DNA of 64,000 bases from Gemmatimonadaceae bacterium (GCA_045803545.1 JBJMOW010000005.1:1344001-1408000); one strand, 5' to 3'; shown: positions 1 to 64,000, counted from the stretch's first letter. Notes: generated by a model from the sequence alone, not told the origin. Translations and numbers: made by a program.

Positions 1-2
1 CG

Positions 3-356
3 AAGTTCCAGCGGGTCGTCGATTTGTCCCACACGCCGAAGACCACCCGCAACCGGATGCAGTCGACATCGTGGAACGGCTATCGCTACATCGCGCCGAG
101 GCAGCCGGAGGAAGAGGCGGTGGCGCTTGTCGAGCCGGAGCCGGCAGCGCCTGCGATGTATCCGGATCCGGTGGAAGTCGTTTTGCCTGCGACGCCCGTA
201 ACACCGATGCCGGAATGGCGCGACGAGATACGGCGCAACGTCGAGCGCGAGGCTTATCGGCTGTTGCAGGATCGACAAATGCGCGACCTCCTCGAGCGCG
301 TGCGGGCGCAAGCACGACAAGATCAGCGGCTCAGGAGATGGCGGCGAGAGTTTTAG
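3..356 (+). CDS. hypothetical protein, 5' partial
   Basis: Frame is open from the window start (KFQRVVDLSHTPK...) to TAG at 354-356. Pro-rich linker followed by a charged helical tail; converges on the next gene. Confidence 0.6.
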   Translation, partial: KFQRVVDLSHTPKTTRNRMQSTSWNGYRYIAPRQPEEEAVALVEPEPAAPAMYPDPVEVVLPATPVTPMPEWRDEIRRNVEREAYRLLQDRQMRDLLERVRAQARQDQRLRRWRREF

Positions 357-362
357 TTTCTC

Positions 363-1991
363 TCAGCCCGTTGGTTGAACCAGTCGCATAAGCACGGTCA
401 CATCAGGATCGATAATCACATCGCGCACACGAGTGCCGCGTGGCGAGATCTGCACGCTGGTCTCACTCGTGGCTGCGACCGGAATCTTCATCGTGCGTCG
501 CGCACCGTCGCCGTCGACAATGAGGACGGGTAGCGTGAGCGCGAAGAATCCATAGCGGCCGACCTGTTTCACATTGAGCATGGTTCCACGCTGCGCATCG
601 TATGTCCAGGACACTGCCAGCTCGGCAAACCCGGGTCGACGCAGCCACTGATCGAAGAATCCGCGCAGATCTCTATGCGACACGTACTCCAGATTCCGAC
701 GCAAGTCATCGGTCAGCGCGTTCATGTCCTTGTGCGCGGCGTAGTAATCCTGTATTCCGCGAAAGAAAATCGAATCGCCGAGCTCCGTCCTCAGCATGTG
801 AAGGACGAATCCACCTTTCTGGTAGCTGTTCACGTTTAGCAGCTCCAGCAGATTTGGCTGAGTCGTATCGACGACGGGACGCGTTGGAACCGCAACCGTA
901 TCATTCAGAATGTCGGTGCGGATGCGCGACATCTCGGCGCGGAATGCGCTGTCGCCGTGGGCGTGTTGGGTATAAAGCGCAGCGAAGTAGGTAGCAAATC
1001 CTTCCGACAGCCAGACGTGGGACCACGCTCTCTCGGTGACGCCGTCTCCGAACCACTGGTGCGCAGTCTCGTGCGCGATGATGCTTTCCGGTACGCCGTT
1101 GCGATGGAAGAACCCATCGGCGTAAAAAATCGCCGTCGCATTTTCCATCCCGCCGAAGCGGGTTCGAGATTGCAGGTGAGCGAGCTTCTCATATGGGAAC
1201 GCGCCGATCGTCCTGGCGAAGAAGTCGACGATGTCCCCAGCGTGGCTGAACGCACCGGGCAGCATCTTCGCCTGCTCCGGCTCCGCATAGACGGTTTGGC
1301 GTACACAGCTCACGATTTCGGCGTGGCCGCACGCACTCTCGCCGAGGTCCATTTTCACGAGTGGCGCGGCAGCGATGACCATCAAGTATGGTGCGATGCG
1401 CTTCGACTCACGCCAGCGTGACACGACGCGTTGTCGCTGCGCCTGCGTCACGTTGTGCTCTTCGATCAGCGCGCCATTGGCGACAATGGTCTTTCCGATC
1501 GGTGCCGTGACCGTCCACGTCACGGTTGCCTTGGCGTCGGGCCGATCGATAGTCGGAAGCCAGTGGCGCGCGCGGGTCGGCCAGTTGTCGCCGAAATAAG
1601 TCCAGCGTCCAGCGCTGTCCTTGCTCGCGATCAGCCCGTCGGTGGGCGCACCGTCGTAGACCACGCGCACGGTAAATCGCTTTGGGATTCCAGCTGGAAT
1701 CGGAATCACGATCGCCGAGCCCGTGCGGCGGAATCTGACGCCGCTGTTTGACTCGAGGTCGACGCGCTGGACGTGGAGGCCGATCAGATCGAGCGTCAGG
1801 CTGTCGGCAGGCGCTCGTCGCACCAACGTTATGCGCGCGTCTCCGTGGATTGCTGCTCCCGAATCAGGCAGATCGATCGTGAACTGGTAGTCGAGCGGGA
1901 GGATTGCCGCCGAATCAGCCTGCGCGCCGAGGTCGACGGTGCACATCACGAGTGCGACCAAGACGAGGCGAGCTTTAAGAGATGGGATCAA
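363..1991 (-). CDS. M1 family zinc aminopeptidase, secreted
   Basis: Signal peptide, GGMEN exopeptidase motif, HETAH zinc motif with downstream WLSEGFATY, and YQKG. Confidence 0.93.
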   Translation of the reverse strand: MIPSLKARLVLVALVMCTVDLGAQADSAAILPLDYQFTIDLPDSGAAIHGDARITLVRRAPADSLTLDLIGLHVQRVDLESNSGVRFRRTGSAIVIPIPAGIPKRFTVRVVYDGAPTDGLIASKDSAGRWTYFGDNWPTRARHWLPTIDRPDAKATVTWTVTAPIGKTIVANGALIEEHNVTQAQRQRVVSRWRESKRIAPYLMVIAAAPLVKMDLGESACGHAEIVSCVRQTVYAEPEQAKMLPGAFSHAGDIVDFFARTIGAFPYEKLAHLQSRTRFGGMENATAIFYADGFFHRNGVPESIIAHETAHQWFGDGVTERAWSHVWLSEGFATYFAALYTQHAHGDSAFRAEMSRIRTDILNDTVAVPTRPVVDTTQPNLLELLNVNSYQKGGFVLHMLRTELGDSIFFRGIQDYYAAHKDMNALTDDLRRNLEYVSHRDLRGFFDQWLRRPGFAELAVSWTYDAQRGTMLNVKQVGRYGFFALTLPVLIVDGDGARRTMKIPVAATSETSVQISPRGTRVRDVIIDPDVTVLMRLVQPTG

Positions 1992-2089
1992 CGGAGCTCC
2001 GATAGTTGAACCGACAGCCGTCGTAATATGGCCCGGCGGTGGCCGGAAACATGCGTCTAGGGCGCGCTACCTTTCAGGGAGTTAACAGG

Positions 2090-2500
2090 ATGAGAAAGCT
2101 ACTGCTCGCGTGTGCGTCGGTCGCATTACTTGGCTGCGGCGGTGATTCCACTGGTCCGTCAGCAAGCGCTGTCGGCACATGGAATCTGCAGACGGTGAAC
2201 GGCTCGGGTCTGCCCTACACTGTGATCTTCGTCGCCTCACCGGTTTATCGACTCGAAATCCTCAGCGATCAGGTCCTTGTGAACGCCGACGGAACCTACG
2301 CCGAAACATCGAGCGTTCGCGAAACCAACGGCAGCACCGTCACGACGTCGACCGAACAGGACGATGGAACCTGGAGTCAACACGGAAATCAGGTCGACGT
2401 CACGTCGAATGCGGATGGCAGCGTGAGTACGGCGGTTATAAGCGGCGACAAGCTCACCCTGGCGGCACAGGGAGTAAACGCGGTCTACGTCCGGCAGTAG
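2090..2500 (+). CDS. lipoprotein, lipocalin-like domain
   Basis: ATG at 2090 downstream of GGGAG; lipobox LLGC; 'VGTWNL' and 'GTW' beta-barrel motifs. Confidence 0.75.
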   Translation: MRKLLLACASVALLGCGGDSTGPSASAVGTWNLQTVNGSGLPYTVIFVASPVYRLEILSDQVLVNADGTYAETSSVRETNGSTVTTSTEQDDGTWSQHGNQVDVTSNADGSVSTAVISGDKLTLAAQGVNAVYVRQ

Positions 2501-2515
2501 CAGCGCGGGTTCGCC

Positions 2516-3958
2516 TTACGGCACGCGCCAGATATTCAGAATGCCCGTAGTCCGATGGGAGTTCGAATCTCCTTCGGGAAGTGCGATGCGGCCGTCGGCA
2601 ATAATCGGAGTGTTCCAGTGGCCGTCTCCGGCTTCGAGCCGGCCGACCTGTCGTCCTGATTCCGGGTCATAGACACGGAGCCCACCACCGCGGTGATCGT
2701 AGACGTAAAGCAGTCCACCGGCGACAACCGGACTGGTGCCTGAGTTCCGGTTGTGCCATTTGTCCTGCAGACGTCCATTAGCAAAGGTCCACGCTGCGGT
2801 TCCGCCATTGTCGGCGGCGAAGATCCACGTTGTCGCGCCGCGCAACACCGCGGGCGATGTGAAGAGATCGTCGCCCGACGGAGTCGAGACGATTTGCGTC
2901 TCGCCGCCGCGTCGTCCGCCGTTTCGGGCACGTCCCCACTGCAACAGCCGAATGCGACCGTCCTTGCCCCCCTGAATTACGTAGCCGTTTCCGATCAACA
3001 CAGGCGACGTCGAGCCGAGATCGGCATCGCGTGAGTTGAGATCGTCGGTGTTGGTGGGTGTGTAGTTGTCGAGAACATTGGTGCCGGTGGAGTCGATGGA
3101 GACAGCGGCGTCGCCCCAATTGTTGCGCCCGTCGTAGCGAGCGTTGCCGGTCGCGATGTAGATGTCGCCCGTCGTCGTGTCGATGACCGCGCCGGTGCGA
3201 CCCCAGATCGCCGAGCCGCTTTGTTCACACGACGAAGGCTCGATCAGCTCGTGGCGATCGGCGCAGAGTGAGTTCCATACGTGAAGCAATCGGCCTGATG
3301 CTGCGTCGAGGATTGCCACGTGTCCCTGATACGGCGGCGCGTCGCCGATATAGCCGCCGGTCGTGGCAACGACTCGACCACGAAAGAAATTCAGCGATGA
3401 CGCGATTTTCTCCCGCTGTGCTAATAGGGTAATCGGAGTGCTCCACACTGGGCGTCCGTCTGCAACCGAAAGCTTTTGGATGTTGCCATCGGGTGATGCA
3501 GCGTAGATGAAATTGCCCGAAGGATCGGCGACGGGCGTGGCGGTAGTGATCTGGCGGGACCCTGCCCAGCGGTCGTAGTGCGGCGGCGTGTAGCGCCAGA
3601 GGATCGATCCATCGTTGGCGTCGATCGCGACGGTCTTACCGTATGTAGTCGTGACGAAGAACACGTCGCGATCCGCGCCGTTCACGCGGACGCCGTGCAA
3701 ATAAATCGGAGACGCGTCGACAGTACCATCGAGCTGCACCTGTTGTCGCCGCATCGAACCGATATTGGCAGCAGTGATGCCGGTTGCATCCGTTGAAGCG
3801 TTGGAGCGACCTGCATCCCAGCCGAACCGGCTCCAGTCGTGGGTGCCGGCGCGCCGTTGTACCGTCTTCGATTGATTCACGGCGTTGTCTTTCGAGTTGC
3901 TGGCCGGAACCGCGCCGCAGGCCCAGAGGGCGACTACTACAAGACCGCGATATTGCAT
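2516..3958 (-). CDS. PQQ-binding-like beta-propeller repeat lipoprotein
   Basis: Lipobox LWAC; repeated A-x-D-x-x-x-G-x-x-x-W blade motifs (AIDANDGSILW, LDAASGRLLHVW). Confidence 0.85.
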   Translation of the reverse strand: MQYRGLVVVALWACGAVPASNSKDNAVNQSKTVQRRAGTHDWSRFGWDAGRSNASTDATGITAANIGSMRRQQVQLDGTVDASPIYLHGVRVNGADRDVFFVTTTYGKTVAIDANDGSILWRYTPPHYDRWAGSRQITTATPVADPSGNFIYAASPDGNIQKLSVADGRPVWSTPITLLAQREKIASSLNFFRGRVVATTGGYIGDAPPYQGHVAILDAASGRLLHVWNSLCADRHELIEPSSCEQSGSAIWGRTGAVIDTTTGDIYIATGNARYDGRNNWGDAAVSIDSTGTNVLDNYTPTNTDDLNSRDADLGSTSPVLIGNGYVIQGGKDGRIRLLQWGRARNGGRRGGETQIVSTPSGDDLFTSPAVLRGATTWIFAADNGGTAAWTFANGRLQDKWHNRNSGTSPVVAGGLLYVYDHRGGGLRVYDPESGRQVGRLEAGDGHWNTPIIADGRIALPEGDSNSHRTTGILNIWRVP

Positions 3959-4016
3959 TCGCACCGCCGAAAATGTCCGCCAATATGATACCGGCGCGCG
4001 CGCCAGGGTTGAAAGC

Positions 4017-5573
4017 CTAGGTCGAGGCTTTCAGATGATCGGCGAGGCGCAGGCTCAGGGCGACGAGGGTAAGGGTGGGATTGACCGCACCCGCAGTGGG
4101 ATAGACTGCCGCGCCGCCAATATAGAGATTGCTGATCCCATGCACTCTGCAATCAGGATCCGTCACGCTTTGCTTCGGATCAGTCCCCATCCGCAAAGTC
4201 CCCATGTGGTGCCAGCCGCCACTGATGAAACTCGGCCACGTCTTGTCGTCGCTCAGCAGCCAGTCTTTGATCTGAACGCGACCAGTGTCGGTGCGGCCCA
4301 TCTCGCGGCCGAGCAGATGGTAGAAGGTGCGCATGGTGTGCTTGTCCAAATCCGTTACGCGCCAATCGAGCTTTGCACGCGGCATTCCCAGCGCGTCCTT
4401 CTCAGTACTCAGCGTCACGCGTGAATCGGGATTGGGCGCCTGCTCCTGGCGGGTAGTTAGATGAAAAAAGCGCTGCGGACCCTTGGTCCGTGGCGCTGAG
4501 CTCGCTGCTTTGATCGCTATTGGCGGGGGGCCTTTTCGTCCGCCGTTTTCCCACGCACGCTCCTGATTCATTAGCACGGTATCGATGAACTGGAAGGTGC
4601 TTTGAACCGGATCACCGTAATTCCCTGCCTCGACCGAGCAGGTGCCGTGGAGAATTCGCTGCTCGCGCTGCGCCATCGGCGTCACTGCCAACTCTCCGCG
4701 AGGTGTGCCTCCAAGGCCGACAAACTCGTAGAGCTTGGTCCCGGTCGACTCGGGCCTGGTGAGCGCCAGCTCGCCCGACGGCATCTCGAAGTGCTCCATG
4801 AAATAGCGGCCAACGAGGTCGTTATCGTTGCCCAAACCCGCTTTTGCCTGCCGATTGGACGCGAGTAGCAGTCGCGCGTTCTGGATGGTGTGGCAGCAGA
4901 GTATGAAGCGTTTTGCCCGCGCCCGATATTCCTTGCCGTCGAAGGAGCGTATCCGCACTGACTGAACAGCATGCACGCTCTCGTTCGCTTCGACTTCGAC
5001 GACGTTGGCATTGGTGTACAGGTGCACGTTCGGCGAGCTCACGATCTCGGCGCGATACTTCTGGCCCATTCGAGTAGGCGGACTGAATTGCCACATCTTC
5101 GTCCACATTAGTTTCGAATCGCCGAGCAGCGGCACGCGCTCTGAATCGCCGTTTTTCCAGTCGGCAGCGCCCCACTTATTTGGAACGAGGTCCAGAATCG
5201 GTGCTGCGCGGGTGTAGTATGGATCCAGATCGGCGCGCGAGATCGGCCAGCCGCTGTGGGGAACCCAATCGCGTTTCTCGAAATCGATTGGCTCGTATGT
5301 CGAGCACCAGCCTGCCCAGTGATTGGTGGTGCCGCCGAAGTAGTGCAGCGCCGCTGCCTGGAGCGGGAAGTACGGCTGCCCCACGATATCGCCGCGATAA
5401 AGATCCTGCATTTTCGGATCGAACTCGAAGCCGCCACCTTCGAGCAGAATCACATTCAGGCCTGCATGATTCAGCTCACGCGCGATGGTGATTCCGGACG
5501 CTCCCGCGCCTACGATGCAGACGTCGCCCTCGAGGACCGCTCCGTTGGGAAGTGTTCTCGCGTCGGTGTGCAC
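4017..5573 (-). CDS. GMC family FAD-dependent oxidoreductase
   Basis: DVCIVGAGASG FAD motif, LGRYFMEH-like segment, HHMGTLRMG catalytic His, NPTLT. Confidence 0.92.
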   Translation of the reverse strand: MHTDARTLPNGAVLEGDVCIVGAGASGITIARELNHAGLNVILLEGGGFEFDPKMQDLYRGDIVGQPYFPLQAAALHYFGGTTNHWAGWCSTYEPIDFEKRDWVPHSGWPISRADLDPYYTRAAPILDLVPNKWGAADWKNGDSERVPLLGDSKLMWTKMWQFSPPTRMGQKYRAEIVSSPNVHLYTNANVVEVEANESVHAVQSVRIRSFDGKEYRARAKRFILCCHTIQNARLLLASNRQAKAGLGNDNDLVGRYFMEHFEMPSGELALTRPESTGTKLYEFVGLGGTPRGELAVTPMAQREQRILHGTCSVEAGNYGDPVQSTFQFIDTVLMNQERAWENGGRKGPPPIAIKAASSAPRTKGPQRFFHLTTRQEQAPNPDSRVTLSTEKDALGMPRAKLDWRVTDLDKHTMRTFYHLLGREMGRTDTGRVQIKDWLLSDDKTWPSFISGGWHHMGTLRMGTDPKQSVTDPDCRVHGISNLYIGGAAVYPTAGAVNPTLTLVALSLRLADHLKAST

Positions 5574-5574
5574 C

Positions 5575-5937
5575 TTACGCGCGACTGAGCGAGAAGAGCG
5601 CTGCCTGCCTGGCTTCCGTCAGAGAGAGCACCCAACCATCGACGATCACTACGCGTCCGTTCGCGAAGTCTTCTTCGATCATGTTGTCGAGCGATGCGCC
5701 AAATACAGGTTTGCGATCTCCCGATATGGCTGCTCGCAACGCGTCTGCGGTGCTCTCCGCGGGTGCCTGGGCGCGATAACGCGCGCCCAGCTCGCGCACG
5801 CGATCGGCTCCAAGCATCGCGATCAGGGATGGTTGGTCGAGCGGGCGATCGCGCTGGGTCGAGCATCCGATGTCGGCCAGGGTGCCAAGAATCCCCAGCG
5901 CACTCAGCTCAAGAAAATGCCGCCTATCAAGATTCAT
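5575..5937 (-). CDS. small Tat-signal protein, probable GMC partner subunit
   Basis: DRRHFL twin-arginine motif; C-terminal DFANGRVVIVDGWVLSLTE; stop is 1 bp upstream of the GMC start. Confidence 0.75.
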   Translation of the reverse strand: MNLDRRHFLELSALGILGTLADIGCSTQRDRPLDQPSLIAMLGADRVRELGARYRAQAPAESTADALRAAISGDRKPVFGASLDNMIEEDFANGRVVIVDGWVLSLTEARQAALFSLSRA

Positions 5938-6057
5938 CGCACACTTCCCGTTTCGGGTTCAGTTAGAGCTCGAAGAAGAATTGAACAATCGGCGGACGCC
6001 GCGTCCAGACAGGATGCCTCCCTGGTCCCGACCTTCGATGTCCGTGGTGGCGCAACG

Positions 6058-6444
6058 TTACGGATTTCGAATGTAGTAGTAGACGAGCCCGAGAAAGCCA
6101 CCCACGACTAGTCCACCCCCGACGTCACGCGCGATGCCGATGGTCGGCAACGCCATCCACTCTCCGCCGTGCTTGAGACCTTCTGAGATTTCGTACGCAA
6201 ACAACCCTGCCCCGGCCAAACCACCCAGGACTGCTCCAAAAACTACGTATGGGGCTCGACTTGGTCCGTCTACCGCGATCTTCCTTACCGTGTCTCGTCG
6301 AACAGTGTCGATGCCGCCCGTTTTACTGGTTCTTGATTGGATCCCGGTTGGATGCACGAACGCGATCGAAGTCTGCTGGCCTCGAGCGTTGTCGGGTGTT
6401 CCCACTACGCCCACCAGACCAAGGATGAGAAGCAATTTTTTCAC
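6058..6444 (-). CDS. hypothetical membrane protein with glycine-zipper hairpin
   Basis: GTG start MKKLLLILGLVG signal; two Gly-rich hydrophobic helices at the C-terminus. Confidence 0.6.
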   Translation of the reverse strand: MKKLLLILGLVGVVGTPDNARGQQTSIAFVHPTGIQSRTSKTGGIDTVRRDTVRKIAVDGPSRAPYVVFGAVLGGLAGAGLFAYEISEGLKHGGEWMALPTIGIARDVGGGLVVGGFLGLVYYYIRNP

Positions 6445-6561
6445 GGCCGCACATTGTGCTTGTGCAAACCGCGCGGCCATACGTATGCTGACGTAGACTT
6501 CCACGCCTGGTAGTAGACTCACTCAAGGCCTGTTGAATCCGACGTGATGCTAGCCCGCGGA

Positions 6562-7944
6562 ATGATTAGACGAACTCTTGCGATCGCGCTGATCGCCGCG
6601 GCACCCCTTGGCGCCCAGACCAATTCAGCGCCGGCGAATAAAGGAATGGCGCAGATTGTCGGTGCGGTTCTCGACAGCGTCAATGGCGGACTCCTCTCAG
6701 GCGCCACTGTGATCCTTCAGGGAGCGCAAAGGACCATCGAGACTGACTCCGCCGGCCGTTTCAAGTTCGATAGCGTACCGCCCGGCACCTACCAGCTCGG
6801 CGTTTTTCATCCGGTCCTCGACGCACTCGACATCTCGATCGCCACCAGACCATTTCACGCCGCCGCGGACAGCGCGAACGTGGTGATTCTCTCGGTGCCG
6901 TCGCCAGCGACTATCGTGCACAGTCGTTGCGGAAATCTGGCAAGCCAGGCTGGATCATCGGCGATCCTCGGCCATGTCAGCGATCCCGAAACGCTGCAGC
7001 CAGTCGCCGGGGCGGAAGTCTCGGTCGCCTGGAGCGAAGTCGAGGTTTCCAAGTCGGTTGGCATCCGCAACACCCCGCACTTGTTGAGCGACACCACCGA
7101 CACCAACGGCGCTTACCAACTATGCGGCCTGCCCAGCTCGCTCGAGGCGACTCTCAAGGCGCGGCGCGGGGCCGCGGTCACCGGCGAGATACCGGTCTCA
7201 CTCGGCGGTCGCGCGATCGAAGTTCAGGGACGAAGCCTGTTGTTGTCGAAGGATGATTCGACTACCAGGACTGGAAGTGCGACTGCCTCCGGTGTCGTTA
7301 TCCTCGAGGGAAATCCACCGGAAATGATCAGTCGCGTGGAAGTCGAGGGTACCAACATCGCAGCCGTGACGAATGCAAAGGGAGAATTCACGCTGCGCAA
7401 TCTTCCCGCCGGTACCCGCAACATCATCGCGCGTCACCTTGGATACGCCGTTCAGACAGCGACCGTCGATCTCAATTCGCGTGAACAAGAGCACGTGACC
7501 ATCAAGCTGCCCAGGTATGTCGCAGTGATGGATCCGGTGCTGGTGACCGCGCGTCGCAACGTGGCGCTCGACAAAGTCGGCTTCAACATGCGCAAGAAGT
7601 CAGCGTTCGGATATTTCCTCGATGCAGATCGGATCTCGAAGATGCATCCGTTCTACGTGTCGGATATCCTGCGTCAGGTGCCGGGACTGCGCGTCGGGTA
7701 CGGTCCGCGCGGCGAGCCAGTCGTAACGAGCACACGCGATATACGAGGGTCGTGCGTCGACTACTGGGTGGATGACGTTCCCTTCGTGGAAATCGAGCCG
7801 GGTGAAATCAACAACTTCGTCAATGGCGGCGAGGTAGTGGCCGCCGAGGTTTATCAGAGCGGTACGGCTCCCGCGCAGTACGTCAGAAACGGTGGCAGCT
7901 GCACCACAATAGTCCTTTGGACTCGGTTCCGAATTCGTGGTTAG
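6562..7944 (+). CDS. carboxypeptidase regulatory-like domain protein with C-terminal TonB plug-like domain
   Basis: Signal peptide; three TD-x-x-G-x-F/Y beta-sandwich repeats; C-terminal SDILRQVPGL...VDD...EVY...IVLWTR plug motif; no barrel. Confidence 0.8.
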   Translation: MIRRTLAIALIAAAPLGAQTNSAPANKGMAQIVGAVLDSVNGGLLSGATVILQGAQRTIETDSAGRFKFDSVPPGTYQLGVFHPVLDALDISIATRPFHAAADSANVVILSVPSPATIVHSRCGNLASQAGSSAILGHVSDPETLQPVAGAEVSVAWSEVEVSKSVGIRNTPHLLSDTTDTNGAYQLCGLPSSLEATLKARRGAAVTGEIPVSLGGRAIEVQGRSLLLSKDDSTTRTGSATASGVVILEGNPPEMISRVEVEGTNIAAVTNAKGEFTLRNLPAGTRNIIARHLGYAVQTATVDLNSREQEHVTIKLPRYVAVMDPVLVTARRNVALDKVGFNMRKKSAFGYFLDADRISKMHPFYVSDILRQVPGLRVGYGPRGEPVVTSTRDIRGSCVDYWVDDVPFVEIEPGEINNFVNGGEVVAAEVYQSGTAPAQYVRNGGSCTTIVLWTRFRIRG

Positions 7945-8011
7945 CGCGTGTCGTCGTTGTTAATGCCGGCGATTTCGAGCGACAGACAGACGACGGCCGG
8001 AGTGAATTTCA

Positions 8012-8545
8012 TCATCGTGTACTGAGTGTGCGTCGCATCACGAGCCGGCGAGTGGCATCGAGCCCGCGAGCGGTTTCAGCTTCGAAAACCCTGCGCACCG
8101 CCCGCGACCACTCTTCGGGCGGAACTTCCTCGAAGCCCAGTCGCATGTAGAAGGGCATGTTCCACGAGACGTCGCGGGAGGTATTCAGCGTGACCGCACC
8201 GTAACCCTGGCGCGCGGCCCACCTGCAGACCGTCATCACCAGGCTGCTCCCCAAACCGTGTCGCATGTGATCGGTGTGCACATCCAGCTCGTCGAGGTGT
8301 GCTGAGCCGGACTCGATCAGATCCACGAGCGCAAAACCCACGGGAACGTCGTCAGCGAGCGCGACCCAGAGCAGGCCGTTGCGCTGGCCGCGACGAAGCG
8401 ATTCCTCGCTCGTCGTTTGAGTAAGCAATGACTCCGATGCGTAGCCCTCGAAGAGTCTGGCAGCGGCGAGCTCGATGCCCGGCAGATATGACATGTCAGA
8501 AGGACGAGCCAGGGCAATCGTATAAGAAAGAGTTTCCGTGGACAT
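8012..8545 (-). CDS. GNAT family N-acetyltransferase
   Basis: LDELDVH..HMRHGLG acetyl-CoA motif; WNMPFYMRLGF. Confidence 0.88.
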   Translation of the reverse strand: MSTETLSYTIALARPSDMSYLPGIELAAARLFEGYASESLLTQTTSEESLRRGQRNGLLWVALADDVPVGFALVDLIESGSAHLDELDVHTDHMRHGLGSSLVMTVCRWAARQGYGAVTLNTSRDVSWNMPFYMRLGFEEVPPEEWSRAVRRVFEAETARGLDATRRLVMRRTLSTR

Positions 8546-8579
8546 GCTTTGGAAACTCCACATCCCGCCCTACAGTTCC

Positions 8580-8858
8580 CTACTGATCCGCCTTCGCGCG
8601 CCAACGGCGGAAATGCGCAGTCAACGTGTTGAGATCCTTCTCGGAAATCGATTCTTCAGGCAGACAGCCGAGGGCCGCGATTGTCTGCCGCATCTGTTCG
8701 ACGTACGTGACGCACGGAGGGCAGCCGGTGAGATGGCGATCGAAGCGCGCACGCAGCTCCGATGTGAGCGCATCTTCGAGATAGTCGGTCACCAACTCGA
8801 CCATCTCCTTGCATGTGAGTCCACCGAGGTCGGGCATCGTCGTCGAAATATCGGTCAT
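8580..8858 (-). CDS. zf-HC2 zinc-binding anti-sigma factor
   Basis: C...H-x3-C-x2-C (LTCKE...HLTGCPPC); ATGA overlap with the upstream sigma gene. Confidence 0.9.
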   Translation of the reverse strand: MTDISTTMPDLGGLTCKEMVELVTDYLEDALTSELRARFDRHLTGCPPCVTYVEQMRQTIAALGCLPEESISEKDLNTLTAHFRRWRAKADQ

Positions 8859-9559
8859 TTGAAATGCCTCTCCAGCAACGCTCGGACACGGCTGCGCGCG
8901 CGGTGCAGGAGTACTCTTTGATTGGTCTCGCTGATTATTAGAACGTTACAAACATCCTCGGTAGGCCAGCCTTCGACGTCGCGCAGTGTGATCACCTGCT
9001 GCTGCGCCGGCGGCAGGGTCGAGATCGCCTGCTGAATCAGCTCCATTATTTCGCCTCCCAGCAATCTCGCGTCGGATGACTCGCCCCAGGATTGGGGCGG
9101 GACCGCCCAATTATTCGCCCACTGGTCGTCCGCACCGCGGAATCTCTCCGGAGACACCGCCGGCTCGCCCGGCGCTTCAGCCTCTTCGTTGAGTGTAGAG
9201 AAAGAACCGGCACGGCCTTCCTGCGCCGCACGAGTTCGAGCGCGATTGACGAGAATCTGAAACAGCCACGTCTTGAACGTAGCGCGCTCCTCGAATTTCC
9301 CGATCCCGCGAATCACGCCGAGCCACGTGTCCTGCACGATCTCCTCGGCGACAGCGAGGTTGCGACAGTAGACGATAGCAAGCCGCAGTAACGGCGGCTG
9401 GTAACGTTGCAACAGTGCAACGAATGCCCGCTCCTCGCCGCGTTTGAGTCCGGCGACGATATCAGCGTCCTTGTCCACGCGCGATGTCCCCAGCGGCATC
9501 GATAACGAAGCCAATTCCGATTCGGCTGTAACAACTGACGGACTTCGTGGACTAAGCAT
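8855..9559 (-). CDS. ECF sigma-70 factor (start may be 9499)
   Basis: Region 2 AEEIVQDTW...FKTWLFQI; region 4 LRDVEG...NQRVLLHRARSR. Confidence 0.92.
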   Translation of the reverse strand: MLSPRSPSVVTAESELASLSMPLGTSRVDKDADIVAGLKRGEERAFVALLQRYQPPLLRLAIVYCRNLAVAEEIVQDTWLGVIRGIGKFEERATFKTWLFQILVNRARTRAAQEGRAGSFSTLNEEAEAPGEPAVSPERFRGADDQWANNWAVPPQSWGESSDARLLGGEIMELIQQAISTLPPAQQQVITLRDVEGWPTEDVCNVLIISETNQRVLLHRARSRVRALLERHFK

Positions 9560-9603
9560 CAGGAAATCTCACACACGACAAACAATTGGAACGGAGGAGT
9601 TCC

Positions 9604-10122
9604 ATGCGGCGCTCTGAAGACATCTACTATAGCACAGGAATCGGAATCTCGCGCTACGGCCTGGTTGGCCTGCTATTGCTGTGGGGCAGCTTCAAGTTCT
9701 TCTCCTTCGAGGCGATGGCGATCCAACCCCTTGTTGGGAACAGCCCGTTCTTCAGCTGGATGCTGCCGGTTTTCGGCTTGCGCGGCACCTCGAACATCAT
9801 CGGCATCGTCGAGGCGAGCACGGGACTTCTCATCGCTACGCGTCATTGGCTCCCACGTATCTCGGCGTACGGCTCGCTGTCAGCGAGCGTGATCTTCGCC
9901 ATCACGCTGTCCTTTCTGGTGACGACACCAGGCGCATTTGCCGCCAACAGTCCATGGAGCGGCTTTTTGCTCAAGGACATCCTGTTTCTCGGTGGCGCGC
10001 TGGTCACTGCCGGCGAGGCGATGATAGCTGCGCGCGCTGTTGATCTGGCGCTGACGATGCCGGAGACGACGCATCGAGCGCCGTCGATCCAGGAACTAAA
10101 GAAGCGCGCCGCAGGTTCATAG
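9604..10122 (+). CDS. DUF417/YkgB (RclC-like) membrane protein
   Basis: GGAGGAG RBS; RYGLV..W.G..KF..FEA.AI.PLV.NSP, LSFLVTTPG and FLLKD motifs. Confidence 0.85.
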   Translation: MRRSEDIYYSTGIGISRYGLVGLLLLWGSFKFFSFEAMAIQPLVGNSPFFSWMLPVFGLRGTSNIIGIVEASTGLLIATRHWLPRISAYGSLSASVIFAITLSFLVTTPGAFAANSPWSGFLLKDILFLGGALVTAGEAMIAARAVDLALTMPETTHRAPSIQELKKRAAGS

Positions 10123-10132
10123 GTCGCGGCCG

Positions 10133-10774
10133 ATGATAGAGACCACGCATCAACCGCCTGTATTGACGCCGGAGTCCAACCAGAAGCGCGACCGCGAGTT
10201 TGCGGCGGGTGCGCTTCCCTTGATCCCGGACGTCAAGCGGTACGCGCTCTCACTCACGCGCAACGAAGCAGATGCCGACGACATCGTTCAGGAAACCTAT
10301 CTTCGCGCTCATCGCTACTGGTCGACGTTCCAGGGCGGAACGGACTGCCGCAAGTGGCTCCTTACCATCTGCCGTAACGTCTTCACCACGAACATTCGGC
10401 GCGAGGAAAGATCGGTCGCTGTTGAAGACGACGAGCTCGAGTCGCTTGCGGCGGCGCGGACGCATAACGCTGCCCGGGTGGCGGGAGTCGATGATATCTA
10501 CGCCAGGCTCGACGTCGGTCCCGCCATTCGCGCCGCCATCGATCGGCTCGATCCCGTCTTTCGCGAAGTCGTCGTGCTCAGTGATGTCGAAGGTTTCTCG
10601 TATGAGGAAATCGCGGAGACCCTCCGTATTCCGATGGGAACGGTGCGCTCACGCCTCTTCCGCGCGCGTCGCCCCCTCCAGGAAGCGCTGATGGTCTACG
10701 CGCTCGATGCCGGCTACGGACGCGATAAGGTTGCGCGCAAACGCTCGGCCGCAGAGGCGACCGACAATGGATAG
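10133..10774 (+). CDS. ECF sigma-70 factor, SigH/SigR-like
   Basis: DADDIVQETYLRA; DVEGFSYEEIA..GTVRSRLFRAR. Confidence 0.92.
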   Translation: MIETTHQPPVLTPESNQKRDREFAAGALPLIPDVKRYALSLTRNEADADDIVQETYLRAHRYWSTFQGGTDCRKWLLTICRNVFTTNIRREERSVAVEDDELESLAAARTHNAARVAGVDDIYARLDVGPAIRAAIDRLDPVFREVVVLSDVEGFSYEEIAETLRIPMGTVRSRLFRARRPLQEALMVYALDAGYGRDKVARKRSAAEATDNG

Positions 10775-11018
10775 CCATCGCAGCGAGTGCGAGGCAATCG
10801 TGCGCCGCTTGTGGCCTTATCTCGACGACGTACTCGGCGAGTCTGACAAGGAGCGTGTCACCCGTCATTTGCAGGAGTGTGAAGACTGTCTGTCGCACTT
10901 CGACTACGCCCAGGCCTTTCTCGATGCGGTGCACGCTGCACGTCCAATCGTGGAAGCGGATGACGGACTGCGTGCGCGAGTCCTGGCCGCACTCACCGAC
11001 AACGGCCTCGCGATTTAA
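10767..11018 (+). CDS. zf-HC2 zinc-binding anti-sigma factor, RsrA/RshA-like
   Basis: CEAIVRRLWPYLD...HLQECEDC; overlaps the sigma gene stop. Confidence 0.9.
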   Translation: MDSHRSECEAIVRRLWPYLDDVLGESDKERVTRHLQECEDCLSHFDYAQAFLDAVHAARPIVEADDGLRARVLAALTDNGLAI

Positions 11019-11103
11019 CAAGTCGTTCGCACCGGGAACTAAAACAGATCATCGCCGATTCTTCCGTCAATCCGTACGACAAACCTCCTTCCTGGGAATC
11101 CTC

Positions 11104-12288
11104 ATGGCCAACATTAGCACCCGCTTTCAACTGAAAGCATTTACGCGGCTGGCGACGCTCGCTGGCGCCGCACTACTCGCAGCTTGCGCCGATCAATCAA
11201 CGGTTAGCCCCCTTGCACCCGATCAAGCGGTCGCGAATCGCGGCGCTGGCGAGAGTGGCAGCGGCGAAGGCGGCGTGTTCGTAACCACCAACGGCATTAC
11301 CGGAAATGAAGTGAAAGCATTCCGGAGAGCAGCTGACGGATCGCTCACGGCAATTGGCACGTTCGCGACTGGTGGCACTGGCGTAGGCGGAACGGGCGAT
11401 CCTCTCACTTCACAAGGCGCCGCGGCGCTCAGCCCCGATCACAAGTTCTTGTTTGTCGTCAACGCCGGCAGCAATGACGTGTCGGTGTTCCGTATCAGAA
11501 ACGACGACATCAAGCTCGTTGATCGGAAGCCGTCTAACGGTTCCTTTCCCGTCAGCATTGCGACGACTGACGATATCATCTATGTACTGAACGCTCACAG
11601 TGACAATGTGGGAATCTTCAGCTATAACGAGTCGGGTAACCTCAGCGCGCGCGGGACCGCCGCACTCAGCGCAAACGCGGCAACCGGCGGCACTGAGGTA
11701 CGCGTTTCTCCAAACGGCCGCTGGCTCGACGTCACCGAACGCCTGACCAAGAAGATCGACGCTTTCAGGATTGCTGCGGATGGATCTCTAAGTGCGCCGA
11801 TCCAGAGTGCATCGGCGGGCAACACGCCGTTCGGATTCCAGTTCACTCCGCAGGGCGTACTGGTGGCTTCGGAAGCAGGAAGCACATCGGCGTCTTCATA
11901 TAGTCAGTCGAGCACGGGTGCGCTGACTCCGATCAGCGCTGTCGTATCGAACGGCGGACAAGCTGCACCGTGCTGGTTGGTTGTCGATCCGAGCGGTCGT
12001 TACGCGTACACCGCGAATGCCGGCGGCTCGAGTATTTCCGGTTTCGCGATTGGTACCGATGGGAGCCTGACGCTGATCACACCAGGCGGTCGCACTGCCT
12101 ATCTGGGCGCTGGCGCGCAGCCGCTCGACATCGACTTTGGCGGCAACGGTCACTTCCTGTACGTGCTGGAGAATGGAAGAGGAGTTGTCGGTGGGTTCGC
12201 CGTAAACAGCGATGGGACGTTGACGTCGTTGGGCGAGACCGCTGGCCTGTTTGCAGCATCCGGTTTCATGGGACTGGCGGCGTATTGA
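11104..12288 (+). CDS. lactonase-family 7-bladed beta-propeller lipoprotein
   Basis: Lipobox LAAC; blades SPDHKFLFVVNAGS, DPSGRYAYTANAG, FLYVL. Confidence 0.85.
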   Translation: MANISTRFQLKAFTRLATLAGAALLAACADQSTVSPLAPDQAVANRGAGESGSGEGGVFVTTNGITGNEVKAFRRAADGSLTAIGTFATGGTGVGGTGDPLTSQGAAALSPDHKFLFVVNAGSNDVSVFRIRNDDIKLVDRKPSNGSFPVSIATTDDIIYVLNAHSDNVGIFSYNESGNLSARGTAALSANAATGGTEVRVSPNGRWLDVTERLTKKIDAFRIAADGSLSAPIQSASAGNTPFGFQFTPQGVLVASEAGSTSASSYSQSSTGALTPISAVVSNGGQAAPCWLVVDPSGRYAYTANAGGSSISGFAIGTDGSLTLITPGGRTAYLGAGAQPLDIDFGGNGHFLYVLENGRGVVGGFAVNSDGTLTSLGETAGLFAASGFMGLAAY

Positions 12289-12295
12289 GTTTCAA

Positions 12296-12373
12296 TGTGC
12301 TGGCTCCGCTGCATATCTTGCGGCGGGGCCGCACAGCTTCTGAGGGCCCGGCCACCTATATAGTTGGCCGGGC
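12296..12373. other. two tandem intergenic stem-loops (terminator or stabiliser)
   Basis: GGCTCCGCTGCA-TATCT-TGCGGCGGGGCC and GCCCGGCCA..TGGCCGGGC; no clear U tract. Confidence 0.5.
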
Positions 12374-12380
12374 TTCACAC

Positions 12381-13022
12381 ATGGAATCTTTCGTGAACGA
12401 CGACATCACTGACATCCTCGCCATCTCCGGCAGCCTGCGCGCGCATTCTTCCAACACCGAAGTGCTGCGCGCGTGTGTCCTTGTCGCACCCGGCGACATC
12501 AGCATCAGGATCTACGACGGACTCGGCACACTACCCCATTTCAATCCTGACCTCGACTTCGAAGGAGCAGTGCTGCCGGAGACAGTCGAAAATCTCCGCG
12601 CTGAGATTCGTAGAGCGGATGCGCTGTTGATTTCGTCACCGGAGTACGCGCACGGGGTGCCGGGCTCACTCAAGAACGCGCTCGATTGGCTGGTTAGCGC
12701 GCCTGAGATGGTATTCAAGCCGATCGGTGTACTCAACTCCTCGTCGCGCTCGGTCCATGCCTATGCATCGCTGGTGGAGACGCTGCGCACGATGTCGACT
12801 GAGATTGTTTCCGAGGCGTCGCCTTTATTGTCGCTAACACGATCGATGGCGAGCGCCGAGTCGATCGCGGCAAATCCGGAAATCGCGGATAGACTTCAGA
12901 CCGCCCTCGCCGCTCTGGCATCGGCGGGCATCCGCTATCGCGAGCGCGCCGTCGAGCTGGCTCCGGCGAATCTCAGCCCGAACCCGTCGGGGTCGAGCAC
13001 CGTAAAGTCGCGCAGTCCATAA
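12381..13022 (+). CDS. NADPH-dependent FMN reductase (SsuE/ChrR family)
   Basis: AISGSLRAHSSN; SPEYAHGVPGSLKNALDW. Confidence 0.92.
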   Translation: MESFVNDDITDILAISGSLRAHSSNTEVLRACVLVAPGDISIRIYDGLGTLPHFNPDLDFEGAVLPETVENLRAEIRRADALLISSPEYAHGVPGSLKNALDWLVSAPEMVFKPIGVLNSSSRSVHAYASLVETLRTMSTEIVSEASPLLSLTRSMASAESIAANPEIADRLQTALAALASAGIRYRERAVELAPANLSPNPSGSSTVKSRSP

Positions 13023-13315
13023 TACCGATCCGCGATCCGTCGCTCGACGCGCAATCCGAGTTGCTGAACGAGCTCCCACATTGCGTCGACCTCAGGCGTC
13101 AGGATGCGAACGTTGGCGCGCGATGCATCGACGACCGGTAAATCCGGTCGTTGATCGAGAAAGAACTCCATCCCTTTCCATCGCAGCGCGGCGAAATGTC
13201 CATCGCGTCGCTGGAGGGTAAATCCGAGCGCTGTGTACACGGCCAGTGATCGGTCGAGATTACTGACGAAGACTTCGACCACCAACTGGTCACCGAGCTC
13301 GCTGAGCGAATTCAT
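12935..13315 (-). CDS. VOC family (glyoxalase/bleomycin resistance) protein
   Basis: ATG 13315 coupled (TGATG) to the DoxX stop; FVSNLDRSLAVY..LGF and YGLRDFTVLDPDGFGLRF. Confidence 0.88.
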   Translation of the reverse strand: MNSLSELGDQLVVEVFVSNLDRSLAVYTALGFTLQRRDGHFAALRWKGMEFFLDQRPDLPVVDASRANVRILTPEVDAMWELVQQLGLRVERRIADRYYGLRDFTVLDPDGFGLRFAGASSTARSR

Positions 13316-13785
13316 CAGCGTGTGGACCTGCCCCGCGCAAACAACCATCGATCCATCGAAAGCGGACCTGATCCGATCATGGCAACTGTGAGCAGCGCCC
13401 CGACGTACAGGAGATTGATCTCGTAGCCCGGCGGTCCGAACACAGGACCCGCGGCAGTCAATCCTATGGTATGGACCGAGCTGTACCCGTAGTGGATGTG
13501 AATCGTGAACATCGCGACCAACATCGAGATGATCAACGGGATACTGACTATCTCCACGAACAGGCCCGCAACGATCGCAAGGCCGCCAAAGATCTCGACC
13601 AGCATCACCACCCAGGCAGTTGCGCTCGGCGCAGGAGTGCCGATCACCTGAAGGAGCTTCCCAAACTTTTCGGGACCGGCGCTCCATTTCGCGAATCCAT
13701 GGGCAATGAAGCCGTATCCGACAATCAATCGCAGGGGTACTGCCGCCCACCAACGCGGCGATCTCTCATTCCACACATCGAACAT
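13315..13785 (-). CDS. DoxX family membrane protein
   Basis: LRLIVGYGFIAHGFAK, EIFGG, PGYEINLLY and GPLSMD. Confidence 0.9.
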   Translation of the reverse strand: MFDVWNERSPRWWAAVPLRLIVGYGFIAHGFAKWSAGPEKFGKLLQVIGTPAPSATAWVVMLVEIFGGLAIVAGLFVEIVSIPLIISMLVAMFTIHIHYGYSSVHTIGLTAAGPVFGPPGYEINLLYVGALLTVAMIGSGPLSMDRWLFARGRSTR

Positions 13786-13884
13786 TTTGACTCCTCAGTT
13801 GCGCTGAGGCGGAGCGACACGGTCCGCCTTACTACTGAGGATTAACTCAAGACAGCACCTTATAGTTCAGCGCGCGCGCGACCA

Positions 13885-14364
13885 TCACCTGGCCAGCGAG
13901 ACAGGCTCCCATTTGTACGCGGTCAGATACCCCGCCGCGACGCCAATCAGCCCGCCGAGAATTCCGCCAAACGGAATTAAAATGATTCCTCCGTCGCATC
14001 TGTCTCCGCCTTTGCAGCTGATAGCCCCGAGATAGCCGAGTGCAAGGCCTGCGCTGGCGCCGATAGCAAATCCCGTGAGCGCTCGTGATCCGCCGTTCCC
14101 CAGGCGCTTGGACACGTCCAGCCGGGTGAGCTCGGCGCGACTGTAGTCTAGTCGGCCGTAGCACGTCGGGCAGCGTTCGACGATCAGCGAATCCTGTGTA
14201 AAGCGCGAGAGAACGCCCGACCGAAACAAAGAGTCGCCGAAAACCTGAAACCGGATCGAGGCGCCCGGCTCGATACCAATCGGCCGCGCACTCGATTGGG
14301 CTCGCGCCGACAAACCGCAGAGCAAGAATGCCGCCCCCAGACAAAATCGAACTGAAGCTTTCAT
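13885..14364 (-). CDS. hypothetical exported protein with glycine-zipper helices
   Basis: Signal peptide, small beta domain with CPTC, two Gly-rich helices; lies directly downstream of the kinase. Confidence 0.7.
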   Translation of the reverse strand: MKASVRFCLGAAFLLCGLSARAQSSARPIGIEPGASIRFQVFGDSLFRSGVLSRFTQDSLIVERCPTCYGRLDYSRAELTRLDVSKRLGNGGSRALTGFAIGASAGLALGYLGAISCKGGDRCDGGIILIPFGGILGGLIGVAAGYLTAYKWEPVSLAR

Positions 14365-14370
14365 CGGCCC

Positions 14371-17178
14371 TCACTTTGTGTTGAGGTCCATCACCCAGAG
14401 ATCTGCTTCGTGCCTGCCGAGCGTAAAGTAGATCGTCTTCCCGTCAGTCGAGAAGAACGGGTTGAACGGCCGTCTTTCCGGATCGTCGAACCGCACCAGG
14501 GTCGTCGGCGCGCCTCCATCGATCGGCGACTCGGCGATATTGCGATCTCCGTTCGGAGCGATCACCCGGAAGTAGAGCTTCTTGGCATCGGCACTCCAGG
14601 CTTCGATCGCCACCATCTGCCCGAACGATGCGGGAACTGGGATGGCGCGCACCGGTCCACCAGCGGCCGGGATCACGCGCAGCGGCGCCTGCGGCTGTAC
14701 GCCGGGCGTGTTGGTGGCAGTGATCGTGTAGGCAATGAATTTCGAGTCGGGCGACCAGCGCGGCAGACTGCCGCCGCCCGTGGTGAGTCGACGCGGCTCG
14801 CCGCCGCGCGCGGGGACGACATAGATCTCGATCTGCCCGGTGCGATCGGATTCAAATGCGATCTGACTGCCATCCGGAGACCACGTGCCGCCGAATTCGT
14901 GCGCGGGCCCAGACGCGATCACTCGTTCACCCGAGCCGTCGGCGGCGATGACATAAGAATCGCGATTGCCACTCCGCCACGAATGGAAAGCGATCTCGCG
15001 GCCGTCCGCCGACCACGACGGTCTGAAATCGTCGGCGGAATTGTTGGTCAGCTGCTGAAGACCAGTCCCGTCGACCTTCATTTTGTAAATGTCCATGTTG
15101 CCGGAGCGATCGGAGTCGAACGCCAGCCACTGACCATCGGGACTGAGTCGCACGACCTCGATGCTTTCCGTCGTCGACATGATTGAATGCGCCGTCGAAA
15201 CCGAGACCGCTCCCGAACGCGGAAACGGCAGCGACCAGATCCCGACATTGGTCGTCCACGCCGAATACGCGATTCGATTTCCGACGGTGCTGGCAATGCC
15301 GTGAATCTTGAGTCCCGACGTCAGCCGCTGCGGCACTCCGTCCGTTCCAGTTCCACCCACGCGCTGGTAGTAGAGATCTCTGCCACCGCGTGCGTTCGAC
15401 ACATAGAAGACACCTTTGCCGTCAGCTGCCCAGACTGGACTTACGGTCTGCTGGAGAGAGTCGGAAAGCGCCGTCGCGTTCCTTCCATCCGTGTCGACGA
15501 TCCACACCCGCGATGGAGCGATGTTTCCAAACTGCACTGCGGAATAGATGTAAAGCAGATTCCCTTCGACGAATGCGAGTCGATCATCGTTGGGGGACCA
15601 CGCCAGCGCGTTGGGCTCGTTGGCATCGCGAAGCTTGTGCGGCGAACTGCCATCGGGATTCGCAATCCAGATTGTGCCGAAGCCACCGATAGTGCGCACC
15701 TGTGCATAGGCGAGATGCTTTCCGTCGTGAGACCACGCGGGGCTCACCGAGTATTCCTTGTCCGGATTGCGCACCAGTCGCTGTGGGGTCCCGCCAAGCA
15801 CCGGCACCATCGCGATCCCGGCGGTATCAGCGTACACGATGCGAGAACCATCCGGAGACCATTGCGGAGCGAGACCATCGGCGAGACGGATCGCATCGCC
15901 GCCACCGATATGGCGCACCATGATGCTGGTTATTCCCGGCGATCCCGCGGCATACGCTATCATCTTGCCGTCGGGTGAGAACGCGGGCGTAATCTCCAGG
16001 CCAAGATCGTTGGTGAGTTGCCTCGTGCTTCTCACCTCGAATTGCGCCTCACCAGCGGTGAGATAGCGACTCGCGATCAGACTCCCGACCAGCAACACTG
16101 CGACGATCCCGATCAGCGCGATCGTTCTTCGCCGTTTACTCGTCGGGAGTCTGTCAGGCTCAGTGACGACAGTCTGCGCGCCTGGTGTGACGAATCGCGG
16201 CGAACCGTGCGCCAGCGTGTCTTTCAAAGATGGGACGGATCGCGGCGGAGCAGTTTGTGGATCAGCCGTTGGCGTCGGCGCGCTGATGCCAGGCGCAGTC
16301 ACCGTCGTCGTTACGTCCGTCCCACTTGGCGTTACGACGGTCTCCAGCTGGGCACACAATTCCCTCGCAGTTTGAAACCTGTCGGCCGCCCGCTTTTCGA
16401 GACAGCGCATGATCACCGCGGCGAGCGATGGCGGAACGTTCGGCCGATACTTCGTGACCGGAGCAGCCGGCTCGCTCAGGTGCGCCGCCATCAGCTGCTG
16501 TGGACTCGTGCCGAAAAATGGCGTCATTCCAGCCAGCATCTCATAGCCGACGACGCCTGTCGCATAGATGTCGGCGCGCTGATCCGTCGTCTCTGATCCC
16601 ATTGCCTGCTCCGGCGCCATGTACGCCGGCGTGCCGATCGCGACACCGACAGCAGTGAGACTGATGTCGCCCGCGTCACTTACCGCTTTGGCGATACCAA
16701 AATCGGTGAGCAGAGCGTGATGCCCCGAGAGTAGAATATTTTCAGGTTTGATGTCGCGGTGGGCTGCGCCTTGTCGGTGCGCGTACTCGAGCGCGTCGGC
16801 CACGTCGTGCAGAATTCGTACAGTCTCCGCGATCGGCAGCTCGCCCGAACGCTTCAATCGCGAGCGGAGGGTCTCTCCTTCGACGAGCGGCATCGCGTAA
16901 TAAAGGAGATCGTCCTTCGAGCCGGCGAACAGTAGCGGCACGATGTGCGGATGCTGCAGTCGCGCCGCGAGCTGGATCTCGCGGCGAAAGCGATCGATGT
17001 TGAGCCCAGCGCCGAGCTCGGGCGGCAGGACTTTGACGACGATCTGGCGGCCGAGCGCGACTTCGCGAACGACGAAGACGCGCGCCATCCCGCCACCCAG
17101 ATCATCCGTCACCTCATAGCCTTCGCCGAGCGCGCGCTGCAGTCGCTCGGCGAGATCTCCGGCCGGTCTACCGTTCAG
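14371..17178 (-). CDS. Hanks-type Ser/Thr protein kinase with TM helix and TolB-like/PD40 repeats
   Basis: GGGMARV, VVKV, HRDIKPEN, DFGIA, APE; TM segment; many P-x-WSPDG repeats. The frame is open upstream of GTG 17112 to CTG 17178, which follows GGGGAG. Confidence 0.92.
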   Translation of the reverse strand: MNGRPAGDLAERLQRALGEGYEVTDDLGGGMARVFVVREVALGRQIVVKVLPPELGAGLNIDRFRREIQLAARLQHPHIVPLLFAGSKDDLLYYAMPLVEGETLRSRLKRSGELPIAETVRILHDVADALEYAHRQGAAHRDIKPENILLSGHHALLTDFGIAKAVSDAGDISLTAVGVAIGTPAYMAPEQAMGSETTDQRADIYATGVVGYEMLAGMTPFFGTSPQQLMAAHLSEPAAPVTKYRPNVPPSLAAVIMRCLEKRAADRFQTARELCAQLETVVTPSGTDVTTTVTAPGISAPTPTADPQTAPPRSVPSLKDTLAHGSPRFVTPGAQTVVTEPDRLPTSKRRRTIALIGIVAVLLVGSLIASRYLTAGEAQFEVRSTRQLTNDLGLEITPAFSPDGKMIAYAAGSPGITSIMVRHIGGGDAIRLADGLAPQWSPDGSRIVYADTAGIAMVPVLGGTPQRLVRNPDKEYSVSPAWSHDGKHLAYAQVRTIGGFGTIWIANPDGSSPHKLRDANEPNALAWSPNDDRLAFVEGNLLYIYSAVQFGNIAPSRVWIVDTDGRNATALSDSLQQTVSPVWAADGKGVFYVSNARGGRDLYYQRVGGTGTDGVPQRLTSGLKIHGIASTVGNRIAYSAWTTNVGIWSLPFPRSGAVSVSTAHSIMSTTESIEVVRLSPDGQWLAFDSDRSGNMDIYKMKVDGTGLQQLTNNSADDFRPSWSADGREIAFHSWRSGNRDSYVIAADGSGERVIASGPAHEFGGTWSPDGSQIAFESDRTGQIEIYVVPARGGEPRRLTTGGGSLPRWSPDSKFIAYTITATNTPGVQPQAPLRVIPAAGGPVRAIPVPASFGQMVAIEAWSADAKKLYFRVIAPNGDRNIAESPIDGGAPTTLVRFDDPERRPFNPFFSTDGKTIYFTLGRHEADLWVMDLNTK

Positions 17179-17319
17179 TCGAGCTCCCCGCTGAGTTGCC
17201 CATAAAATACCGGTCGGAGTTGGCGAGCGGGCAGATTGTTGTTCCAGCTCTGCGCTCCCGCATCCCCCTTCCCTCCCTCCGATTTCCGGAGTAACTCACA
17301 GCAAGAGCAAGGAGGCATG

Positions 17320-19380
17320 ATGCCAACCAGTATCAACAATGTGAGGACGATCGCACTGTGCGGTCAGGCGGGCAGCGGCAAGACTACTCTGGCCGAGGCA
17401 CTGCTCGCGAAGGCAGGAGCAATAGCCTCGGCCGGTTCAGTAGAGAGAGGAACTACAGTCGGAGACTACAGTCCTCTCGAAAAGCAGGTGCAACACACCC
17501 TCAAGCTCTCGGTGGCGAGCTTCGAAGTGAAGAATGGCGGTGACCCAACCCGCGTCCACCTCCTCGACACACCAGGTTATCCGGAGTTCCTCGGGCATTC
17601 GCTGCCGGCGCTGGCAGCGGTCGAGACCGCGGCGATTGTGATCAACGCCGTAAACGGCATCGAGATGATGACAGGCCGTTACATGCAGGCGGCACAGAAG
17701 CGTGGTCTCGACCGACTGATCATCGTCAACAAGATCGACGGCGAAAACGTCAATTGCGCGGCGCTGCTCGGTCAGATCCAGGAGATGTTCGGCAAGGAGT
17801 GCCTGCCGCTCAATCTTCCGTCTGCAAATCGAACGAAAGTCTCCGACTGCTTCTTCGCGCCCGATGGGGAGGCGGATTTCTCGAGTGTGGATGAAGCCCA
17901 CAGGGCACTCGTCGAACAGGTGGTTGAAGTCGACGAGAGCCTGATGGAGAAATACCTCGAGAAAGGCGAGGTTACTCCCGAAGAACTACATGAGCCCCTC
18001 GAGCAGGCCCTGCGCGAGGGGCATTTGATTCCCGTTGTATTCACGTCTGCGCGGACAGGCGCGGGAATCAGTGAGCTGCTCGAAGTGATCGTAAAGCTGC
18101 TCGCGAATCCGCTCGAAGGAAATCCGCCGGTTTATCTGAGTCTCCCCATCGAGGGCGGTGATCCAGTCCCGCTCAAGGCGGCGCCCGATCCCACAGCGCA
18201 CGCACTCGCCCACGTATTCAAGATCGAGTCGGATCCGTACATCGGACGCATCGCGGTGTGTCGCGTGCATCAGGGGCGACTGACACCAAACATGCAGCTG
18301 TACATCGGCGACGGTCGAAAGCCGATCCGACCGGGTCATCTATACATGTTGCGTGGCAAGACGCAGAACGAAGTGCATGAAGCGCTGCCCGGCGACATCG
18401 TCGCGATCGCGCGCATCGAAGAGATCCAGTTCGATCACATCCTGCACGATTCGGCGGACGACGCCAATTTGCACGCGCGTCCGCTGGAGCTGCCGCTACC
18501 GGTGTTCGGTCTCGCGGTGACGCCCAAGAATCACAAGGACGAACAGAAGGTCTCCGATGTGCTGCACAAGATCTCGGCGGAAGATCCGTGCTTCCGCATC
18601 GAGCACAACGCGCAGACAAACGAGACGGTGATGCGCGGCCTTGGCGAGATGCACCTCAAGGCGATTCTCGACAAGATGGCATCGCAGTACAAAATCGAGC
18701 TCGACACCAAGCCGCCCTCGATTCCCTTCCGCGAGACCATCATCGCGAAAGCCGAGGGACACAATCGGCACAAGAAGCAGACTGGTGGTGCTGGACAGTT
18801 TGGCGAAGTGTATCTGCGCGTAGAGCCACTGCCGCGCGGCAAAGGATTCGAGTTCGTCGATGCAGTGAAAGGCGGGACGATACCGCGCCAGTTCATTCCG
18901 TCGGTCGAAAAAGGAGTGCGTCAGGTTCTCGAGCATGGTTACATCGCCGGCTTCCCGCTGCAGGACGTGCGCGTGATCGTGTACGACGGCAAGACGCATC
19001 CGGTCGATTCGAAGGATGTCGCCTTTCAGGCGGCGGGTCGCAAAGCTTTTCTCGATGCGCTGGCGAAGGCGCGGGCGATTGTGCTCGAGCCGATCGTCGA
19101 CGTCGAGATTGTGGCGCCCGAAGACAAGATGGGAGATATCGCGGGCGAGCTGTCGGGCCATCGCGGGCAGATCAAAGGTTCCGATTCGCCGAGGCCGGGA
19201 TTCGTGCAGGTGACGGCACAGGCGCCGTTGTCGGAGCTCGAGCAGTTCCCAGCTCGACTGAAATCAATTACCGCGGGGCGAGGTTCGTATTCTTTGGAGT
19301 TTTCTCACTACGAGCCGGCGCCGACGATCCTGCAGCAGAAGTTGCAGCAGGCGCACAAGCCTCAGGAACTGGAGGCGTAG
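17320..19380 (+). CDS. fusA: elongation factor G paralog (EF-G2-type)
   Basis: GQAGSGKT, DTPGY, NKID; GLGEMHL; KKQTGGAGQFGEV, HPVDS, ILEP-like domain IV/V motifs; GGAGG RBS; not in an rpsL-rpsG-tuf operon. Confidence 0.92.
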   Translation: MPTSINNVRTIALCGQAGSGKTTLAEALLAKAGAIASAGSVERGTTVGDYSPLEKQVQHTLKLSVASFEVKNGGDPTRVHLLDTPGYPEFLGHSLPALAAVETAAIVINAVNGIEMMTGRYMQAAQKRGLDRLIIVNKIDGENVNCAALLGQIQEMFGKECLPLNLPSANRTKVSDCFFAPDGEADFSSVDEAHRALVEQVVEVDESLMEKYLEKGEVTPEELHEPLEQALREGHLIPVVFTSARTGAGISELLEVIVKLLANPLEGNPPVYLSLPIEGGDPVPLKAAPDPTAHALAHVFKIESDPYIGRIAVCRVHQGRLTPNMQLYIGDGRKPIRPGHLYMLRGKTQNEVHEALPGDIVAIARIEEIQFDHILHDSADDANLHARPLELPLPVFGLAVTPKNHKDEQKVSDVLHKISAEDPCFRIEHNAQTNETVMRGLGEMHLKAILDKMASQYKIELDTKPPSIPFRETIIAKAEGHNRHKKQTGGAGQFGEVYLRVEPLPRGKGFEFVDAVKGGTIPRQFIPSVEKGVRQVLEHGYIAGFPLQDVRVIVYDGKTHPVDSKDVAFQAAGRKAFLDALAKARAIVLEPIVDVEIVAPEDKMGDIAGELSGHRGQIKGSDSPRPGFVQVTAQAPLSELEQFPARLKSITAGRGSYSLEFSHYEPAPTILQQKLQQAHKPQELEA

Positions 19381-19393
19381 GCCGAGCGATAGC

Positions 19394-20206
19394 ATGGTGC
19401 GCGTCAGCAGGGCTTTCTCCATGGCGGCCGTTGTCGCAGTTACAGTGGTTTCTGCCGCGACGGTAGCCGCTCAGACGAGAGCGAACCGTTCTGATTCCAT
19501 TCGCGCGGTGGCGTTCGACCGACTGGATCGTGAAGCTCGCACCATGCTCTCCACGATCGATTGCGCGCGCAAGACAGCGCGCGCGCGAGCGGCGGGTTTG
19601 TTCGGTCCCAACGATTCGGGACGACGCGGACAATGTCTGCGGATCTCGGATCGTCCGTACGGAGTTTTCTTCACGCCAGACAGCACTTTTACCACTGCAA
19701 ATCACATGAGTGTTGTCGACCTTACCAGCCAAAGCACTTATTCGGGCGTGATCGATACAGCTTCAGTTCTCGGTGAAGCCAAAGCGGCACACGAGGCGTT
19801 GCTAAAAGGCTTTCCTTCTTTCCGGGGCGCCAAACGCCAATTCGCCCCGCTGTCGTTCCGCTTCGATGGTGACAGCATCGAGGTCTGGCTCGTACCGATC
19901 GGATCGGTGACGGCTCCCCGGTCAACAACGGTCGGCGGTGAGCGCGGATACGTCTACTCTCCCGACGGCCGCACCATGGCGCGTGAGGTTGACGCGTTCG
20001 ACCGCTTCCGCAGTATCTCCGTCCCGGATACGGGGGTCGCCATGATCTTCAGCAGAGAGGATGACCTTCCGCTGTTGTCCGAGCTGCTCGTAGCGAATCT
20101 GCTCCACGGTGATGGACGCGAGGTGCAGATCGTGACCAATACATACGCATCGCAGTTGACGGGGCGCGAGCCAAATTCAGTTTGGTTGCAGTTGCGGAAG
20201 CGCTAG
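19394..20206 (+). CDS. hypothetical secreted protein
   Basis: Signal peptide ending VAA-Q; 270-aa ORF with typical codon usage. Confidence 0.7.
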   Translation: MVRVSRAFSMAAVVAVTVVSAATVAAQTRANRSDSIRAVAFDRLDREARTMLSTIDCARKTARARAAGLFGPNDSGRRGQCLRISDRPYGVFFTPDSTFTTANHMSVVDLTSQSTYSGVIDTASVLGEAKAAHEALLKGFPSFRGAKRQFAPLSFRFDGDSIEVWLVPIGSVTAPRSTTVGGERGYVYSPDGRTMAREVDAFDRFRSISVPDTGVAMIFSREDDLPLLSELLVANLLHGDGREVQIVTNTYASQLTGREPNSVWLQLRKR

Positions 20207-20336
20207 GAAGTCGCCGAGCGGCAGCTTCATTCGAACGAGCTGGATCAAAAGAGTAAGACTCGCCCCTCAGGTTGGCGCGGTTTTCAACGCTTTCTGGATC
20301 CGCGTTGTCTCAGTTAATATCCGATCCGGAATTCCA

Positions 20337-20888
20337 ATGAGACCCAACCTCCTTTGCGCTACCGTCGCAGTCGTGACCATCTCGGCTTCCACTCTGCCAG
20401 CTCAAGCTCGCGCGACCGCTGATGCAAACAGCAGCGCTATCGCCGCTTCGTTCAGCAAATTCAAAAGCCTGAGCAAGGAAAAGCGCGGCATCAAGAAAGA
20501 GAAATATCTGAAGGTGGAGAGCAAGCCCGCGGTTCTTGCGAATCCCGCCGACTATTCAGGCGCGTACGAAGTCCCCGACCTGCACATGCGTCTCGAGCTC
20601 AACGTGAAGAGCGACGGAAGTTTCACCGGCACCGGATACGAGCAGATCAGTGACGGCGTGATGCGCGAGTTCTCTCTTCGCGACGGCAGGATCGATCGTG
20701 CGTTCGCCACTGCGACCAAGGTCTACGCCAATGCGACGGAGACCTTTCAGGGTGCATTCATGAATCGGTCGACGTACGAGAGCCCGACCGACAAAGGTGT
20801 AACCGTCTTCGGTCTTGGCACCATCGGACGCGCGATTTACGTCGACGGAAATACCTTCGACAGATTCTTTTTCCAGAAGTTGCCCTAG
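20337..20888 (+). CDS. hypothetical secreted protein
   Basis: Signal peptide ending LPA-Q; shares the CTAG stop tetramer with the convergent DinB gene. Confidence 0.7.
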   Translation: MRPNLLCATVAVVTISASTLPAQARATADANSSAIAASFSKFKSLSKEKRGIKKEKYLKVESKPAVLANPADYSGAYEVPDLHMRLELNVKSDGSFTGTGYEQISDGVMREFSLRDGRIDRAFATATKVYANATETFQGAFMNRSTYESPTDKGVTVFGLGTIGRAIYVDGNTFDRFFFQKLP

Positions 20889-21442
20889 CGCGGCGCTCCG
20901 TCCGCTTGCGCCATTGGCGGCCGCTCGTCGGCGCTGTCGCCGTAAGAGTACGGCACCGCAACGTCGAGCATCCGCAGATACACCCCGAGCTGCGCGCGAT
21001 GATGCGCGGCGTGCATGAAGTAGACTGAGCGAAGAATCTGCGCCCGCGGTGCACTGATCACCGTGCGCCCCTGGACCTTGAGAGACCAGGGTGCCTGTGC
21101 GCGCTCCCACGTCAGATTCTTGAGCTGTCTCTTGAACTCGCCGCTGACCTGATCAAACATCTTCAAACGCTCGGCGGTGTTCGCGAGAGTGGGAGAGGGC
21201 GGTCGACTGCCGCCTTCGAATTCGTCCTGCGTCAGCTGCATGATGCCGAATCCTGGAAGCTGCGCGATGTGATTGGCGAGCTCGCCGAGTGAGCGCGACT
21301 TGGAATGCGGCCTCCAATCTTCCTTGCCGTCGGGAACGCGCTCGAGCATACGACGCGTTGTCGACAGCTCGGAGTCAGCGTCGGGATAAAGCAGTTCGGC
21401 CGGTGAGGCTTTGGATTCGGTCTCGATTGTCTCGGGGGTCAT
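20885..21442 (-). CDS. DinB family protein
   Basis: WRPHSKSRSLGELANHI; HAAHHRAQLGVYLRML. Confidence 0.9.
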   Translation of the reverse strand: MTPETIETESKASPAELLYPDADSELSTTRRMLERVPDGKEDWRPHSKSRSLGELANHIAQLPGFGIMQLTQDEFEGGSRPPSPTLANTAERLKMFDQVSGEFKRQLKNLTWERAQAPWSLKVQGRTVISAPRAQILRSVYFMHAAHHRAQLGVYLRMLDVAVPYSYGDSADERPPMAQADGAPR

Positions 21443-21554
21443 TGGGACTTTCGGGTTGGCGGGTAGCTAACAGGCAACGACTTAACAATAGTAGCCCCGT
21501 TGAAGCTGACACCGATATTACAGTCTACGCAACGAGCAACATCGTTTCCTTGCG

Positions 21555-21569
21555 GGGCACATCAGTTGC
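21555..21569 (+). promoter_or_regulatory. putative sigma-54 promoter
   Basis: GGGCAC-ATCAG-TTGC, exact GG-N10-GC spacing, about 30 bp upstream of the GTG at 21602. Confidence 0.6.
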
Positions 21570-21601
21570 CTTCAAAATGGAATACCTATTCGGAGGGAAC
21601 G

Positions 21602-22183
21602 GTGAGACTCCATACTCGCTATTTCGCGGCGTTGGTATGTGCAGTCGGGTTCCTCGCACTCGATTCTGCGTACGCTCAATCGACGGCGACGATCTGCAAA
21701 GACGGAACTACTTCGACGGCGTCAGGCCGCGGTGCGTGTTCCGGCCACGGCGGCGTCAGCAAGAAGGCAACGGCCAAAACGAAGGCCGTCGTCAAGAAAG
21801 AAGTGAAAGCAGCGAAGGTCGACGCCAAGGCGACCAACGGTTCTACAGTTGCCGTCGTGACCTGTGGCGACGGCACGACTTCGACCAACACTGGCCGTGG
21901 CGCATGCTCGCATCATGGCGGCGTCAGAGCAGCGACGACGAACTCGGCGACGACCGGTGCGGTTGTTCCTGCACCCGGAACAGCGGTAGCACCGCGCTCG
22001 CAGCGAGTGACGCGCGCCCCGGCGGCGACACGCGCGTCGGCGACGACGAGAGTTGGGTCCGGTGCCGCTGACGACAACGACCCGACGGGGGCGATCGCGC
22101 AGTGCAAGGACGGACTTTACTCGCATGCGAGAAACCACCGCGGAGCTTGCGGGCATCACGGCGGCGTCGCGACTTGGTTGTGA
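21602..22183 (+). CDS. secreted protein with three DUF3761-like repeats
   Basis: GGAGG RBS and GTG; signal peptide; three C-x-DG...RGAC-x-x-HGGV repeats. Confidence 0.82.
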   Translation: MRLHTRYFAALVCAVGFLALDSAYAQSTATICKDGTTSTASGRGACSGHGGVSKKATAKTKAVVKKEVKAAKVDAKATNGSTVAVVTCGDGTTSTNTGRGACSHHGGVRAATTNSATTGAVVPAPGTAVAPRSQRVTRAPAATRASATTRVGSGAADDNDPTGAIAQCKDGLYSHARNHRGACGHHGGVATWL

Positions 22184-22211
22184 GGGAAGGTTGGGCACTG
22201 CTCGCCTACGA

Positions 22212-22316
22212 TTAACGCGGTAAGGGGTGAGAAGTAGCGAAGGTGCCAGGAACCAGGTTGGCTGCGAGCTTCCTGGTATCAGGTGCCTATGCTGCTCTCA
22301 CCCCTTACCGCGTTAA
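22212..22316 (+). repeat. 105-bp intergenic hairpin with 21-bp perfect terminal inverted repeat
   Basis: TTAACGCGGTAAGGGGTGAGA (22212-22232) / TCTCACCCCTTACCGCGTTAA (22296-22316); interior also pairs, with G-U pairs on the + strand. Confidence 0.9.
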
Positions 22317-22387
22317 CCATAAAGTGGCTATTCACTCCTCGCAGCTGCCGCTCGAACCTGGGAGCGGCCGTTTGTCGTAAGGCCATT

Positions 22388-23680
22388 ATGCCCAAATACG
22401 CTCTCGCTCTCTGCCTCGTCGCGGTAAGCTGTTCACCGCATAGTAGCACCTCCTCCCGCCTCCCCCCTTCCGCCTCCCGCACCATCGAGATTCGCAACGG
22501 CCAATGGTTCGACGGCACCAGGTTCGTCGATCGCACGATGTACAGCGTCGATGGATTCTTTGCGGAGAACAAACCGCCGCGCGTGGATACGGTGATCGAC
22601 CTGCAGCACGGCTATGTCGTTCCGCCGTTCGCTGAAGCGCACAATCACAACGTCGATGCAACGACTGCGGCTGCAGCTCGCGTCGTGGTCGACAAGTATT
22701 TCCGCGACGGCGTCTTCTACGTTCAGAATCCAGCCAACGTGCTTCGCGCGCGCTCGGGCCTCGTCGGTTTCATCAACGTTCCGACCGGCATCGACGCCAC
22801 TTTTGCCAACGCCGCTCTCACCGGTCCCGGTGGTCATCCGATGGGCTTGTTCCTTCGCAACCTCGGCCGCGGTGCGATGGTCGCGACGGACAGCAATTCG
22901 ACGAGCGGGTTTTTGTGGACGATTGCCGATCGCGGCGATCTGGATCGTAAATGGCCGCAGATCCTCGCCAGCCATCCGGACTTCATCAAGACCATGCTTC
23001 TCTACTCGGAGGAATACGAGCGGAGAAAATCTGATAGTGCATTCTTCAACTGGCGCGGGCTGAACCCGGCACTGTTACCCGAGATCGTTCGTCGCGCGCA
23101 TGCGGCCGGATTGCGAGTGATGACTCACATCGAAACTGCCGCCGATTTCCGCAATGCAGTCATCGCCGGCGTCGATCAGATCGGTCACACGCCTGGATTC
23201 AGAGGAAACGCGAAAACCCAGCTTCCTGACTTCGCTCCGTTTTTGATGACTGATGCCGACGCGGAGCTCGCCGCGAAGCGAGGCGTATTTGTCATTACCA
23301 CTCTCAGTGGGCCAGATGGTTTGCCCGATACCGGCCTCCTCGCGCGCTTCATCAAGCTCGACTCGCTCAACCTGGCGATGATGAAAAAGCATCACGTGAA
23401 GGTCATCGTCGGTAGCGATTCATATCGCACCACGTCGGTACCCGAAGCGATGTGGCTCTCGAAACTCGGCGTGCTCACCAACGCGGAGCTCCTGCGCGCG
23501 TGGACCGACGAAACCGCCCACGCAATCTTCCCGCAGCGGAAGATCGGCAAGCTTGCTCGCGGATACGAAGCGAGCCTCCTGGTGCTCGCCGGTGATCCGA
23601 TCGCCGATTTCAGCAATGTGAGGCGCATCGTGCTACGCATGAAACAGGGACAGCTGATTCAGGTCGCGGCAACGCCGTGA
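22388..23680 (+). CDS. amidohydrolase family lipoprotein
   Basis: Lipobox-like AVSC; PPFAEAHNH, THIE, IGH and GSD metal ligands; GKLARGYEASLLVL. Confidence 0.88.
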   Translation: MPKYALALCLVAVSCSPHSSTSSRLPPSASRTIEIRNGQWFDGTRFVDRTMYSVDGFFAENKPPRVDTVIDLQHGYVVPPFAEAHNHNVDATTAAAARVVVDKYFRDGVFYVQNPANVLRARSGLVGFINVPTGIDATFANAALTGPGGHPMGLFLRNLGRGAMVATDSNSTSGFLWTIADRGDLDRKWPQILASHPDFIKTMLLYSEEYERRKSDSAFFNWRGLNPALLPEIVRRAHAAGLRVMTHIETAADFRNAVIAGVDQIGHTPGFRGNAKTQLPDFAPFLMTDADAELAAKRGVFVITTLSGPDGLPDTGLLARFIKLDSLNLAMMKKHHVKVIVGSDSYRTTSVPEAMWLSKLGVLTNAELLRAWTDETAHAIFPQRKIGKLARGYEASLLVLAGDPIADFSNVRRIVLRMKQGQLIQVAATP

Positions 23681-23710
23681 CCGTCACGCAGGATGGGCAG
23701 TCGTAGGTAC

Positions 23711-24502
23711 ATGAAAACCCCTACCGCCTTCCTCGGTGCGCTGTTCGTCGTAATCGCAGCGCCACTCCTGTCTCAGAGCACTCCGCTATCTCCCCAGCAA
23801 GCCTCGAACGCTCAGGCCGCTGAGGCCGGGTATGTGTCGGCAATGCGGACCGATCTCAAGATGCTGGCGACGGCGGAGGAGGCGTACTTCGTCGATCACT
23901 CCGCCTATTATTCCGGGACGGTCAGTGCCGCGAATCCGCTCTTTGGTTTTTCACCATCCCGCGGTGTGACCATCAACGTGAGCGTCCCTGCCGGTGCTCC
24001 GATATGGAATGCCATTGCGATTCATGCCAGATCGCAGACAAGGTGCAGTTACAAACTGCCTGATCCGATCGAGTGTGCTTCGCCCACTGCCACCATCAGC
24101 GCCGGCGCAGCGGCAGCTGGCGACTCAACGGCCGTGGAGAACGCAACGGTCATCAAGGTCGGTGACGAACAGCCAGTCGGCATTCGGCCAGGACAAACGC
24201 GAAAGTGGATCTTTGACATTCCGTACGAACGCACCCGCTGCCTGGCGATGGGTCAGGTCGAGGTCCTTTCCGGTGGCGACAGAAATGTGAATGTGCTGAT
24301 CATGAACGAGATCGCGTACACCGAGTGGTCACACGATCAACCGGTGCGCACGGATTACGAGAGCAACGACAGGCCGCTGATTGCGTTCGACGTCAACATC
24401 AACGACCCGGGCCGCTACATGTTCGTCGTGTCCAATCGCTCATCGAAGTCCGCGGCGAAGGTTGTCCAGCTGCAGCACGTTACCGTCACCTGCGTCGAGT
24501 AG
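23711..24502 (+). CDS. secreted protein with a type IV pilin-like head and a C-terminal beta-sandwich
   Basis: Sec-type signal; residues 41-122 align by eye with the window's pilins (YVSAMRTDL..ATAEEAY..PLFGFSPS..W.A.A.H..C..C). Confidence 0.8.
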   Translation: MKTPTAFLGALFVVIAAPLLSQSTPLSPQQASNAQAAEAGYVSAMRTDLKMLATAEEAYFVDHSAYYSGTVSAANPLFGFSPSRGVTINVSVPAGAPIWNAIAIHARSQTRCSYKLPDPIECASPTATISAGAAAAGDSTAVENATVIKVGDEQPVGIRPGQTRKWIFDIPYERTRCLAMGQVEVLSGGDRNVNVLIMNEIAYTEWSHDQPVRTDYESNDRPLIAFDVNINDPGRYMFVVSNRSSKSAAKVVQLQHVTVTCVE

Positions 24503-24634
24503 GGCCGGAGTCAGCTGCACTACCGATTCGCGAGGCAAGGTTAGCAGCGGCGAGTCAGGTCGGGATGAGCGTCGGATTAGGAATGCGTGAAGATTCCTCT
24601 TAAAACTTTTGCTTGACGGCGGGCTCAAACTGTT

Positions 24635-24667
24635 TTATCGATTATCGATATTATCGATAGGCGATAA
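24635..24667. promoter_or_regulatory. tandem palindromic operators TTATCG-N5-CGATAW, probable XRE autoregulation site
   Basis: TTATCG-ATTAT-CGATAT (24635-24651) and TTATCG-ATAGG-CGATAA (24651-24667), just before the start and downstream of TTGACG at 24613. Confidence 0.7.
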
Positions 24668-24669
24668 AC

Positions 24670-25197
24670 ATGCCGGCCAGAATTCGTCCATCCGCAGCCC
24701 TTCCGATCGCGTACATGACGTTGCGGATTCTGATCGTCCTCAACTGGATAATCGGCATCTCGATCGTGGTGTTGCTGGTCGCGATGCCAACGAGGGAGTG
24801 GATCATCAGCGCGCTCGATCTCACTCCGTCGCCGCAAGCAGACCGGCTGATCCTGGGGCTGCAGGCAATCGGCGGACTCGGTGTCGTCGCGACACCGATC
24901 AACGATATTGTACTCAAGCGACTGCTCGCGATGGTCAGGACCGTCCGCGCGGGCGATCCGTTCGTCGCCGCAAACGCATATCGGTTGCAGACAATCGCGT
25001 GGGCGCTGCTCGCGCTGCAGATACTCAGCCTCATCATCGGCGGCATCGCCAAGCACGTCTCGACACGCGAGCATCCGCTACATATCAGTGCCGGCTTCTC
25101 GATCAATGGCTGGCTCGCCGTCCTCCTGACGTTCCTGCTGGCGCGCGTCTTTGCCGAAGGCACGCTGATGCGCGAAGATCTCGAATGGACAGTTTGA
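24670..25197 (+). CDS. DUF2975 family membrane protein
   Basis: Four TM helices; GDPFVAANAYRL; LARVFAEGTLMREDLEWTV. Confidence 0.88.
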   Translation: MPARIRPSAALPIAYMTLRILIVLNWIIGISIVVLLVAMPTREWIISALDLTPSPQADRLILGLQAIGGLGVVATPINDIVLKRLLAMVRTVRAGDPFVAANAYRLQTIAWALLALQILSLIIGGIAKHVSTREHPLHISAGFSINGWLAVLLTFLLARVFAEGTLMREDLEWTV

Positions 25198-25198
25198 C

Positions 25199-25438
25199 AT
25201 GGCGATCACCGTCAAACTCGACGACCTGCTCTACGAACGGCGGATGACCCTGACCGAGCTCGCGGACCGCGTCGACATGACTCTCGCCAACCTGTCCATT
25301 CTCAAAACCGGCAAAGCCCGCGCGATCCGTTTTTCGACGCTCGAGGCGATATGTGAAGTGCTCGACTGCCAGCCAGGCGACATTCTGCGGTTTGCATCGG
25401 AAAAGTCCGCAGCAAAAAAACGCCGCGCGAGTGCTTGA
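25199..25438 (+). CDS. XRE-family HTH regulator (YozG-like)
   Basis: RMTLTELADRVDMTLANLSILKTGKARAIRFSTLEAICEVLDCQPGDIL. Confidence 0.93.
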   Translation: MAITVKLDDLLYERRMTLTELADRVDMTLANLSILKTGKARAIRFSTLEAICEVLDCQPGDILRFASEKSAAKKRRASA

Positions 25439-25475
25439 TCCTACCGCCTCCGCCTCCCTCCTCCTCCTCCCGGCC

Positions 25476-25865
25476 ATGAAACGCAACATTACTTTGACCG
25501 TCACGTCAGTACTTTCGGCCCTGCTCTTCATCAGTCATTGGGTCGATGAGATCTCCCGCGGCTTCGAGCCGGGCACCAGGCAAGGCATCGGTGGGATCGG
25601 GATCCTTGTCGTGTGGCTCTGCGGACCACTGCTACTTGGCACACGACGAGCTGGATACGTACTCATGTTCGTCGCCGGACTCTTTGGGTTTGCCGTTCTT
25701 TTCCTTCACATGGGCGGCAGAGGAATGGTGGGTGGCAGGATCGCCAATACCAGCGGGCAATTCTTCTGGGTCTGGACCCTCATCATGCTCGGGACCATGT
25801 CGGCTATTTCCGCGATCATCGCCGCGTACGAGCTATGGAGTCAGCGACGGATCGCCAGAGGATAA
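25476..25865 (+). CDS. hypothetical membrane protein (4 TM)
   Basis: ATG at 25476; four hydrophobic helices with an HWVDE motif. Confidence 0.72.
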   Translation: MKRNITLTVTSVLSALLFISHWVDEISRGFEPGTRQGIGGIGILVVWLCGPLLLGTRRAGYVLMFVAGLFGFAVLFLHMGGRGMVGGRIANTSGQFFWVWTLIMLGTMSAISAIIAAYELWSQRRIARG

Positions 25866-25901
25866 TCGTCCGGGTTCCGCGCGCTGCTATCGAACGGATC
25901 T

Positions 25902-26696
25902 CTAGCGCGAAGAGCAATCGACGGATCGCTCGCGGGCGCTATCCGGCAACATTTGCGCTGCGAACAGCCTAAGACCGGTAACAACCTCGCGATACAAGAC
26001 GAAGTCGAGATCGGCGACGGTGCCTCGAACCTCGCGCTGATTGATCAGCGACAGAAAGTCACACGTCGACAACCAGGTTGTCGCCCTGCGCTTGACGTGA
26101 GCCTCTTTGATCTCAGGCAGCCGGAAAGAGTCTTGAATCCGGGCATCGGCACCCCGCCTGCTGTGACCCGCGCGCGAAGTCGAGTCGATTTCGATTCCTT
26201 GCGAAAGCGAAAGAAAGTGTTGCGGCGAGTGCTCACCGAGGTCGAGGGTCATGGTTCGGTGCGCGATATCGAACCGGCTTTCCGAAGTAACGTCGATGTA
26301 CTCATCAGAATCGAGCCTCACGCTGATCGTGTCCGGAACGCGCGAAGCAATTCGACCAGCAAACACGTAGCTCGCGGAGATTGTGTGCACCGTCGGCCTC
26401 GAGAAAAAGACGCGGTGCAGAAAGTCGCGTTTACCGAGCGGCGCGGTATAACTCGCGGTTGTCTTGTTGAGCACGCTGTCGAAGTCGTAAGTGATCTCGC
26501 CAGCAAATACGTCGATCGGACCGGCAGGTAGCGACACGCGTTGCTGGTCATTTTCATCGGGGCTCGCGCAGACTCGCCTCCACGGAGTCAAAACCATCGC
26601 AATCAGGACAATATTGATCGCGACGACTGCGACACCATGCTGCGTTTGAGCCCATGCGCGATTTGCGAGCATTGGCTTGGGGGACGGGTTGATCAT
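25902..26696 (-). CDS. hypothetical protein with N-terminal TM segment
   Basis: 264-aa ORF filling the gap; no recognised family. Confidence 0.55.
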   Translation of the reverse strand: MINPSPKPMLANRAWAQTQHGVAVVAINIVLIAMVLTPWRRVCASPDENDQQRVSLPAGPIDVFAGEITYDFDSVLNKTTASYTAPLGKRDFLHRVFFSRPTVHTISASYVFAGRIASRVPDTISVRLDSDEYIDVTSESRFDIAHRTMTLDLGEHSPQHFLSLSQGIEIDSTSRAGHSRRGADARIQDSFRLPEIKEAHVKRRATTWLSTCDFLSLINQREVRGTVADLDFVLYREVVTGLRLFAAQMLPDSARERSVDCSSR

Positions 26697-26771
26697 CGGT
26701 ACTGCCGGAATGGGATTCCGTCAATACTCAACCAGCTTACAAGGGACCCCTGGTGCTGGTCCCCGACTCAC

Positions 26772-26810
26772 GAGAAACAAAAAACCCGGGAGACGATCCC
26801 GGGTTTCTCG
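26772..26810 (-). terminator. intrinsic terminator of pilin gene 1
   Basis: Minus strand CCCGGGA-TCGTC-TCCCGGG followed by TTTTTTG. Confidence 0.85.
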
Positions 26811-26832
26811 TTCCAATCTGTTAGTCGTTGGA

Positions 26833-27198
26833 TCAGGTGCAGGCGATCACACCGTTGATCATCGAACACGTCTTGGCGGACTGCGAGTGCGTCGCGGTCG
26901 CGCTCCATGACGGAGGCGGGCCGGCAACTGCGGTCACAACGATCGTGACGTTCGAAGAAGCGCTAAAACCCTGCAGCGGAGCCGCGGAGGTCGCGGTTCC
27001 CGAGAAGTACGCGCCCTGGTTGTCAGCGGCATACTGCTCTTCATACGTAGCAACGTTACGAAGGTCCGACTTCATCGCAGCGACGTAAGCCTTGTCCTTC
27101 GTGTTGGCGAACTTCGGAATCGCGATCGCGGCAAGAATACCGATAATCACGACTACGATCAAAAGCTCGATCAGGGTGAAGCCTTTTTTGTTTGACAC
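26833..27198 (-). CDS. type IV major pilin (PilA-like), paralog 1
   Basis: KKG|FTLIE class III signal with E5; C-terminal Cys pair; GTG start after AGGAG. Confidence 0.93.
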   Translation of the reverse strand: MSNKKGFTLIELLIVVVIIGILAAIAIPKFANTKDKAYVAAMKSDLRNVATYEEQYAADNQGAYFSGTATSAAPLQGFSASSNVTIVVTAVAGPPPSWSATATHSQSAKTCSMINGVIACT

Positions 27199-27444
27199 GC
27201 TAATTCTCCTGCAGCGGTTGGATTGCGATAACCAATAACATGGCTATTTCACTACATAGACTCCTAAGGGTTTACCCCGGTAAAACGGGTGGCGGGACCG
27301 AGTTAAGCCCCTGAATCCGGACCTGCGGCGGAGGAATGGGGCCCTTAAGTCGCGATCTGCGAACTTCGGTTGCACAACGCAACGCAGTTCCTGCGAGTGC
27401 ATTGCGTGGTACTTTTTACCGAATCACCGGAAGGAGAAGGAGCA

Positions 27445-28632
27445 ATGGATGGCAGTAGTGTCCCAGCGAATCACGTCTCACGTGCGCTCGCGTGCGTTGT
27501 CGCACTTTCCCTCAGCGGCTGCGCAGCCGCCTCTCGATCGAGCTCCCCAACCATGAGTCAAAGCGTTGACTCGGTAGCCTTCGGCACTCTCGCGAATGGA
27601 CAAGGCGCACGGCTCTTCACGCTGCGCAATGCGCACGGCATCGAGATGCAGTTTACCAACTACGGCGGGATCATCACCTCACTCAAAACTCCCGACCGCA
27701 GCGGTCATTTCTCGGACATAGTTCTCGGCTATGACAATCTCGCCGGTTACGTTGCGAGCTCACCGTACTTCGGCGCGATCGTGGGGCGCTACGCGAATCG
27801 CATCGCCCGCGGGCACTTCACGCTCGATGGCGCGACGTACACACTCGCTGTCAACAACGGCCCCAATAGTCTGCACGGTGGACTGCGCGGCTTCGACAAG
27901 GTCGTCTGGAACGCGCGGCCGTTCCGGAATCAGGAAGGAGACGGTGTTGCGCTGGACTACACCAGCCCAAACGGCGAGGAAGGCTATCCAGGCACTCTGC
28001 GCACCACCGTGACCTATACGCTGACGCCCGACGATCGATTGATCGTTGATTACCTGGCGACGACGGACAAAGACACGCCAATCAATCTGTCACAGCATTC
28101 GTATTGGAACCTGGTCGGCAACGCATCGCGTGACATTCTCGGACACGTGCTTACGATCAATGCGGACGCGATCACGCCAGTTGATACGACGCTGATCCCG
28201 ACCGGCGAGATGATGCCCGTGCAGGGGACGCCGTTCGACTTCCGGAGCCCGCACGCCATTGGCGAGCGAGTCGATCAGCGACAGAACGCTCAGATTCGCT
28301 TTGGCAACGGCTATGATCACAACTTCGTGTTGAATCGCGGCGCTGCTGCCTCTGACGCACTCGTGTTGGCAGCGCGCGTGGTCGAGCCTACCTCTGGTCG
28401 GACGATGGACATCTCCACTACCGAACCGGGCATCCAGTTTTACTCCGGCAACTTTCTCGACGGTAGCATTACCGGCAAAGGCGGTGCTGTCTATCACTTC
28501 CGATACGGTCTGGCGCTCGAGACACAGCATTATCCGGATTCACCGAACCATCCGAACTTTCCCTCCACGATTCTGCGTCCGGGACAACAGTATCGGTCAC
28601 GCACCGTCTTCAAGTTTGGAGTGACGCAATGA
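27445..28632 (+). CDS. galM: aldose 1-epimerase (mutarotase), lipoprotein signal
   Basis: GRYANRI, SLHGG, HSYWNL, GYDHNF, ETQHYPDSPN. Confidence 0.93.
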   Translation: MDGSSVPANHVSRALACVVALSLSGCAAASRSSSPTMSQSVDSVAFGTLANGQGARLFTLRNAHGIEMQFTNYGGIITSLKTPDRSGHFSDIVLGYDNLAGYVASSPYFGAIVGRYANRIARGHFTLDGATYTLAVNNGPNSLHGGLRGFDKVVWNARPFRNQEGDGVALDYTSPNGEEGYPGTLRTTVTYTLTPDDRLIVDYLATTDKDTPINLSQHSYWNLVGNASRDILGHVLTINADAITPVDTTLIPTGEMMPVQGTPFDFRSPHAIGERVDQRQNAQIRFGNGYDHNFVLNRGAAASDALVLAARVVEPTSGRTMDISTTEPGIQFYSGNFLDGSITGKGGAVYHFRYGLALETQHYPDSPNHPNFPSTILRPGQQYRSRTVFKFGVTQ

Positions 28633-29879
28633 AAGCAATGACGCGCCAGCGCATTTCTGCACTTGTTCTTACGCTCGGACTATGCGCAGCAGGCAGCCTT
28701 CCGGCGCAGCGCCCGCAGCCGCGCCTTGGCGATGCGGGATTGCCGGGTCGACCGATGTGGACCCAGCAGCGTGCACGCGCATGGGGTCAATCGGCCGGAT
28801 GGTTGGTCGGCAGCAACTTCGCGCCGAGTACCGCCATCAATCAGCTCGAGATGTGGCAGGCCGCGACGTGGGATCCGCGCACCATCGATCGCGAGCTCGG
28901 CTGGGCCGAATCACTCGGCTTCAATACCATGCGCGTGTTCCTGCACAATCTGCTTTGGCAGCAGGACTCTGCCGGGTTCCTGAGGCGCATGGACCAGTTT
29001 CTGGCGATCGCGCAGCGTCATCACATCAAGCCGATGTTCGTTCTGTTTGATGCGGTGTGGGATCCGCTGCCGCACCTCGGCAGACAGCGCGAGCCGATCC
29101 CGCACCTGCACAACTCGGGTTGGGTGCAGAGCCCGGGCGCGGAAATTCTGTCCGATACGAGTCGCTACGAGTCGCTACGACCCTACGTCCAGGGCGTGGT
29201 TGGAAGATTTGCAAACGATCCGCGCGTAGTTGCGTGGGACATTTTCAACGAGCCCGACAACACCAATCGCCCCGCGTACATTGGCTATGAACCAGTCAAT
29301 AAGCCTGCACTGACGCTGATCCTGATGCGCAAAGCGTTCGCGTGGGCGCGCGCGATGAATCCATCGCAGCCGTTGACTGCAGCGCCCTGGCTGGGCGACT
29401 ACGCGGATCCATCGCGAATGCGGCCGGCGACGAGATTCATGCTCGAGAATTCGGACGTCATCACCTTTCACAGCTACGACGACAGCGCGACGGTCGAGAG
29501 ATTGATTACTGCATTGGAGCGCTATGGGCGACCGATCATCTGCTCCGAGTACATGGCTCGCCCCCGCGGCAGCACGTTCCAGGCGATTCTCCCGATATTC
29601 GCGCGGCGGCACGTGGGCGCCATCAACTGGGGATTCGTTTCAGGAAAGACGCAGACGATTTATCCGTGGGATTCGTGGAACAACGAATACACAGCGGAAC
29701 CGAAGGTGTGGTTCCATGACATTTTCAGGGCGAATGGACAGCCGTACGATCAAGCCGAAGTCCAGTTTATCCGCAGGGTCATTACAAACGCGCGGGGGAG
29801 ATTGAGAACCGATGGATTGCGGCCGACCGCCTTTTGGACCGAGGGCCGAGGACCAAGTGCATCGATTATCGAGGATTGA
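28629..29879 (+). CDS. glycoside hydrolase family 5 (clan GH-A), secreted
   Basis: AINQLEMWQ; WDIFNEP acid/base; FHSY; ICSEYMAR nucleophile; ATGA overlap with galM. Confidence 0.85.
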   Translation: MKAMTRQRISALVLTLGLCAAGSLPAQRPQPRLGDAGLPGRPMWTQQRARAWGQSAGWLVGSNFAPSTAINQLEMWQAATWDPRTIDRELGWAESLGFNTMRVFLHNLLWQQDSAGFLRRMDQFLAIAQRHHIKPMFVLFDAVWDPLPHLGRQREPIPHLHNSGWVQSPGAEILSDTSRYESLRPYVQGVVGRFANDPRVVAWDIFNEPDNTNRPAYIGYEPVNKPALTLILMRKAFAWARAMNPSQPLTAAPWLGDYADPSRMRPATRFMLENSDVITFHSYDDSATVERLITALERYGRPIICSEYMARPRGSTFQAILPIFARRHVGAINWGFVSGKTQTIYPWDSWNNEYTAEPKVWFHDIFRANGQPYDQAEVQFIRRVITNARGRLRTDGLRPTAFWTEGRGPSASIIED

Positions 29880-29983
29880 GTGAGGATTGAGGACAACCAA
29901 GGATTCGAGCGTCCTGCCATCGGTTGTCTTCGGTCCTCACTCAGTCCGCGGTCATCGATGCACTTGGTCCTCAGGCCTCGGTC
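29837..29983 (+). repeat. palindromic element copy A (62-nt arms, 23-nt loop)
   Basis: Arms 29837-29898 and 29922-29983 pair at 53/62 Watson-Crick positions plus 5 G-U; homologous to 38023-38152. Confidence 0.92.
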
Positions 29984-29989
29984 AAGACT

Positions 29990-30271
29990 TTACTCATGCT
30001 CGAGCCCTGTCCTGTGCTCTCGAATCTCAGTCTCTTCTCCCGCCGCACTGTGTAACGGTCTCTCTTTCGCCCGTCGACCGAAGTAGAACATCAGTGCTCC
30101 AAACACGAGCATCACGATTCCCCACCACAGGTTGATCGCGATGTTTTCCGAGCGCGCGTAAAGCTGAGTGTCTGACCGCGTTGCAGCGCCATAAACCGTG
30201 AGCACTGCGCCGAGCAAGAGAAACAGGGCCCCGATCGGAAGGCGAATATCGAAACGAGCGGCTCCGCTCAT
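29990..30271 (-). CDS. small 2-TM protein accompanying the sodium:solute symporter
   Basis: FDIRLPIGALF..G..L...INLWWG motif, directly downstream of the SSS gene. Confidence 0.8.
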   Translation of the reverse strand: MSGAARFDIRLPIGALFLLLGAVLTVYGAATRSDTQLYARSENIAINLWWGIVMLVFGALMFYFGRRAKERPLHSAAGEETEIREHRTGLEHE

Positions 30272-30283
30272 GGTCGGCGTCTC

Positions 30284-32056
30284 CTAGAAGAAGATGATGT
30301 TGAGCAGCAGCGCCATCGCCAGCACGAATACAGCGATCACCTTCGGACGTTCGTACCAGACGACGTTGCCTTCGGAGGGTTTTGGCGTGAGGCTGTACAC
30401 TAGCCCGCGCAATTCTTCGTCAGGGCGCGGTCGGGTAACGAGGCTGACGATGATCGTCACCACGAAACAGGTGACCCACGCCGCGATCGCGGTCCAGAAA
30501 GTCTGGCCAAGCTCGCTGCGGTAGATGATGTGTGCGCCGAAGTAGCCACCTTTGACGCCCGGCGTCGCGCCGGCCGCCAGCGACATGCCGTGATGAATCG
30601 CAGCGGCGACCGTTCCTGACAACAAACCGATGAATGCTGCATGGCCCGTCGTTCTCTTCCAGAACATTCCGAGGGCAAAGGTGGCAAACAGTGGCGCGTT
30701 GACGAACGCGAACACCAGCTGCAGAAGATCGAGAATGTTGTTGAAGGAATTCGCGACGTACGCTGCCGCAATCGACAGCACAATACCGAATACGGTCGCC
30801 ACGCGTCCCATCCACAGGTAGTGCTCGTCGCTCGCGCCCTTCTTGATGTGGCTCTGATAGATGTCGTAGGTCCAGACAGTGTTGAATGCGGTGACGTTGC
30901 CCGCCATTCCCGACATGAACGATGCGAGGAGCGCAGTGAGTCCGAGGCCGAGCATTCCCGACGGGAAGAACCGAATCAGCATCATCGGCACGGAGAGGTC
31001 ATAGTCCAGCACGACGTGTCCCGCCTGATCCAGAAGCGCGGCACCGGTTGCAGGATCGATTTTCGGCGGAATGACTCCCTGTCCGCCAGCGACCGACAGT
31101 GGTCCGCTTCCGCCGTGGGCGTGCCAGTCGACGGCCAGCGCGATCATTCCCGGCAGAATCACCAGGAACGGAAAAAAGACTTTCGGGATCGCCGCGATTA
31201 GCGGAGTGCGACGCGCCGCCGCCATGTTCTCCGACGCCATCGCTCGTTGCACGACCAGAAAGTCGGTGCACCAATAGCCGAACGAGAGCACGAAGCCGAG
31301 GCCCATCGCCAAGCCGAACCACTCCACTCCGATTGGATTCTGCGACGAGTCCGCCATGTATCGCCAGGTGTGTGTCAGGGCGCCCGCCTCGAACCCGCGT
31401 CCCACAGCGACCTCAGCCAGTTTGGCCTTGAGTCCGGTCCATCCTCCCGCCGCACGGAGCCCGAGAAATACGAGCGGCGCAAATCCGAAGACGATCAGGA
31501 AGAACTGGAGTACTTCGTTGTAGATCGCGCTGGTGAGCCCGCCAAGGAAGATGTAGGCGAGCACGATCAGCGCGGCGACGATCATGCTGAAGTGAAAGCT
31601 CCAGCCGAGCAGCAGGTTGAACAACTTTCCCATCGCGTACATCGAGATTCCCGACGACATGATCGTCATCACCGCGAATGAGATCGCGTTGAGGCTGCGG
31701 GTCTTCTCGTCGAAGCGAAGCTTGAGATACTCGGGGACGGATCGCGCGCGCGAGCCGTAGTAGAACGGCATCATGAACAGGCCTACAAAGACCATCGCCG
31801 GAATGGCGCCGATCCAGTAGAAGTGACTCGTCGCGATGCCGTACTTCGCGCCCGACGCACCCATTCCGATCACTTCCTGCGCGCCAAGATTCGCCGATAT
31901 GAAGGCGAGTCCCGCGACCCACGACGGGATGGAGCGACCCGATAGAAAGAAGTCCGTGCTCGTCTGCGTCGACCTTCGCAGCATCCAGCCGACGACGAGG
32001 ACGACCGCGAAATACACGATCATCAGGAGGTAGTCGATGCTTGTGAGATGGGTCAT
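30284..32056 (-). CDS. sodium:solute symporter family (sugar) transporter
   Basis: DFFLSGRS, ANLGAQE, SVPEYLKLRF, VQRAMA and about 14 TM helices; an in-frame ATG also exists at 32137. Confidence 0.92.
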   Translation of the reverse strand: MTHLTSIDYLLMIVYFAVVLVVGWMLRRSTQTSTDFFLSGRSIPSWVAGLAFISANLGAQEVIGMGASGAKYGIATSHFYWIGAIPAMVFVGLFMMPFYYGSRARSVPEYLKLRFDEKTRSLNAISFAVMTIMSSGISMYAMGKLFNLLLGWSFHFSMIVAALIVLAYIFLGGLTSAIYNEVLQFFLIVFGFAPLVFLGLRAAGGWTGLKAKLAEVAVGRGFEAGALTHTWRYMADSSQNPIGVEWFGLAMGLGFVLSFGYWCTDFLVVQRAMASENMAAARRTPLIAAIPKVFFPFLVILPGMIALAVDWHAHGGSGPLSVAGGQGVIPPKIDPATGAALLDQAGHVVLDYDLSVPMMLIRFFPSGMLGLGLTALLASFMSGMAGNVTAFNTVWTYDIYQSHIKKGASDEHYLWMGRVATVFGIVLSIAAAYVANSFNNILDLLQLVFAFVNAPLFATFALGMFWKRTTGHAAFIGLLSGTVAAAIHHGMSLAAGATPGVKGGYFGAHIIYRSELGQTFWTAIAAWVTCFVVTIIVSLVTRPRPDEELRGLVYSLTPKPSEGNVVWYERPKVIAVFVLAMALLLNIIFF

Positions 32057-32057
32057 T

Positions 32058-32155
32058 GCGGGATGGGGATGAGGGATGGGGGATGAGAACTGCGAAACGC
32101 GGTCAGGGCGCGCATATCTCGCCGCGCCCGCCCGCATCCCCCATCCCCATCCCAC
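32058..32155 (-). repeat. hairpin with (GGGGATG)-like arms in the symporter leader
   Basis: 25-nt arms 32058-32082 and 32131-32155 pair at 22/25 positions; two of the mismatches are G-U on the minus strand. Confidence 0.8.
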
Positions 32156-32165
32156 TTCGACCGCG

Positions 32166-32194
32166 AAACTAGCCCCATAACGCCACAACCGCAA
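32166..32194 (-). promoter_or_regulatory. putative sigma-70 promoter of the symporter
   Basis: Minus strand TTGCGG-N17-TAGTTT. Confidence 0.5.
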
Positions 32195-32210
32195 ACGGAT
32201 GAGCTGTCAC

Positions 32211-32257
32211 TTGACACCACTTCCGCGGCGCGCCATGCTCTCTGGCCGAACCGGTTT
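32211..32257 (+). promoter_or_regulatory. sigma-70 promoter and LacI-type operator of the lacI-susCD operon
   Basis: TTGACA-N17-CATGCT (32211-32239), then the CG-centred palindrome AACCGGTT (32249-32256). Confidence 0.65.
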
Positions 32258-32303
32258 GAATGAGTTCAAGGCGGTTCGGAGGCGAGTCCTGTCGATCCCG
32301 ATT

Positions 32304-33377
32304 ATGACGGAAAAGCGTCCCACCATCTCCGACGTCGCACGCCAGACCGGTGTCTCTAAAGCCACCGTTTCCGCAGTGCTGAACGACAGCGAAGGTGTCA
32401 ACATCGACACCCGCGATCGTGTGCTCGCCACCATCGAGTCGCTCAACTATCGGCCGACGCAGCAGTCGGGATTGAGAGCCGCGACTCGCTACCGCAGTAT
32501 CGCGCTCATCATCAAAGAGTACGACAACCCGTACTACGACGAAGTGACCTCCGGCGTGCGCGAATACGCCGAGTCTCAGGGATACATGTTGTTCGTCGTC
32601 AGCAGCGAAGGCAGCTACTCCGCGGAAAAACGCGCGGTGGAGTTACTGCGCGAGAAAGGCGTCGACGGTTTGATTGCCGCGCCGGTGATGGACGAGCACG
32701 CCGATCTCTCGCACTTCTACGAGCTCAAGCGCCGGAACTTTCCGTTCGTTTTTCTGGAGCAGGTGCGCGGCGTTCCGGCGAGTCTGGTCGATTTGGAGAA
32801 CATCAGCGCCTCGCAAAAGGCTGTCGAGTATTTGCTCTCGCTCGGCCATCGCCGCGTCGCGCACTTCGCCGGGCCGAAATACTCGTTGCACAGCGAAGAG
32901 CGCGCGAATGGCGTCCGCCGCGCTTATAGCAGCACGCACCTCGTGCTCGCGCCGGAGGACATCATCGTCGCCGGCGCGCACTTCGAGGATGGTTTCCGCT
33001 GCGGCCGCACTTTGTTCGAGTCTCGCGCGAGAGATCAATGGCCAACCGCGATCACCTGCTACAACGACCTCGTCGCGATGGGGTTGGTGAAAGCCATCAT
33101 CGATCTCGGGATGACAGTCCCGGACGATCTGTCCGTGATTGGCTTCGACGACATCAAGTTCTGCGAGACGTTCCTCGTGCCTCTCACGACGGTGCGTGTC
33201 CCCAAGTTCGACATGGGCAATCGCGCCGCCCGCATGCTTATCGATCACATCGAATCGAGAGAGGCGGTGACACCGCAGCGTCACTATCTCGATGCAACAC
33301 TGGTAATTCGCAAATCGACAGCACCGCTTTCCGTATCCCGCTTCCCGCATCCCGCGACAACCGGAGGTAACCCTTGA
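32304..33377 (+). CDS. LacI family transcriptional regulator
   Basis: PTISDVARQTGVSKATVSAVLN HTH; VPDDLSVIGFDD; PLTTV. Confidence 0.95.
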   Translation: MTEKRPTISDVARQTGVSKATVSAVLNDSEGVNIDTRDRVLATIESLNYRPTQQSGLRAATRYRSIALIIKEYDNPYYDEVTSGVREYAESQGYMLFVVSSEGSYSAEKRAVELLREKGVDGLIAAPVMDEHADLSHFYELKRRNFPFVFLEQVRGVPASLVDLENISASQKAVEYLLSLGHRRVAHFAGPKYSLHSEERANGVRRAYSSTHLVLAPEDIIVAGAHFEDGFRCGRTLFESRARDQWPTAITCYNDLVAMGLVKAIIDLGMTVPDDLSVIGFDDIKFCETFLVPLTTVRVPKFDMGNRAARMLIDHIESREAVTPQRHYLDATLVIRKSTAPLSVSRFPHPATTGGNP

Positions 33378-36300
33378 AGAACAACTCTAGCCGTGCACTA
33401 CGCAGAGTGGCCAGCTTCCTCACGCTCGTCGGCGTGATCGGAGCCGCGCTCTGTTATTTCGCTTCCTCGCTGAGTGCTCAAGGCACGGTGGGCACGATCA
33501 CCGGCGTGGTGACCGGAGAGGGCGGAGTTCCCGTCAGCGGCGTCCAGGTGACGCTGGTGAATCGCGGAATGGGCGCGACAACCGACATTAACGGCCGCTA
33601 CACCATTGGCCGAGTACCGACGGGTACTTACACGATTCGCGCCCAACGAATCGGCTTCGCGCCAGTGTCGCAACAAGTCACCGTCCTCAACGGTGAGGTC
33701 GTCACCGGGAGTTTCAGCATGACCCAGGTCGCGACGACGCTCACCACGCAGGTGGTCGTCGGCTACACGACCCAGCAACGACGCGATGTATCCGATGCCG
33801 TGGCGAGCGTGCGTGGCGACGAGCTCAGGGACCAGAAAGTCGCGACCCTCGAGGAAGCGCTGCGAGGCCGCGTGCCGGGCGTCAACGTCGTGGCATCAGG
33901 TGAGCCAGGAAGACCGGCACAGGTGATCATTCGCGGACAGAACTTCATCAGCGGCGGTGTCTCTCCGCTCTATGTAGTTGATGGGATGTACCTGTCCGAG
34001 AATCCGAATCTCAATCCCGACGATGTCGAATCGATCGAGGTGCTGAAGGACGCGTCGGCAGCCGCGCAGTATGGAGCGCAGGCGGCGAACGGAGTGATCG
34101 TCATCCGCACCAAGCACGGCGTCGCCGGCGAAACGCGGACCGAGGTGCATTCCTACTACGGCTCGCAGAGCCTGCCCAGGAAGATTCCGATGATGAACGC
34201 AGCCGAGTGGGCGGCAATTACGTCAGCGTCTTACGCGGCAGCCGGACAGACTCCACCGACGGGCGTCGTGAATCCGACGGTCAGTACCGACTGGCAGAGC
34301 GCTGTATTCCAGACGGGCAACATTCAGGATCACAACCTGTCGTTTTCCGGTGGATCACCAGCGCAGGACTACATGCTCGGCGCCGGCTATTTCGAGCAGA
34401 AAGGAACCATCGTCGAGACCGGATTCAAGCGCTTCAGCCTGCGACTGAATAGCGAGGCACGCCGGAACCGCTTCACCATCGGTGAGAACCTCGCATTGTC
34501 GCAGTCGAACAGGACGAACCTGAACGGATTTCCGCTGATCGATGCCATGCGGATGTTCCCGACGATTCCAGTGTACGATCCGAGCAACGTCGGCGGTTTC
34601 GGATACGGGACTGATGCCAATCCGAACTTTGGTACCAATCCGGTTGGCCAGCAGCTCGCGCGCAGCAACACCGACAGGTCGAACCAGGTCATCGGAACGG
34701 CATACGGCGATATCGCGTTGTTTGGCGGTCTGCATTACCGCGGCAACCTCGGCCTGAACTACGCAAATAATCTCAATCGGAACTTCAGCAGCATCGCGCA
34801 GCTCCGCTATCGCACGCCGCAGATCAACGGCGCAACGCTGAGCGAACAGACGGGCAGCATCACCTCTCTGCTGTTCGAGAACTTGTTGCTGTTCAACAAC
34901 AGCTTCCGCAATGGAGTCCACAAGCTGAATGCGGCAGCGGGGATCACATCGCAGCGTCAGGACGACAACGAGCTCTACGTCTATCGTCAGGGATTTACCG
35001 ACGAGAGTCTGACGCAGATCGACGCCGGCTCGACGTCAAACCTGAACAACCGCGGCTGGCTCATTCAGAACCGGTTGAACGCGATGCTGCTCCGCGCGAA
35101 TTACACATTGCTCGACCGCTATCTCTTCACCGGCAGCGTCCGACGTGATGGCTCGTCGCGCTTCGGACCGGGCAATCGCTACGCGAACTTCTCCGCCGGC
35201 TCCGTCGGCTGGGTGCTGAGCGACGAAGGATTCTACAAGAGCATTCCGCTTGTGAACCGCGCGGTAGACTACCTGAAGATCCGCGCCAGTACCGGCACGC
35301 TCGGTAATCAGGACATCGGCGACTACCAGTACAGCTCTCCGATCATTCAGAATCAGAATTACATGTTCGGCGGCAACGTCGTCGCCGGTTCGACGCAGCT
35401 TAGTCTCGCCAATCCCGGTATTCGGTGGCAGAGCAACAAGCAGACGAACATCGGCTTCGACTTCGGCCTGCTCGATGACGTCCTTACTCTGAGCGCCGAT
35501 CACTACACCTCGACGTCGCAGGGCTTGCTCGTTACCGCGCCAATTCCGTGGAGTCTCGGCTCGAGCGTGCAGGTTCCCGATTATCCGTTCATCGTGCCGC
35601 AAAACCCGGTGGTCAATGCCGGATCGGTACGCAATACCGGCTTCGAGTTCAACGTCGCGCACCACCTCGACAAATCAGCGTTCAAGCTGAATACGACGCT
35701 GAACTTCACCACCATTCACAACCGTGTCGTATCGCTCGGCAATGGCGGGCAGCCGATTTATGCGGGCTTCGACAACGTCGCGCGTACCGCCGTCGGTCAC
35801 CCGATTGGCGAATTCTGGGTTTATCACACGGCTGGGATTTTCCAGTCAGCCGCCGACGTCGCTGCCCATCCGGCGCAGGCAGGTGCCCAGCCTGGTGACG
35901 TGATCTTCGTCGACAGGGATGGCAACGGCGTCCTCGACGACAACGATCGCTACGCGGCGGGAAGCGGGATTCCCAAATGGACCGGCGGCCTCTTCTTCGA
36001 CGGGCATTTCAACGCGTTTGACTTCGCGTTGAACATGCACGGTACGCACGGCAACAAGATCTTCAACGTCGAGCGGTACTGGTCCGATCGCACCGACGAT
36101 CCACAGAATCATCGGTCTGACTATTCGCCGTGGACCCCGACGAACCCAAGCACCACCACGCCGCGCGCGGTGTTCGGCCCGGCTGGATTCTCGAACGACC
36201 GTCAGAACTCCGATCGCTGGATCGAAGACGGATCGTACTGGCGCATTCAGAACCTGGTGCTCGGATACACTCTTCCGACGTCGATGATGCAGCGTACACG

Positions 36301-36478
36301 CATCGGCTCGGCCCCGCGGATTTATCTCAACATTCAGAACCTGCACACGTTTACGAGTTACTCGGGTTGGGATCCGGAGATCCTCGGCCTGGCGGATCCA
36401 CTGGCAAGAGGAATCGACGATGGGCGCATCTATCCAAACGTCCGGACGTTCTCGTTCGGGCTTGATCTGAGGATGTGA
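33374..36478 (+). CDS. SusC/RagA family TonB-dependent transporter
   Basis: CarboxypepD_reg domain; PLYVVDG; IEVLKDASAAAQYGAQAANGVIVI; RRDGSSRFG; QPGDVIFVD; YPNVRTFSFG. Confidence 0.95.
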   Translation: MKNNSSRALRRVASFLTLVGVIGAALCYFASSLSAQGTVGTITGVVTGEGGVPVSGVQVTLVNRGMGATTDINGRYTIGRVPTGTYTIRAQRIGFAPVSQQVTVLNGEVVTGSFSMTQVATTLTTQVVVGYTTQQRRDVSDAVASVRGDELRDQKVATLEEALRGRVPGVNVVASGEPGRPAQVIIRGQNFISGGVSPLYVVDGMYLSENPNLNPDDVESIEVLKDASAAAQYGAQAANGVIVIRTKHGVAGETRTEVHSYYGSQSLPRKIPMMNAAEWAAITSASYAAAGQTPPTGVVNPTVSTDWQSAVFQTGNIQDHNLSFSGGSPAQDYMLGAGYFEQKGTIVETGFKRFSLRLNSEARRNRFTIGENLALSQSNRTNLNGFPLIDAMRMFPTIPVYDPSNVGGFGYGTDANPNFGTNPVGQQLARSNTDRSNQVIGTAYGDIALFGGLHYRGNLGLNYANNLNRNFSSIAQLRYRTPQINGATLSEQTGSITSLLFENLLLFNNSFRNGVHKLNAAAGITSQRQDDNELYVYRQGFTDESLTQIDAGSTSNLNNRGWLIQNRLNAMLLRANYTLLDRYLFTGSVRRDGSSRFGPGNRYANFSAGSVGWVLSDEGFYKSIPLVNRAVDYLKIRASTGTLGNQDIGDYQYSSPIIQNQNYMFGGNVVAGSTQLSLANPGIRWQSNKQTNIGFDFGLLDDVLTLSADHYTSTSQGLLVTAPIPWSLGSSVQVPDYPFIVPQNPVVNAGSVRNTGFEFNVAHHLDKSAFKLNTTLNFTTIHNRVVSLGNGGQPIYAGFDNVARTAVGHPIGEFWVYHTAGIFQSAADVAAHPAQAGAQPGDVIFVDRDGNGVLDDNDRYAAGSGIPKWTGGLFFDGHFNAFDFALNMHGTHGNKIFNVERYWSDRTDDPQNHRSDYSPWTPTNPSTTTPRAVFGPAGFSNDRQNSDRWIEDGSYWRIQNLVLGYTLPTSMMQRTRIGSAPRIYLNIQNLHTFTSYSGWDPEILGLADPLARGIDDGRIYPNVRTFSFGLDLRM

Positions 36479-36481
36479 CCA

Positions 36482-38011
36482 ATGAAATCGACTACACAGA
36501 ATCAGACGAGATCAACAATGAGAATGAAGTTTTTATGCGCGTTGGTGTGGCCGGTGGTTGTCGGTGCCGCGCTCGCTGCGTGCACCCAGGATTTGAACAT
36601 CACCAATCCGAACGCGCCCAACACCGCTGATTTCTGGCGGACCCAGGCGGACGCAATCTCGGGTATCAACGCCACCTACAGCGGACTCGAGCAGCGCGGC
36701 ACGTACCAGCGCTGGCTGGCCTTCGCATTTGACATTCGCTCGGATGAGGGTATGAGCCTCAGTCCGTGGACGGAGCTTCGCCAGTGGAACGGATTCGTTC
36801 AGGGCGACTACAATTTCGAGCCGAGCCGAGAGATCTGGTGGCACACCTACTGGACGATCTTCCGCGCCAACCAGGTCATTGCGTACGTGCCGAATATCGA
36901 CATGGATGCGACGCTGCGCTCGCGCATCGTTGGCGAGGCGAAGTTCCTGCGCGCGCTGATGTATTTCAACCTCGTAAATCTGTACGGCAACGTGCCGCTG
37001 ATTCTCGCGCCATCGGCACCGACCGATCGTCCGGCCAACGCGACGCCCGCCGAAATCTACACGCAGATCGAGACAGATCTGACCGAAGCGGCCAGCGTGC
37101 TGCCGACATCGTATTCGGCGACCGATGTCGGTCGCGCGACGAAGGGTGCGGCGCTGGCACAATTGGGTAAAGCGCAGCTGCAGGAACGGAAATGGACCGA
37201 AGCAGCGGCGACGCTGGCACAGGTGGTGGCGATGCCGCAGTACAATCTGATGCCCAACTACGCCGACAACTTCACCGACAAGTTCGAGAACAACGTCGAA
37301 TCCGTCTTCGAGGTCCAGTTCGCCGACGAAGACCAGCTGTCGCAAGGTGTGTCGGGTCTCAACATCGCGCGCATGGTCGGCGCCTGTCGAGGAAATGCCG
37401 GTGTCGATCCCAGCTACTGCGATGGATTGCCCACGCATTGGTACTTCAACCAATTCTTCGCCGACACGTTGAACCGGGCCGTGTATGATCCGCGTCTCGA
37501 CGCGACGCTGTTCTGGAACCGGCCGGGAGGGATGGACGTCTACGGAACGCCCTATACCGCGCGGTACGGCGCGACGAATGACGTGGTGTACTGGAAGAAG
37601 TGGGGAGAGTACTACCTGATCGAAGATCAGAACTGGGACAACCCGATCAACTATAGGGTGATCCGCTTCGCCGATGTTCTGCTGATGTATGCAGAAGCGC
37701 TCAACGAGAGCGGACAGACAGCGGCGGCAGTTCCGTTCATACAGCGTGTGCGTACGAGAGCGGGCGCTGGCACGGTGCCAGCAGGAATGAACCAGGCGAC
37801 GATGCGCGACTACATCCTGCACGAACGTCTGATGGAGCTGGGACTCGAGCAGTCGCGCTGGCTGGATCTGGCTCGACACGACATGCTGACGGCGGCTCTA
37901 TCGACTCATGATCCGGAGTTCACGAATTTCCCGTCATTCAAAGTGCTGTTGCCGATTCCACAGAATGAGATCGATTTGAATCCGAACATGCATCAAAATC
38001 CGGGATGGTGA
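36482..38011 (+). CDS. SusD/RagB family lipoprotein
   Basis: Lipobox LAAC; EAKFLRALMYFNLV; GRATKGAA; IRFADVLLMYAEA; ELGLEQSRWLDL; QNPGW. Confidence 0.95.
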   Translation: MKSTTQNQTRSTMRMKFLCALVWPVVVGAALAACTQDLNITNPNAPNTADFWRTQADAISGINATYSGLEQRGTYQRWLAFAFDIRSDEGMSLSPWTELRQWNGFVQGDYNFEPSREIWWHTYWTIFRANQVIAYVPNIDMDATLRSRIVGEAKFLRALMYFNLVNLYGNVPLILAPSAPTDRPANATPAEIYTQIETDLTEAASVLPTSYSATDVGRATKGAALAQLGKAQLQERKWTEAAATLAQVVAMPQYNLMPNYADNFTDKFENNVESVFEVQFADEDQLSQGVSGLNIARMVGACRGNAGVDPSYCDGLPTHWYFNQFFADTLNRAVYDPRLDATLFWNRPGGMDVYGTPYTARYGATNDVVYWKKWGEYYLIEDQNWDNPINYRVIRFADVLLMYAEALNESGQTAAAVPFIQRVRTRAGAGTVPAGMNQATMRDYILHERLMELGLEQSRWLDLARHDMLTAALSTHDPEFTNFPSFKVLLPIPQNEIDLNPNMHQNPGW

Positions 38012-39234
38012 GACTGAAGCGGGACCGAGGCCCGATGACTAAGTGCATCGATCATCGCGGACTAAGTGAGAATCTTGGACTAAAGCGCGCTTTTGTCTGC
38101 AATTCTCGATTAGTCAGCAATCATAGATGCCGTTGGTCATCGGGCCTCGGTCAAAGCTTGCAGCTCACAGCTTTTCTGCTCGTTGCCGCCGCATGCTCCA
38201 ATGCCGCGCACAATGGCACCACTGCGCCTCCGCCCGTCGGGTGCACTTTCAAGAATCCAATCGACGACGGGGCGGATCCGTGGATAGTCAAGAGCGGCAC
38301 GAACTATTACTACGTCGAGTCGAAGGACAATGGCATTTATGTCTATCGCTCGACTGCATTGACGGCGCCGAAGCAGAATCCGGTGAAGGTGTGGACTGCC
38401 CCGGCGTCGGGGTGGAACGAGACCAACATTTGGGCGCCGGAGCTACATCACATTGGCACCCACTGGTACATCTACTATGCCGGTGGCCAGCGTCATCCGA
38501 ACGGACAGGACGCGCCGTTTACGACGCAGCATGCAGGCGTGCTCGAATCAGATGTCGACGATCCGCAGGGCAACTACACGGATCGCGGAATGCTGTACAC
38601 TGGTGATGATGTTCAGGGTGGGACCAACAACGTTTGGGCGATCGATCTGACCGTTCACACAATCAATGGTCAGCAGTACGCGGTGTGGTCGGGTTGGGAT
38701 CAAAACAATCCGACGACTGACAAGATCTCGCAGAATCTTTATATCGCGCGGATGTCGAGCCCGACTACGATTTCAACGAGTCGCGTAAAGCTGGCGGCTC
38801 CCGATCAAAGCTGGGAGAGCGGCCCCGAGCTGGCGCTCGAGGAAGGACCCGAATTCCTGGAACACAACGGCAACACCTTCATCATTTACTCGACCAACGA
38901 CTCGTGGCTGCCGTCGTATCAGCTCGGTGAGCTGCGAATGACATCATCGACTGCGGATCCCTTGAGCGCGAGCAGCTATACGAAAGTAGGACCTGTCTTC
39001 TCTGGGGCCACCGACGTTTACGGTGTCGGTCACGCGAGCTTCACCGTTTCACCGGACGGCACCGAAGACTGGATCGTGTACCACTCGAAGAAAGACCCTG
39101 CGCCCGGTTGGAATCGCGCGATTCGCGCGCAAAAGTTCACCTGGGCCGCCGATGGATCACCGGCGTTTGGCACTCCGACGCCGACGGGTCAGGCCGTCGC
39201 GATGCCGGCAGGACAATGCATGGGACTCGACTAA
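38008..39234 (+). CDS. glycoside hydrolase family 43 (arabinofuranosidase-like) lipoprotein
   Basis: ADPW, IWAPELH, WAID, EGP, YGVGHASF. GTG 38008 overlaps the susD stop; alternative start TTG 38158. Confidence 0.9.
   Translation: MRLKRDRGPMTKCIDHRGLSENLGLKRAFVCNSRLVSNHRCRWSSGLGQSLQLTAFLLVAAACSNAAHNGTTAPPPVGCTFKNPIDDGADPWIVKSGTNYYYVESKDNGIYVYRSTALTAPKQNPVKVWTAPASGWNETNIWAPELHHIGTHWYIYYAGGQRHPNGQDAPFTTQHAGVLESDVDDPQGNYTDRGMLYTGDDVQGGTNNVWAIDLTVHTINGQQYAVWSGWDQNNPTTDKISQNLYIARMSSPTTISTSRVKLAAPDQSWESGPELALEEGPEFLEHNGNTFIIYSTNDSWLPSYQLGELRMTSSTADPLSASSYTKVGPVFSGATDVYGVGHASFTVSPDGTEDWIVYHSKKDPAPGWNRAIRAQKFTWAADGSPAFGTPTPTGQAVAMPAGQCMGLD
38023..38152 (+). repeat. palindromic element copy B (62-nt arms, 6-nt loop)
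   Basis: 17-bp perfect terminal IR GACCGAGGCCCGATGAC; left arm is 48/62 identical to copy A without gaps. Confidence 0.92.
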
Positions 39235-39296
39235 CGGCCGACATCCAGCTGCGTTGATCGCCGCGCGGCGCGGCAGCAATTTGTGGAGTTACTGAC

Positions 39297-39902
39297 TTAC
39301 GCCGCGCGGAATGCGTTAGCGCACCATCGACTCGTGTCGTTCTCGAGTTGAATCGTCGCTCCGGTGTTGGTTCCCAGTTGGGCAACCGTTTCGCGTACCG
39401 CGCTGGCGACACAGAGAGAGGCGTCCTCAGCCGTCAGGCCGGCGGTGCGTAACCCGGTGGCATGAGCCTCGACCATTTCGCGCATGCGAAGACGCTCGAC
39501 GCGGCAGGATTGGAGTAACCTGCTGCGCTCCACACGTTGGACAAAATTTTCCTCCAACGCGGCTTTAGCATGGGCGTGGAGCGCTTGAGCGCGGTTCATT
39601 CTGACGAGGTGGGCGAAAAGCGCGGAGCTGAGGGTGCGGCTACTGCCATTGACCTTAGCGGAGATTCTGCTGGCCCTCTCTGAAAGCGCCCACAGCTCGC
39701 GCTCATTGAGCTGGTGCCAATTCCGCGGGAAAATCCAGAGCCGCCGCACCATTTCTCGGGAGTCGAAAACCAGAGAGACAGCTCCCTGTGCCCCGGGCAC
39801 GCCGTGCCCATCAGCCTCGCGCACGATCCACGTCACGTCGTCGCGTTTGAAGCTCCGGCATGGCGAGTGAGTGACTGCAGAATCCGGCCGCCCCGCCCTC
39901 AT
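39297..39902 (-). CDS. hypothetical protein
   Basis: N-terminal W.V.E...PGA.G..LVFDS...RR.W..P.NW segment followed by a coiled-coil-like region; start uncertain. Confidence 0.6.
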   Translation of the reverse strand: MRAGRPDSAVTHSPCRSFKRDDVTWIVREADGHGVPGAQGAVSLVFDSREMVRRLWIFPRNWHQLNERELWALSERASRISAKVNGSSRTLSSALFAHLVRMNRAQALHAHAKAALEENFVQRVERSRLLQSCRVERLRMREMVEAHATGLRTAGLTAEDASLCVASAVRETVAQLGTNTGATIQLENDTSRWCANAFRAA

Positions 39903-39999
39903 AATCTCATTTTAGCCTTCCCCCGCGATAGCGCAATCCTCGTCCGGTACGGAAGTGACTCCCGAGGCGTATCGGCGCCGCGACGCGTCCGACGCTATC

Positions 40000-41709
40000 C
40001 TATGGCGTCGAGGCTGGGATCGCGCTCGGCACTTCGCTGGCCGGCTCTATCACGGGGTCGTTGGACTCGAGCAGAATCGTCTCGAGATCGAGATCACGGA
40101 GGATTCGACGCATCACATCGTCGCCAATCACCCCGCGATCGCGCAGGCCGAGCACCGCCTGCTGCTCGGCCTTGAGCATTGCGGATCTCAGGTGCCGGTA
40201 TTCGTCAGCCCGACGCTCGTCGATCACTGCGGCTTCGTGTGAGGGGGCGATTGTTAGATGCTCGTGCGGCTCGTCGCCGGTGTGGACCTCGTGTGCGCGC
40301 TCCTTCTGCTCCTTGGCCGCCCAGCGCCGGGCGCGTTGGCGGTGGCGGACCGCGAGGTAACGTGCGACCTCGGGATATTTGCCGGCCTTCGCGAAGTCAT
40401 CGATGACGCGCAACCCGGCTTCGGCAGCGGCGAGGCGAGCGTGTGCTTCTTCAGCGCCTTCGTTTTCATCCACGCCCACGCGTAATCGCCGCGCGAGCCA
40501 CGCAACCGTTGGACCCTGGAGTACCAGCGTGAAGAAAATGACCCCGAAGGTGATGAAGATGATCTGCGCGCGTGCGGGGAATGCGACGCCGCTGGCAGTG
40601 GTTAGCGGGAGCGCCAGTGCGAGCACCAGGGAATCCGCGCCGCGCAACCCTGTCCATGAGATGAAGAAGACCACACGCAATGGCGGCAGCGGATCGTCGC
40701 CCAGTCCGACCCAGCGTCCAAGTGTGCGGAAGATATAAGTGCTGGGAATCGCCCAAAGGATTCGCACTAGTACTACGAAAACGCTAACCACCAATGCTTC
40801 TCTAAACAGCGTCGCCAGCGGCACCCTCTCGAGCGAACCCGCGACGATCGGTAGCTCGAGGCCGACAAGAATGAAAATCAGACTCTCGAGTAGAAAAGTC
40901 ACGATTGTCCACGTGCTGGCGACAAGCAGTCGTGTCGCCGCTGGCTGCTCGGGCCAGAGTGTGCGTGCCAGATAGAGACCGCACGCCAGCACGGACAGCA
41001 CACCAGATGTGCCGAGGAAATCCGCCGCGAGATACGCGGCGAACGGCGTGAGCAGAGAGAGTGTGTTCGAGACGACGGTGATGTCGCGAGCGAGGCGATG
41101 CGCGCGTGCGATCACCCAGCCGAGCGCGAGCCCGATAATGACACCGCCGGCGCCGGCGATAAGGAACTGTATCACCGCGTGGGACATCGAGAACGCCCCT
41201 GTCACAACGGCCGCCACGGAGAAGCGATAGAGAATCAGCGCCGTCGCATCGTTCAACAGACCTTCGCCTTCGAGAATGCTCTCGACGGTGCGCGGCAATC
41301 GCATCGCGCGTAGCACCGACAACACGGCGACCGGATCGGGCGGCGAGATGATCGCGCCGAGTGTGAACGCCGCCGCCCAGGTGAAGGCAGGATGGAGTGC
41401 GTGTGCGACTGCAGCTACGGCCAGCGTTGTCACCAGGACCATCACCACCGACAGCCGCAGAATCGGACCAGCTTGTTGTCGAAGCTCGCGCAGCGGAAAC
41501 TGGATAGCGCCGGCGTAGAGCAGCGGCGGGATGAAAATCAGAAACAAAACATCCGGCGAGAGATTTACACGGGGCAGGCCGGGCACGAGGGCGAGGATGA
41601 ATCCGCCGACTACCAGCACCGTCGGATAAGGGATGTTCACTCGCTCGGCCGCGATGCGGAGACCGGCGGCGACGGCGAGGCAAATCAGGATTAGCTCGAG
41701 ACCGTGCAC
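40000..41709 (-). CDS. Na+/H+ antiporter, CPA1 family
   Basis: IPYP..LV.GG, FIPPLLY, SPPDPVAV, EGEGLLNDAT, WTGLRG, LQGPT. Confidence 0.93.
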   Translation of the reverse strand: MHGLELILICLAVAAGLRIAAERVNIPYPTVLVVGGFILALVPGLPRVNLSPDVLFLIFIPPLLYAGAIQFPLRELRQQAGPILRLSVVMVLVTTLAVAAVAHALHPAFTWAAAFTLGAIISPPDPVAVLSVLRAMRLPRTVESILEGEGLLNDATALILYRFSVAAVVTGAFSMSHAVIQFLIAGAGGVIIGLALGWVIARAHRLARDITVVSNTLSLLTPFAAYLAADFLGTSGVLSVLACGLYLARTLWPEQPAATRLLVASTWTIVTFLLESLIFILVGLELPIVAGSLERVPLATLFREALVVSVFVVLVRILWAIPSTYIFRTLGRWVGLGDDPLPPLRVVFFISWTGLRGADSLVLALALPLTTASGVAFPARAQIIFITFGVIFFTLVLQGPTVAWLARRLRVGVDENEGAEEAHARLAAAEAGLRVIDDFAKAGKYPEVARYLAVRHRQRARRWAAKEQKERAHEVHTGDEPHEHLTIAPSHEAAVIDERRADEYRHLRSAMLKAEQQAVLGLRDRGVIGDDVMRRILRDLDLETILLESNDPVIEPASEVPSAIPASTP

Positions 41710-41794
41710 TTGCTAAACGGCTTTAGTATTCCGTAATCCCACTGTCATCCTTGCGCTAAAACATACGCCGCAACCCGCTCACGATTTGCATTTC

Positions 41795-41910
41795 GCGGCA
41801 AACCGCTTCGGTAGCGGGTATACCATTAAGGGGCTAACCGATTGGGCGACAAGCGGTTACAAAACCGCTCGGGTGACGAGGAATTTCCTCGATTAGTGGT
41901 TGCCGCTCCG
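41795..41910 (+). promoter_or_regulatory. candidate structured leader resembling a c-di-GMP-I riboswitch
   Basis: Stem TAACCG/CGGTTA capped by GCGA, CAAAA junction, stem AACCGCT/AGTGGTT ending in GCCG; several consensus positions differ. Confidence 0.3.
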
Positions 41911-41970
41911 CGAGCCCCTGAGTCCAATGCATGAACGGTGAATTCTCGCCGGGCCCAAAGGAGATACACA

Positions 41971-42336
41971 ATGAGCAACAAAAAGGGTTTTACCCTGATC
42001 GAACTTTTGATCGTCGTCGTCATCATCGGCATTCTTGCCGCGATTGCGATTCCGAAATTTGCGAATACAAAGGACAAGGCGTACGTCGCCGCGATGAAGT
42101 CTGACCTGCGCAACATGGCGACCTACGAAGAGCAGTACGCTGCCGACAACGGTGGTGCGTATTTCGGTGGCACCGCGACTTCCGCGGCTCCTCTGCAGGG
42201 CTTCACGCCTTCGCAGAACGTGACGGTCGTAGTCACGAACGTCGCTGGCCCGCCGCCTTCATGGAGCGCAACCGCCACGCACTCGCAGTCTGCGAAGGTT
42301 TGCGACATGACCAACGGTGTAATTACCTGCGTGTAA
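41971..42336 (+). CDS. type IV major pilin (PilA-like), paralog 2
   Basis: AAGGAG RBS; KKG|FTLIE; 108/121 aa identical to paralog 1. Confidence 0.95.
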   Translation: MSNKKGFTLIELLIVVVIIGILAAIAIPKFANTKDKAYVAAMKSDLRNMATYEEQYAADNGGAYFGGTATSAAPLQGFTPSQNVTVVVTNVAGPPPSWSATATHSQSAKVCDMTNGVITCV

Positions 42337-42355
42337 TTAGCCCGATCAGATAATG

Positions 42356-42387
42356 AAAAAGGGAGCGTCGAAAGGCGCTCCCTTTTT
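42356..42387. terminator. bidirectional intrinsic terminator
   Basis: AAAAA-GGGAGCGTC-GAAA-GGCGCTCCC-TTTTT between convergent genes. Confidence 0.9.
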
Positions 42388-42405
42388 ATTGGCAAAACGT
42401 AACTT

Positions 42406-44160
42406 CTAAGGTTTGACCGCCGGCAGAATGTATTTCGTTAGAAGATCTCCACCGACAAACCGCCAGCCGCGGCTAGCATAGCTTCCGCCATTCGTCGCCA
42501 CCACCAGTCGAAGCTCAGGGAAGACCATCACGATCTGACCGCCGTTGCCGAGTGCAGCGTAGCCACGGATCGTGCGATTGCCGACTGTGAACGACTGCGG
42601 CCACCAAAGAAGTCCGTAATCGCGGCCGCCAATTTTCGTCAGTGTCGACGAAGCTCGCTGGACAAAATCGTGGCTGAGGATTCGCCGACCATGCCACGTG
42701 CCGTCGTCGAGCATGAGTTGGCCGAATTTCATGAAGTCGCGCGTGACCAGACCCATACCGCCACCGCCATAGGGATTCCGCACGCGATCGATTGGCCAGA
42801 TGTACCGCGTGATGCCCATTGGAGTAGCGACCAACCGATCGAACAAATAAAACGGTGACTCCCCCGCCGCTCGGCCGGCAACGCCGAGCGCAAGATTGGG
42901 ATTGACGCTGCAATAGATCGCCGTATCACCCGGCGCGAACGCCATCGGCAAGCCGAGCGTGAACTTGTAGAAGTCGGTCTGCTTCTCCCACATCTGATTT
43001 TCGTTGCCGGCCGCATCGTCGTTGTTATCGTCGCAGAAATATCCGGACGACATCGTCATCAGATGCTCGAGAGTCATCGCCCGCTTACGCGGCTCGATAT
43101 TGGCGGGTATCGCACCGCCGTTCATGGCCTGATAGACAGGCATCGACAATTTGATCGGCGCACCGGCGAGCATTGCGGCACCAATTATCGTCGCGGATAC
43201 GCTTTTCGCAGCGGAGCGTTCGTTGTGCAGGTAGTTGCGATCGTCGCCGTGGAAGTACTCCTCGAGCACGAGCTTGCCGTTGCGCGCAATCAGTACGGAG
43301 TGAACCTGTGGCGCGTTGATCGAATCCATCGACATGTCAACGATCGCCTGCACCGCGCTCTCGATTCCCGCGCGGTCGATGCCGACCTGCTCCGCGCTCG
43401 CCGTCGGCCAGCCATCGTCGAGCGCGAGCGGAACCCGATAAGCGTAGCGGCCGGGAGATTTGCCGCGAGGATAGAAATCGCTGAGTGGATCATCGTCGAG
43501 AGCGAACTCATAGCTCCCGCCGCGGCCGCCGAAGTCGAGCCTGATTATTTTGTCGGCGGAATCGATTGTCCCCTTGGCGAGGACGCTGTCACCGTTTTGC
43601 GCTCGCCCGCCGACCAGAGTGATCGCGTTGCCGTTGCGAATCACGCTTCTCGCGCCGAGGAACCCGCCCCAGTCTCGTTCGATATTGCGCAGGACTGCGG
43701 CGAGAGTGCCGTCGGATCGTCTGCTTACCTGCAGATATATGGTCTCGGTGCCTTCCTGCCGGGCCAGCTGGCCCGACCAGCGATTCGCTCCTTTTGGTAC
43801 GAGTACGACCGGGTGACCCGCGCCGAGCTCGCCGGGCGGAGCGGAGAACCAGATACCGCGAACGGTGTTTCCAACGAGCTTGCCGCGAAATCCTCCCTCG
43901 TGATTCGGCAGCTCGAATGAGAATTCACCATTAGCCACGGTGACTGGGAAAGTGAAGCCCACCATGTCGGCGGTGTAGGTCGTCCCGCTACGCTCGATCA
44001 GAAGCGGACCGTTGGCAGGCGTTCCCGAGTAGCGTTTAGCTTTCCAGAGCCCGACGATGTCGCTGCCGGAATCGCGAGTTTGCGCCCGGAGAGGAAGGAC
44101 CGACGCCGCGCAGGCCAGAGCGAAAAGGACGAGCGCGCGAGTTCGTGGCCGTGAGATCAT
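42406..44160 (-). CDS. serine hydrolase, beta-lactamase class C-like family, secreted
   Basis: SxxK (RSAAKS), LEHLMTMSSG, YCS, GNGGQ; signal peptide. Confidence 0.88.
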   Translation of the reverse strand: MISRPRTRALVLFALACAASVLPLRAQTRDSGSDIVGLWKAKRYSGTPANGPLLIERSGTTYTADMVGFTFPVTVANGEFSFELPNHEGGFRGKLVGNTVRGIWFSAPPGELGAGHPVVLVPKGANRWSGQLARQEGTETIYLQVSRRSDGTLAAVLRNIERDWGGFLGARSVIRNGNAITLVGGRAQNGDSVLAKGTIDSADKIIRLDFGGRGGSYEFALDDDPLSDFYPRGKSPGRYAYRVPLALDDGWPTASAEQVGIDRAGIESAVQAIVDMSMDSINAPQVHSVLIARNGKLVLEEYFHGDDRNYLHNERSAAKSVSATIIGAAMLAGAPIKLSMPVYQAMNGGAIPANIEPRKRAMTLEHLMTMSSGYFCDDNNDDAAGNENQMWEKQTDFYKFTLGLPMAFAPGDTAIYCSVNPNLALGVAGRAAGESPFYLFDRLVATPMGITRYIWPIDRVRNPYGGGGMGLVTRDFMKFGQLMLDDGTWHGRRILSHDFVQRASSTLTKIGGRDYGLLWWPQSFTVGNRTIRGYAALGNGGQIVMVFPELRLVVATNGGSYASRGWRFVGGDLLTKYILPAVKP

Positions 44161-44290
44161 GATCCGAGCTCCGTTAGGGTGGACGACGATCGTTGGACAC
44201 GAAACTCTCGAAGATCGTTGATGCGTCACAACCCGAATGTGACGAACCGGCCTAATTCGGATGTGATGGAGACCGTTCGCGTAGGTACGA

Positions 44291-45013
44291 CTAGCGGTGT
44301 CGGACGCGCAGGTCGATGTAACTGTTGCCGTACCACCCGATCTTGAGCGGCACATTGGTGCTGTCGGTTGTTAGATCGGCGATGCCGTTCGCAGCGGCGA
44401 TCTGATTCTTTGGCGATATGAGAAGGGTGACAAGCACGACCAGCCTGCTGCCATTCTGAATCAGACGACTTGCGAAGCCGGCGGTGTTGAAATCGACAAA
44501 CTGTCGGATTCCCGGTTGCAGTGACATGTGACGCGCTCCCTCGACCAGGGCGGCCTGGTGTGTCGAGTAGCTCGATACAAGAACGTAGTCGCCGCTCGGC
44601 GTCAGCTCGTAAAGTGAGATCTCGAAATCAAAGCTCTGTTTGTTGGAGATGAGCTCGAGGCGGCCGGAGAAAACTCCGCTCAGCTCGAACGGGCCAGCGA
44701 GCGGTGGGCTGACGAACTGCACTCCGTTCCGGGTATCGATTTTTCGCGTCGGTGTGCCAATGACAGACGCGACGCGAGCCGAATCCTGACGCTCCTCGTT
44801 TTGTTCGACGTGAGTAGCGCCGCTGTAGCCGTTGGGCGTCAGGCGGTAACCGCTATCGACCCGAATGGGCGACAAATAGAGTCGGATCGACTGACCGGCG
44901 ATCCCGGTGTCCGCGATCGATTCCTTCCGCTGACTCGGCTGCTGCGCGTAGGCAATCGGGACTGACGCGGCCAAAGCCGCTGCCAGTACGAAGCAACTAA
45001 CCACAGGTCGCAC
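44291..45013 (-). CDS. secreted protein consisting of a CocE/NonD C-terminal-like domain
   Basis: FVSPPLAGPFELSG...DF...LYE...GSRLVV...SYIDL; no catalytic alpha/beta domain. Confidence 0.65.
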   Translation of the reverse strand: MRPVVSCFVLAAALAASVPIAYAQQPSQRKESIADTGIAGQSIRLYLSPIRVDSGYRLTPNGYSGATHVEQNEERQDSARVASVIGTPTRKIDTRNGVQFVSPPLAGPFELSGVFSGRLELISNKQSFDFEISLYELTPSGDYVLVSSYSTHQAALVEGARHMSLQPGIRQFVDFNTAGFASRLIQNGSRLVVLVTLLISPKNQIAAANGIADLTTDSTNVPLKIGWYGNSYIDLRVRHR

Positions 45014-45086
45014 CCCTAATCGCCCTTCGCCTTATTGCTATCTATTCGTTGTCGGGGTGATCCGCGGCGGGCGCAGCCTGCATCAC

Positions 45087-47837
45087 CTACTGTGCGAGTG
45101 ATATTGCTGTCAGCGCTCGATCGATCCTCACTTTGGATTCCGCGAAATGCGCGCGCGTCTCGAGATCGAGAGCAGGCGAACTTTGTGCCGCTGCCAGTCG
45201 CCGAGACAGACGCGTCAGCTCGTAGCGCGCCAATGCCCGCGCATCCTCGGGCGCATCGGACAGCGGCGCGGCTCCGCCCGCCGTCGCTGAATCGTGGCTC
45301 GGCATCAACATCTGTGTGAACCGTCCTATATATGTGCGTTGCAGATTGCGTCTGAACGAATCGACATTCCGCAGGCGTTGGCCGCCGGTGCCGAGCTCGG
45401 ACCAGATCGCGCTAGTCAATGTCTCAAACAGTTCACCGACAGTGTAAGCTGGCTCGCCGTTGGGCATTCGCGCGGTGTTGTCGACAATCCGTCGCAGTCT
45501 TGGCGGCGCGAGCAGTTCATCAAGCAGCGCCCCTTGCAGCCCGGCGACAATATCGTGCACTGGATAGTCCACCGGCCCGTTGAACGAGTCTCCGAGATCG
45601 AAATGTGCCCAACGATTCGGTGCCAAATGGTTCAGTCGGTCGGGATCGAGTTTCATTGCGCCTGCGGCGAATGCGCCGTCGACTATGAGCTTCACCGCTT
45701 CCCGCTGCTTGGCCGCAGGCACTGGGACGAACGGCGCGCGCCCATTCGGATCACCGTTGTGATCGCGAGCGGTATACAGACCGCCAACGGTTTTCGTAAC
45801 AGGCAGCAACGCGTTTAGCCGCTCGAACAGCAGACTCGTAGTAGCGTTGCGCAGTCGTTGATAGCCTTCACCGTCAGCAATCAAGCGAGTTTGCAGTCGT
45901 GGTTGAACGTATTGGATGAGAGCGATCCGGTCGCGAGCATATGCCACTGGTTCTGAGCCGAGGTCGCCCGCATTCGACAGCGGATCAACGGCGAATGGAC
46001 CCAGCCAGTTGTCCTCGTCGGTGCCGTAGGTGTGCAGGGGCTCCGCCGCTTCGGCAGCGATGTGCCGCAGTGCAATTGCTTCATCCTCAGTGCGGGACAC
46101 CGGCATTCCGCTCGTGGGAAGCACTCCGTCCCCTGAAGTCGGTGGACTGGCTTGTTGATACACGGGCGCGTACGCGTAGCGAATCGCCCAGAGGTCATAC
46201 GAGCCCACGACCTTTCCGAAGTAGTCGCCCTGACGTTTGGGGTCGATCGCAACATTGACGGGCGGGTAGTCCATTACCGACAGAGTGAGCCCGTTGCGGT
46301 GGGTGAATGTCGTGTCGTTCAGCCGGTCGTATGGTGTGCCGGTTGACGATTTGAAGTTGTGTCGAAGTCCAAGCGTGTGTCCAACTTCGTGCATGACGAC
46401 CCAGCGTAACGCGTCTCCGATGTACTTCTCGGGCATCGGTTCGCCAGGAGCGAGGGTCCCCAAGCCGGTCAGAAATGCGTACTGGACCGCGAGCTGATGT
46501 CCCATCGAAGCTTCCGCCACACACTCCCGTGCTGCGAGCGCGGCAGGAAGCCGCGACCTCGAATTCAAAGCGGGGAAGATCTCAGCCTTCCACGCCTGCG
46601 GGCCGGAGAGTCGGTCGTATTCGTTTTGCCACGCCCGTACAAACTCCCATGATATGAGGATATCAGCGTTGAGAATTTCGCCGGTGCGCGGGTCCGTCGT
46701 CGACGGACCAATCGCGTATCCCATCCGATGCGCGGCGGTCCAGCGCACAGTCGAATAGCGCATATCCTCGGCGCTCCACGTCGTGTCGTCGGGCGCGTCT
46801 TTCACGACGATGGCGTTGGAGATTCCCGCCGCCTCAAAGGCGCGGTTCCATCCCAGAATGCCCTCGCGCACGTATTGCCGATATTGCATGGGCACGCTGC
46901 GGTCGATGTAGTACACGATCGGCTGCACCGGATCCGAAACTGCTTTCGAGTGATCCTTCTTCTCGAGACGCCAGCGATCGACGTATCGAAGGTACGGATC
47001 GGGCTGGCGGTCTCGTGAGAAGTCTTCGACGGCCTCGAGGAATTGTCCAACGCGATCGTCAGCAATGCGCGGACGCATCGGATTCTCGGGAAGCGCGATC
47101 AGCGAATAGCGCACACCCACTGGCAGCCAGCGGTAATCCGAGAGGGCGTCGGAACCGCGTGGGGGCGGCTCGGCGGCGTCAAAGGTGAGCTCGCCGTCGA
47201 TTTCCACATTCCGCGGGAAGCCCATTACGTGACCGACATAACTGCGGTCTTTATCGAAGGTTCCCGGCTTCTTGTCCCACTCGAACTTCAGCGCGGTGCT
47301 GATATCGGCGTAGTCGGACGCGATGAAAGGCGTTGCATTGATAAGAACTGCTTTGGTCGTATCGTTCTCGCTCTCGATCTTGAAGACCGCTACCGTCGAA
47401 TTGCCGACGTTGCCTTCCTGCGATGTGCGCATCGGTGATGCTGAATCCGAGGTGAAGCGCGGGTTGCGGCGAACGAGTCGGACCTGGTCGCCAGCGCGGG
47501 CGAAGTGCACGAGCTGCAAGTCGGTAAGCGGCAGTCCCTGATGCAGATCATAATCGCCGATGCCGTGGCTCAAGTGCATGCCGAGCCCGAACTCTCGATT
47601 GAACTGTTCGGGCCGCAGCTCAATGTAGAGAGTGTTGTCGCGTTTGAGATGGGTAATGAAATATCCATCGATGCGCCGACTGTCCTTGAGCGTCGAGTCC
47701 CAGGACGCGAACGGGCCTTTTTTCTCCGGGGCCTTCGCCTGCTGCGGCGCGGGGGCGGACGCTGCGTGGAGTCGCGTACAGCCTTGAACCGCGAGGAGGA
47801 GGAGCACTGCGGCGAGAGCGCGAGACGCGACGGTCAT
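45087..47837 (-). CDS. zinc-dependent metalloprotease (DUF5117/EcxA-type metzincin), lipoprotein
   Basis: DPRTGEILNAD; HEVGHTLGLRHN; Met-turn SVMDY; YDLWAIRYAY. Confidence 0.92.
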   Translation of the reverse strand: MTVASRALAAVLLLLAVQGCTRLHAASAPAPQQAKAPEKKGPFASWDSTLKDSRRIDGYFITHLKRDNTLYIELRPEQFNREFGLGMHLSHGIGDYDLHQGLPLTDLQLVHFARAGDQVRLVRRNPRFTSDSASPMRTSQEGNVGNSTVAVFKIESENDTTKAVLINATPFIASDYADISTALKFEWDKKPGTFDKDRSYVGHVMGFPRNVEIDGELTFDAAEPPPRGSDALSDYRWLPVGVRYSLIALPENPMRPRIADDRVGQFLEAVEDFSRDRQPDPYLRYVDRWRLEKKDHSKAVSDPVQPIVYYIDRSVPMQYRQYVREGILGWNRAFEAAGISNAIVVKDAPDDTTWSAEDMRYSTVRWTAAHRMGYAIGPSTTDPRTGEILNADILISWEFVRAWQNEYDRLSGPQAWKAEIFPALNSRSRLPAALAARECVAEASMGHQLAVQYAFLTGLGTLAPGEPMPEKYIGDALRWVVMHEVGHTLGLRHNFKSSTGTPYDRLNDTTFTHRNGLTLSVMDYPPVNVAIDPKRQGDYFGKVVGSYDLWAIRYAYAPVYQQASPPTSGDGVLPTSGMPVSRTEDEAIALRHIAAEAAEPLHTYGTDEDNWLGPFAVDPLSNAGDLGSEPVAYARDRIALIQYVQPRLQTRLIADGEGYQRLRNATTSLLFERLNALLPVTKTVGGLYTARDHNGDPNGRAPFVPVPAAKQREAVKLIVDGAFAAGAMKLDPDRLNHLAPNRWAHFDLGDSFNGPVDYPVHDIVAGLQGALLDELLAPPRLRRIVDNTARMPNGEPAYTVGELFETLTSAIWSELGTGGQRLRNVDSFRRNLQRTYIGRFTQMLMPSHDSATAGGAAPLSDAPEDARALARYELTRLSRRLAAAQSSPALDLETRAHFAESKVRIDRALTAISLAQ

Positions 47838-48003
47838 ACGAACCTCCTCGAACTGCGACTTGATCCAGTACCGGATCAAGCTGAGGGTTTACCTCAGCCC
47901 GCCACGCTAAGCCATCTTTTTCGCGGAGTCAACGAGAAAAAACCTCCGGCACCCGTTGATGTAACCTGCACGTCATGTTCGGCGTTGGCAGTCGTCCGCT
48001 CCC

Positions 48004-48093
48004 TTATCGAGCCGCCACGAACTGTTTCGCGCGCAGCAGCTCCGGTCGACTTCCGTCGATGTGTGTCATTAACGTGATGTATTGCGCGTACCA
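48004..48093 (-). pseudogene. 3' remnant of a probable TPR-type helical protein gene
   Basis: WYAQYITLMTHIDGSRPELLRAKQFVAAR* with no plausible start. Confidence 0.45.
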
Positions 48094-48240
48094 AGATGGC
48101 CGCGAAGATGGGGTCGATGGGCTACCCATTTTATTACTTTGAAAATACCGATTGTGGGCATGGAAGTGGCGGTCACCATCGACCAGCAGGCAAAGGATTG
48201 GGCTCTCATTCATACCTATTTATGGCATCAGCTGCAGTGA
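48093..48240 (+). pseudogene. 3' remnant of a prolyl oligopeptidase (S9A) gene with a frameshift
   Basis: KMAAKMGSMGYPFYYFENTDCGHGSG, then after a +1 shift at about 48171, VTIDQQAKDWALIHTYLWHQLQ*. Confidence 0.75.
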
Positions 48241-48263
48241 AGCGCTCACTGGCGGAACTACGA

Positions 48264-48746
48264 ATGAAGTGGTGCGGTTTGATTGCGTTATTGGTGCCGG
48301 TGATGATTGTCGGCGCCTCATGCAGCCGCACGTCTTCCGCACCACAACCATGTCTTCAATTCTCTTCTGATCTGATGCCGGATCTTGCGGGCGGTTTGAT
48401 CAGAAAGGATTTCAGGATTGCAAATGCCTGGGCGGTCAAGTCCGATCAAATGATCGACTCGAGTGGTGTGAAGTTTCCCGCCTACTTCCTGTCGGCAGAC
48501 ATTATTGCGCCCAGTGGTGAAGCCGTCCCCGCTACCTGGGTTACGACGCAAATCGCGAAGCCGGGGCTGATTTGGTCGATCTCACCGCAGGCGAAGAAGT
48601 ACACGAGCTGGGCGAAGGCGGGAGACTCGTCGACGGCAGGAATCACGATGGAGAGCGTGGGCGCGAAAGCGTCGGTCGTCTGCGTGCTCAACGGCCGCGC
48701 AACTTCGCCCCGGGCAGGTGTCACTCCGAAGTCAATAACGCCCTGA
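48264..48746 (+). CDS. hypothetical lipoprotein
   Basis: MKWCGLIALLVPVMIVGASC signal; the upstream in-frame part belongs to the peptidase remnant. Confidence 0.7.
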   Translation: MKWCGLIALLVPVMIVGASCSRTSSAPQPCLQFSSDLMPDLAGGLIRKDFRIANAWAVKSDQMIDSSGVKFPAYFLSADIIAPSGEAVPATWVTTQIAKPGLIWSISPQAKKYTSWAKAGDSSTAGITMESVGAKASVVCVLNGRATSPRAGVTPKSITP

Positions 48747-48758
48747 GCCTCGACGAGA

Positions 48759-51428
48759 TCAGCGCCCGATCCAGTAGGTCGCCTTTATAAGGAAGACGTT
48801 CGTCGGCACGGTGCGGAAGATCGCGTCGACGTCTCGGCGGGCGCTGAAATCACCGAACGGCTCGAACGCGCTGCGCTGTTGCTGCCATACGACGAATAGC
48901 GCGGAGCCGGGACGGTACTCCCAGCGAAGGACGGCGTTGCCGCGAAGATTGCGAATGTTGAACGCGGGATCGCCGAACTGGAATGACGGCGACGGACCCG
49001 CGCCATCCGGGTCGACGGTGTAAACGCCATCCGCAGCGCGAGAGATCGTTCCCTTGTCCACGCCGTAAATGCCGAACGCATACTGACTGGGCCTGAGGAA
49101 CTCCTTGAAATCGTAATAACGACCCGCCGACACGAATGGCTGGGCGTAGAGCTGCAGACTCACGTCCGTCGTGAAGGTCCAGTCGACTCGCGTGTCCAGC
49201 GCCAGCGTCGACTGATGCAGATCGGCGAAGACGTAGCGCGTACCGTAGGTGTCGGTCGCCATTGGGTCCGCGACGCTGCGGACGTACTGGCCGGTGATGT
49301 GACTCAAAGTGTAGCTGGGGCCGAGTACGACGTGGATATAGCTCGATGGTCTGGTGTCGACGCCCAGAGTGTAGCCGACCGTTTTGCCGCCGGCGTTGTT
49401 CCAGGAGTAGGATGGACTGGCGGTGATCGAAATCGGTTTGCGCGTATCCGAGGTGAGATTGACCAAAACGCTGCCCCCGGCCGGGCTCAAGGCAATTGGT
49501 CCGCCGCGCGTGAACCGATCGTTGAAGTACGCCGGATACCACGCCACTGTCCCGTTCGTTTGCCAGAAGTTGGTCAGCGTCGAGAACGCGTTGAGCGCAA
49601 CTTCCTTGAAGGTCGATGTGCCGCCGAAGTTCCACGCCTCGTTCGCGTACGCGGCGTAACCGAATTGGGTGAAGTGCTTGCCCTGCTGATAATCCTGGTA
49701 CCCGTAGTAAGCGGACAAAGCCTGCACATCGGCGCGACCGACGAAGCCAATGTCGTTGACCTCGAAGCCCGGGCTCAGCTCCTTGTAGGCGAGCGAGCCG
49801 TACCATGTGCCTTGCTTGGCGAGCGCAACCTCGCCGGTGTGACCGGCGAGCGAGTTTCGGGTCGGATCGAAATGGAGATACGACGCGTCGGGCCGCTGAT
49901 AGTAGTGGGTGCTATTGAGCTGGGTCTCCGCAATCGCGTCGCGACTGCCTTCGACGAGAGTGCCGGCGAGAAAGCCGCTCAGAACCCAGTTCTTCTGCTG
50001 CATGTCGTGCTCGAAGTCGAGACCGGCAAAGCTCGCGTTTGCGCGTAGTGCCGATTTGAAAACCGGATCCGACAAGTCCCGCGCGGTCGATGTCACCATC
50101 GTTCCGATGACGGTTGCTCCCTCGCGGAAATCGCGTTTGAGCCGGCCGGCGAAATAATTCGTGAGCGGCTCGACAGCGCTATTCGAGATGCCCGATGTCG
50201 TAAGGATCCGCGCCTGGGCCTTGGGCGTCACGGCATCGAGCAGACCAACGGTCCACGGTCCGGCTTTCCCGGTGACTTTGGCAGCGCCGGCAATCGTCGC
50301 TTGCTCGGGCTGATCGACAAACAACACGCCCGGCGCAGCCGCATTGAGCTGAGGCTGGCGACCGATTCGGCGTGAATAGAAGTAGTTGACGAACCCATAG
50401 TCGTTGTTGAGGACGACCTGGCCAAAGTTCAACACGTCCGATCCCTCGAGAAAGAACGGCCGCTTCTCGGGGAAGAAAGTTTCGAACGCGGAGAGATTGA
50501 CCACCGACGGATCGACTTCCACCTGGCCGAAGTCGGGATTCAACGTTACCGTCAGCGTCAGCGCCGCGGGCAAACCGTAACGCAGATCGGCGCCTCCACC
50601 GAGCTTGATCTGATTCGATTTGGAAAACGGGTTGGAGGCTACGACTGGAGCGCGGGTCAATCGCGTGCTCACGTACGGCAGCACCTCCAAGCGCTGGCGC
50701 GGCGGAATGTCGCTGAGCCCGGTAAGATCTCCGAAGCGCGACACGAATCCTGACGACTGTGGCGTCCACGGAGACCAACTGTCGCGCTCGTTGCGACGCG
50801 CGACGTCGCGCATGATTTGAAAGCCCCAGACGTGGTCCTGTCCCCGCGTCTCACCACCGAAGCGAAGCTGCGACAGGGGAATCCGATATTCGGCGACCCA
50901 CCCGAGCGAGTCGATGCGCGTTGCGACTTCCCACACCGCATCCCAGTTGGTGTCTTCGTTGAAATCGTTCGAGGTGTAGACATCCTTCTTCACGCCGCGT
51001 GGATTGGTCGTGAAGCGAAACGCGGTTCGCCGGTCGTGATACGAATCGATGATCAGGTGCACCCAGTCCGAGTAAATACCCGACGCATCTCGGCGCGCGA
51101 GCTGGGCGACGATCGAATCCGGATGAGAGTCATACATGCGGACGCCGACATAAAGCGCGGCATCGTCGTAGAGAACGCGGGCTACGGTCGGGTCGGTGGG
51201 TTTCGCACCTTGCTGTGGATAGCTCTGGGTAAAGGCATCGATTACTGGAGCCGCTTGCCATGCCGGCTCATCGAGCTTGCCGTCGATGATGATGCTTCCC
51301 GTTCGTCGCGCCGCCATTCCGACACGAAGTCGCGCGCTATCCGCCGTGGCAGTGGATCTCGACTGCGCGTAGGAAATTGACGGCGCTGCCAATTGAAATG
51401 CGAGAACACAGACGATCGATTTCTTCAT
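48759..51428 (-). CDS. CBM9-like plus DUF5916 outer-membrane protein
   Basis: IDGKLDEPAW; WVAEYRIPLSQLRF; NPDFGQVEVD; FFPEKRPFFLEG; LRWEYRPGS. Confidence 0.88.
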   Translation of the reverse strand: MKKSIVCVLAFQLAAPSISYAQSRSTATADSARLRVGMAARRTGSIIIDGKLDEPAWQAAPVIDAFTQSYPQQGAKPTDPTVARVLYDDAALYVGVRMYDSHPDSIVAQLARRDASGIYSDWVHLIIDSYHDRRTAFRFTTNPRGVKKDVYTSNDFNEDTNWDAVWEVATRIDSLGWVAEYRIPLSQLRFGGETRGQDHVWGFQIMRDVARRNERDSWSPWTPQSSGFVSRFGDLTGLSDIPPRQRLEVLPYVSTRLTRAPVVASNPFSKSNQIKLGGGADLRYGLPAALTLTVTLNPDFGQVEVDPSVVNLSAFETFFPEKRPFFLEGSDVLNFGQVVLNNDYGFVNYFYSRRIGRQPQLNAAAPGVLFVDQPEQATIAGAAKVTGKAGPWTVGLLDAVTPKAQARILTTSGISNSAVEPLTNYFAGRLKRDFREGATVIGTMVTSTARDLSDPVFKSALRANASFAGLDFEHDMQQKNWVLSGFLAGTLVEGSRDAIAETQLNSTHYYQRPDASYLHFDPTRNSLAGHTGEVALAKQGTWYGSLAYKELSPGFEVNDIGFVGRADVQALSAYYGYQDYQQGKHFTQFGYAAYANEAWNFGGTSTFKEVALNAFSTLTNFWQTNGTVAWYPAYFNDRFTRGGPIALSPAGGSVLVNLTSDTRKPISITASPSYSWNNAGGKTVGYTLGVDTRPSSYIHVVLGPSYTLSHITGQYVRSVADPMATDTYGTRYVFADLHQSTLALDTRVDWTFTTDVSLQLYAQPFVSAGRYYDFKEFLRPSQYAFGIYGVDKGTISRAADGVYTVDPDGAGPSPSFQFGDPAFNIRNLRGNAVLRWEYRPGSALFVVWQQQRSAFEPFGDFSARRDVDAIFRTVPTNVFLIKATYWIGR

Positions 51429-51513
51429 GCCGACCAGCCGCGAGTCTTGACGCCGAGTTAGTCACATCGGCACCGCGAAAGGTGACCGCGAAAAGGCTAT
51501 AGTAAGGGTCTCG

Positions 51514-51545
51514 AACAAAAAAGGCTGGCCTCGCGGCCAGCCTTT
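51514..51545 (-). terminator. intrinsic terminator of the TPR gene
   Basis: Minus strand GGCTGGCC-GCGA-GGCCAGCC-TTTTTT. Confidence 0.85.
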
Positions 51546-51566
51546 CCTTGCTTCCCCCTCACGCTG

Positions 51567-53072
51567 CTAGCCTGCTCTCTTGCGCGCGTCGTTCTTCACC
51601 AACGCAGCGTTAGCACCGTTGAAGTTCCAGCCTGCCACGCGCTGGAAATACTCCTTCGCCTCCGCCTTGCGTCCTGCTCCGTCCAGTGCGAGTCCGCGAT
51701 AGTACCAGAGATACGGATCATCCCGATTCGCTTCAGCGTAATGATCGGAGGCTGACTGGAAGTTGGCCTGTAGGAAATCAGCCAACGCGAGGAGCTCATG
51801 CGCTGTCTCGTTCTTGCGCGGGCTTTGATCCTGTGCAACCAGCGTCATGATGTCCTTCGCCTTGGCGCGTGTGGCTGCGTAGTCACCGCGACGCGCCGCC
51901 AACATGCCTTCCCAATACGCAATAGTGACTTCACCATTGCGACGGAATGCGTCTGAACGTCCCTCTTCTGACGCCTGCGTTCGAGTAATCTCCCGCAACT
52001 GACCGATCGCACGCTCCGCAACATCGAAATGGCGATTGTGCAGCGCAATTCTCGCCTCCGACGCCAGTGCAAAGAGCTGCGCTCCGCGCGCATTGGGAAT
52101 GTTCTGATCGACGGTGCTTGCTACCTGCTCGAGCTCTGCTTCGGCCGCAGCTGGATCATTGGCGTACACGCTCACCAGCGCTCTGAATACCGCATACTGC
52201 GGCTTGAGTGTCGCATCCGACAGCTCGATGGCCCGGTCGTAGTCGGCGCGTGCCTCGGCAAAGTTGCCAAGGAATGAGTTGACATGCCCACGCTGCTGAA
52301 AGCCTTCACCGCGATTCGGCGCGAGCTCGGCCATGCGAGTGTATTCAGCGCGCGCTTGCGGGAGCTTGTTCTCGGCGCGGTACACATCACCCATGTAATC
52401 GTGCACTACGGCTTCGTTCGGCTGCAGCGCGACCGCCTTTCGAATGTAGGCATCGGCCTTGGCAATGTCCCGTGGCTCTGTCAGCAGGTAGGAATTGCCG
52501 AGCTGGATCCACGCCTGCGGGTAACTCGGATCAACCTGCGTTGCGCGCGCGAGCGTCGCCCGTGATTCCGCGCGCTTGTTGGCATTGAACTGCGCGCCCG
52601 CCAGATACAAATACACGCGCGGGTTTTCCGGCATCGCTCGTGCTGCCTGCTCGGCGAGCTCGATCTGACCCGTTACATCATTGTCCGCATTCTTGCGCTC
52701 GGCGCGAATCCACAGCTGCTCGGCCGGCGTCGCACCATCGAGTGCGCCAACTGCCGCGTCGAGATGCGTCTTATAGTCGGCGAGCGATGCACCATTGAAA
52801 GCCGCGTAGAGCTGACCGATTGCGAAGTTTGGATCCGCGACGACGGCGTTGTCGAAGTGAGTGCGGGCGGCGATGAACCGCTCGGCGTCAAGGTCGCGCA
52901 ATCCCTGGTAGAATTCATCGCGCGCCGCCGGCGAAGACTTGCCGATCGAGCTTGCGTGCCAGGGTATCGCCGCGGCAATGGCAGCCGGTGCCTGCGCGGT
53001 GATGGTGCTGGTGGTTAATACTCCCGTGAGAAGGAATGCGAGAGCAGTGGAGAAAAGTCGAACACGAGGCAT
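51567..53072 (-). CDS. secreted tetratricopeptide repeat protein
   Basis: Signal peptide; multiple TPR motifs (AWIQLGNSY, HDYMGDVY, YYRGLAL); AGGAGG RBS. Confidence 0.88.
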   Translation of the reverse strand: MPRVRLFSTALAFLLTGVLTTSTITAQAPAAIAAAIPWHASSIGKSSPAARDEFYQGLRDLDAERFIAARTHFDNAVVADPNFAIGQLYAAFNGASLADYKTHLDAAVGALDGATPAEQLWIRAERKNADNDVTGQIELAEQAARAMPENPRVYLYLAGAQFNANKRAESRATLARATQVDPSYPQAWIQLGNSYLLTEPRDIAKADAYIRKAVALQPNEAVVHDYMGDVYRAENKLPQARAEYTRMAELAPNRGEGFQQRGHVNSFLGNFAEARADYDRAIELSDATLKPQYAVFRALVSVYANDPAAAEAELEQVASTVDQNIPNARGAQLFALASEARIALHNRHFDVAERAIGQLREITRTQASEEGRSDAFRRNGEVTIAYWEGMLAARRGDYAATRAKAKDIMTLVAQDQSPRKNETAHELLALADFLQANFQSASDHYAEANRDDPYLWYYRGLALDGAGRKAEAKEYFQRVAGWNFNGANAALVKNDARKRAG

Positions 53073-53239
53073 TGATAGCCTCCTTTAAAGGGACTTCGAA
53101 TATCAGAGGCGTGCATGGTGGCGGCAACGCTCGGATGCGCGACGAGGCGATGTTTTACCGGATATTCATGTTGTAACAACCGACGTGCATCCGGCCGCCC
53201 GCCTTTTTGCGCATCTTATTTTCTCACACACCATCGACT

Positions 53240-55051
53240 ATGAGAGAGAACGACTACAGCGTCTTGCGGCTGACAACGATCCTGGCGCTTTGCGCAGTAA
53301 CGCTCGCCTGCACCGCCGACACCGGTAGCAGCGGCGCCTCGAGCACCGCGTCATCAACCACCTCGTCTTCTACGACAGCGTTGTCCGGAAAGGATCCGAC
53401 ATTCGCCCGCTTCGTCGACACTTACTTCGACTCGACCTACGCCTTCGCTCCATCAGGAGGCACAGCTGCCGGCTTCCACCAGTACGACAACAAAGTCGAA
53501 GACTTCTCGGCAGCGAATGTCAGGCGAAGAATTACGACGCTGCATGCGGAGCTGCATCAGCTCGATTCCATCCGCGCGACCAAGCTCGTGCTCGATGATT
53601 CGATCGACGCCGCGATCATCGACGGCGCCATCAGATCGGAGCTCCAGGACGAGGAAGAGATCGGCAACTGGAAAAAGAATCCGATGAATTACGTCGGCCT
53701 GCCTGGCAACGCCGTCGATCTCCTGATGAAGCGCAACTTCGCCTCGTCGGTGGAGAGATTGAGATCGGTGACCGCGCGCCTGCGCGGAATGCCCGCTGTG
53801 CTCGGCGAGATGCGCACAAACGTCGTCAATCCGCCCAGGGAGTTCACCGACCTGGCCGTGCGGATCGCAGCCGGCTCGGTGGGATTCTTCAAGGACGACG
53901 TCGCCAAATGGGCGAAGGGCGCGGCGGGCAGCGACTCGGCGGCGCTGCGCGAATTCACGCAGGTGAACGATTCGGTGGTGACGTCGATGCAGGGCGCGGC
54001 CGACTGGCTCAAGACGACGATGCTACCCAAGTCCAACGGGAAGTATGCGATCGGCGCCAAGGCATTCGCCGACAAGCTGCGTTATGACGAGATGGTAGAC
54101 ATACCCTTGCCGAGGCTGCTCTCGATTGGCGAGGCGCAGCTGGACAAGGATTACAAGGCGTTCGTGGCGACGGCGCAGGAAGTGGCGCCAGGCAAGACGC
54201 CGCAGGAAGCGATGGAAACCTTGAACGCCGATCATCCGACTGCGGCGAACCTGCTTCCATCAGCCAAATCCACTATCGAAGGCCTGCGCCAATTTCTCAT
54301 CGACAAGAAGATCGTCGACATTCCATCCAGTGTGCGTCCGATCGTGAGCGAGACGCCGCCCTATGCGCGGAGCGGAACCTTCGCCAGCATGGACACGCCG
54401 GGTGCGTACGAAACCAAGGCGACGGAAGCCTTTTATTACGTGACGCCGCCGGAGAAGGATTGGGACGCCAAGCACGTCGAAGAGCATCTCAAACTGTACA
54501 ACAAGAGCGTAATGAACATCATCACCGTGCACGAAGTTTTTCCCGGCCATTTCCTCCAGTTCATCTACGCGCCGCAGTTCCCGACCAAGACACGCAAGCT
54601 ACTCGGCGCCTCGAGCAACGCCGAAGGTTGGGCGCACTATGGTGAGCAGATGATGGTGGAGGAAGGATTCGGAAACGGCGATCCGAAGACCCGTCTCGCA
54701 CAGCTGTCGGAGGCGCTGCTTCGCGATTGTCGCTGGGTGGTGGGGATGCGAGAACACACGATGAGCCTGACCGTGCAGCAGGGTGCGGATCAGTATTTCA
54801 CGAAGAAGTGTTTTCAGCAGCCGGCCAATGCGTACGAGGAAGCGCGTCGTGGCGCGTACAATCCCACCTATCTCTACTATACGCTGGGGAAGTTGGAGAT
54901 CTACAAGTTGCGGTCGGATTATCAGAAGCTTCGTGGCGCGAATTACTCCTTACGCGAATTCCACGATGCGTTCGTGAAGCAGGGTGCGCCGCCGATCAAG
55001 ATTGTAAGGCGGCTGCTACTGCCGAACGATTCGAGCTCGGTGCTGCGGTGA
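53240..55051 (+). CDS. DUF885 family lipoprotein (putative metallopeptidase)
   Basis: Lipobox TLAC; HEVFPGH; EGWAHYGE; YTLGKLEI; start could be TTG 53264. Confidence 0.9.
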   Translation: MRENDYSVLRLTTILALCAVTLACTADTGSSGASSTASSTTSSSTTALSGKDPTFARFVDTYFDSTYAFAPSGGTAAGFHQYDNKVEDFSAANVRRRITTLHAELHQLDSIRATKLVLDDSIDAAIIDGAIRSELQDEEEIGNWKKNPMNYVGLPGNAVDLLMKRNFASSVERLRSVTARLRGMPAVLGEMRTNVVNPPREFTDLAVRIAAGSVGFFKDDVAKWAKGAAGSDSAALREFTQVNDSVVTSMQGAADWLKTTMLPKSNGKYAIGAKAFADKLRYDEMVDIPLPRLLSIGEAQLDKDYKAFVATAQEVAPGKTPQEAMETLNADHPTAANLLPSAKSTIEGLRQFLIDKKIVDIPSSVRPIVSETPPYARSGTFASMDTPGAYETKATEAFYYVTPPEKDWDAKHVEEHLKLYNKSVMNIITVHEVFPGHFLQFIYAPQFPTKTRKLLGASSNAEGWAHYGEQMMVEEGFGNGDPKTRLAQLSEALLRDCRWVVGMREHTMSLTVQQGADQYFTKKCFQQPANAYEEARRGAYNPTYLYYTLGKLEIYKLRSDYQKLRGANYSLREFHDAFVKQGAPPIKIVRRLLLPNDSSSVLR

Positions 55052-55188
55052 ACGTATTCTGCCGCGAGGCTAATGCCAGGTGCCGATGGTGGTGAATGGC
55101 CTTTGAAATGCGCCTCGGCGGCCCCGCGTATTGAAATCAATGCGGCAATTATATCGCTCAGCTTTCCACTCATTAGAACGGAGTTGTT

Positions 55189-55524
55189 ATGAAAGCATTG
55201 TCACTTCTTCTGACATTGGCTGTGCTCGCTGCTTGTGTCCAGAGTCCCACTGCCCCATTAGCGCAAACGAACGCTCGCGCGAATCGGCTGTCCGTGCCTT
55301 CCGCGACGATAAGCGAAGCCAGAAATCCCTCGGGCACTGGTCAGCCGAGCCAGAGTTGCGGGTCCGCCACCGCCCAGACTGGGCCCAATGGTTTCGGTAC
55401 CGGTGGTTTTTCGAACGCCGAAGCCCACTACGCCGGGAGCGACGGCACACCATCTCTGGCGAATGGTAACTCACACGCAGTATCGCAGTACGACGTAGCC
55501 TGCTACCAGAAATCCAACAACTAG
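55189..55524 (+). CDS. small lipoprotein of unknown function
   Basis: GGAG RBS; lipobox LAAC; C-terminal AVSQYDVAC with a second Cys. Confidence 0.75.
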   Translation: MKALSLLLTLAVLAACVQSPTAPLAQTNARANRLSVPSATISEARNPSGTGQPSQSCGSATAQTGPNGFGTGGFSNAEAHYAGSDGTPSLANGNSHAVSQYDVACYQKSNN

Positions 55525-55540
55525 CGAAGCTCCAACTTAG

Positions 55541-55564
55541 GCCCGTGCCCGCGCGGGCACGGGC
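55541..55564. terminator. GC-rich hairpin between convergent genes
   Basis: GCCCGTGCCC-GCGC-GGGCACGGGC perfect palindrome; weak U tract. Confidence 0.6.
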
Positions 55565-55573
55565 GTTAGAGAT

Positions 55574-58321
55574 CTACCTCTCCAATCTTCCCCGCACGTA
55601 TGCGAACCGCCCGTTGAATCCGAATGGCGAGAAACCCGTGTATGGCAGAATCCCAGAGTTGTTGTTAGCCGGAATGTTCTCGGACGGATAGACATCGCCG
55701 ATGTTGTTCACGCCGAGGGTTACGCCGAAATGCGGAACGACCGGCAGCGACAGGCTCGCATCGGTAATCCATCTCGCCTTGTAGGTCTGATCGAGTGCCG
55801 GGTTGGTCGGACCGCGCGTTCCGATCTGACCGTAGCGCGTCGTGTGCACCGTAGCGCTGAAGCGCCGGATGGTGTGATCCAGCGTTGCATTGAACATTCG
55901 ATGCGGCTGTGCCTCCTCCAGCTTCGACCGCTCGAACCGATCGAACAGAACAGCGTTCTGGCTAGCCAGCGCGGGCGGGGTTGGATCGACGTGCGTGACG
56001 ACGGTGCCGGTCCGGTTGAATCCGCTGGTGAGGCTGGTGACTCCGCGATTGCCCCAGTCCAGCAGATATCGCCCAATGACATCGATGCCGTTGGTCTTCG
56101 TATCGATGGCGTTGGTGAAGTAGCGTGCGCTACCCACTCCCGGGAATCCCTGCGACGCCAGGAAATCGGTCATCGCCTGGCCAACGAAATTGCCGGACAG
56201 GACGATGCGATCGCGAATGGTGATGTGGTAGTAATCAGCGGTCAGTGACAGTGCGCGCAGCGGCTGCAGCGCCACGCCGAGCGAAGCATTCTCCGATTTC
56301 TCCGCCTTGAGCGGCTTCGCGCCGAGCGCCTGGGCCGGTCCGCTCGATACCGGAAGCGTGCGCACTTCGACGGCGGTCAGCACACCGTTGATGTTGATGA
56401 AATTGGTCGCAGTCGACGAGAAGAACTCCTGACCGAGTGACGGCGCGCGGAATCCGCTGTTGAACGCGCCGCGGATTGCAAAACCGGGGAACAGCTCGAG
56501 ACGACCCGACACCTTGCCGATCGTCGCCGATCCGAAATCACTGTAGTGCTCAGTGCGTCCAGCAACGCCGAGCAGCAGCCGCGAGAGCGGACTGGTCTCG
56601 AAATCGACGTAGCCCGCGAAGTTGGTGCGGCTGTGATCGCCGGCGTCGCCGGGTTGAAATCCAGGAAATACCTGCGCGCCCGGAGTCGGCTGCGCGCCGG
56701 CGTTCGGACCGTCGAGAACTTTGACTCCGCCATCACGATACGAGTCGGGCTCGCCGGCGACGATGCCATAGCTGTCGCGGCGCGCCTCGGCGCCGATCGC
56801 GACGTTGAGCGGAGCCGCGAACATGCTGATCGGAAACGCGCGCACAAAATCGAGGTTGCCCGTTGCCTCTCCGAACTTGAGCGAGCCGGAATTGAAGCTG
56901 GTCGGGCTTGCCGTGCCGAGCGTCGGGTTCACGGAGTTGGTGATCGTGAAATCGAACTGGTTGTGACCGTAGACTCCGCTCAGGTCGTAGTCCCAGCCGA
57001 CCAGATTGCCTTTGACGCCGACAGTTCCGGAGTAATCCCCGATCTTGCTGTTGATCAGCGGTAAAAATCCGTCCGGATAAATCGCCCGCACCGTGTTGTT
57101 GTTGGCTGCGGTGCGCCAGTTGCCCGCACCCTGTCCATTGCGTCGACTGGCGCCGCCGAAGGCGTAGACCTGCGCGCCGTTGGCGAACGTCGGCAGCGCG
57201 GCATTGAAGAATCCGCCGAGGTCGTTGACGTGCGCGTCGCCCTGGCGGAAGTCGACCTTGTTCAGGAAGGTAGGATCCGTATTGCGCGGATCGCCCGGAA
57301 AGTATTGTGGGCGCGGATCGGGCAGCGCGCGGTTGGTAGATCCACGATTCTCGTACTGCCCGGTGAGGTGAACGAAACCATTGTCGCGGAAGAGCGAGCC
57401 GGCGTTGAGAGAGACGGCGTTGACGTAGCCGTCGCGCAACTTGTTGTCACCCGGCAGCCGCTTGAAAGTGGTGTAGTTCTGCCCTGTCTCGTACTCGACG
57501 TCGGTCGACTCGTCCGATTTGAGGATGATGTTGATGACGCCGGCGATGGCGTCGGATCCGTACTGTGCCGCCGCGCCATCGCGCAGAATCTCGATGCGCT
57601 CGATCGAGCTGACGGGAATCGCGTTCAGATCGACGCCCGTCGATCCGCGTCCGATGGTGCCGTTGACGTTGACGAGCGCGCTGGTGTGACGGCGTTTTCC
57701 GTTGACGAGCACCAGGACTTGATCGGGTCCGAGGCCGCGCAGTGTCGACGGGCGCACGTGATCAGTTCCATCGCTGATCGTCGGCCGCGGGAAATTGAAA
57801 GACGGGGCCAGCGCCTGAATTACCTGACTCGTCTCGACCTGGCCCGTCGCGCGAATCTCCGTTGGAGTGAGAACGTCGACCGGGACCGGCGAGTTGAGCA
57901 CGGTGCGATCGTGCGCGCGCGTTCCGACGACAACGGCGGGATCCAGCTGTGAGACGCCGCGCTCGAGCACGTAATCGCGTGACGCACTTTCGCCGGCGAG
58001 AACGTCGACCGTGTCGCGACGGGGGGCGTAGCCAACGTAACTGACAAATACGACGTGGCGGCCGGGTCCGACGGGAAGACGATAGGTGCCGTCAGAGCGC
58101 GAGACAGTTCCCTGGGTCGTGCCGGGCAGCGATATGTGCGCGCCGGCAAGCGGCTGTCCGTTATCGCGATCCGTGATGCGACCGCTGATGCCTGATGTCG
58201 TCTGCGCTTCGAGCGGAATCGAAAGCAGGCAAGCAAATGAGAGCAACGCCGCCCATCTGCGCGGAGTTGGATGTTTGTCCAGAGTCGCAGGTGAAAGTGT
58301 CCTGCAATCAATCGTACGCAT
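55574..58321 (-). CDS. TonB-dependent receptor
   Basis: CarboxypepD_reg domain; LRGLGPDQVLVLVNGKRRH; IEILRDGAAAQYGSDAIAGVINI; SPFGFNGR. Confidence 0.94.
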   Translation of the reverse strand: MRTIDCRTLSPATLDKHPTPRRWAALLSFACLLSIPLEAQTTSGISGRITDRDNGQPLAGAHISLPGTTQGTVSRSDGTYRLPVGPGRHVVFVSYVGYAPRRDTVDVLAGESASRDYVLERGVSQLDPAVVVGTRAHDRTVLNSPVPVDVLTPTEIRATGQVETSQVIQALAPSFNFPRPTISDGTDHVRPSTLRGLGPDQVLVLVNGKRRHTSALVNVNGTIGRGSTGVDLNAIPVSSIERIEILRDGAAAQYGSDAIAGVINIILKSDESTDVEYETGQNYTTFKRLPGDNKLRDGYVNAVSLNAGSLFRDNGFVHLTGQYENRGSTNRALPDPRPQYFPGDPRNTDPTFLNKVDFRQGDAHVNDLGGFFNAALPTFANGAQVYAFGGASRRNGQGAGNWRTAANNNTVRAIYPDGFLPLINSKIGDYSGTVGVKGNLVGWDYDLSGVYGHNQFDFTITNSVNPTLGTASPTSFNSGSLKFGEATGNLDFVRAFPISMFAAPLNVAIGAEARRDSYGIVAGEPDSYRDGGVKVLDGPNAGAQPTPGAQVFPGFQPGDAGDHSRTNFAGYVDFETSPLSRLLLGVAGRTEHYSDFGSATIGKVSGRLELFPGFAIRGAFNSGFRAPSLGQEFFSSTATNFININGVLTAVEVRTLPVSSGPAQALGAKPLKAEKSENASLGVALQPLRALSLTADYYHITIRDRIVLSGNFVGQAMTDFLASQGFPGVGSARYFTNAIDTKTNGIDVIGRYLLDWGNRGVTSLTSGFNRTGTVVTHVDPTPPALASQNAVLFDRFERSKLEEAQPHRMFNATLDHTIRRFSATVHTTRYGQIGTRGPTNPALDQTYKARWITDASLSLPVVPHFGVTLGVNNIGDVYPSENIPANNNSGILPYTGFSPFGFNGRFAYVRGRLER

Positions 58322-58487
58322 GGGAGGTCCCCGGTGGAGAAGGATGTGAGACTTGCCGGGCGGGCGGGTGAACGCCACGTGAACCCAATACTCACTCCTG
58401 TGCCTCGATGCGCAACAACGGATGCTTCCACGCCTGGCTTCGGTGACGACACGCAACAGCGAGACATCGCCATTGCGTTGTAAACGT

Positions 58488-60254
58488 CTAGTAGCCCGCT
58501 GCTCCCGCGTCCGCATCCCGCGGATCGGCGAAGCCTCGTCGACTTCCCGTTTGCGGATCGATCTGGATGGAATGCGCCGTTCCCTGCGTGCCGCGCATCC
58601 TGATGCGATATCCCATCGCCTCGAGCGCCGACACCGTCGACAGCGGGACACCATTGTCCTCGATCGAGAGAATGTCCGGTTCCCACTGATGGTGGAAGCG
58701 CGGTGCGGTCACCGCATTCTGAATGCCCATCTTGAAATCGACCTGGTTCAGGATCACCTGCAACACCGTATTGATGATTGTGCGTCCGCCGGGACTGCCG
58801 ACCACCGCCACGAGTTGACCATTCCTGGCGACAATGGTTGGCGTCATGCTGGACAGCATCCGCTTGCCCGGCCGCGCCAGATTCGCGGGAGTTCCGATCG
58901 ATCCAGTGGAATCGGTGACACCTGGCCGCGCGTTGAAATCTCCCATTTCGTTGTTGAGGAGAAAGCCGGCACCCGACACGACCGCGCCGAGCCCGTACCC
59001 GAATTCGAGAGTGTAGGTGACGGAGACGGCCATGCCGCCGGCATCGACCACGGAATAGTGCGTCGTCTCGCTGCTCTCGAATCCGCGCGCGATCTGAGCC
59101 GGCGACGATGGCGTCGCGCGATTATCGTCGATCGTACGCCGCAGAGCGGCAGCGTACGATTTCGACTTCAGGCGATCGATCGGCGCCTCGACGAAGTCGG
59201 GATCGCCAAGGTATCGCGCGCGGTCGACGAACGCGCGCCGCATCGCTTCCGCGACAAGGTGCACATACTTCGGCGAGTTATGACCGTAGGAGCCGAGATC
59301 GTAGCCCTCCAGAATGTTGAGCATCTCGATCAGCGCGGTACCACCAGAGCTCGGCGGCGCCATCGAGACGATTTCGTAGCCGCGGTAACTGCCGCGAATC
59401 GGAGCTCGCTCCTTCGCCTGGTAATTGGCCAGATCCTGCGCCGTAATCAGCCCACCATTGCGGCGCATGTCATCGGCCAACAGACGCGCCGTCTCGCCGA
59501 GATAGAATCCGTCGCGCCCGTGATCGCGAATGCGGGCGAGCGTGCGTGCGAGATCCGGTTGGCGAAAGATCTCGCCCGCCACGTACGGCTGACCGTTCTT
59601 GCTGAAGGCAGCGACGCTCGCCGGATACTCCTGAAAGTCCTTTTGCATCCCCGCCAGCGAACCCGCAAGTCCGGACGGCACGGCGAAACCTTCCCTCGCC
59701 AGTCGCTCGGCCGGTGCAACGAGTCGAGCCCAGTCAGTTTTCCCGTACTTCTGGTGCGCGAGCGCGAAGCCAGCGACCGTACCGGGGACACCGACTGATT
59801 TGTAGCTGCGATGATGGATGGTGAAGGAATAATTGCCGGCGGAATCGAGAAACATCTCGGGCCCGGCGAGCTGTGGCGCCGCCTCACGAAAATCAAAAGT
59901 GGTGGCGCGGCCGTCGGGAAAGCGGATGACCATGAAGCCACCGCCACCAATGTTGCCGGCAAAGGGAAAGGTGACAGCGAGCGCGAAGCCGGTGGCAATC
60001 GCCGCGTCGACAGCGTTTCCGCCCCCCGCCAAAACGTTGCGGCCAACGTCACTGGCAATGCTGCTGGCGGAGACGACCATTCCGTGCGGAGCGACGGCGT
60101 AACGACCGGCAGTCGCAGTCGACTGCGTGGTCGCTGTCGGAGGCGGGACCGTCGCGGGCGACACCGCGCAGTTCGTAAGGCAGGCAGCAGTGAACGCCAG
60201 TGCTGTGCGAAGCATGCGGATCTGCAGTGACTGTACGGATGGAATCGATGTCAT
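58488..60254 (-). CDS. ggt: gamma-glutamyltransferase
   Basis: GGNAVDAA; autocleavage Thr in ETTHYSVVD; LNNEMGDF; PGKRMLSSMTP; GSPGG. Start may be 60215. Confidence 0.95.
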   Translation of the reverse strand: MTSIPSVQSLQIRMLRTALAFTAACLTNCAVSPATVPPPTATTQSTATAGRYAVAPHGMVVSASSIASDVGRNVLAGGGNAVDAAIATGFALAVTFPFAGNIGGGGFMVIRFPDGRATTFDFREAAPQLAGPEMFLDSAGNYSFTIHHRSYKSVGVPGTVAGFALAHQKYGKTDWARLVAPAERLAREGFAVPSGLAGSLAGMQKDFQEYPASVAAFSKNGQPYVAGEIFRQPDLARTLARIRDHGRDGFYLGETARLLADDMRRNGGLITAQDLANYQAKERAPIRGSYRGYEIVSMAPPSSGGTALIEMLNILEGYDLGSYGHNSPKYVHLVAEAMRRAFVDRARYLGDPDFVEAPIDRLKSKSYAAALRRTIDDNRATPSSPAQIARGFESSETTHYSVVDAGGMAVSVTYTLEFGYGLGAVVSGAGFLLNNEMGDFNARPGVTDSTGSIGTPANLARPGKRMLSSMTPTIVARNGQLVAVVGSPGGRTIINTVLQVILNQVDFKMGIQNAVTAPRFHHQWEPDILSIEDNGVPLSTVSALEAMGYRIRMRGTQGTAHSIQIDPQTGSRRGFADPRDADAGAAGY

Positions 60255-60357
60255 ACGCTAGTTGTTGGGCGTCCGCCTAACATCGGCATTGTTTCGCAGA
60301 TTGGCTACTGCTCTTGACGGCCATACCTCAGGTTGATCCTAGCGACTCCAAGGCACT

Positions 60358-61164
60358 TCACATAGCGAGCCGCCGCTCCAGCTCTTCGCGCCGTGAGCGC
60401 GCGATCTTGATCTTGACGCCGTTTTTGAGCTGAACTTCGCAGTCGCCGCTCGGCGACTTGAGCAGCGCGTCAACGCGATCGAGCTGCACGATGGCCGAGC
60501 GGTGGACGCGGAAAAAGCGCGCGGGGTCGAGCTGGTTCTCCAGATTCTGCATCGCTTCGCGAATGAGGTGCTTGCGGTCGCCCACCACCAGCTCGGCGTA
60601 CGGTCCATCGGCAAGGATGTAATCGATCTCCGACACCGCGATGTAGCGAACCTTGCCACGCGACTCGACGGGAATGCGCTCGAGATAATGCGGGAGGCGG
60701 GAGGCGGGAAGCGGGAGGCGCGAACCGCCCTCGCTTGTCTCCTGCAACACCGCCAACAACATTTCACGGAGGCGATCGGCCGCCTCCAATCGCGCGATGC
60801 GCCGCGCGCGCTGAAAAGCCTCTCTGAAGCGCTCGTCGTCGAATGGCTTTACGAGATAATCGATCGCCGCCAGATCGAACGCTTCGAGCGCGTGCTTGTC
60901 ATACGCCGTCACGAACACGGTGGTCGGCATCTCGGCGGGCCCGACGGTGCGCACTACCTCGAGGCCGGTCATGCCGGGCATCTGGACGTCGAGGAAAACG
61001 AGATCGGGCGCCAGCGATAGAATTGCGTCGACGGCTGAAACGCCGTCGCCGATCATGCCGACTATCTCCACGCCAGGCTCCTTTCGCACCAGACCCGCGA
61101 CGCGCCGGCGGCCGAGCGGCTCGTCGTCGACGATCAGCACACGAAGCGGCGTGCTCTCAGGCAT
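60358..61164 (-). CDS. LytTR family response regulator
   Basis: IVDDEP, FLDVQMP, DYLVKP; LytTR FFRVHRSAIV. Confidence 0.95.
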   Translation of the reverse strand: MPESTPLRVLIVDDEPLGRRRVAGLVRKEPGVEIVGMIGDGVSAVDAILSLAPDLVFLDVQMPGMTGLEVVRTVGPAEMPTTVFVTAYDKHALEAFDLAAIDYLVKPFDDERFREAFQRARRIARLEAADRLREMLLAVLQETSEGGSRLPLPASRLPHYLERIPVESRGKVRYIAVSEIDYILADGPYAELVVGDRKHLIREAMQNLENQLDPARFFRVHRSAIVQLDRVDALLKSPSGDCEVQLKNGVKIKIARSRREELERRLAM

Positions 61165-62404
61165 TGCGTACGCTCCGGCGCTGTGACGTCGTGTGATACG
61201 GGAGACGAACCTCCACGAGGGCGCCGCCGCCTGAATCAGCAGTCAGCGCGAGTCGCTGGCGCTCGCCGTAGAGTTGCGTGAGCCGAGCACGCGTATTGGT
61301 CAGACCTACGCCCTCACGCACGGGGTTCGCCGGGCCGCGGCCGTTGTCGCGCACGCTGAGCACGAGATCGCCATCGTCGCGCACCGCGCGCACCGTCACG
61401 CGTCCGATGGTCTGCATCTGCGCGAGCCCGTGCCGAAACGCGTTCTCGACGAGCGGCTGGAGCACGAGGTTCGGGACTAGCGCGTCGTCGAGCGACGGCT
61501 CGCTCTCAATGGACACATCGAGCTTGCCCTGAAAGCGCACTTCCATGATGTCCATATAGCGTCGCAACATCTCGAGCTCGCGAGCGAGAGTGATCTCCTG
61601 CTCGTCACCTTCACCGAGAGTGTGACGCAGCAGATCGCTGAGGCGTGCGATCATGCGCCGCGCGCCGGGCGGGTCTTCATCGACGAGCGTGGAGACGGCG
61701 TTCAGCGTATTGAACAGGAAGTGCGGATTGAGCTGCGCGCGCAGCACGTTCAACCGCGCGTCCGCAACCTGCGCATGCAGCTCCGCCGATTCCGCACGAA
61801 GCTCCGTCGCCTCGGCCTCGAGCCGCCGCGTTTCTTCCAGCCGCGCCTGATAGCGCACGTAGTAGTTGCGCGCGAGTCCCGCGCCGAGCACGACCACGTA
61901 GACTATGAAGTCGTAGAGAAACGAGAAGCGGGAGAAGAGACTGCGGGGGCCGGGCTGCGGGAAGCGGGACGCGGGAAGCGAGAGGCGGGACGGGGGAAGC
62001 GGTGCGCCCGGGGCCGTGGGCGTCGCCAGCACCTGGTGGCTGATCAGTTTGAGCAGCGCGTCCACGCCGATGGCGAGCACGAGTCCAATCAGCAGAAACG
62101 CGAGGATGCGATCGAGTGTGGGCCGGTCGCCACCAAACCGCCGAGTCATCCAGAAAATCGGCAGCGTCAGCACCGCCCATAGTCCGTACTCGACCAGCGC
62201 AATTTTGTCGATGCCCGATGTGACATCAGGACGCAGCGCGGCGCGCATCGCCGCAACGGCCGCGACACGCGGGTCGATCAGGAGGCCGGCGGCTGTGAGC
62301 ACGACGAGGAACGCCCAGAACGCGAGAATCGCGAAGATCTCGCCACGCGTTAGTCGCCCGATTGAACTGCCTGTGTCCCCTGCTTCGTGCTGGTTGTCAG
62401 CCAT
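61157..62404 (-). CDS. LytS/YehU-type sensor histidine kinase
   Basis: TM helices; AQLNPHFLFNTLN; LQPLVENAFRHG; DNGRG; GVGL.N. Confidence 0.93.
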   Translation of the reverse strand: MADNQHEAGDTGSSIGRLTRGEIFAILAFWAFLVVLTAAGLLIDPRVAAVAAMRAALRPDVTSGIDKIALVEYGLWAVLTLPIFWMTRRFGGDRPTLDRILAFLLIGLVLAIGVDALLKLISHQVLATPTAPGAPLPPSRLSLPASRFPQPGPRSLFSRFSFLYDFIVYVVVLGAGLARNYYVRYQARLEETRRLEAEATELRAESAELHAQVADARLNVLRAQLNPHFLFNTLNAVSTLVDEDPPGARRMIARLSDLLRHTLGEGDEQEITLARELEMLRRYMDIMEVRFQGKLDVSIESEPSLDDALVPNLVLQPLVENAFRHGLAQMQTIGRVTVRAVRDDGDLVLSVRDNGRGPANPVREGVGLTNTRARLTQLYGERQRLALTADSGGGALVEVRLPYHTTSQRRSVRNA

Positions 62405-62453
62405 TTCGTAACACCTATCCGCCACTCGTAACACCGCGCCGAGTGCCGCTCGC
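62401..62453 (+). promoter_or_regulatory. direct repeats, probable LytTR binding site
   Basis: TCGTAACACC at 62406 and 62426 (20-bp period), plus the related CCGCTCG at 62446, in the divergent promoter. Confidence 0.6.
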
Positions 62454-62475
62454 GCTCAGTCGTAGTATCACCGTG

Positions 62476-63720
62476 ATGCCGCGAATGAAACTACCGCTTC
62501 CCGCCTCCCGCTTCCCACTTCCCGCAGCCATCGCGATCATCCTCGCCGGCAGCGGCTGGTTTTACAAACGGGCTGACAGAAGCGAACCGCCAATTTATCG
62601 CACTGCCGTGATCGAGCGCGGCAGCGTGAAGCCGACCGTCTCCTCCACCGGTACCCTCAGCGCCGTGAAGACGATCCAGGTCGGCACCCAGGTCTCCGGA
62701 CAGGTCTCGGCGATTTACGCCGACTTCAACCAGCACGTAAGAAGGGGACAACTGCTCGCCACTATAGATCCTGCGCTGCAGAACCAGGCAGTGGCGGAAG
62801 CGCAGGCGCAGGTCGAGCGCGCGCAGGCGACGATGGACCAGGCGCAGGGTGACTATGCGCGCAGCAAGCAGCTCTTCGAATGGAAGGCCATTACCGCCAG
62901 CGAGTTCAGCGCGGTGCAATCCAACTACTCGGTGCACAAGGCCGACGTCAAATCGGCGCAAGTCGCCCTCGAGCGCGCGCGACAGAATCTCGCGTACACA
63001 AAGATCTACGCGCCAATCGACGGCGTAATCGTCGAGCGCAATGTCGACGTCGGCCAGACAGTCGCCGCGAACTTCTCGACGCCGCAGCTCTTTCTCATCG
63101 CCAACGATCTCTCCGACATGCAGATCCTCGCTCTGGTTGACGAGAGCGACATCGGCGCGATCAGGAACGGTCTGCCGGTGGAGTTCACAGTGCAAGCGTA
63201 TCCCAACGAGACGTTCACTGGGATGGTACAGCAGGTGCGGCTGCAATCCAGGACTCAGGACAACGTCGTCAACTACACCGCAGTGGTCGGCGTGAAGAAC
63301 ATCACGGGCAAGCTGCTCCCCGGCATGACGGCAACGGTGCAGTTCCTCACCGGCGACGCGGAGAACGTGCTGATCGTGCCCAACTCGGCGCTACGCGTGA
63401 GACTGGGCGGGAAGCGGGAAGCGGGAAGCGGGAAGCGGGAAGCGCAGACAACTTTGGCGCAGGCGCAGGGAGCTATCGACGTCCCCGCCGACGGCAATTC
63501 GGCGATTCTCTGGACGCTCGACAAGAACGGAATGCCAAAGCCTCTGCGCGTGCACACCGGGCTGAGCGACGAAACTCACACGGAGGTCGCGGGACAAAAC
63601 CTTACCGCAGGAACGAGAATCGTGATCGGAGTGATGGACGCCGGCGCGACCTCGGGCGATGCGCCGTCGAAGAACCCGTTCCAGGAGCCGCGACCAAGCG
63701 GCGGGGACAAAGGCGGCTGA
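62476..63720 (+). CDS. efflux transporter periplasmic adaptor (MacA/HlyD-like)
   Basis: VGTQVSGQV, IYAPIDGVI, VGQTVAA, VDESDIG, LLPGMTA. Confidence 0.93.
   Translation: MPRMKLPLPASRFPLPAAIAIILAGSGWFYKRADRSEPPIYRTAVIERGSVKPTVSSTGTLSAVKTIQVGTQVSGQVSAIYADFNQHVRRGQLLATIDPALQNQAVAEAQAQVERAQATMDQAQGDYARSKQLFEWKAITASEFSAVQSNYSVHKADVKSAQVALERARQNLAYTKIYAPIDGVIVERNVDVGQTVAANFSTPQLFLIANDLSDMQILALVDESDIGAIRNGLPVEFTVQAYPNETFTGMVQQVRLQSRTQDNVVNYTAVVGVKNITGKLLPGMTATVQFLTGDAENVLIVPNSALRVRLGGKREAGSGKREAQTTLAQAQGAIDVPADGNSAILWTLDKNGMPKPLRVHTGLSDETHTEVAGQNLTAGTRIVIGVMDAGATSGDAPSKNPFQEPRPSGGDKGG
63407..63441 (+). repeat. perfect (GCGGGAA)5 tandem array inside the CDS
   Basis: Five exact units encoding GKREAGSGKREA. 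Confidence 0.95.
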
Positions 63721-64000
63721 TGAAACGATCGACGTTGCTCAAGGTGGCGACGGAGAGCATCGGCAGGAACAAGATGCGCTCGCTGCTGACGATGCTCGGC
63801 ATCGTGATCGGCGTCGCAGCAGTGATCGTGATGGTCGCCATCGGCAATGGCGCGAGCCTGCAGATCGAATCGTCGATCAAGAAGATGGGCACCAATGTCA
63901 TTATGATCATGCCGACGTCGACGACCCACGCCGGCGCGAGCCTCGGCGCGGCCACCTACAACAAGCTCACCGTCGCCGACGCGATGAAGATCAAGCGGGA
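63720..64000 (+). CDS. MacB-like ABC transporter permease, 3' partial
   Basis: TGATG coupling; RNKMRSLLTMLGIVIGVAAVIVMVAIGNGA; runs off the window end. Confidence 0.9.
   Translation, partial: MKRSTLLKVATESIGRNKMRSLLTMLGIVIGVAAVIVMVAIGNGASLQIESSIKKMGTNVIMIMPTSTTHAGASLGAATYNKLTVADAMKIKR

Follow-up and report, generated by a model that had tools for sequence, protein, structure and literature searches.

A dispersed palindromic repeat, open in frame, separates the candidate start codons from the lipoprotein export signal of a Gemmatimonadaceae GH43 gene

The hairpin at the susD-GH43 junction

A long hairpin follows a susD gene in a soil bacterium, placed among Gemmatimonadaceae by its named orthologs, and precedes the export signal of the next gene, a GH43 lipoprotein gene. 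It raises the question of whether ribosomes read the hairpin as part of the GH43 signal, start beyond it, or meet an RNA from which it is skipped or removed. The junction belongs to a sugar-use operon which, by ORF calls and a domain search of the 64-kb stretch of DNA analyzed (the window), contains a lacI-type regulator, susC, susD, and the GH43 gene (Table 1). The mature GH43 enzyme is similar to alpha-L-arabinofuranosidase II (PDB 3akf) and is under purifying selection, with a dN/dS of 0.05 to 0.07 against six orthologs. Scans of 37600-39500 for sigma-70 promoters and intrinsic terminators found none.

Table 1 Features of the susD-GH43 junction and of a second repeat copy in the window
Feature	Position	Strand	Basis and remarks
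Copy A, same repeat family	29837..29983		Overlaps the final codons and stop of a GH5-like gene (28629-29879)
susC-like TonB-dependent transporter, upstream gene of the operon	33374..36478	+	ORF; Plug and CarboxypepD_reg domains
susD-like lipoprotein gene	36482..38011	+	ORF; PF07980 1.9e-36; TGA is 38009-38011, overlapping the GH43 start
Two in-frame candidate starts, ATG 38005 and GTG 38008	38005..38010	+	Both overlap the susD end; GTG 38008 gives a 4-nt overlap with the susD stop
130-nt imperfect palindrome	38023..38152		One of 37 genome loci; open in the GH43 frame
CGA codon in the 5' arm	38026..38028	+	TGA in most arms; CGA in 13/47 arms
Out-of-frame ATG in the 3' arm	38127..38129	+	Counterpart in frame in L001, L003, and L082; the contig of a relative shows no indel across 38119-38285
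TGG codon in the 3' arm	38134..38136	+	TAG in most arms; variant in 15/47 arms
TTG 38158, rival start	38158..38160	+	Start in the public gene call (358 aa); Cys follows after 12 codons; no basic residue
Hydrophobic core and lipobox	38161..38196	+	Hydropathy; predicted lipid-modified Cys is 38194-38196
Mature GH43 glycoside hydrolase, arabinofuranosidase-like	38194..39234	+	PF04616 1e-46; PDB 3akf 1.5e-45

As a first-pass annotation of this DNA had proposed, the hairpin is in frame, with the candidate starts before it and the lipoprotein export signal after it. Conceptual translation showed the GH43 frame to be free of stops from ATG 38005 or GTG 38008 to the stop at 39234, region 37990-38200 folds at -99.1 kcal/mol (z of -7.1, equaled by 0 of 200 shuffles), and 5 of 162 frames in the repeat family are open. 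The 44 stop-free codons reported at 38023-38154 were also found on translation; they cover the 130-nt core of the element plus 2 nt. The arms, about 60 nt long and 78% complementary, are terminal inverted repeats. The stem extends beyond them, with 38008-38020 pairing with 38156-38168, so that the candidate starts GTG 38008 and TTG 38158 are both paired.

The first-pass annotation had placed the start at GTG 38008. The overlap with the susD stop is real, but ATG 38005 and the in-frame ATG 38035 had been overlooked; the latter, within the 5' arm, is the next in-frame start downstream and is followed by TTG 38158. A spacing of -4 is the most frequent in the genome (326 gene pairs), and it is likely from this arrangement that ATG 38005 or GTG 38008 is translationally coupled to susD. 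It counts against the coupled start that the fold also pairs GTG 38008.

The signal read from these starts has, by hydropathy, a basic n-region and one hydrophobic peak immediately before the Cys; its repeat-coded insert is hydrophilic, with 11 K/R compared to 3 D/E. By the lipobox pattern it reads as a predicted Sec and signal peptidase II lipoprotein signal. The signal core and the Cys are retained across GH43 orthologs, and in a related strain three nonsynonymous-site changes in the core (F to V, A to L) leave its hydrophobicity intact. No second such case was found among the 225 predicted lipoproteins of the genome. Twenty-six of the 225 have no ATG or GTG 14 to 34 codons before the Cys, and among those 26 the GH43 gene of the window folds most strongly.

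The repeat family and its surroundings

BLAST and a profile search detected 37 family loci in the genome, of which 27 could be trimmed to full copies, with cores of 117 to 196 nt; 8 are short and 2 were unparsed. The family occurs in 27 of 109 genus genomes (G070 included; 26 of 108 without it). It is stop-rich: the 5 open frames out of 162 were counted across the 27 full copies, the window's included, and in the phase used by GH43 the count is 2 of 54. One of the 27 full copies lies wholly in frame within a gene. For the window copy to be open, the CGA variant, the TGG variant, and the correct length are all required, and both variants are common in the family. A single open-frame coincidence per genome is not overwhelming; it is the orthologs that decide.

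The copies gather at gene ends. Judged by de novo gene calls (3176 genes), 32 of the 37 loci have one or more gene 3' ends pointing toward them, and 36 of the 41 facing ends lie within -46 to +26 nt of a copy. Fifteen of the 41 overlap a copy, which often provides the stop codon. For instance, copy A supplies the last ~14 codons and the stop of the GH5-like gene. At three further loci (G000 C4:228285, C4:247915, and C5:36737), the 3'-arm ATG of a copy is in frame with the next gene, where it can mislead gene callers or give short N-terminal additions.

Searches for hallmarks of known mobile repeats were negative. First, no target-site duplication was found, as 3 of 27 copies had one of 2 nt compared to 2.4 in shuffles. 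Second, there was no GTAG/CGTC end tag; such tetramers occurred in 7 of 27 flanks at no fixed position. Third, a search for a RAYT/Y1 transposase (PF01797, Y1_Tnp) gave 0 matches in the 93% complete genome, compared to 6 of 14 in the control. Finally, Rfam returned no true family, the best match being a sub-threshold plant miRNA hairpin (39.9 bits versus 168).

Other repeats of the genome touch on this family. Four loci (G000 C4:92633, C6:201289, C2:296540, and C2:328242) contain a diverged sub-family whose inner arms differ from those of the element, and related arms bracket a four-helix-bundle gene at C2:990951. Long inverted repeats, which mostly come from different families, flank all eight four-helix-bundle (PF05635) loci of G000 (C4:457251, C5:27136, C4:382346, C4:1518086, C6:61416, C4:1539421, C2:990951, and C5:154518), with scores of at least 21.5; 2 of 893 control genes reached 20. 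The gene at C4:1539334-1539774 is flanked by arms of the GH43-hairpin family, and the match at C6:61416-61731 falls into two overlapping pieces, which suggests a frameshift. The GH43-type hairpin may be, from the layout at C4:1539334-1539774, a gene-less form of a hairpin-bracketed four-helix-bundle cassette.

The window also contains heptamer repeat arrays, some of them inverted, at 22448-22486, 32051-32162, 33323-33355, and 60677-63445. One array overlaps the start region of a sodium:solute transporter-like ORF and another the end of the lacI-type gene; repeats of the same kind fill the GH43 signal in orthologs L092, L095, and L100. Two 354-nt stretches in opposite orientation, at 26839-27192 and 41977-42330, are 79% alike; a pilin-like ORF (41938-42336) contains the latter, and they are probably paralogous pilin genes.

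Orthologous junctions and competing starts

Orthologs were drawn from 80 genome loci, 80 metagenome loci, genus matches (11/109), and family matches (28/401). Keeping those with an upstream susD end (and, in one comparison, at least 55% identity) left 57 distinct junctions. The window falls in a 13-row clade with support of 100/100, on a short terminal branch (0.0034), and the content of the junction turns over fast in this clade. The short signal that the first-pass annotation expected in orthologs without the insert exists: L099 is an empty site, where the signal has 17 residues and its ATG overlaps the stop of susD. L093 and L094 (94 to 95% identical) carry a 12-bp mini-hairpin that shares its outer ends and its phase with the element of the window but is 99 nt shorter. 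The sister of the window, L092 (97% identity), has instead an unrelated heptamer hairpin, again in frame, and its nearest start is 35 codons before the Cys. Unrelated heptamer hairpins are also open in frame in L100 and in L095, whose 5' end is missing and where the 34 codons closest to the Cys offer no start. In L003 and L082 a longer relative of the window element stands between residues that match the empty site, and in L001 the junction is open from a GTG 4 nt past the stop. An exception is L097, which is in a different phase, contains a stop, and has its nearest GTG 74 codons upstream. A distant clade shows the same contrast, with empty coupled sites in L011, L012, and L125 to L127 and 39-nt repeat units in frame in L114, L115, and L123. 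In a separate observation, the GH43 match of L086 (G079 C93:1515-2576) contains one TAG, apparently near the C-terminal end.

The openness of the frame does not look like chance, because few family frames are open and the orthologs keep several unrelated repeats readable at the same site. The translated, RPE-like insert that the first-pass annotation had offered as one option is thus well supported by the orthologs. That annotation would have given way to a start at 38158 together with non-coding spacers in orthologs lacking the hairpin. Such spacers, with their own ATG, do exist in many more-distant orthologs, and L085, L096, and L098 carry the same element as the window in non-coding form behind a new ATG, but the closest relatives have no such start. 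Because these relatives lack an ATG of their own, the non-coding spacers do not refute the case of the window.

Among junctions of at least 80 nt, 7 of the 8 without their own start were in the coupled phase and open; the same was true of 8 of 30 that have an ATG of their own and of 5 of 8 that have a GTG. The Fisher p of 0.003 for the first two classes overstates the difference, since the 8 fall in two clades and kin are not independent, and the rule for an own start left out TTG and GTG codons fewer than 14 codons from the Cys, which affects the window and L093. Where a junction has its own ATG, the coupled phase is found in half of the cases (15 of 30) regardless, and 9 of 11 short junctions are coupled. 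A stem-loop with a z of -2 or lower was present in 18 of 40 junctions, short ones included, and most long junctions have one after susD, coding or not.

From these comparisons we consider it probable that ribosomes restart at the susD stop and translate the hairpin, and that the repeat-coded part is discarded with the signal. The best-placed alternative, though an unlikely one, is that translation begins at TTG 38158, the hairpin being an ordinary non-coding 3' repeat of susD that is open by chance. This TTG is the start in the public gene call, but it is a weak codon, it is paired in the fold, and no basic residue follows it. Twelve codons before the Cys, the window and L093 both have a codon capable of starting translation (TTG and GTG, respectively), and a 12-residue signal is predicted for one other gene of the genome; L092 and L095, however, have no start at that position and are still in frame. 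Likewise, most family copies are non-coding and hug stop codons, and the element is non-coding in L085, L096, and L098, but the non-coding junctions all have a true ATG with a basic n-region, and the chance of an open phase is 2 in 54. The first-pass annotation had discounted TTG 38158 for lack of a basic n-region and of a free RBS. Its first reason stands, and the Shine-Dalgarno (SD) match is 3 bases long. The RBS argument is weak because an SD match is likewise lacking at the coupled starts and SD matches are uncommon genome-wide (one of 4 or more in just 608 of 2461 ATG genes).

It is improbable that the hairpin almost silences GH43 or spoils its export, so that the gene is beginning to decay in this lineage. 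The low dN/dS, the maintenance of the frame through repeated repeat turnover, and the hydrophobic core kept in the related strain all speak against decay, even though a very stable stem lies over both starts and the end branch of the window is too short to reveal a very recent relaxation.

A third possibility is that the true start is the in-arm ATG 38127, joined to GH43 by an assembly indel or a ribosomal frameshift. Its appeal is that the counterpart of this ATG is in frame in L001, L003, L082, and P0010, where it gives a signal of normal length. In the window it is buried in the stem, and a related-strain contig across 38119-38285 has 5 substitutions and no gap, on which the assembly-error form of this explanation was rejected. 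Independent contigs are gap-free over 37700-38066 and 38119-38285, and none spans 38067-38118 at the GH43 locus. L093 is, moreover, in the same phase past the arm. In P0003 and P0011 (among 13 of 90 cluster members examined) Ile replaces the in-arm Met, so that this ATG is dispensable there and an upstream start must serve. Altogether, a start at ATG 38127 is very improbable.

The arms themselves bear on translation. They were compared in G078, G079, and G030 (among the matches listed, 56 of 133). A fixed site in the phase used by GH43 holds TGA, TAA, or TAG in 61 of 62 other arms among these listed matches. The GH43-site arms of L001, L003, and L082 (3 of 3) have TCA there, unpaired in the stem, whereas the partner arms of these loci keep TGA in both cases parsed (2/2). 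The element is used in two different phases, that of the window and that of these three loci. Open frames are commoner in the same three genomes (18 of 144 among the matches listed), in other phases, and the three TCA loci may represent one inherited event. The replacement of the stop in precisely those arms that must be read would be a footprint of selection for translation.

Finally, we give almost no credence to a removal or skipping of the hairpin at the RNA level, whether RNase III cuts it, it is excised and the ends ligated, or ribosomes hop over it, to leave a short signal. RNase III does cut Correia elements in Neisseria (PMC10969869), and removal of the element would leave a normal-looking signal resembling that of L099, but skipping leaves the loss of a stop codon inside the arm unexplained. 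RNase III cleavage is also unsupported because the enzyme was not found in this genome or in the genus (0 of 61 genomes, G070 included). Nor was it found in 105 genomes of eight Gemmatimonadota families, the host's among them, compared to 15 of 16 genomes of four other families that have it; its loss is probably clade-wide in these families and would bear on rRNA maturation. Bypass or excision is unnecessary since the frame is open, and no excision joint was seen at the GH43 locus in the contigs of 8 runs, which is a weak test. One joint in run X4 that skips 36 nt inside a hairpin was rejected as probably belonging to a different repeat copy. RNA contigs from four studies (X6, X9, X10, and X12) include none that spans the junction; they contain more pieces on susD than on GH43, although the runs were chosen with this stretch and so cannot rank the genes. 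The first-pass interpretation is therefore partly supported: its translated-insert alternative fares well and its RNA-level one does not.

A possible mechanism and comparison with known systems

In the coupled reading that we favor, ribosomes ending susD would re-initiate at the overlapping starts 38005/38008 and read through the hairpin, which would give a hydrophilic, net-positive signal peptide of 62 to 63 residues. An elongating ribosome unwinds stems. Re-initiation would bring such a ribosome onto the hairpin, while fresh initiation at 38127 or 38158 would first have to open the stem. Signal peptidase II would then cut at the lipobox Cys, so that the repeat-coded part is lost and the mature enzyme is unchanged. 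The n-region presumably tolerates nearly any hydrophilic, net-positive sequence, and selection would therefore keep the frame rather than the peptide.

The junction appears to have gained a strong stem-loop directly 3' of susD repeatedly. Its presence behind susD in most long junctions suggests that it may protect or favor the susC/susD message, as for the stem-loops of PMC4423207. The chances are about even that it serves as a 3' barrier or partial brake favoring that message over GH43, and the attenuation of GH43 relative to SusC/D that the first-pass annotation had raised is plausible. Lineages would then have two solutions, a non-coding spacer with a new ATG or, as in the window, a coding hairpin behind a coupled start. 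A wider proposal is more speculative, and we hold it tentatively: the junction could be a dual-code slot in which selection places an mRNA stem-loop behind susD, recruits a spreading palindrome for it, and edits out stops despite the lost pairing, with loss of RNase III letting long duplexes persist and the repeats being gene-less four-helix-bundle cassettes. Coupled translation of the hairpin would imply that Sec and signal peptidase II accept signals of 50 to 76 residues whose sequence is nearly random and that such lipoproteins are cut short by automated gene calling (to 358 aa here), and it would offer a route to tune the transporter:enzyme ratio in sugar-use operons. A signal peptide of 68 residues, that of a Tat substrate, is on record in the portion of PMC3223724 that deals with it.

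The closest parallel is with RPEs, which the relevant parts of PMC10969869 and PMC2229807 describe as dispersed palindromes of 105 to 150 nt that form long stem-loops and occur between genes as well as in frame inside protein genes; one Rickettsia protein containing an RPE is translated and active (PMC2229807). Like an RPE, the GH43 hairpin is a dispersed palindrome of 100 to 150 nt (37 loci) with a stable stem-loop (z of -7.1), and it is inserted in frame into a conserved protein gene, being missing in ortholog L099 and present as a mini form in L093. Unlike RPEs as described there, it resides in an unrelated host, its family is stop-rich with no conserved peptide and a single intragenic in-frame copy out of 27, and the insert belongs to a portion predicted to be cut off. 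Judged by these features, the GH43 hairpin works like an RPE but is not a member, as it has no conserved open frame.

A second parallel is the Yersinia YPAL/RU-2 fusion YPO1552, whose signal peptide is partly formed by a MITE (as outlined in PMC2229807); in both cases repeat DNA is read as part of a predicted export signal. The repeat there, in the same outline, gives hydrophobic residues to a proposed new protein, whereas the GH43 repeat does no more than extend the n-region of a lipoprotein that is old and conserved, and several repeat families have reused this site. The element has the terminal inverted repeats of a classical MITE and no target-site duplication, and arms of its family bracket a four-helix-bundle gene. 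It also resembles REPs and REP dimers, the GTAG- and CGTC-tagged repeats of PMC3733652, which in the account available from that paper adjoin gene 3' ends, often supply the stop, and are sometimes intragenic. Unlike those REPs, the GH43 family has no conserved GTAG/CGTC tag, its stems are much longer, and no Y1 transposase was found in the genome. On target-site duplication, end tags, and Y1 transposase, the GH43 hairpin is neither a classical MITE nor a tagged REP, and it differs from a Correia-type element processed by RNase III in that this enzyme was not found in the host.

As described in PMC4423207, the polysaccharide-use cip-cel operon of Clostridium cellulolyticum likewise has upstream genes whose 3' ends bear a stem-loop, which could set transcript ratios. 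The stem-loops for the selective processing and stabilization of RNA there are intergenic and experimentally shown, whereas the GH43 stem-loop is coding and its role is inferred.

In open-licence PubMed Central and bioRxiv, no account was found of this repeat family, nor any that treats repeats in lipoprotein n-regions as a class. It is well known that palindromes can be coding, and the present case, probably translated within a signal, is a variant of these. It provides a sequence-level test of a dispute, namely whether N-terminal palindromic repeats are translated or are annotation errors. In the section of PMC3733652 that bears on it, most N-terminal REPs are argued to be misannotations; against that view, the GH43 locus argues for translation in one case.
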